From: Candidatus Helarchaeota ASGARD archaeon Hel_GB_B
GTDB lineage: Archaea > Asgardarchaeota > Lokiarchaeia > Helarchaeales > HEL-GB-B
DNA: 20,962 nt
NCBI GenBank assembly: GCA_005191425.1
Contig: SUPR01000065.1
Coordinates: 1-20,962 of the forward strand
Direction: 5' to 3'
Shown here: piece after piece, positions 1 through 20,962 of the stretch
Layout of the letters: every line of letters begins with the position of its first letter
Position numbering within the stretch: position 1 is the first letter of the stretch
Notes under the pieces: model-generated
Told to the model about the DNA's origin: nothing
Database searches by the model: none
The model's input: only the letters and a program-made list of their open reading frames with translations
Position numbers and translations under genes: made by a program

Positions 1-2
1 TC

Positions 3-143
3 ATAACAACAGGAGATTTTTCAGATGATACAATCGATTATGTCAATGAATTATATCAAAATGAAAATATTTTCATCACACTAATAAATGGAGATGTTCT
101 AGCATCGATTATAGTAAATAAAGGACTTTCATTAATTGATTAA
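3..143 (+). CDS. 3' fragment of a probable Mrr-type (Mrr_cat, PD-(D/E)xK) restriction endonuclease, truncated by the window start
   Basis: Not in the ORF track. Manual translation of frame 3 gives ITTGDFSDDTIDYVNELYQNENIFITLINGDVLASIIVNKGLSLID, with TAA at 141-143. This fits the typical Mrr_cat C-terminal pattern ITTxxF(S/T)...I.LI(D/N)GxxLxx(L/I). The catalytic motifs lie outside the window. Confidence 0.55.
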   Translation: MTTGDFSDDTIDYVNELYQNENIFITLINGDVLASIIVNKGLSLID

Positions 144-353
144 TTTAAATCTAATTCTTTCTATGAGACCTCGGCTAGTGTCTATGTTCCATTATTTATT
201 TTAATTCTCTTTAATTATATTTTAAATAAAGTTATTTGAATTATGTAAAAAAAAACGATTATAAATCTATGTTAAAAGAAAATAAATGATATTTTATTAT
301 AAATTTTCATTTAAAATATTAATTTTTATTATTGTGAACAAATGTGAAGTGAA

Positions 354-1136
354 ATGAACATCAAAGTTATCAAAATTGTCAATATGTTTATTATTGTCAT
401 TTCTATTTTGTTAGGAAATATTATGATGTTTGATTTTGTGTTCTGTTCGGCAACTGGGCATTACATGTTCCAGTTGTGGAATGTCCATTTTCTGGACTAT
501 TCAATAGATGAAATGGGAAGTATGAAGTTTTATTTGAATTTTTTTTCATTTATTGTTAGTGAAGGACTCATGATTTTTGTGATAGATTTGATGGGTGTGG
601 AAGCCACAGTTCAAACTATAAGAGCAAATATGGACAGGAAAATAAAAGTTATCAATTTTTCTAAGCCATTTGCCTTGTGGGGTGTAGTATCGTGCACATT
701 TTCAATGATACTTTTTGTTTTTTTTGGTCTATATCCAATGATGGATGGATATTACTACCAATTTTATGACTCATCTTTCCCATTCACATTTTTATTCATA
801 AATATGATTGTTGTAATAGCTATTTATGTTGGTGGTGGAGTTGCAGACATCAAGTTACACATATCAGGTTATGATGAAGATGTGTCTACTGGTTCAAGAC
901 ACGGAACAGGCAGAAATGATCATGTGATTGACAGTGATGAGATCAAAATAGTTGCATCACCAGAGGGTGCAAGATTGTATGACTTGTTGATGGGCAATCC
1001 ACATGAGGAAAGTAATGATGATGATGACAATAAAGAAGATGAGGATGAGAGCAACATCAAGTATTGCACTGTCTGTGGTGAAAAACTTGACGAAAATGCA
1101 ATTGTATGTCCAAAATGTGGAAATATATTAGAATAA
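354..1136 (+). CDS. Hypothetical membrane protein (about 4 TM segments) with an acidic tract and a C-terminal zinc ribbon
   Basis: Four hydrophobic stretches (VNMFIIVISILLG, FFSFIVSEGLMIFVI, LWGVVSCTFSMILFVFFGL, FTFLFINMIVVIAIYVG), then EESNDDDDNKEDEDES, then YCTVCG-x9-CPKCG (zinc_ribbon_2-like). Confidence 0.75.
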   Translation: MNIKVIKIVNMFIIVISILLGNIMMFDFVFCSATGHYMFQLWNVHFLDYSIDEMGSMKFYLNFFSFIVSEGLMIFVIDLMGVEATVQTIRANMDRKIKVINFSKPFALWGVVSCTFSMILFVFFGLYPMMDGYYYQFYDSSFPFTFLFINMIVVIAIYVGGGVADIKLHISGYDEDVSTGSRHGTGRNDHVIDSDEIKIVASPEGARLYDLLMGNPHEESNDDDDNKEDEDESNIKYCTVCGEKLDENAIVCPKCGNILE

Positions 1137-1705
1137 ATTTTAAAATCTTTTATAGGATTCTAATAAAATAGACTTTTTCTTTTCTATCGATAAAATTATG
1201 TGATTTTTCTTACTTAAGTTTGTTGATTTATCTTACATAACAATTTTTTTAATAGGCTTATTTTAAAGGTTTTTATTTAAAATAAACACATAACAAATTT
1301 TTAGGAAAAATTCATTTCCAATAGAAATCTTTTTTTATCACAAATTTAAATTTTTGAAAAAAAAAGAATATAAATAAATTAAGGGCATTATATAATATAA
1401 AAATGAAGGAAATAGGAGTAATATATTAGGAGTACAAAAATTTTAAAAAACGTAAATAGGAACTTACTTAATCAAATTGCAGTTTTTATTCAAAAAAGTT
1501 TAAATTTTTTAAATTTAATCATTTTTAAAATAAGTAAATCCTTAACTTCATAAATAAAACAAATTTAAAGAATGAACATTATATAGACCAGATTTAATAA
1601 GTTTAGATGATTTTTTGCAACAAAATTATTATAATTGCAATAAAAAATATAATTTTTAAATTTAGTTATTTATGTTTAAGAGATTTAAATAAAGGATAAT
1701 TAAAA

Positions 1706-2575
1706 ATGGCATCAGAATTACTAATAAATAATAATACAAATATAATTTGTAATAAAGAATGCGATAATTTTCAGTGTTTTTTATCTGAGCATTTTAAATC
1801 ATTAATGAGCAGGGATTATATTAATGAAACATTAGGATATGCCAGTAAAGAGATATATAAATTAGCATTAGAAAATACTACGCCAATTAAAAGAAAGAAA
1901 AATTTAGTAAAAGTAAAGGAGTTATTAAAGGAAATAAATAGAAGTGAATTTCTTTATAAAAAAGGTAATAATAAAATATTAATTACTGCACCTCACGCAG
2001 CGTGGCATTATAGATATACGTGGGGTAAGAATAGAAAAAAGTTGGGTGATTGGATAAAGTATGATGATGTTAATACTGGTCTAATTGCGTGTTATTTAAG
2101 TAGATATTTGGATTGCCATGCTTTGATCCAGATATATACTGCTTGGTTAGACCCTAATTTTTACAGGGAAGCTTTATTTCAAGAAAAAATGAGAAGTATT
2201 TTAAAAAAGGAGAAAATAAAGTTTGTTTTAGATGTCCATGGCTTATCAAGTGATAGAGAAGCTGATTTTGATATTATAGATCTTTTTGGGATGGCATTAG
2301 TACCATTTAATGCGTTAAAATTCAGAAAATCATTAAAAAAAAGGTTAGAGCAATTTGGATATGAGGTAGGAGTGAATAGGTATTTTAACGGGGGGCTCAC
2401 TTTACCATTTCAACATACAATAGTAAAGGAGGTTTCTCAAGAATTTCAAATACCATGTATTGAGTTAGAAATAAACAAAAAGTTCAGAAATATTCCTGGA
2501 GAAATTATAGATAAAAAAGTATTAAATGTTTTATTTAATTGGTTAAAATCAGATGTCAATAAGGACTTAAGGTAA
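1706..2575 (+). CDS. N-formylglutamate amidohydrolase-like Zn-dependent hydrolase (Zn exopeptidase fold), substrate unknown
   Basis: Motifs in the family order: LITAPH, D..TG.IA..L, DPN, FVLDVHG, HTI, IELEINKKFR. It has an N-terminal extension of about 85 aa. Confidence 0.6.
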   Translation: MASELLINNNTNIICNKECDNFQCFLSEHFKSLMSRDYINETLGYASKEIYKLALENTTPIKRKKNLVKVKELLKEINRSEFLYKKGNNKILITAPHAAWHYRYTWGKNRKKLGDWIKYDDVNTGLIACYLSRYLDCHALIQIYTAWLDPNFYREALFQEKMRSILKKEKIKFVLDVHGLSSDREADFDIIDLFGMALVPFNALKFRKSLKKRLEQFGYEVGVNRYFNGGLTLPFQHTIVKEVSQEFQIPCIELEINKKFRNIPGEIIDKKVLNVLFNWLKSDVNKDLR

Positions 2576-2581
2576 TTAATT

Positions 2582-3475
2582 TTGGATAGCCCAATATCAT
2601 TGATATTTCCAGTTTTAGCTGCAATATTTTACGGTTCACAATACATTCCACAAAAAAAGTTGTCTAAAGTAAATACAAATAATTATAATTTATCGATGAC
2701 TTTTGGAATTTTAATAACAACTTTAGGGTTTTTTTCTTGTTTATTTTTAACGGATCAGACTTTAAATTTTATTCCAATTATTTTTGCGGTTATAGGAGGG
2801 ATAATTTGGCAGATGGGGAATGGATTTTCTTTAATTGCTATTGAAGCAATAGGGATGAGTAAAACAGCAAGTTTACTTAATTTGGTATCAATATTTTCTT
2901 TTATATTTGGGCTATTTTTTTTCTCTGAAGAGGTAAATGTATTAAAAATAATAGGGCTACCAATAATAGTGAGTGGAGCAATAATAATAACATTAACAAG
3001 GAAGGAAGATACTAAGAAATTTAATTGGAAGGGGATAGCAAGTGTTATAATTAGTGCATTTTTAATAAGTATTTTTAATGTGTTTTCAGTTGAATCAATG
3101 GCATCAAGAATATATCCAACAATCCCTTATTTTACAGCAACCTTTTTTTTAAGTGTAGGAGCAGTTATAGGTAGTTTATTATCTAATTTCAGAATTAGAA
3201 AAATAAAAAACTGGGTATACGAAGGAAAGAAATTTCATTTATATGCGTTATTGGCAGGTTTTATTTGGAGTTGTGGTATATTATTGACCTCATATACATT
3301 AGCTAACTATGGACTCAGTTTTGGAGTTCCAATAATTCAAACAGTAATGGCTATCATAAGTGCGATATGGGGGATTGTTTATTTCAAGGAAATTAATGAT
3401 AAAAAAAATATAATTCAATTTTTTATTGGATTGATTATATCAATTGTAGGAATTTTTCTTTTTGGAATTTCATAA
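2582..3475 (+). CDS. DMT-superfamily transporter (GRP sugar transporter / TMEM144-like), about 10 TM
   Basis: TTG start 6 bp after the upstream stop, suggesting an operon. Two-repeat DMT pattern: AAIFYGSQYIPQKK, GGIIWQMGN..IG, AGFIWSCG, PII...ISAIWGIVYFKE. Confidence 0.75.
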   Translation: MDSPISLIFPVLAAIFYGSQYIPQKKLSKVNTNNYNLSMTFGILITTLGFFSCLFLTDQTLNFIPIIFAVIGGIIWQMGNGFSLIAIEAIGMSKTASLLNLVSIFSFIFGLFFFSEEVNVLKIIGLPIIVSGAIIITLTRKEDTKKFNWKGIASVIISAFLISIFNVFSVESMASRIYPTIPYFTATFFLSVGAVIGSLLSNFRIRKIKNWVYEGKKFHLYALLAGFIWSCGILLTSYTLANYGLSFGVPIIQTVMAIISAIWGIVYFKEINDKKNIIQFFIGLIISIVGIFLFGIS

Positions 3476-3569
3476 TCTATTAAAGTAATAAAGGGACCAT
3501 ACAGCCAATTTGTAAAATAACAATTGTATAATGATAGTTTTAGTATTTTAAATATATTATTCAAAGATA

Positions 3570-3607
3570 TACATCAATAAAAATAAATAAAATAAATAAA
3601 ATGGAGA
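3570..3607 (-). terminator. U-rich putative archaeal terminator after the radical SAM gene
   Basis: The minus strand reads TTTTATTTATTTTTATTTATTTTT just after the stop codon. T-tracts are common in this AT-rich DNA, so support is weak. Confidence 0.3.
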
Positions 3608-4510
3608 TTATTTTTTGAGTCCAGCCCCAAATTTTTCAATTTTATTTATAATTTCCATATCAAGACGTTTAACGCAATATGCAATAATTGGTACGATACA
3701 ACTACATGTCTGACAGTCTACCCAATCGCCCATTACGCATCGTTTTTTCTCCATATTAGGAAAATATGAAACGATTAAATCATTATCTAAGAATACGCAT
3801 TCATGGATATGCTTTTTCGTAAGGAGGCAGTCAGTCATCATTTTTGAATAAATTACAAAATCAGGATATTCATCAATAATATTATATATATCACGAATAG
3901 TTCGTTTCAGTTTATCACCTTTCAATAATAAAGGGTCATTCATGGTACCAGAATACAGCATAAAAAAGATGCCCGAAACATTTGCTTTAATTGCATTTTC
4001 TACAATTTCATGTACTTGTTTGTAATTAGAAGTCGATAGAGTTGTTGAAATAGTAACCCTTGGATCATTTTCGATGTTTTTCATAACTTTATGATAAATT
4101 TTAGCGCCTCTAATTTTATTATGAGTTTCTTCATTTCCATCAATAGAAACCCATATAGTGGCTCTGATATCTTCAGGAATTTTAATTATACCATTAGTTG
4201 CGATTTGGATTAAACCGAAAGTTTCATAAGCATCGCGAATGACGTTCATTCTAAGAGTGGGTTCTCCACCAGTTATTGCAGCTGAACCAATTCCTAATGA
4301 ATGGTGATATTTAAAAACATTATGCCATTGCTCATCTGACAATTCCAAAGGTTTAGGATTTGATGCCCTAAAATAGCAATGCTCGCAATTTAAATTACAA
4401 TGATATGTGATATCATAATTCACAGCTAAGGGAATATTGGTTATTTTATTTTTCAAATATTTAGCAATAAGGTTTAAACCACCTGCAAGAATTACTAATG
4501 GGGTTGTCAT
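3608..4510 (-). CDS. Uncharacterised radical SAM enzyme with a C-terminal Cys-rich (SPASM/twitch-like) region
   Basis: YDITYHCNLNCEHCY (CxxxCxxC), ITGGEP, ATNG, VSIDG..ETHNKIRG, and C-terminal C..RCVMG..DCQTCSC. The ATG at 4510 (MTTPLV, 300 aa) is preferred to the track's TTG at 4576, which lies in low-complexity AT-rich sequence. Confidence 0.85.
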   Translation of the reverse strand: MTTPLVILAGGLNLIAKYLKNKITNIPLAVNYDITYHCNLNCEHCYFRASNPKPLELSDEQWHNVFKYHHSLGIGSAAITGGEPTLRMNVIRDAYETFGLIQIATNGIIKIPEDIRATIWVSIDGNEETHNKIRGAKIYHKVMKNIENDPRVTISTTLSTSNYKQVHEIVENAIKANVSGIFFMLYSGTMNDPLLLKGDKLKRTIRDIYNIIDEYPDFVIYSKMMTDCLLTKKHIHECVFLDNDLIVSYFPNMEKKRCVMGDWVDCQTCSCIVPIIAYCVKRLDMEIINKIEKFGAGLKK

Positions 4511-4605
4511 AATAATGCCACTATATTTTTGATAATAATTAAAAAATTTAATGTTTTTATAATTTACGATTAGCAAATAGAAAGTAATAATAATATTAGT
4601 ATTTT

Positions 4606-5262
4606 TTATAGGAGTAAAGATAAAATTTTCTTAAGATTATTGGTATATAAGGTATAAGTTGCATATTTTTTTAAAGAAATATCTTTTGGATTGATAGCAA
4701 TGGAAAGAGGAGTAATTTGAAATAATCTAATATCATTTATGTTGTCACCTATTGAAGCCACTTTATCGATTGGGATATTTTTCTTAATAATATATTGCTG
4801 AAGGACAACATCTTTATTAAACCCTACTTTAACTTTAATACCTTTGAGTCGATTATTTTCATCGAAATATAATTCATTTGAAATGTAGTTATCAAAATCT
4901 AAAATCTTTTTAAAATATTCACAAACCATTGAAATGCCCGAGCTAATAACAAGAGTTTCAATATTTCTATTTTTTAAAATTTGAATCGTTTTTTTTGCTC
5001 CTTTAAAAGGTTTTATATTATTATAAATTATTTCTTTTAGTTTATTAGATGTTAAGCCTTTATTTTTCCATAGATTAATGTCTAGTTCAGCCCATTTAAA
5101 ATAATCTATCTTGTTAGAGAAAAAAAGATCTGAATTTTTTTTTGCTTCCTTTTCAACGCCTAATTTCGAATGAATTAGGCCCCAAGAATTGTGTTCTTTA
5201 GTTAAAGTACCATCTAGATCAAATACGACTAGTTTTAAATCATTTTTAATGGTCATAAACAT
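4606..5262 (-). CDS. HAD-superfamily phosphatase, subfamily IB (phosphoserine phosphatase-like)
   Basis: Motif I VVFDLDGTL, motif II ISSG, motif III Lys (FNKD), motif IV IGDNIND. The substrate cannot be assigned from sequence. Confidence 0.85.
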   Translation of the reverse strand: MFMTIKNDLKLVVFDLDGTLTKEHNSWGLIHSKLGVEKEAKKNSDLFFSNKIDYFKWAELDINLWKNKGLTSNKLKEIIYNNIKPFKGAKKTIQILKNRNIETLVISSGISMVCEYFKKILDFDNYISNELYFDENNRLKGIKVKVGFNKDVVLQQYIIKKNIPIDKVASIGDNINDIRLFQITPLSIAINPKDISLKKYATYTLYTNNLKKILSLLL

Positions 5263-5493
5263 TCATTCTTTATCTTTTTATTAGGTTACGATTTATTATT
5301 TTATCCAGAATTATTAATTATACCAAAATTATTAATTTAAATAAATATTCTTAATTATGAAAATATTGTTATATATTTATAAACAATTAAAAATTAAACA
5401 GAAATTTTATAAGGATTGGAAAACTTATTTTTAATACTTTTTATTGAATTCTTTTGAAATTTTTCAATAAACAAATTATTTTGGATAAGTAAA

Positions 5494-5853
5494 ATGCCTT
5501 CAAGAAGTAGAAAGAAAAAAAGTAAACATTCTCATAATTCACAAGCACCAGTTAAGATTAGAGTTGCAAATAAAGAAGATGGAGAAGTTTATGGTGTAGT
5601 CCTACAGACATTAGGAAATTCAAGGATGAAAGTTTACTGTTTTGATGGAAAAATAAGAATAGCTAGAATAAGAGGTAAATTGGTAAAACGTATGTGGATT
5701 CGAGAAGAAGATATAGTAATAGTTTCTCCATGGGAATTTCAAGATAATAAAGCAGATATTGTATATAGATATACGAGAAATCAAATTTCATGGTTGCAAC
5801 GAAAGGGGTATATTCCTGAAAATTATTTAGAAAATTTAATGGACAAAATTTAA
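5494..5853 (+). CDS. eif1a: Translation initiation factor aIF-1A / eIF-1A
   Basis: GVVLQTLGNSRMKVYCFDG..R.ARIRGKL.KRMWIREEDIVIVSPWEFQDNKADIVYRY, the canonical OB-fold eIF1A signature, with a basic N-terminal tail. Confidence 0.97.
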   Translation: MPSRSRKKKSKHSHNSQAPVKIRVANKEDGEVYGVVLQTLGNSRMKVYCFDGKIRIARIRGKLVKRMWIREEDIVIVSPWEFQDNKADIVYRYTRNQISWLQRKGYIPENYLENLMDKI

Positions 5854-5875
5854 AAGTTGAATTTTTTTCAATTTT
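5853..5875 (+). terminator. Weak hairpin with a U-rich loop directly after eif1a
   Basis: AAAGTTGAA-TTTTT-TTCAATTTT forms a 9-bp stem with one G-U pair, followed by T-rich tracts. Confidence 0.3.
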
Positions 5876-6035
5876 AACATTTTTAAAAATTTATTTTTAA
5901 GTAATTTTTCGAATTCTTTAAATATATTTAATACCAATAATATTACATATTTTGAATATAATATTGCAAAATATATAAAGAATAATTATTTTTTTCCTTA
6001 GTTTATCATAAATTTAATTAAATACAGGGCGTTGA

Positions 6036-6491
6036 ATGGAAGAGAATAAAGATATAGATATTATAGATTTGCATATATTAGAATTGTTACGCAATAATTC
6101 GAGAATGCCATTTGTAAAGATTGCAGATGAGCTTGGAATTTCTGAGGGGACTGTAAGAATTAGAATAAAAAAGTTGAATGAAAAAGGCGTTATAAAGCAG
6201 TATACTATAATTAAAGGTAATTCAAATTTGCTTAAAACAATAATTTTTCTCAAAATAAACCTACAATTCATCGAGAAAAATTTGGAAATTTTGAAAAATA
6301 TCGAAAAAATAGATTCAATTTGTGAGCTTACGGGAGAATTTAATTTAATGTTAATTGGAAACTTTAAAGGGATAGATGATTTCAAGAATTTTATTTGGAA
6401 CTATATAAATTCATTAGAAGGAATAGAAAAAATGAAAACGACAGTTATAATAAAGAAATATAAAGACGAATTAAACCCGAGACTTATTTAA
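6036..6491 (+). CDS. Lrp/AsnC family transcriptional regulator
   Basis: N-terminal HTH DIIDLHILELLRNNSRMPFVKIADELGISEGTVRIRIKKLNEKGVI and a C-terminal RAM domain (ELTGEFNLML...I..LEGI). Confidence 0.93.
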   Translation: MEENKDIDIIDLHILELLRNNSRMPFVKIADELGISEGTVRIRIKKLNEKGVIKQYTIIKGNSNLLKTIIFLKINLQFIEKNLEILKNIEKIDSICELTGEFNLMLIGNFKGIDDFKNFIWNYINSLEGIEKMKTTVIIKKYKDELNPRLI

Positions 6492-6494
6492 CAT

Positions 6495-8162
6495 TTAATT
6501 TAAGTTTTTTGATACATATGGGCCATCTTTTTTATAACCAAATTTAAAATAATATTCTCTAACGCCAATACCACTTATTATAAGAATTTTTTTTATATCA
6601 AAATCGTTTTTTGCGATCGATTCAGCAGTTTCTAACAATTTAGTGCCAAATTTTTTATGCTGCCAATTAGACAGATATGGATAAAATTTATTATCAATTG
6701 GGACTACGCTTCCGTAGATATGAAGGGCTCTTACAATTGCTGAGTTTTTTTCAGTTATTTCAGGTCGGAATGCTTTTTCAGAAGGAATGCGTAATCTAAG
6801 GTATCCAATAAGAATATGTTTTACAATATCTTCATAGGAAAGAAAAATTTCAATTCCATTTGAAGCTTCATATACAGTTTTTATAAGTTTAATATTTTTT
6901 GAGTCAGGAATACGGTTCTCTTTTAGTTCTACAAGGCCAACTTCTCTACACCTAATACAATTACATCGTAAACCATTATTTTTCAGGTTTTGGTGGACTA
7001 ATTCTCTAAGGTTACTTTTTTTTACACCAGCTTCAATATATTCTACAGGAATATCTCGTTGGACTCTTTGGATCCGGATCCATGGAGGAATTTGCGAAAA
7101 AGCGCTACTCAATAGATTAATTGTATCGTCAAGTGGATATGGTTTATATTTGCCCTGTTTCCATAAATCATATAATTTAGTGCCTTTAATTACAAGACAT
7201 GGATATACTTTTAAAAGGTCAGGCTTAAATCTGGGGTCAGAATAAATTGTTTTAAATATATCTAAGTCCATTTCTAAATTAGATCCAGGTAAATTTGGCA
7301 TAATATGATATAAAACTTTAAATCCGGAATCTTTGAGTAGTTGAGTGGCTGTAATTACATCCTCAATAGTATGTCCTCTTTCCACCAATTTATAAATTTC
7401 ATTGTAAATAGTTTGGACGCCCAATTCAACTCTCGTTACTCCAGAATTTAATAAAAAATTTATTCTATTTTTATCACAAAAATCAGGCCTTGTTTCTACC
7501 GTAAAACCAACCAATCTGTGTTTGGAGTTTTCACATCGTAAGATTACATTTTCCAACGTTTCATTTTTTAAATCGAGTTTTTTATTGGACTCAAAATCTA
7601 CTATTGCAGCCAGACTATTTTTTATAAAATCAGCTTGATACTCAAAACTACGAGCAGGAAAAGTCCCACCCATAATTATTAATTCTATTTTAGAGGTATC
7701 ATGCCCGATTCCTTTTAGTTGTTCAAGTCGTTTAGAAACTTGTTTATATGGGTCGAATGAATTTTGAATTCCTCTTCGGGTTGCAGGTTCAAAACCAGTA
7801 TAACTTTGTGGTGAATTAAAATGAGAATTAGGACCTCCTGGACAATATAGACATTTACCATGAGGACACGGGTATGGTTCAGACATAATAGCAACTACTA
7901 CTATACCAGATATTGACCTAACTTTTTTTATTTTTAAGAAATCAACAAGTTTTTCAAATTCCTCTTGAGTTGCATAGAATAAAATATCTGAATTTTTTGG
8001 AATAGGGACATTATTATATTTTTTTATTATTTTTAATTTTATTCGATTGATATCTTTTATTTTCTTAAAATCAGAGACCTGTAATAATTCATTTATAATT
8101 TCACGACAACTCTTTTTAAATTCTAAAGTATTTTTATCAGCGGAAGATAATGAATTGCTCAT
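6495..8162 (-). CDS. elp3: Elongator subunit Elp3 homolog, tRNA uridine(34) acetyltransferase (radical SAM + KAT domains)
   Basis: VRSISG..VAIM..P.PCPHGKCLYCPGG, YTGFEPA, MGGTF, ETRPDFC, RVELGVQT, YPCLVIKGT, RVQRDIP, GYLRLR, SGIGVREYY, GPYVSK. Confidence 0.95.
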   Translation of the reverse strand: MSNSLSSADKNTLEFKKSCREIINELLQVSDFKKIKDINRIKLKIIKKYNNVPIPKNSDILFYATQEEFEKLVDFLKIKKVRSISGIVVVAIMSEPYPCPHGKCLYCPGGPNSHFNSPQSYTGFEPATRRGIQNSFDPYKQVSKRLEQLKGIGHDTSKIELIIMGGTFPARSFEYQADFIKNSLAAIVDFESNKKLDLKNETLENVILRCENSKHRLVGFTVETRPDFCDKNRINFLLNSGVTRVELGVQTIYNEIYKLVERGHTIEDVITATQLLKDSGFKVLYHIMPNLPGSNLEMDLDIFKTIYSDPRFKPDLLKVYPCLVIKGTKLYDLWKQGKYKPYPLDDTINLLSSAFSQIPPWIRIQRVQRDIPVEYIEAGVKKSNLRELVHQNLKNNGLRCNCIRCREVGLVELKENRIPDSKNIKLIKTVYEASNGIEIFLSYEDIVKHILIGYLRLRIPSEKAFRPEITEKNSAIVRALHIYGSVVPIDNKFYPYLSNWQHKKFGTKLLETAESIAKNDFDIKKILIISGIGVREYYFKFGYKKDGPYVSKNLN

Positions 8163-8188
8163 TAGTAAAAGACCAATTTTATTAGTAT

Positions 8189-9445
8189 TTAATTTTTATT
8201 TACGATAGATTTAGCATCTTCAATCCAATTTTTCAATTTAACAATAGATTTAGTAGGAATAATTTGTACCAAATCATCAAGTGCACAATTTGAAAGATCT
8301 TGGACAGTATGGATACCATTATTAACAAGAATACGTTCGTCTCTAACACCAAGACCTTTAATATCAGTTAGTTTAAATTTAGTACTATGAAGTAATTCTT
8401 GTCTATTTTCTTTATTTTTATTAGTACTTATTTCGTCAATTGAAATTAGACCTTTATTTAATAAAAATCCGATCTCTTCAAAAGACAATTGAATATTTGA
8501 TTTATGTTTTTCCAACAATTCTTGAGCGCGTTGTAATTCTATTTTTACAAATTTTTCTCTTCTAATTATTTTTTCTTTTTGTGATATTTTTTCAAGTTTA
8601 GCTTCGATCTCCTTTATTTCCTCAAGTTTACTGTCATAACCTTTTCTGAGTAATTGTACATCCTTGATTTTTTTAATCATTTCTTGATGTGCATCATCAC
8701 TAATTTTTTTAATTTCATTTATTTTATCGTTATATTCCATCAACTTTTTATGATGTTCATTACCAAGCTGGTATAATTCGTCCATACGGGTTTGAATTTT
8801 TTCGATTTCAGGAATTAAATCGACCATTAGCTTATGATAATGGTTTGCGGAAGTTCTAAATTCATCTAAATTTTTAATAAGTTCATTTAATTCTAGGTCT
8901 ATTGCTTTTATATCTTGATATTCGCTATTATTATTAATTTTTGCATTTAATATTTCAATACGTTTTACTAATTCTTTTTCTTTTTCAAAGTCCATTGATT
9001 CTGTTTGTAATTTCCAATCTAATTCTAGAATTTCGGATATTATTCGCTTCATTTTTCCGGAATTTTTTTTCATCTGCTTCTTTTGGTTTAATAATTCGTG
9101 AAATTGATTCTTGAATTCTTTATATAAAATCCATTTAGAGTCGCGTTCAGCTTTATATTCGGATATTTGTGTACGAATAATGTTTCGTTTTTCTTTTAAT
9201 TGCTGAAATTCTTTATTATATGAATCGCGTAAAATTTTTTGCTCTTTAGCTTTTTCGATCAATTTACTAACTATCTCGTTATTGTCATCTCGAATTTCCT
9301 TTAACTTTCTAATTTCAATATCGTAATTTTTCTGCATTTCCTTGTTTAATTTTAAAGCCACTTTACACTTTTTTAACTCTGCTAATAGTTTTTCTTTTGT
9401 TTTTTTTAGATCGGATTCCATTTCCGCATATTTACCTCGAACCAA
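8189..9445 (-). CDS. Archaeal coiled-coil protein (COG1340-like) fused to a C-terminal helix-hairpin-helix domain
   Basis: Long heptad-rich K/E helix with the central motif LELDWKLQTESMDFEKEKELVKRI and repeated A/G-x-x-(Y/H/A)-H motifs (ANHYH, GNEHH, DDAHQ). The C-terminus LTDIKGLGVRDERILVNNGIHTVQDL...NWIEDAK is HhH-like. The start is either TTG at 9445 or ATG at 9421. It lies 26 bp upstream of elp3 on the same strand. Confidence 0.75.
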   Translation of the reverse strand: MVRGKYAEMESDLKKTKEKLLAELKKCKVALKLNKEMQKNYDIEIRKLKEIRDDNNEIVSKLIEKAKEQKILRDSYNKEFQQLKEKRNIIRTQISEYKAERDSKWILYKEFKNQFHELLNQKKQMKKNSGKMKRIISEILELDWKLQTESMDFEKEKELVKRIEILNAKINNNSEYQDIKAIDLELNELIKNLDEFRTSANHYHKLMVDLIPEIEKIQTRMDELYQLGNEHHKKLMEYNDKINEIKKISDDAHQEMIKKIKDVQLLRKGYDSKLEEIKEIEAKLEKISQKEKIIRREKFVKIELQRAQELLEKHKSNIQLSFEEIGFLLNKGLISIDEISTNKNKENRQELLHSTKFKLTDIKGLGVRDERILVNNGIHTVQDLSNCALDDLVQIIPTKSIVKLKNWIEDAKSIVNKN

Positions 9446-9492
9446 TTGCTGGAAAAATATTTTATAATTGCAGTAATCATTTTAATTTAAAT

Positions 9493-9501
9493 ATATTTAA
9501 C
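9493..9501 (+). repeat. Left target-site duplication ATATTTAAC
   Basis: Identical to 10873-10881 and directly abuts the TIR. Confidence 0.9.
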
Positions 9502-9524
9502 TAGGCTGGTCAAAAATTATTAAA
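9502..9524 (+). repeat. Left terminal inverted repeat TAGGCTGGTCAAAAATTATTAAA
   Basis: The reverse complement of 10850-10872 is TAGGCTGGTCAAAAATTCTTAAA: 22/23 identical, with the outer 17 bp perfect. Confidence 0.95.
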
Positions 9525-9623
9525 TAAGTGTTTTTTTCCGACAATAAATATTTTTCTTATTTTTAGAGGCAAACTATTTTTCTCAGAGACCGGTATTACA
9601 GAGAGAGTATCTCTCAAATAATT

Positions 9624-10781
9624 TTGAGCGAAATATTAATAAAAGGAGCCGCCATATATTATAATATGCAACAATTACAATATTTACCGGAAATAAATTA
9701 CATTTATTATCCAGATGAATACGGCGGCTCCTATTATATATTATTTTCTTCCTATAATTTTTATTTTTCGGTCCTTGAAAATTTCAACAAGAAGAGTGGT
9801 CTAGGGCGCCCGAAATTTGATAGAAACATTTTATTTAGATGCCTTATGCTAAAAACACTAATGATGCCAAATAATTATAGGTCCTTAATAGCAAAGTTAA
9901 GGCTTAATAAGGATTTAGCTAAAATAATAGGACTTGACCCCAATAAGATCCCAAGTGCCTCCATTTTAAAGAAATTTTTCCATGAACTTGATATTGATAC
10001 TTTATACGAAATAAATCTACAATTAATTAATGAGCTACGTTTATATAATATCCTGAATTTTGATAAAATTGCGGTAGATTCAGTCCCAATTGAATCATAT
10101 TTCAAGCCCCCGACTAAAAGAGGGCAGAGCAGTACTGATATTGATGCTACATGGGGTTTCTCAAAATGTAAAGGTGGGTGGTATTTTGGGTACAAAGCCC
10201 ATATTATTACTGATATTGACAGCAAACTAGGTATATCTTGTATTGTCACGAAGGCGAACGAATCAGACCAAAAAATAACGGACTCCTTGATTAATCTACT
10301 AAAAAAATTGGAGATACATCCGAAACAGTTATTAGCAGACGCAGGCTATGACAGTGAAGACAATCATTTCAAGTTGAGAGAGGAGCTTAATTGTATTGGG
10401 ATAATAAAGCCAAACCCTAGAGGTAAGAAGAGAGTAAAATACACCATAAAAACTATAAATAAAGCAAAGAAATTACTGAAACAGACTACTTTAGATAAAT
10501 ATATTCCAATAAAAAAAAGGAAAAAAGAGTATCGACAATGTTGTTGTGTTCTGCAGAGACATAAGATATTTAAAAAGATTTATAAAAAGAGGATATACGT
10601 TGAACAAGATAATTATATCATTAAGAATGTATTAGGACTAGAAAAAAAGAAAATAATAGGACTTGTCAATATGTATAAAGAAGTTTTATTAAGGTGTATT
10701 GTATCATTAGCAATTGCAATAGTATCGAGCCAGTTAGGTATACCAGAAGTAATGAGGTCTCCTAGATTTTTCCAGAATTAA
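9624..10781 (+). CDS. DDE transposase (DUF772-like N-terminus + DDE_Tnp_1-like core)
   Basis: GRPKFD..LFR.L...SL..L...IPS.S N-domain; AVDS (D152), ATWG...GWYFGYKAH..TD, ANESD, LADAGYD (D239), and Y-KK-R-IYV-E-QDNYII-K (the Y-2-R-3-E-6-K motif, E327). The true start may be the ATG at 9666 (MQQLQY). Confidence 0.93.
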   Translation: MSEILIKGAAIYYNMQQLQYLPEINYIYYPDEYGGSYYILFSSYNFYFSVLENFNKKSGLGRPKFDRNILFRCLMLKTLMMPNNYRSLIAKLRLNKDLAKIIGLDPNKIPSASILKKFFHELDIDTLYEINLQLINELRLYNILNFDKIAVDSVPIESYFKPPTKRGQSSTDIDATWGFSKCKGGWYFGYKAHIITDIDSKLGISCIVTKANESDQKITDSLINLLKKLEIHPKQLLADAGYDSEDNHFKLREELNCIGIIKPNPRGKKRVKYTIKTINKAKKLLKQTTLDKYIPIKKRKKEYRQCCCVLQRHKIFKKIYKKRIYVEQDNYIIKNVLGLEKKKIIGLVNMYKEVLLRCIVSLAIAIVSSQLGIPEVMRSPRFFQN

Positions 10782-10849
10782 GAATATAAAAAGAGAGAAG
10801 GACAAACCCAAAAGATTTAAAGTCGAAAATTTACTATATAAAGTCGGTC

Positions 10850-10872
10850 TTTAAGAATTTTTGACCAGCCTA
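10850..10872 (-). repeat. Right terminal inverted repeat
   Basis: TTTAAGAATTTTTGACCAGCCTA, the inverted copy of 9502-9524. Confidence 0.95.
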
Positions 10873-10881
10873 ATATTTAAC
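10873..10881 (+). repeat. Right target-site duplication ATATTTAAC
   Basis: Identical to 9493-9501. Confidence 0.9.
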
Positions 10882-11079
10882 CTAAGAATTGACCTTTTTT
10901 ATTAAAGAAAAATTACTGATCCTATAAATTTAAATTGATATATTCATTAAAGAATTATTATTATATTCATATTTTTAAATATTTTAATCATTTTGTATAT
11001 TCTAAATAGAATAATAGTAATGATTTAAGTAAATAATATTATTCATTAATTTTTAAATAGATATAATTTTGGTAAAAAA

Positions 11080-11841
11080 ATGGGCAATATAAACAATGAC
11101 AATAATTTAAGTAATTTAAAAGAAAAATGGAAAGAAGCTACACGATTTGAAGGATATGGTCATGACTATTATTATATAAAAGAATATGAAAAAGCGTCTG
11201 AAAGTCATCTAAAAGCTTCGGAGATTTTTAAAGAAATTAGTTCAATTTCGAAAAATGATATGAAAATAAGAGCAAAAAGGAATTATTTTATAGAATATGG
11301 AAATTATTTGCAATGTAAGGCATCTCACCAATTTTATAAAGTAAAGAACTATAAAATGGCTCAGGATTTATTTGAAAGAGCAGCTGAACAATTAAAAGAA
11401 GCATCGAAAATAAAGACAGATAATTTAAATGACAAAAAAGAATTAGATATTTTAAATATGAATATTCATTTTTTATTGGAAAAGGCATCAATTGCAAAGG
11501 CATTCTATCTTATTAATAAAGAAATAAAAGATTATAATGAATTAATTGAGCAATTTAAATTAGCTTCAACACATGACGATTTAGAAGCGGACTTTGCTGC
11601 TCAAGTAGGAGATATTCAGAGAGTAAGCCGGGCTAGAGCTAGAAAATATTATTGTGAAGGGCAAATATTTAGATTTAAAGGAATGATGGCACTTCAAAAT
11701 AATGAAATAAAGAAAGCAAAAGAGTATTATCTTCATGCAAGTGAGTTTTTTGATAAGAGTAGTAAATTAGATAACGAATGGGACGAATATGAAAAAATGG
11801 CTAAAAAAATGTTAAATGTTGCTAAACGATTAAAGGAATAA
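11080..11841 (+). CDS. Hypothetical all-helical repeat protein (TPR/alpha-SNAP-like)
   Basis: Four spaced copies of a K-x-Y-x-x-A-x-x-x-(F/Y/H)-x-x-A-(S/A) helix. No TM segment or catalytic motif is visible. Confidence 0.65.
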   Translation: MGNINNDNNLSNLKEKWKEATRFEGYGHDYYYIKEYEKASESHLKASEIFKEISSISKNDMKIRAKRNYFIEYGNYLQCKASHQFYKVKNYKMAQDLFERAAEQLKEASKIKTDNLNDKKELDILNMNIHFLLEKASIAKAFYLINKEIKDYNELIEQFKLASTHDDLEADFAAQVGDIQRVSRARARKYYCEGQIFRFKGMMALQNNEIKKAKEYYLHASEFFDKSSKLDNEWDEYEKMAKKMLNVAKRLKE

Positions 11842-11848
11842 ATGAAAA

Positions 11849-13162
11849 TTAATCACAAAAAACTGGTTTTCCGATATATTTTTGCAGAATTTTAATAGCA
11901 CAGTATTTACCACACATAGTACAGGGTTTTATAGGTTCATCAATACTACTTTTAAGATTACCTCTTGTATAAACAGCTTTTGCTTTTTCGCTATCAATTG
12001 CAATCTCAAATTGTTTTTCCCAATTTAAATTTGCCCTGGCTTTTGCCATTTCAAGGTCCCAATTTGAAGCTGATTCGCCTCTTCTGATGATGTTTGCTGA
12101 ATGGGCTGCAATTTTTGTTGCAATTACACCTTCTTTAACTTCTTCAACATCGGGTAGTCCAAGGTGTTCAGATGGAGTGACATAACATAAGAAGTCAGCG
12201 CCAGACATTCCTGCAATTGCACCACCAATAGCGCAAACAATGTGGTCATAACCAGGAGCGACTTCAGTGCAAATAGGGCCTAATACATAAAATGGAGCGC
12301 CATCGCAAACTGCCTTTTGAATTTTCATGTTATAAGCTATTTGGTCCAGAGGTAAATGCCCAGGTCCTTCTACCATAACTTGTACATTTTTTTCCCGAGC
12401 TCTTTTGACTAGTTTTGAGATAGTTAATAATTCTTGAAATTGAGCCCAATCAGAGCCATCAAAAATTGTTCCAGGCCTTAGACCATCACCAAGACTAATA
12501 GAAAAATCATATTCTGAAGCAATTTCTAGTAGATAATCAAAATTAGCAAAATATGGATTTTCCTTTCCATTATGAATAATCCAAGCAGCTAAAAATGTAC
12601 CACCACGGCTTACCATACCCAGTTTTCTTGGATGTTCTTTTAAGTTTTCAACTATTGATCTAGTAACTCCGCAATGAATTGTCATAAAGTCAACTCCTGA
12701 TTTTGCATGGTCGATAATTATATCAAACATATCATCCTCGGTCATTTCAACAATTGCTTTTTTATTATTAATCGCTTTAATTCCAGCTTCATAAATTGGA
12801 ACTGTGCCTATAGGTACATTAACAGTTTTCAGAATAAGTTCTCTAGTTGCTTTAATATTATCACCTGTACTCAAGTCCATTATAGTATCTGCGCCATATT
12901 TGACAGCTATCTTGGCTTTTTCAATTTCTTTATCAATATCGCAGATATCTGCAGAAGTTCCAATATTTGCATTTATTTTTATGTTAAGGCCTTCACCAAT
13001 CCCGATCGGTGAAACATTTTCCCTAACAAGATTTCGGGTAATGATAACTCTACCTTGAGCTATTCTCTTCATCATTTGCTCTACATTAACCTGTTCTTTA
13101 TCTGCTACAAATTCCATTTCTTTTGTAATAGTATGATTTTTTGCCGCCTTCATTACTGACAT
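11849..13162 (-). CDS. thiC: Phosphomethylpyrimidine synthase ThiC (ThiC/BzaF family)
   Basis: KINANIGTS, GADTIMDLSTG, GTVPIY, DFMTIHCG, VSRGG, SLGDGLRPG, VEGPGH, APGYDHI, YVTPSEHLGLP, and a C-terminal CTMCGKYC (CxxCxxxC-type cluster motif). A BzaF-type paralog cannot be excluded without a tree. Confidence 0.88.
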   Translation of the reverse strand: MSVMKAAKNHTITKEMEFVADKEQVNVEQMMKRIAQGRVIITRNLVRENVSPIGIGEGLNIKINANIGTSADICDIDKEIEKAKIAVKYGADTIMDLSTGDNIKATRELILKTVNVPIGTVPIYEAGIKAINNKKAIVEMTEDDMFDIIIDHAKSGVDFMTIHCGVTRSIVENLKEHPRKLGMVSRGGTFLAAWIIHNGKENPYFANFDYLLEIASEYDFSISLGDGLRPGTIFDGSDWAQFQELLTISKLVKRAREKNVQVMVEGPGHLPLDQIAYNMKIQKAVCDGAPFYVLGPICTEVAPGYDHIVCAIGGAIAGMSGADFLCYVTPSEHLGLPDVEEVKEGVIATKIAAHSANIIRRGESASNWDLEMAKARANLNWEKQFEIAIDSEKAKAVYTRGNLKSSIDEPIKPCTMCGKYCAIKILQKYIGKPVFCD

Positions 13163-13483
13163 TTTATATTACCATATTTTTCGAGAAATTTTAAATTAAA
13201 AATATTAATTTATCACAATTAATATATATATATGCAAAAAAATTAATTATATTAATTATTTCCTTCCATTGCATTTATAATTTATTAGTAAAAGAACATA
13301 GTGAAAAAAACTAAAAAGAAACATAGATAGGGAAATATTTTCCAATAATTTAAAAATCATATTAACTAATCCTTTAAAAATTAGTATCACATAAGATAAG
13401 TTTTTTAATAGATTATTAGCATAAAACTTTAAATAATTAAAAATATTTTTTAAAATTTGTAATAAAAAATGGTGCTTTAAATA

Positions 13484-13783
13484 ATGAGAAACAAGCCTAC
13501 TAAGAATACCAAGAATGACAAATCGTCAAAAATAGTAAACCCCTTGAAAATATTGAATAAATCAGTTAATAATAAAATTTTAGTAAGGTTGAAGGATGGT
13601 CGAGAATATATTGGACGATTACTTGAAACAGATATTTTTATGAATTTAGTTTTAACAAGTGCGGAAGAATTAGAAAAAGATACAGGTCGTCCAATTTCTA
13701 AATATGGGGAAGTTTTTATTAGAGGAAATAATATCCTTTTTATAAAGCCAGATTATACTGAATTAAAAAGTGGGGAATACTAA
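13484..13783 (+). CDS. Sm-like archaeal protein (Lsm), SmAP2-type
   Basis: Sm1 motif ILVRLKDGREYIGRLLETDIFMNLVL and Sm2 motif KYGEVFIRGNNILFI, with a basic N-terminal tail. Confidence 0.93.
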   Translation: MRNKPTKNTKNDKSSKIVNPLKILNKSVNNKILVRLKDGREYIGRLLETDIFMNLVLTSAEELEKDTGRPISKYGEVFIRGNNILFIKPDYTELKSGEY

Positions 13784-13800
13784 TTTTTAATATTTCATGG

Positions 13801-13862
13801 TGAAGCGATTTTTCTTCAGAAGCCAGTTTTAATAAAAATGGAACTTTTAAAGATAAAGTTCC
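13801..13862. terminator. Two small hairpins in the spacer between convergent genes; possible bidirectional terminator or structured 3' UTR
   Basis: TGAAG/CTTCA stem (13801-13805 with 13814-13818) and GGAACTTT/AAAGTTCC stem (13840-13847 with 13855-13862, 7-nt loop). Confidence 0.35.
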
Positions 13863-13895
13863 CGATTTAAATTTCTTTATTAAATTATAAATTAT

Positions 13896-14996
13896 TTAAC
13901 TGACAGCCCGCCAATGTATTCCCAGTTCATCAGCAAATTTTTTAGCATCTTGAACTTCAGTATTAGTTGGAGTTCTATTAATATCTTTAAATTTATTAGG
14001 ATATCTTCTAACTAGATGTTCTGGGTGATATTGTGCCATTATATTTACTAAAACATTAGGAATATTTTTGGAGATCCATTCTAAAATAGGCTTAGTGCAA
14101 CATTCTAGGTGATTTGGCATTACTAAGTGTCTAATAATTATTTCACCTTTTGATTCATATATAATTTTATGATTTCGAGTTATAATTTTCCAATAATTTT
14201 TTGCGTTAGATAATCTTAATGCGCAGTCGTCATTTCCATATTTAAAATCGGGTAGCCAAATATCAAAAAGGTCAGAAATTATTTTCATTGTATCTAAAGA
14301 GCAATAGTGATTAGAATTCCATAATTGAGCTACATTGACATTTTGATATTTCATTGATGAGACAATCCCATAAGTGTGGGCTAGAGGGCTTACATAATTT
14401 ATATTTTTTGCTTTTTCGTCCCTAGCCAATGAATTAGCATAAGCTGCTAACTTTTTAGGGTCTATTAAACTGCCTTCCTGAGGATTTGTGGAAATATCGT
14501 AATTCTGACAAAATACACAAGAAAAGGTACAACCTGTGAAAAAGATTGTCCCAGAAGGGATAAGTGGAGCTTCTTCACCAAAGTGCAAATGTGCCGAATA
14601 TACCCTACCGAACTTACCTATTCTACAATATCCTTTTTCGTTATTTATCCTGTTAACATTACAGTTTCGCTCGCATAAATGGCAATTTAACATTATTCTC
14701 CGCAATAGTTCGATTTTTAAATCTAAATAAGAATATTTTTGATCTGAAATATTATTTTTATTGCTAAATTCTTCAAGATAATTCCCACGAACTATTTTAG
14801 AAAAGATTTTTTGATGTATTTTCCACAAATTTTCAGAACTGGAATTTTTTAAATCAATATTAACGGGTATTTTTTTAAATATTAAATATCTTGCTAATTT
14901 TTTGCCTTTTAGAATTGCTCTATAATTATAAAAAATCTTTTTTACTTCATCAAACTCCCATACTGACCTCGCATCAGGACGAATTAATCTCCACAT
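13896..14996 (-). CDS. PflX-like (COG1313) radical SAM protein, function unknown
   Basis: N-terminal Cys cluster CHLCERNC..NR....GYCR, HFGEEAPLIPSGTIFFTGCTFSCVFCQNYDIS (CxxxCxxC), DIWLPDFKYGN, IIRHLVMPNH.ECCTKPIL, VNIMAQYHP. Confidence 0.88.
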   Translation of the reverse strand: MWRLIRPDARSVWEFDEVKKIFYNYRAILKGKKLARYLIFKKIPVNIDLKNSSSENLWKIHQKIFSKIVRGNYLEEFSNKNNISDQKYSYLDLKIELLRRIMLNCHLCERNCNVNRINNEKGYCRIGKFGRVYSAHLHFGEEAPLIPSGTIFFTGCTFSCVFCQNYDISTNPQEGSLIDPKKLAAYANSLARDEKAKNINYVSPLAHTYGIVSSMKYQNVNVAQLWNSNHYCSLDTMKIISDLFDIWLPDFKYGNDDCALRLSNAKNYWKIITRNHKIIYESKGEIIIRHLVMPNHLECCTKPILEWISKNIPNVLVNIMAQYHPEHLVRRYPNKFKDINRTPTNTEVQDAKKFADELGIHWRAVS

Positions 14997-15090
14997 TTCT
15001 AGTCATTTTTTTATTTAAAAGAAGGATTTTATTCTAAATATAAAATTAAAAAAAGATATTTAAAAAATTTGATATAAAATTTGAAAAATA

Positions 15091-18000
15091 TTATTCAAAA
15101 TCAAGTTTATTGGGGTCATCTATTGTAACTGGATGACTATATCCGCATTTAGGACAGATATATTCAGTTTCTTTCATTGTTGCACCACAATTTGGACAAT
15201 AATAAGCTATACTTGAACGCTGTTTTTTACTTCTTTTAATAATAAATCGATATACAAGATATGTAGAAATTCCACAAATGCCAATTAGTCCAAATATCAT
15301 AATAACTGTAAAATAAATTGGAGAACCAATTGAAACTTGAGCATAAGTATAACTATTATCATCAAATTCGCCATCTGAATCTAATAATAAAATGATGATA
15401 ATACAAGATTTTGGAAAAGAATAGGTCTCGTCCAAAATTTGTGATATTCCATTATATGGGAGAGAGATTTTCGCTTTAAAAGAACTTCCGTCAAATGGAA
15501 TTTCTGTACTCCATAATGGCTCATATAGATAAGCATAAAAGCCAATTGTAAAATAACTAAAAATTATTACATATGCATGCATATCTGAGAGATTACTTTC
15601 AGAGTCAGACCCAGAAATTTCTATATTAAAGCCTACGCCATAGAAAATAGGAGTTGGAAGAGAGTTTTGTAATATATTAAAAGAAATTCCATTCAATTTT
15701 GAACTAACTTTACTGATATGAGGGTATTTATCATTAATATAAAAATGAAGAATTTTGTGTAAACAAGCAGAATTACCCTCAGAATCAATTATTTCAAAGA
15801 AAACATCATAGCTCCCAGCGGGAAAAGAATTGTCTGGAAAAATTATTAGAGAATAATTAGTTTCAATGGCATTTTTTGTAGTCAGATTGTTCATCTTTAA
15901 ATTAAGATATTTTATATTATTTCTATAAGTATCTATTGAATTAATATACACATTAACACTAGTAGTATTAAGGTTTAAATTGGTATTTTGAATTGTTAAA
16001 TTAATAACTATTCTATCAACATCTCGATAAACATCATTATTAATTTCATCACTATAATCTTGTGAAGTTTCCCACCTTGAAGTTTTCAGACTATAATGAA
16101 CTATTTTTGGTATTGATTGAGTAGTATTAAAATAAGATATACCTACACCATTACCAAATGATAAATTTTCAACTGTAACATTTAATTTGAAATACCCAAT
16201 TAGATTTGTGCTGAAATTTAAGGTATATGCGCCATTACCAATATTATTAATATTTGTTAAATTAGATGTAAAAATAGTATCCCAATGGGTAGAGTTATAG
16301 TAGAAGATATGACAACTTAAGTTCTTACCAGGTATTAAATTATTAACCACCTTATTTGAGTTTGGGTCAGATATATAGAAACTAATTTGTGTGGAATTAT
16401 TTGTATTCAATTCTAATATAGACTTATTTACAATTGATTCAACTCGTAATTCTCTTGAATTCGACTTCTGAGACCCATTTAATAACCATTTAATTGTTTG
16501 TAATGCCAATTTTTGGTTATTTTTTTTACTGATCAAATCATCATAAAAAAGTCGTTCCTCACCAAAACAAAGAATTTTATGATAATTTGATTGATTATAA
16601 GCTGCTATAACAGGTTTTGTAGTGTATTGCGCAATAGTATAAGCCTTGGAACTGTTCACTTCCAAGCCGACTCCAGTTAACCAAGTAAAATTTGAGATAC
16701 CTTTTGTAATTGGGTGAGTTATAATATTTTTGATATACATATATTTGTAATATTTTAGCATTCCCATGTCATAAGACATCTCAATATTATTTTTTGTATA
16801 ATTTATTCCCACATTTAAATTGATTAATAAATTATTTAATGATTCGATTGCTGTGGAAGGATAATAATTACCTAAAATCAATATATTTCCACCATTATCC
16901 CAAAATTTTTTAATTGCAAATATTTCATTGTCTGTGAGTGGATTTTCAATATCTGGTAAAATTAGCAGGTCATATTGACTTAAGGAAGGATAATTAATAA
17001 GTGAACTTTTAAAATCAAGGTCAATTTGGTTATTTAATAATAATTTTGTGAAATTATAATAATTTTCTAATGCGGTATCGCCATAATCAGAATTATGATA
17101 ACAATCAAAATATATTCGACCTTTAGGGATTCTGATATTAAAACTTAAATTTACTTGATCTACAATTTCATTTGTATCATTATTTTTAATTAATATTAAA
17201 CCATTATATACACCGGGTTGAATTACAATCGGAAAATTAAAATCGATTTTTATATCGGTAAATTGTGAACTTGTGGACATTATATATAAGAAACTATTAT
17301 TTTTTGAAATTTCATTTGATGTATAAGGAATCAAAGATACAAATTCTGAGATATTTCCAATACATCTTACTGAATAATTGGCCTTTATACTTGAGAGAAA
17401 TATAATATTATCAGAGTAATGATCGCCTGGAAACATTGAATAATCAAATGGTGGTATAGGCAGATTTTTTGGAAGTACTGTAGTTATATTAAAATTTGGA
17501 GCAGAATGAAGTAATATTTGATAACTTTTATTTAGATTGATCCTACCAGCCCCTTCAATATTAGGAGTATAACCCAAATTATCAGCTCCTTTCATCAATG
17601 CGATTCGAACAGTATATGGGTTCAAACTTGGAAAAGCTTCTAGCAAAAGAGCTACAGCACCTGCCACCATAGGGCAGGACATACTTGTTCCACTCAACAC
17701 CATATAATTGTTTGAATTACGTCCATATACGTATTCACCCTGTAATTGCATAATTTTACCCAGTAAAGAGTCTTTTGCAGCTGCTGAAAGGATATTTTTA
17801 CCGGGAGCGACTACATCTGGGTCTACATATCCTTCTGAAGTAGGGCCTCGACTGCTAAAATCAGTAATTCTGTCTTCTTTATCCGAAGCGCCAACTGTTA
17901 TTATCAAACGAGCAGATGCAGGAGAACCAACGGTAGAATAAAATGGACCACTATTCCCAGATGAAGCTACAATAACTATCCCTTTTTTAGTTGCATTATC

Positions 18001-18864
18001 AACAGCTCTACAAATAGGGTGATCAGGGTCGGATGTACTAAATCCCAAACTCATACTTATAATTGAAGCTTTATTATTAATACTCCATTCTATTGCAGCA
18101 AGAATGCCAGAGAGATATCCAACACCTTGTTTATCAAGACATTTAGCATTTAATAATTTTGCATCAGGTGCAATTCCAGTTATGTTATAACTTGGAGGAG
18201 ATGAAACACCTGTTCCCGTGGCAATCCCCGCACAATGAGTACCATGACCATCATAATCATTTGCGTCCTCAACTTCATCAGCATCAAATCCATAAGCAGT
18301 TGTAACAAAGGATACTTGCGCAAGCATCTTTCCTTTAAGATCACTATGAGAGAAATCAATTCCAGTATCGAGTATGGATATATTTACACCTTTCCCAGTA
18401 TAAGGAATTGCTCTAGCTTTAATAGTATCAGCACATTGTTCTAATTGAAAAATATCTTGATATGAAATTGATTTTTCTACTTTAGACAAGTTGATTGAAA
18501 ATTTCTCATTTTTATAAATACCTACAACGAAGCTTAATTTTGCAATTTTAAGTATATCTTGTTTATTTACATTACAGAAAATTGCAGAAATATAATTAAA
18601 TAAAATAATAGGAGTTTTTTGACCACAAATTTGTATAATATCCTCCTTAGCTTTATTTAAATCGGTATTTTTCTTAAAATTAATAATTATAGGGTTATTA
18701 GAATTGAATAATGAAAATTTATTAAATTTAATTTTTTGATTAATTAAGATGTTTTCATCTATAGATGATCGTAATTGATGATAATTAATAAATTGGATTA
18801 AAAAACTAATACATATCAGAAAACAAATTAAACTTGCAAAAAATATCGATTTTTTATTGCGCAT
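15091..18864 (-). CDS. Type-I membrane-anchored S8 subtilase with a GATase-like (GIFT/S1P-type) domain, Ig-like region, TM helix and cytosolic zinc ribbon
   Basis: N-terminal signal/anchor; I9-like propeptide; intact triad D166 (ILDTG), H207 (GHGTHCAG), S394 (GTSMSCP) and oxyanion N304 (SSGNSG); later domain IYFDCYHN..SQYDLLILPD..EI..DNGGNILILG..HPIT; many N-x-S/T sequons; TM IYFTVIMIFGLIGICGISTYLV followed by KRSKKQR; YCPNCG-x9-CPKCG. Confidence 0.9.
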   Translation of the reverse strand: MRNKKSIFFASLICFLICISFLIQFINYHQLRSSIDENILINQKIKFNKFSLFNSNNPIIINFKKNTDLNKAKEDIIQICGQKTPIILFNYISAIFCNVNKQDILKIAKLSFVVGIYKNEKFSINLSKVEKSISYQDIFQLEQCADTIKARAIPYTGKGVNISILDTGIDFSHSDLKGKMLAQVSFVTTAYGFDADEVEDANDYDGHGTHCAGIATGTGVSSPPSYNITGIAPDAKLLNAKCLDKQGVGYLSGILAAIEWSINNKASIISMSLGFSTSDPDHPICRAVDNATKKGIVIVASSGNSGPFYSTVGSPASARLIITVGASDKEDRITDFSSRGPTSEGYVDPDVVAPGKNILSAAAKDSLLGKIMQLQGEYVYGRNSNNYMVLSGTSMSCPMVAGAVALLLEAFPSLNPYTVRIALMKGADNLGYTPNIEGAGRINLNKSYQILLHSAPNFNITTVLPKNLPIPPFDYSMFPGDHYSDNIIFLSSIKANYSVRCIGNISEFVSLIPYTSNEISKNNSFLYIMSTSSQFTDIKIDFNFPIVIQPGVYNGLILIKNNDTNEIVDQVNLSFNIRIPKGRIYFDCYHNSDYGDTALENYYNFTKLLLNNQIDLDFKSSLINYPSLSQYDLLILPDIENPLTDNEIFAIKKFWDNGGNILILGNYYPSTAIESLNNLLINLNVGINYTKNNIEMSYDMGMLKYYKYMYIKNIITHPITKGISNFTWLTGVGLEVNSSKAYTIAQYTTKPVIAAYNQSNYHKILCFGEERLFYDDLISKKNNQKLALQTIKWLLNGSQKSNSRELRVESIVNKSILELNTNNSTQISFYISDPNSNKVVNNLIPGKNLSCHIFYYNSTHWDTIFTSNLTNINNIGNGAYTLNFSTNLIGYFKLNVTVENLSFGNGVGISYFNTTQSIPKIVHYSLKTSRWETSQDYSDEINNDVYRDVDRIVINLTIQNTNLNLNTTSVNVYINSIDTYRNNIKYLNLKMNNLTTKNAIETNYSLIIFPDNSFPAGSYDVFFEIIDSEGNSACLHKILHFYINDKYPHISKVSSKLNGISFNILQNSLPTPIFYGVGFNIEISGSDSESNLSDMHAYVIIFSYFTIGFYAYLYEPLWSTEIPFDGSSFKAKISLPYNGISQILDETYSFPKSCIIIILLLDSDGEFDDNSYTYAQVSIGSPIYFTVIMIFGLIGICGISTYLVYRFIIKRSKKQRSSIAYYCPNCGATMKETEYICPKCGYSHPVTIDDPNKLDFE

Positions 18865-18941
18865 TTTCTTAATTCCTTTAATTTTTAAAATAAAAATTAT
18901 ATAAAAAAATAATTGAATTTTAAATTATTAACCTTTTGTAA

Positions 18942-18959
18942 AAAATTTGTACAAATTTT
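18942..18959. promoter_or_regulatory. Perfect 18-bp palindrome AAAATTTGTACAAATTTT upstream of the subtilase gene
   Basis: The palindrome is directly visible. An operator role is only inferred, and such AT-rich palindromes can arise by chance. Confidence 0.3.
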
Positions 18960-18972
18960 GTTGTATAGAATA

Positions 18973-20961
18973 TCACTTCAAAGCAGTTAAAATTTTTGGG
19001 TTAATTCCTGGTAAGGTCGCAAGATATTCTTTACGTTCTTGCTTTAACTCTTTGATTAACGTTTCAATTTGTTTCTCAGTATAATATTTTTTGGGGTCAT
19101 ATTTAGACATGTCCACACCATTAACATATTCTGGGATAAGAGTCCCAAAATAATGTTCAGGTACCCATTTAATACTATTTCTTGCAATTCCTCTGATTAT
19201 ATTAGCCATTTCGTCTATGGGTATTCGTTCTACAGGTCTTTTTATTATATTCCGACCATGTTCATCTTTTTCTCTAATTTCTCCGATTCCACCAGTATTA
19301 ATTTGATAGCATTGTACCTTATTAGGGGGCAAATTCCGGATCATATTATAAAATATATTTACTTCTTCTGCTTTATCTCCAACAATGAATGGATTAGTAC
19401 CAACTATTCTAATAGACTCTCCGGCTCTTCTAGGGTCGCTCCCGCTCGTATGAATGGATTCTCCGAGTGCAAAAGCTAAAGCAGCTTGTTCAAGAGTTAA
19501 TTTTGAAGCTATCGGTATAATAGTATTACGTCGTGTAATTAATAGAATAATTAATCCGTCCAATTCGGATACTGGAGGCAAGTTAACTGTATCATGAATT
19601 GCATCACCAAAATCAGTTCTTTGCATTATTCCACGTCCATTTCCCGTCAATGTTTCATCAAAGAAATAAACATCTCCCTTATAGTCCACCATTATGTTCT
19701 CGAATATAGTGGTCGGTTTTGTAACAACGCTATAGATTAATTTTTGAATTTCTGGAGATATACCTTCAGTTTTTAAGAAAAATCCGCGCTCAGTTCCAAT
19801 AATAGAGCCATCTTTTCTAATTGCAACAAAATCATCTTGTACAATTTCAATCCCTTCTCCAGGTAGGTCTAAGTTGTGGGTATGACATGAATGTGTTGTT
19901 TTTCCAGTTGCAGTAAGGCCAAAAATTAAAGTGCTGTATTTTTTAATTTTACCAGTTTTTGAGTCTCGCGCTTTAATTAATTTAGCTCCAGCGTGTAAAC
20001 CGAGCATCCCTTGTTGTTTCGCGCACCACATAGCCATTCTTAGAAAGCCTTTTTTAACTTCACCGTAATAATCACTACCTAAAATAAATGTAAGACCAAT
20101 TTCTGGAAAGACCAATATTTGACGGTCCATTTCTTGCCATTCAGGAATGTCAACTATATATAAATCAGGTCCATTTGCTTTAACGTCTTCAGGTCTAAAC
20201 AAGGATTTATCAAACATATAGGATAAATGTACCATTTCTTTTCTGTGAATTGAACAGAAAAAAGTACATTTAGGCGTAAAAAATTCATTATTACCCATTA
20301 TTCTATCAGTAACTACAAAGGCTCCTTTTTCTAAATACTTTAATACATCGTTAATTGTTTTAGGTAGTCTTAAAAATAACTCCTTTTGTACTTTAGTTAA
20401 ATTTTTTGCCCTGACCTTTTCGCTTCCAATAACAATAGTTAAATTAGCACTTCTATTCTTAACAGTAGATACAAAATTATAACTACCCCATTTAGTTTTT
20501 GTGCCATAAACTTTTGCCATACGTTCAAGTTCTTCTGGAGATGGATTTGAAACATTATTTTGGTTTCTTAAATTTTTAACCCTTGATAGAATTTCATCAT
20601 AATTAATTTCGTCTATAATATTTTTTATGTCCATATCTATCGGAGATTCTTTAATATCTTCTCTGAAAAATGCAAGATATTCCTTTGTTTCAATCAATAA
20701 TTGAATCCAACGTTGTATTTCGAATATTGAATGGGCGGTATTTACTTTATAAGTAGCTGCATATTGACAAATTGTACTAAAGAATTTTGTCCTCATATTA
20801 ATTCTTTCTTCACTTAAGACGAGAGTATGAGGATTGAAAAAAGGAGATTTTGCTGATTTTAACATCTCTAATGCTTTTTCTGAATCAATCCTTGCACCAA
20901 TGGTTTCATCATCTGGGTCATTATATAATAATAAAATTACTTTTATTCGAGTTGTATCAAT
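18973..20961 (-). CDS. Divergent ATP-type phosphoenolpyruvate carboxykinase-like protein with an extra N-terminal domain; 5' end beyond the window
   Basis: PEPCK motifs YYGEVKKG, GLHAG, P-loop GLTATGKTT, QDD, FENI, TGNGRG, NPF, INTG. The frame stays open for 32 codons upstream of the track's ATG at 20865, up to the window edge (IDTTRIKVILLLYNDPDDETIGARIDSEKALE-M), so the gene is partial. Confidence 0.8.
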   Translation of the reverse strand: MDTTRIKVILLLYNDPDDETIGARIDSEKALEMLKSAKSPFFNPHTLVLSEERINMRTKFFSTICQYAATYKVNTAHSIFEIQRWIQLLIETKEYLAFFREDIKESPIDMDIKNIIDEINYDEILSRVKNLRNQNNVSNPSPEELERMAKVYGTKTKWGSYNFVSTVKNRSANLTIVIGSEKVRAKNLTKVQKELFLRLPKTINDVLKYLEKGAFVVTDRIMGNNEFFTPKCTFFCSIHRKEMVHLSYMFDKSLFRPEDVKANGPDLYIVDIPEWQEMDRQILVFPEIGLTFILGSDYYGEVKKGFLRMAMWCAKQQGMLGLHAGAKLIKARDSKTGKIKKYSTLIFGLTATGKTTHSCHTHNLDLPGEGIEIVQDDFVAIRKDGSIIGTERGFFLKTEGISPEIQKLIYSVVTKPTTIFENIMVDYKGDVYFFDETLTGNGRGIMQRTDFGDAIHDTVNLPPVSELDGLIILLITRRNTIIPIASKLTLEQAALAFALGESIHTSGSDPRRAGESIRIVGTNPFIVGDKAEEVNIFYNMIRNLPPNKVQCYQINTGGIGEIREKDEHGRNIIKRPVERIPIDEMANIIRGIARNSIKWVPEHYFGTLIPEYVNGVDMSKYDPKKYYTEKQIETLIKELKQERKEYLATLPGINPKILTALK

Positions 20962-20962
20962 G

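Follow-up and report, generated by a model that had tools for sequence, protein, structure and literature searches.

A membrane-anchored subtilase of Asgard archaea with a predicted ectodomain resembling that of Site-1 protease

Site-1 protease (S1P, also SKI-1 or MBTPS1) holds a central place among the processing proteases of the eukaryotic secretory pathway, where it acts on SREBP, ATF6, CREB3-type factors, GNPTAB, and viral glycoproteins. Tk-SP of Thermococcus kodakarensis (3AFG, 9UES) is a secreted subtilase of degradative function with a beta domain after its catalytic domain. IFT52, OST48/Wbp1, and GldG, represented by the profiles IFT52_GIFT, OST48_N, ABC_transp_aux, and DUF4350, contain a domain of the GIFT superfamily with no protease attached. 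The published structure of S1P is arranged in the order prodomains, S8 domain, P-like sandwich, GIFT domain, transmembrane helix, and tail (PMC11231238). According to a survey of subtilases, the group containing S1P "had likely a eukaryotic origin" (PMC6713707). S1P is not mentioned in the main text of two recent structure-based surveys of Asgard proteins, and no literature linking S1P to Asgard archaea was found.

Here, we describe a subtilase gene in a 20,962-nucleotide stretch of DNA (contig SUPR01000065.1, referred to below as the window) from the Helarchaeota archaeon Hel_GB_B. The order signal, prodomain, S8 domain, beta-sandwich, GIFT domain, transmembrane helix, and basic tail is common to its product and S1P (8UW8, 9CSD; SBT6.1), and the type I topology of S1P, with a C-terminal transmembrane helix and a short basic tail, is likewise predicted for the Asgard protein. 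However, the Asgard protein has two additions relative to S1P, a zinc ribbon in the cytosol and a stalk built from three Ig-like domains, whereas its GIFT domain is without the large insertions of S1P and no MBTPS1_3rd signature or S1P-type basic autoprocessing motif is detectable. It shares the beta domain behind the catalytic domain with Tk-SP, which has no GIFT domain, stalk, transmembrane anchor, or zinc ribbon. In contrast to the GIFT domains of IFT52, OST48/Wbp1, and GldG, that of the Asgard protein (residues 583 to 800) shares its chain with an S8 domain that precedes it, an arrangement also seen in S1P. Taken jointly, these features are probably best explained by a membrane-anchored Asgard subtilase, predicted to be active, whose S1P-like ectodomain goes back to an S8/beta-sandwich/GIFT ancestor common to it and S1P.

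Layout of the predicted membrane protein

The reading frame at positions 15091..18864 of the window (minus strand, as are all features below) has no internal stops and encodes 1257 amino acids plus a stop. Its product is, by sequence, a predicted type I membrane protein in which a signal or anchor segment, propeptide, S8 domain, beta-sandwich, GIFT domain, three Ig-like domains, transmembrane helix, basic stretch, and zinc ribbon follow each other. An earlier note, made from the DNA letters, had listed a signal/anchor, propeptide, S8 triad, beta-rich and GATase-like domains, transmembrane helix, basic stop-transfer, and tail, each of which is present.

The N-terminal signal peptide or signal anchor (residues 1 to 27; 18784..18864) consists of MRNKK and 20 hydrophobic residues, with the hydrophobic segment at residues 5 to 27 and the hydropathy window at 5 to 23. 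The propeptide-like region (residues 28 to 135; 18460..18783) was delimited by alignment to mature Tk-SP, in which residue 136 (model residue 7) pairs with Tk-SP residue 114, where that chain begins. From residue 59 on, the phmmer alignment to ProN-Tk-SP pairs the region with the N-propeptide of Tk-SP, and the Pfam I9 profile has no match in the region. Like Tk-SP and S1P, the enzyme is probably synthesized as a zymogen that cuts off its propeptide by itself.

The S8 catalytic domain (residues 136 to 450; 17515..18459) is matched by Pfam Peptidase_S8 (PF00082) over residues 157 to 434 with an E value of 8e-62. The codons of the catalytic residues D166 (18367-18369), H207 (18244-18246), and S394 (17683-17685) and of the oxyanion residue N304 (17953-17955) were verified, and all four residues are invariant in 64 of 64 family members. 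The protein thereby has the Asp-His-Ser order and oxyanion Asn that define S8 peptidases in MEROPS, and it is apparently catalytically competent.

A beta-sandwich (residues 455 to 582; 17119..17502), delimited from the strands of the AF2 model, takes the position of the P-like subdomain of S1P. It is followed by the GIFT domain (residues 583 to 800; 16465..17118), a flavodoxin-like/GATase1-like alpha-beta domain recognized by Pfam GIFT profiles, the family profile, and the model; the earlier note had placed its GATase-like span closely, at about 16475-17130. The stalk (residues 825 to 1180; 15325..16392) was modeled as three Ig/FN3-like beta-sandwich domains with a pLDDT of 88, and a fold search with this model returned generic tandem FN3/Ig matches only. 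The transmembrane helix (residues about 1180 to 1202; 15259..15327) is indicated by hydropathy and by a long helix in the model. The cytosolic tail (residues 1203 to 1257; 15094..15258) begins with the basic stop-transfer sequence KRSKKQR and continues into a CxxC-x10-CxxC zinc ribbon (15139-15201), which Pfam Zn_Ribbon_1 matches at residues 1222 to 1242 with an E value of 3e-5 and, in a genome search, with 29.8 bits, above the cut-off. Zinc ribbons of the Zn_Ribbon_1 type have 48 matches in the Hel_GB_B genome, which indicates that this one is a generic module and not a specific regulatory addition, contrary to the suggestion that it serves as an added regulatory handle. After export, the three Ig-like domains would hold the S8/sandwich/GIFT head above the membrane, and the transmembrane helix would lead to the short basic tail and the zinc ribbon at the cytoplasmic side.

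Predicted ectodomain structure and domain affinities

Residues 130 to 830 were modeled with AF2 using no templates and an alignment of Asgard sequences only, and the model reached a pLDDT of 92 and a pTM of 0.88. It predicts with high confidence that the S8 domain, beta-sandwich, and GIFT domain form one compact ectodomain arranged as in S1P. A Foldseek search of the PDB placed the S1P structures 9csd_A (E value of 6e-44) and 8uw8_A (2e-41) on top, with a TM score of 0.65 over approximately 760 columns, and the remaining top matches span the S8 domain and sandwich only, with TM scores of about 0.4. Within the PDB, S1P is the only solved structure that superposes on the S8 domain, beta-sandwich, and GIFT domain together; the claim of the earlier note that the likeness extends beyond the catalytic core is thus borne out. 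VIA-align superposed model residues 6 to 669 on residues 190 to 874 of S1P (8uw8_A) with a Z score of 41.1 and a root mean square deviation of 4.4 Å over 578 aligned residues. Among Swiss-Prot models, the top five matches were mammalian MBTPS1 and Arabidopsis SBT6.1, with query residues 14 to 676 aligned with S1P residues 192 to 882. The ESM Atlas returned an MBTPS1 cluster by shape (TM score of 0.72, 596 aligned residues) and MBTPS1 clusters by sequence features at 0.94, 0.90, and 0.90. The resemblance of the modeled three-domain ectodomain to S1P is far beyond chance. A search of AlphaFold clusters also listed apparently bacterial rows at lower TM scores, and the name of one of these refers to a T9SS sorting domain.

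The individual domains have other close relatives. Among characterized enzymes, Tk-SP comes closest in sequence to the propeptide and S8 core (E value of 5e-60, 43% identity, Z score of 49). Tk-SP and classical subtilisins give the S8 domain higher scores than S1P does, and bacterial subtilisins score as well as S1P. Identity to S1P is 20 to 25% in the structure comparisons. A Heimdallarchaeial member displays no extra S1P affinity; S1P is absent from its top 60 PDB matches. In Pfam, the GIFT domain of the Hel_GB_B protein matches ABC_transp_aux (2.5e-9), IFT52_GIFT (3e-8), and MBTPS1_4th (0.0076), and across the family these profiles match 59, 63, and 23 of 64 members, respectively. The domain opens with an FDxxH motif, which is generic among stand-alone GIFT/DUF4350 proteins.

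The two MBTPS1-specific profiles gave different results. For MBTPS1_4th (PF23090, "fourth GATase-like domain"), the Hel_GB_B protein scores 16 bits, under the cut-off of 27, and in a search of the whole genome this reading frame was the sole place touched, with a score of 15 bits that has no significance by itself; one family member, P0055, exceeds the curated cut-off (34.8 versus 27 bits). MBTPS1_3rd (PF23094) has no match in the protein, the 64-member family, or the genome, although a sandwich is present at the expected position and takes part in the global superposition on S1P. A family profile of the sandwich and GIFT domain finds S1P residues 600 to 852 with an E value of 2.5e-10 and IFT52 with a better value of 2e-19. 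Its alignment to S1P opens in the last strand of the sandwich and runs across the sandwich/GIFT junction, and its identity line to 8UW8 agrees with the S1P halves of the GIFT-domain motifs quoted in the earlier note (RVLWDQYHNL, SQYG..VDSE..EEI..DNG, NELL, and LEV); the archaeal halves of all quoted motif pairs are present in the translation. With residues 455 to 1000 alone as the query, phmmer found IFT52 and not S1P in the PDB, and only the family profile reaches S1P.

These affinities bear on whether a GIFT domain was added to an S8 domain and sandwich independently in archaea and in eukaryotes, which would make the likeness to S1P convergent. The S8 and sandwich combination is old and common (Tk-SP, Vpr, and KP-43), GIFT domains are mobile and occur alone, in repeats, and in OST48-like proteins, and S1P is not the nearest sequence relative of either the S8 domain or the GIFT domain. 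In addition, S8-GIFT fusions occur outside the Asgard archaea, as the earlier note had considered in weighing its own reading. A genome scan located one type of them in Bathyarchaeia (loci L012-L016), where, as in the Asgard protein, the S8 domain precedes GIFT-type domains in one large exported protein. However, these proteins differ in layout: they are 1700 to 2200 amino acids long, contain two or three GIFT copies, and are not matched by the sandwich profile, and their S8 domains are more distant from that of the Asgard protein than are the S8-only paralogues of Hel_GB_B itself. They probably represent a separate arrangement and look separately fused, and the distance of their S8 domains indicates that S8-GIFT fusions may have arisen more than once. 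Against convergence stand the same domain order and relative placement in the Asgard protein and S1P (TM scores of 0.65 to 0.72 over about 580 residues), the same membrane topology, and the profile alignment across the sandwich/GIFT junction. We consider independent fusion rather unlikely and favor the descent of the Asgard family and eukaryotic S1P from one S8/beta-sandwich/GIFT ancestor.

Family distribution and possible function

The combination of S8 domain, sandwich, and GIFT domain is carried by about 100 clusters at 50% identity, with named members from Hel-, Loki-, Prometh-, Odin-, Heimdall-, Hod-, and Thorarchaeota. The sandwich and GIFT profile matches 393 of 400 genomes of the phylum at E values of ≤1e-10, and its listed best places are open frames of about 800 to 1360 amino acids. 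The family is mostly single copy, with one copy in the Hel_GB_B genome. The transmembrane anchor is kept in 79 full-length representatives, 50 of which have the zinc ribbon. A profile search from the sandwich to the C terminus returned Asgard proteins only, and a region search with P0055, the most S1P-like member, returned only itself. Among public sequencing runs, those containing the S8-GIFT sequence are DNA runs from hydrothermal-vent and marine-sediment metagenomes, and no RNA runs are listed.

Elp3, LSM, ThiC, and other genes of archaeal type lie on the contig, which shows synteny with a Helarchaeota contig of 444 kb; best hits and synteny point to a Helarchaeota-like lineage. Nothing was found in favor of contamination or of a recent transfer from a eukaryote, and both were rejected as exceedingly improbable on the basis of these genes, this synteny, the low identity to S1P, and the depth and diversity of the Asgard family. 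No conserved partner gene lies beside the S8-GIFT gene; the Helarchaeota orthologue is syntenic, and the Heimdall and Odin contexts differ.

The enzyme could also be a nutritional or general degradative surface protease, with which a peptide-fermenting archaeon digests environmental protein by means of a Tk-SP-like subtilase. Its likeness to S1P would then stem from a common or convergent domain composition and not from a common function. Tk-SP as the nearest characterized enzyme of the S8 core and subtilisin scores as high as that of S1P are consistent with such a role, as are the several GIFT domains of bathyarchaeial S8 proteins and a long Ig-like stalk that would keep the head off the membrane. 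Moreover, peptides and amino acids are what Asgard archaea in culture feed on. However, scavenging proteases are usually patchy in distribution and multicopy, whereas this family occurs almost throughout the phylum and is present once in the Hel_GB_B genome. The retained transmembrane anchor, the frequent zinc ribbon, and the predicted seat of the GIFT domain on the catalytic domain, a placement shared with S1P and its narrow specificity, also argue against scavenging, which we regard as possible but less probable than the reading favored here. In that reading, the mature enzyme is probably a membrane-tethered endoprotease that works at the cell surface, where its targets would be secreted proteins or proteins of the membrane. 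The GIFT domain would brace the catalytic domain and restrict entry to the active site, a role that has been described for its counterpart in S1P.

A stronger reading, that of the earlier note, makes the protein a functional S1P orthologue that performs the first cut, on the extracytoplasmic side, in membrane-tethered regulators before their release by an M50 protease. The two-step pathway would be pre-eukaryotic, and the zinc ribbon would serve it as a control point. An architecture and topology like those of S1P point in this direction, and a near-universal, mostly single-copy presence suits housekeeping better than scavenging. The M50 genes that it calls for were found, four in the Hel_GB_B genome; yet M50 genes occur in 14 of 14 control genomes, and none adjoins the S8-GIFT gene in the Hel_GB_B, Helarchaeota, Heimdall, or Odin contexts. 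The family alignment has no conserved basic P4 or R-x-x-L type motif at the presumed propeptide junction, SPRING1 (PF10218) has no match in the 94% complete Hel_GB_B genome, and the zinc ribbon is a common module. The affinity of the S8 domain to Tk-SP and subtilisins, the higher IFT52 score of the GIFT domain, the lack of an MBTPS1_3rd match, and the occurrence of S8-GIFT fusions in Bathyarchaeia also weigh against orthology. For their known site-1 cuts, bacteria use DegS, PrsW, SpoIVB, CtpB, and the like, whose folds and families are unrelated to the S8-GIFT protein; this counts against the reading and leaves a possible functional analogy only, an extracytoplasmic cut before M50 cleavage. 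A functional orthologue is accordingly unlikely. Equally doubtful, or slightly more so, is the proposal that S1P descended vertically from the Asgard family and that cuts by the Asgard enzyme license M50 site-2 cleavage of membrane-tethered regulators; if it were true, the S1P/S2P relay of SREBP and ATF6 signaling would be older than eukaryotes.

The S1P-like three-domain build hints at archaeal roots of S1P. The importance of the finding would be smaller if the fusions proved independent in trees or if the enzyme turned out to do no more than scavenge. An Asgard-wide family with the build of S1P would add a candidate eukaryotic signature protein for membrane-protein processing and would give a tractable prokaryotic model of the control of a subtilase by a GIFT domain.

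Domain organization and predicted structure

The ORF at positions 15091 to 18864 on the reverse strand of the window is a stop-free frame encoding a protease of 1,257 amino acids. As observed in the earlier note, it contains an S8 domain, a GATase-like (GIFT) domain, beta-rich domains, a transmembrane (TM) helix, and a tail. Pfam domains were assigned to residues 157 to 434 (Peptidase_S8; E value, 8e-62), residues ~598 to 726 (ABC_transp_aux/IFT52_GIFT), and residues 1222 to 1242 (zinc ribbon). The hydrophobic N terminus (residues 5 to 27) and the C-terminal TM helix (residues ~1180 to 1202), which is followed by a KRSKKQR stretch, place the protease outside the cell in a type I topology. Residues D166, H207, N304, and S394 are conserved without exception in 64 of 64 relatives, and from this invariance the protease should be an active enzyme.

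Residues 130 to 830 were modeled with AlphaFold2 from an alignment of 64 Asgard sequences without templates (pLDDT, 92; pTM, 0.88). The Foldseek comparison proposed in the earlier note placed eukaryotic site-1 protease (S1P; MBTPS1/SKI-1) at the top of the PDB matches (9csd_A, E value of 6e-44; 8uw8_A, 2e-41), with a TM score of 0.65 over ~760 columns. Next came Vpr and the Thermococcus kodakarensis subtilisin-like protease (Tk-SP), which spanned the S8 domain plus the beta-sandwich only. VIA-align against S1P gave a Z score of 41.1 and an rmsd of 4.4 Å over 578 aligned residues (model residues 6 to 669 versus S1P residues 190 to 874), and the other chains among those listed aligned over 357 residues or fewer. 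The top five matches among Swiss-Prot models were four mammalian MBTPS1 proteins and Arabidopsis SBT6.1. Among the AlphaFold clusters, two unnamed entries ranked first; they were followed by many that extend over the full three-domain unit, including two that bear the name site-1 protease. In the ESM Atlas, an MBTPS1 cluster was matched by shape (TM score, 0.72; 596 residues), and MBTPS1 scored 0.94 by sequence features.

In the published S1P structure, the prodomains and the S8 domain are followed by a P-like sandwich (residues 479 to 616), a GIFT subdomain (residues 617 to 998) that supports the loops of the oxyanion hole, and then a TM helix with a short tail (PMC11231238). The Asgard protease has its parts in this order as well. 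In the model of the C-terminal part (residues 825 to 1257; pLDDT, 88), three Ig/FN3-like sandwiches precede a long helix and the ribbon. The Ig-like stalk and zinc-ribbon tail are features of this variant of the S1P-type subtilase. The zinc-ribbon module has 48 matches in the source genome, most of which lie at a terminus of a small membrane protein. Within the window, the ORF at 354 to 1136 on the forward strand shares its tail module with the protease: its product, a multipass membrane protein of 260 amino acids, has an acidic linker and carries the CxxC...CxxC zinc ribbon at the C terminus (Pfam Zn_Ribbon_1, 1062 to 1124, forward strand).

Relationship to S1P

A search of full-text literature returned nothing relevant joining site-1 protease or MBTPS1 with Asgard archaea, and S1P, subtilisin, and GIFT are absent from the main text of two structure-based Asgard surveys (PMC12962969; bioRxiv 10.64898/2026.10.28.762692). 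A eukaryotic origin of the S1P group was proposed in a subtilase survey (PMC6713707).

The proposal in the earlier note that the protease is an archaeal S1P orthologue stands in part: homology of the three-domain architecture with S1P is likely, but the S8 domain is nearest to Tk-SP (E value, 5e-60; 43% identity) and the GIFT domain is nearer to IFT52. A profile of the whole ectodomain scored 338 bits with Tk-SP, ~240 to 250 bits with subtilisins, and 236 bits with S1P, and a Heimdallarchaeial member searched against the PDB showed no greater closeness to S1P. The profile of the sandwich and GIFT region, built from the Asgard relatives sharing the three domains (the family), matched S1P residues 600 to 852 with an E value of 2.5e-10, the alignment beginning in the last sandwich strand, and matched the IFT52 GIFT domain in the PDB more strongly (2e-19). 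Pfam IFT52_GIFT was matched by 63 of the 64 family members and MBTPS1_4th by 23, one of which passed the cut-off; MBTPS1_3rd had no match in the family or the genome. The FDxxH motif stressed in the earlier note is not distinctive, since it also occurs at the start of many stand-alone GIFT proteins. The case for common descent is therefore based on the three-domain arrangement and topology, and not on special likeness to S1P in the sequence of the S8 or GIFT domain.

The S8-GIFT combination also occurs in non-Asgard archaea, which the earlier note would have counted against orthology if widespread there and in bacteria, with S1P branching elsewhere; one type maps to twelve Bathyarchaeia genomes. 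These uncharacterized exported proteins (loci L012 to L016) are 1,700 to 2,200 amino acids long, combine a single S8 domain with two or three GIFT copies in tandem, and do not match the sandwich profile. Their S8 domains scored ~160 bits with the family model, versus 283 bits for the S8-only paralogues of the source genome. By these sequence criteria they are probably a separate fusion, so the resemblance of the Asgard protease to S1P could also be convergent. A euryarchaeal S8 cluster (Methanobacteriota) in the ESM Atlas (839 amino acids), to which 522 model residues aligned (TM score, 0.64), may be another S8-GIFT case, with a GIFT-like third domain beyond Pfam's recognition.

Distribution and gene neighborhood

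An exhaustive search with residues 455 to 830 yielded 272 representatives, the best of which are mostly 1,200 to 1,400 amino acids long and match at the same position. The collected set contains 113 proteins with S8 and GIFT domains, 100 of which also match the sandwich profile. A zinc ribbon is present in 50 of the 79 full-length representatives having a C-terminal TM helix; a short form of 800 to 950 amino acids has neither the Ig-like stalk nor the ribbon, and its C terminus is a basic tail. Source names include Helarchaeota, Lokiarchaeota, Promethearchaeota, Odinarchaeota, Heimdallarchaeota B3, Hodarchaeales, and "Asgardarchaeia," and one Atlas cluster is labeled Thorarchaeota. A close relative, P0014, which is 53% identical in its middle region, bears the name of a bacterium, "Candidatus Deferrimicrobium sp.," probably through a binning error that placed an Asgard contig in a bacterial MAG. 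In total, 393 of 400 genomes of the phylum matched the sandwich and GIFT profile at E values of ≤1e-10. The weaker matches may be other GIFT proteins; the best places among the matches listed lie in open frames of ~800 to 1,360 amino acids. The source genome has a single copy of the protease and two S8-only paralogues of ~450 amino acids each.

The window has a G+C content of ~27% and carries archaeal genes for Elp3, an Sm-like protein, ThiC, phosphoenolpyruvate carboxykinase (PEPCK), and an Lrp-type regulator. The order PEPCK, protease, radical-SAM, LSM, and ThiC is conserved in a 444-kb Helarchaeota contig (L009), and the Heimdall and Odin contexts differ from it. The stretch otherwise syntenic with L009 is broken by a 385-amino-acid ORF (9624 to 10781, forward strand), a putative DDE transposase resembling IS4/IS5 by eye. 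The PEPCK frame (18973 to 20961, reverse strand) is open up to the window edge and its orthologue on L009 (4085 to 6787) has 900 amino acids, so the gene is probably longer than its 630-amino-acid ATG-started ORF.

Possible function and implications for GIFT domains

The surroundings of the protease gene give no hint to function. The search for M50 proteases suggested in the earlier note found four genes in the source genome, none near the protease, and M50 was present in 14 of 14 control genomes. No SPRING homologue was found in the 94% complete genome, and the inferred propeptide junction has no conserved basic motif. We thus describe the protein no further than as a membrane-tethered extracellular endoprotease whose GIFT domain is predicted to sit on its catalytic domain. 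Its conservation as a single copy in nearly all genomes and the retention of the anchor favor a processing or housekeeping role, and kinship with Tk-SP, together with the peptide-based lifestyle of cultured Asgard archaea, favors a nutritional one.

Two Hodarchaeota proteins of 460 amino acids (P0181 and P0182) match Pfam OST48_N and IFT52_GIFT and look like OST48/Wbp1-type oligosaccharyltransferase subunits, a second Asgard GIFT protein with a eukaryotic counterpart. The stronger match of the protease GIFT domain to IFT52 may bear on the origin of eukaryotic GIFT domains.
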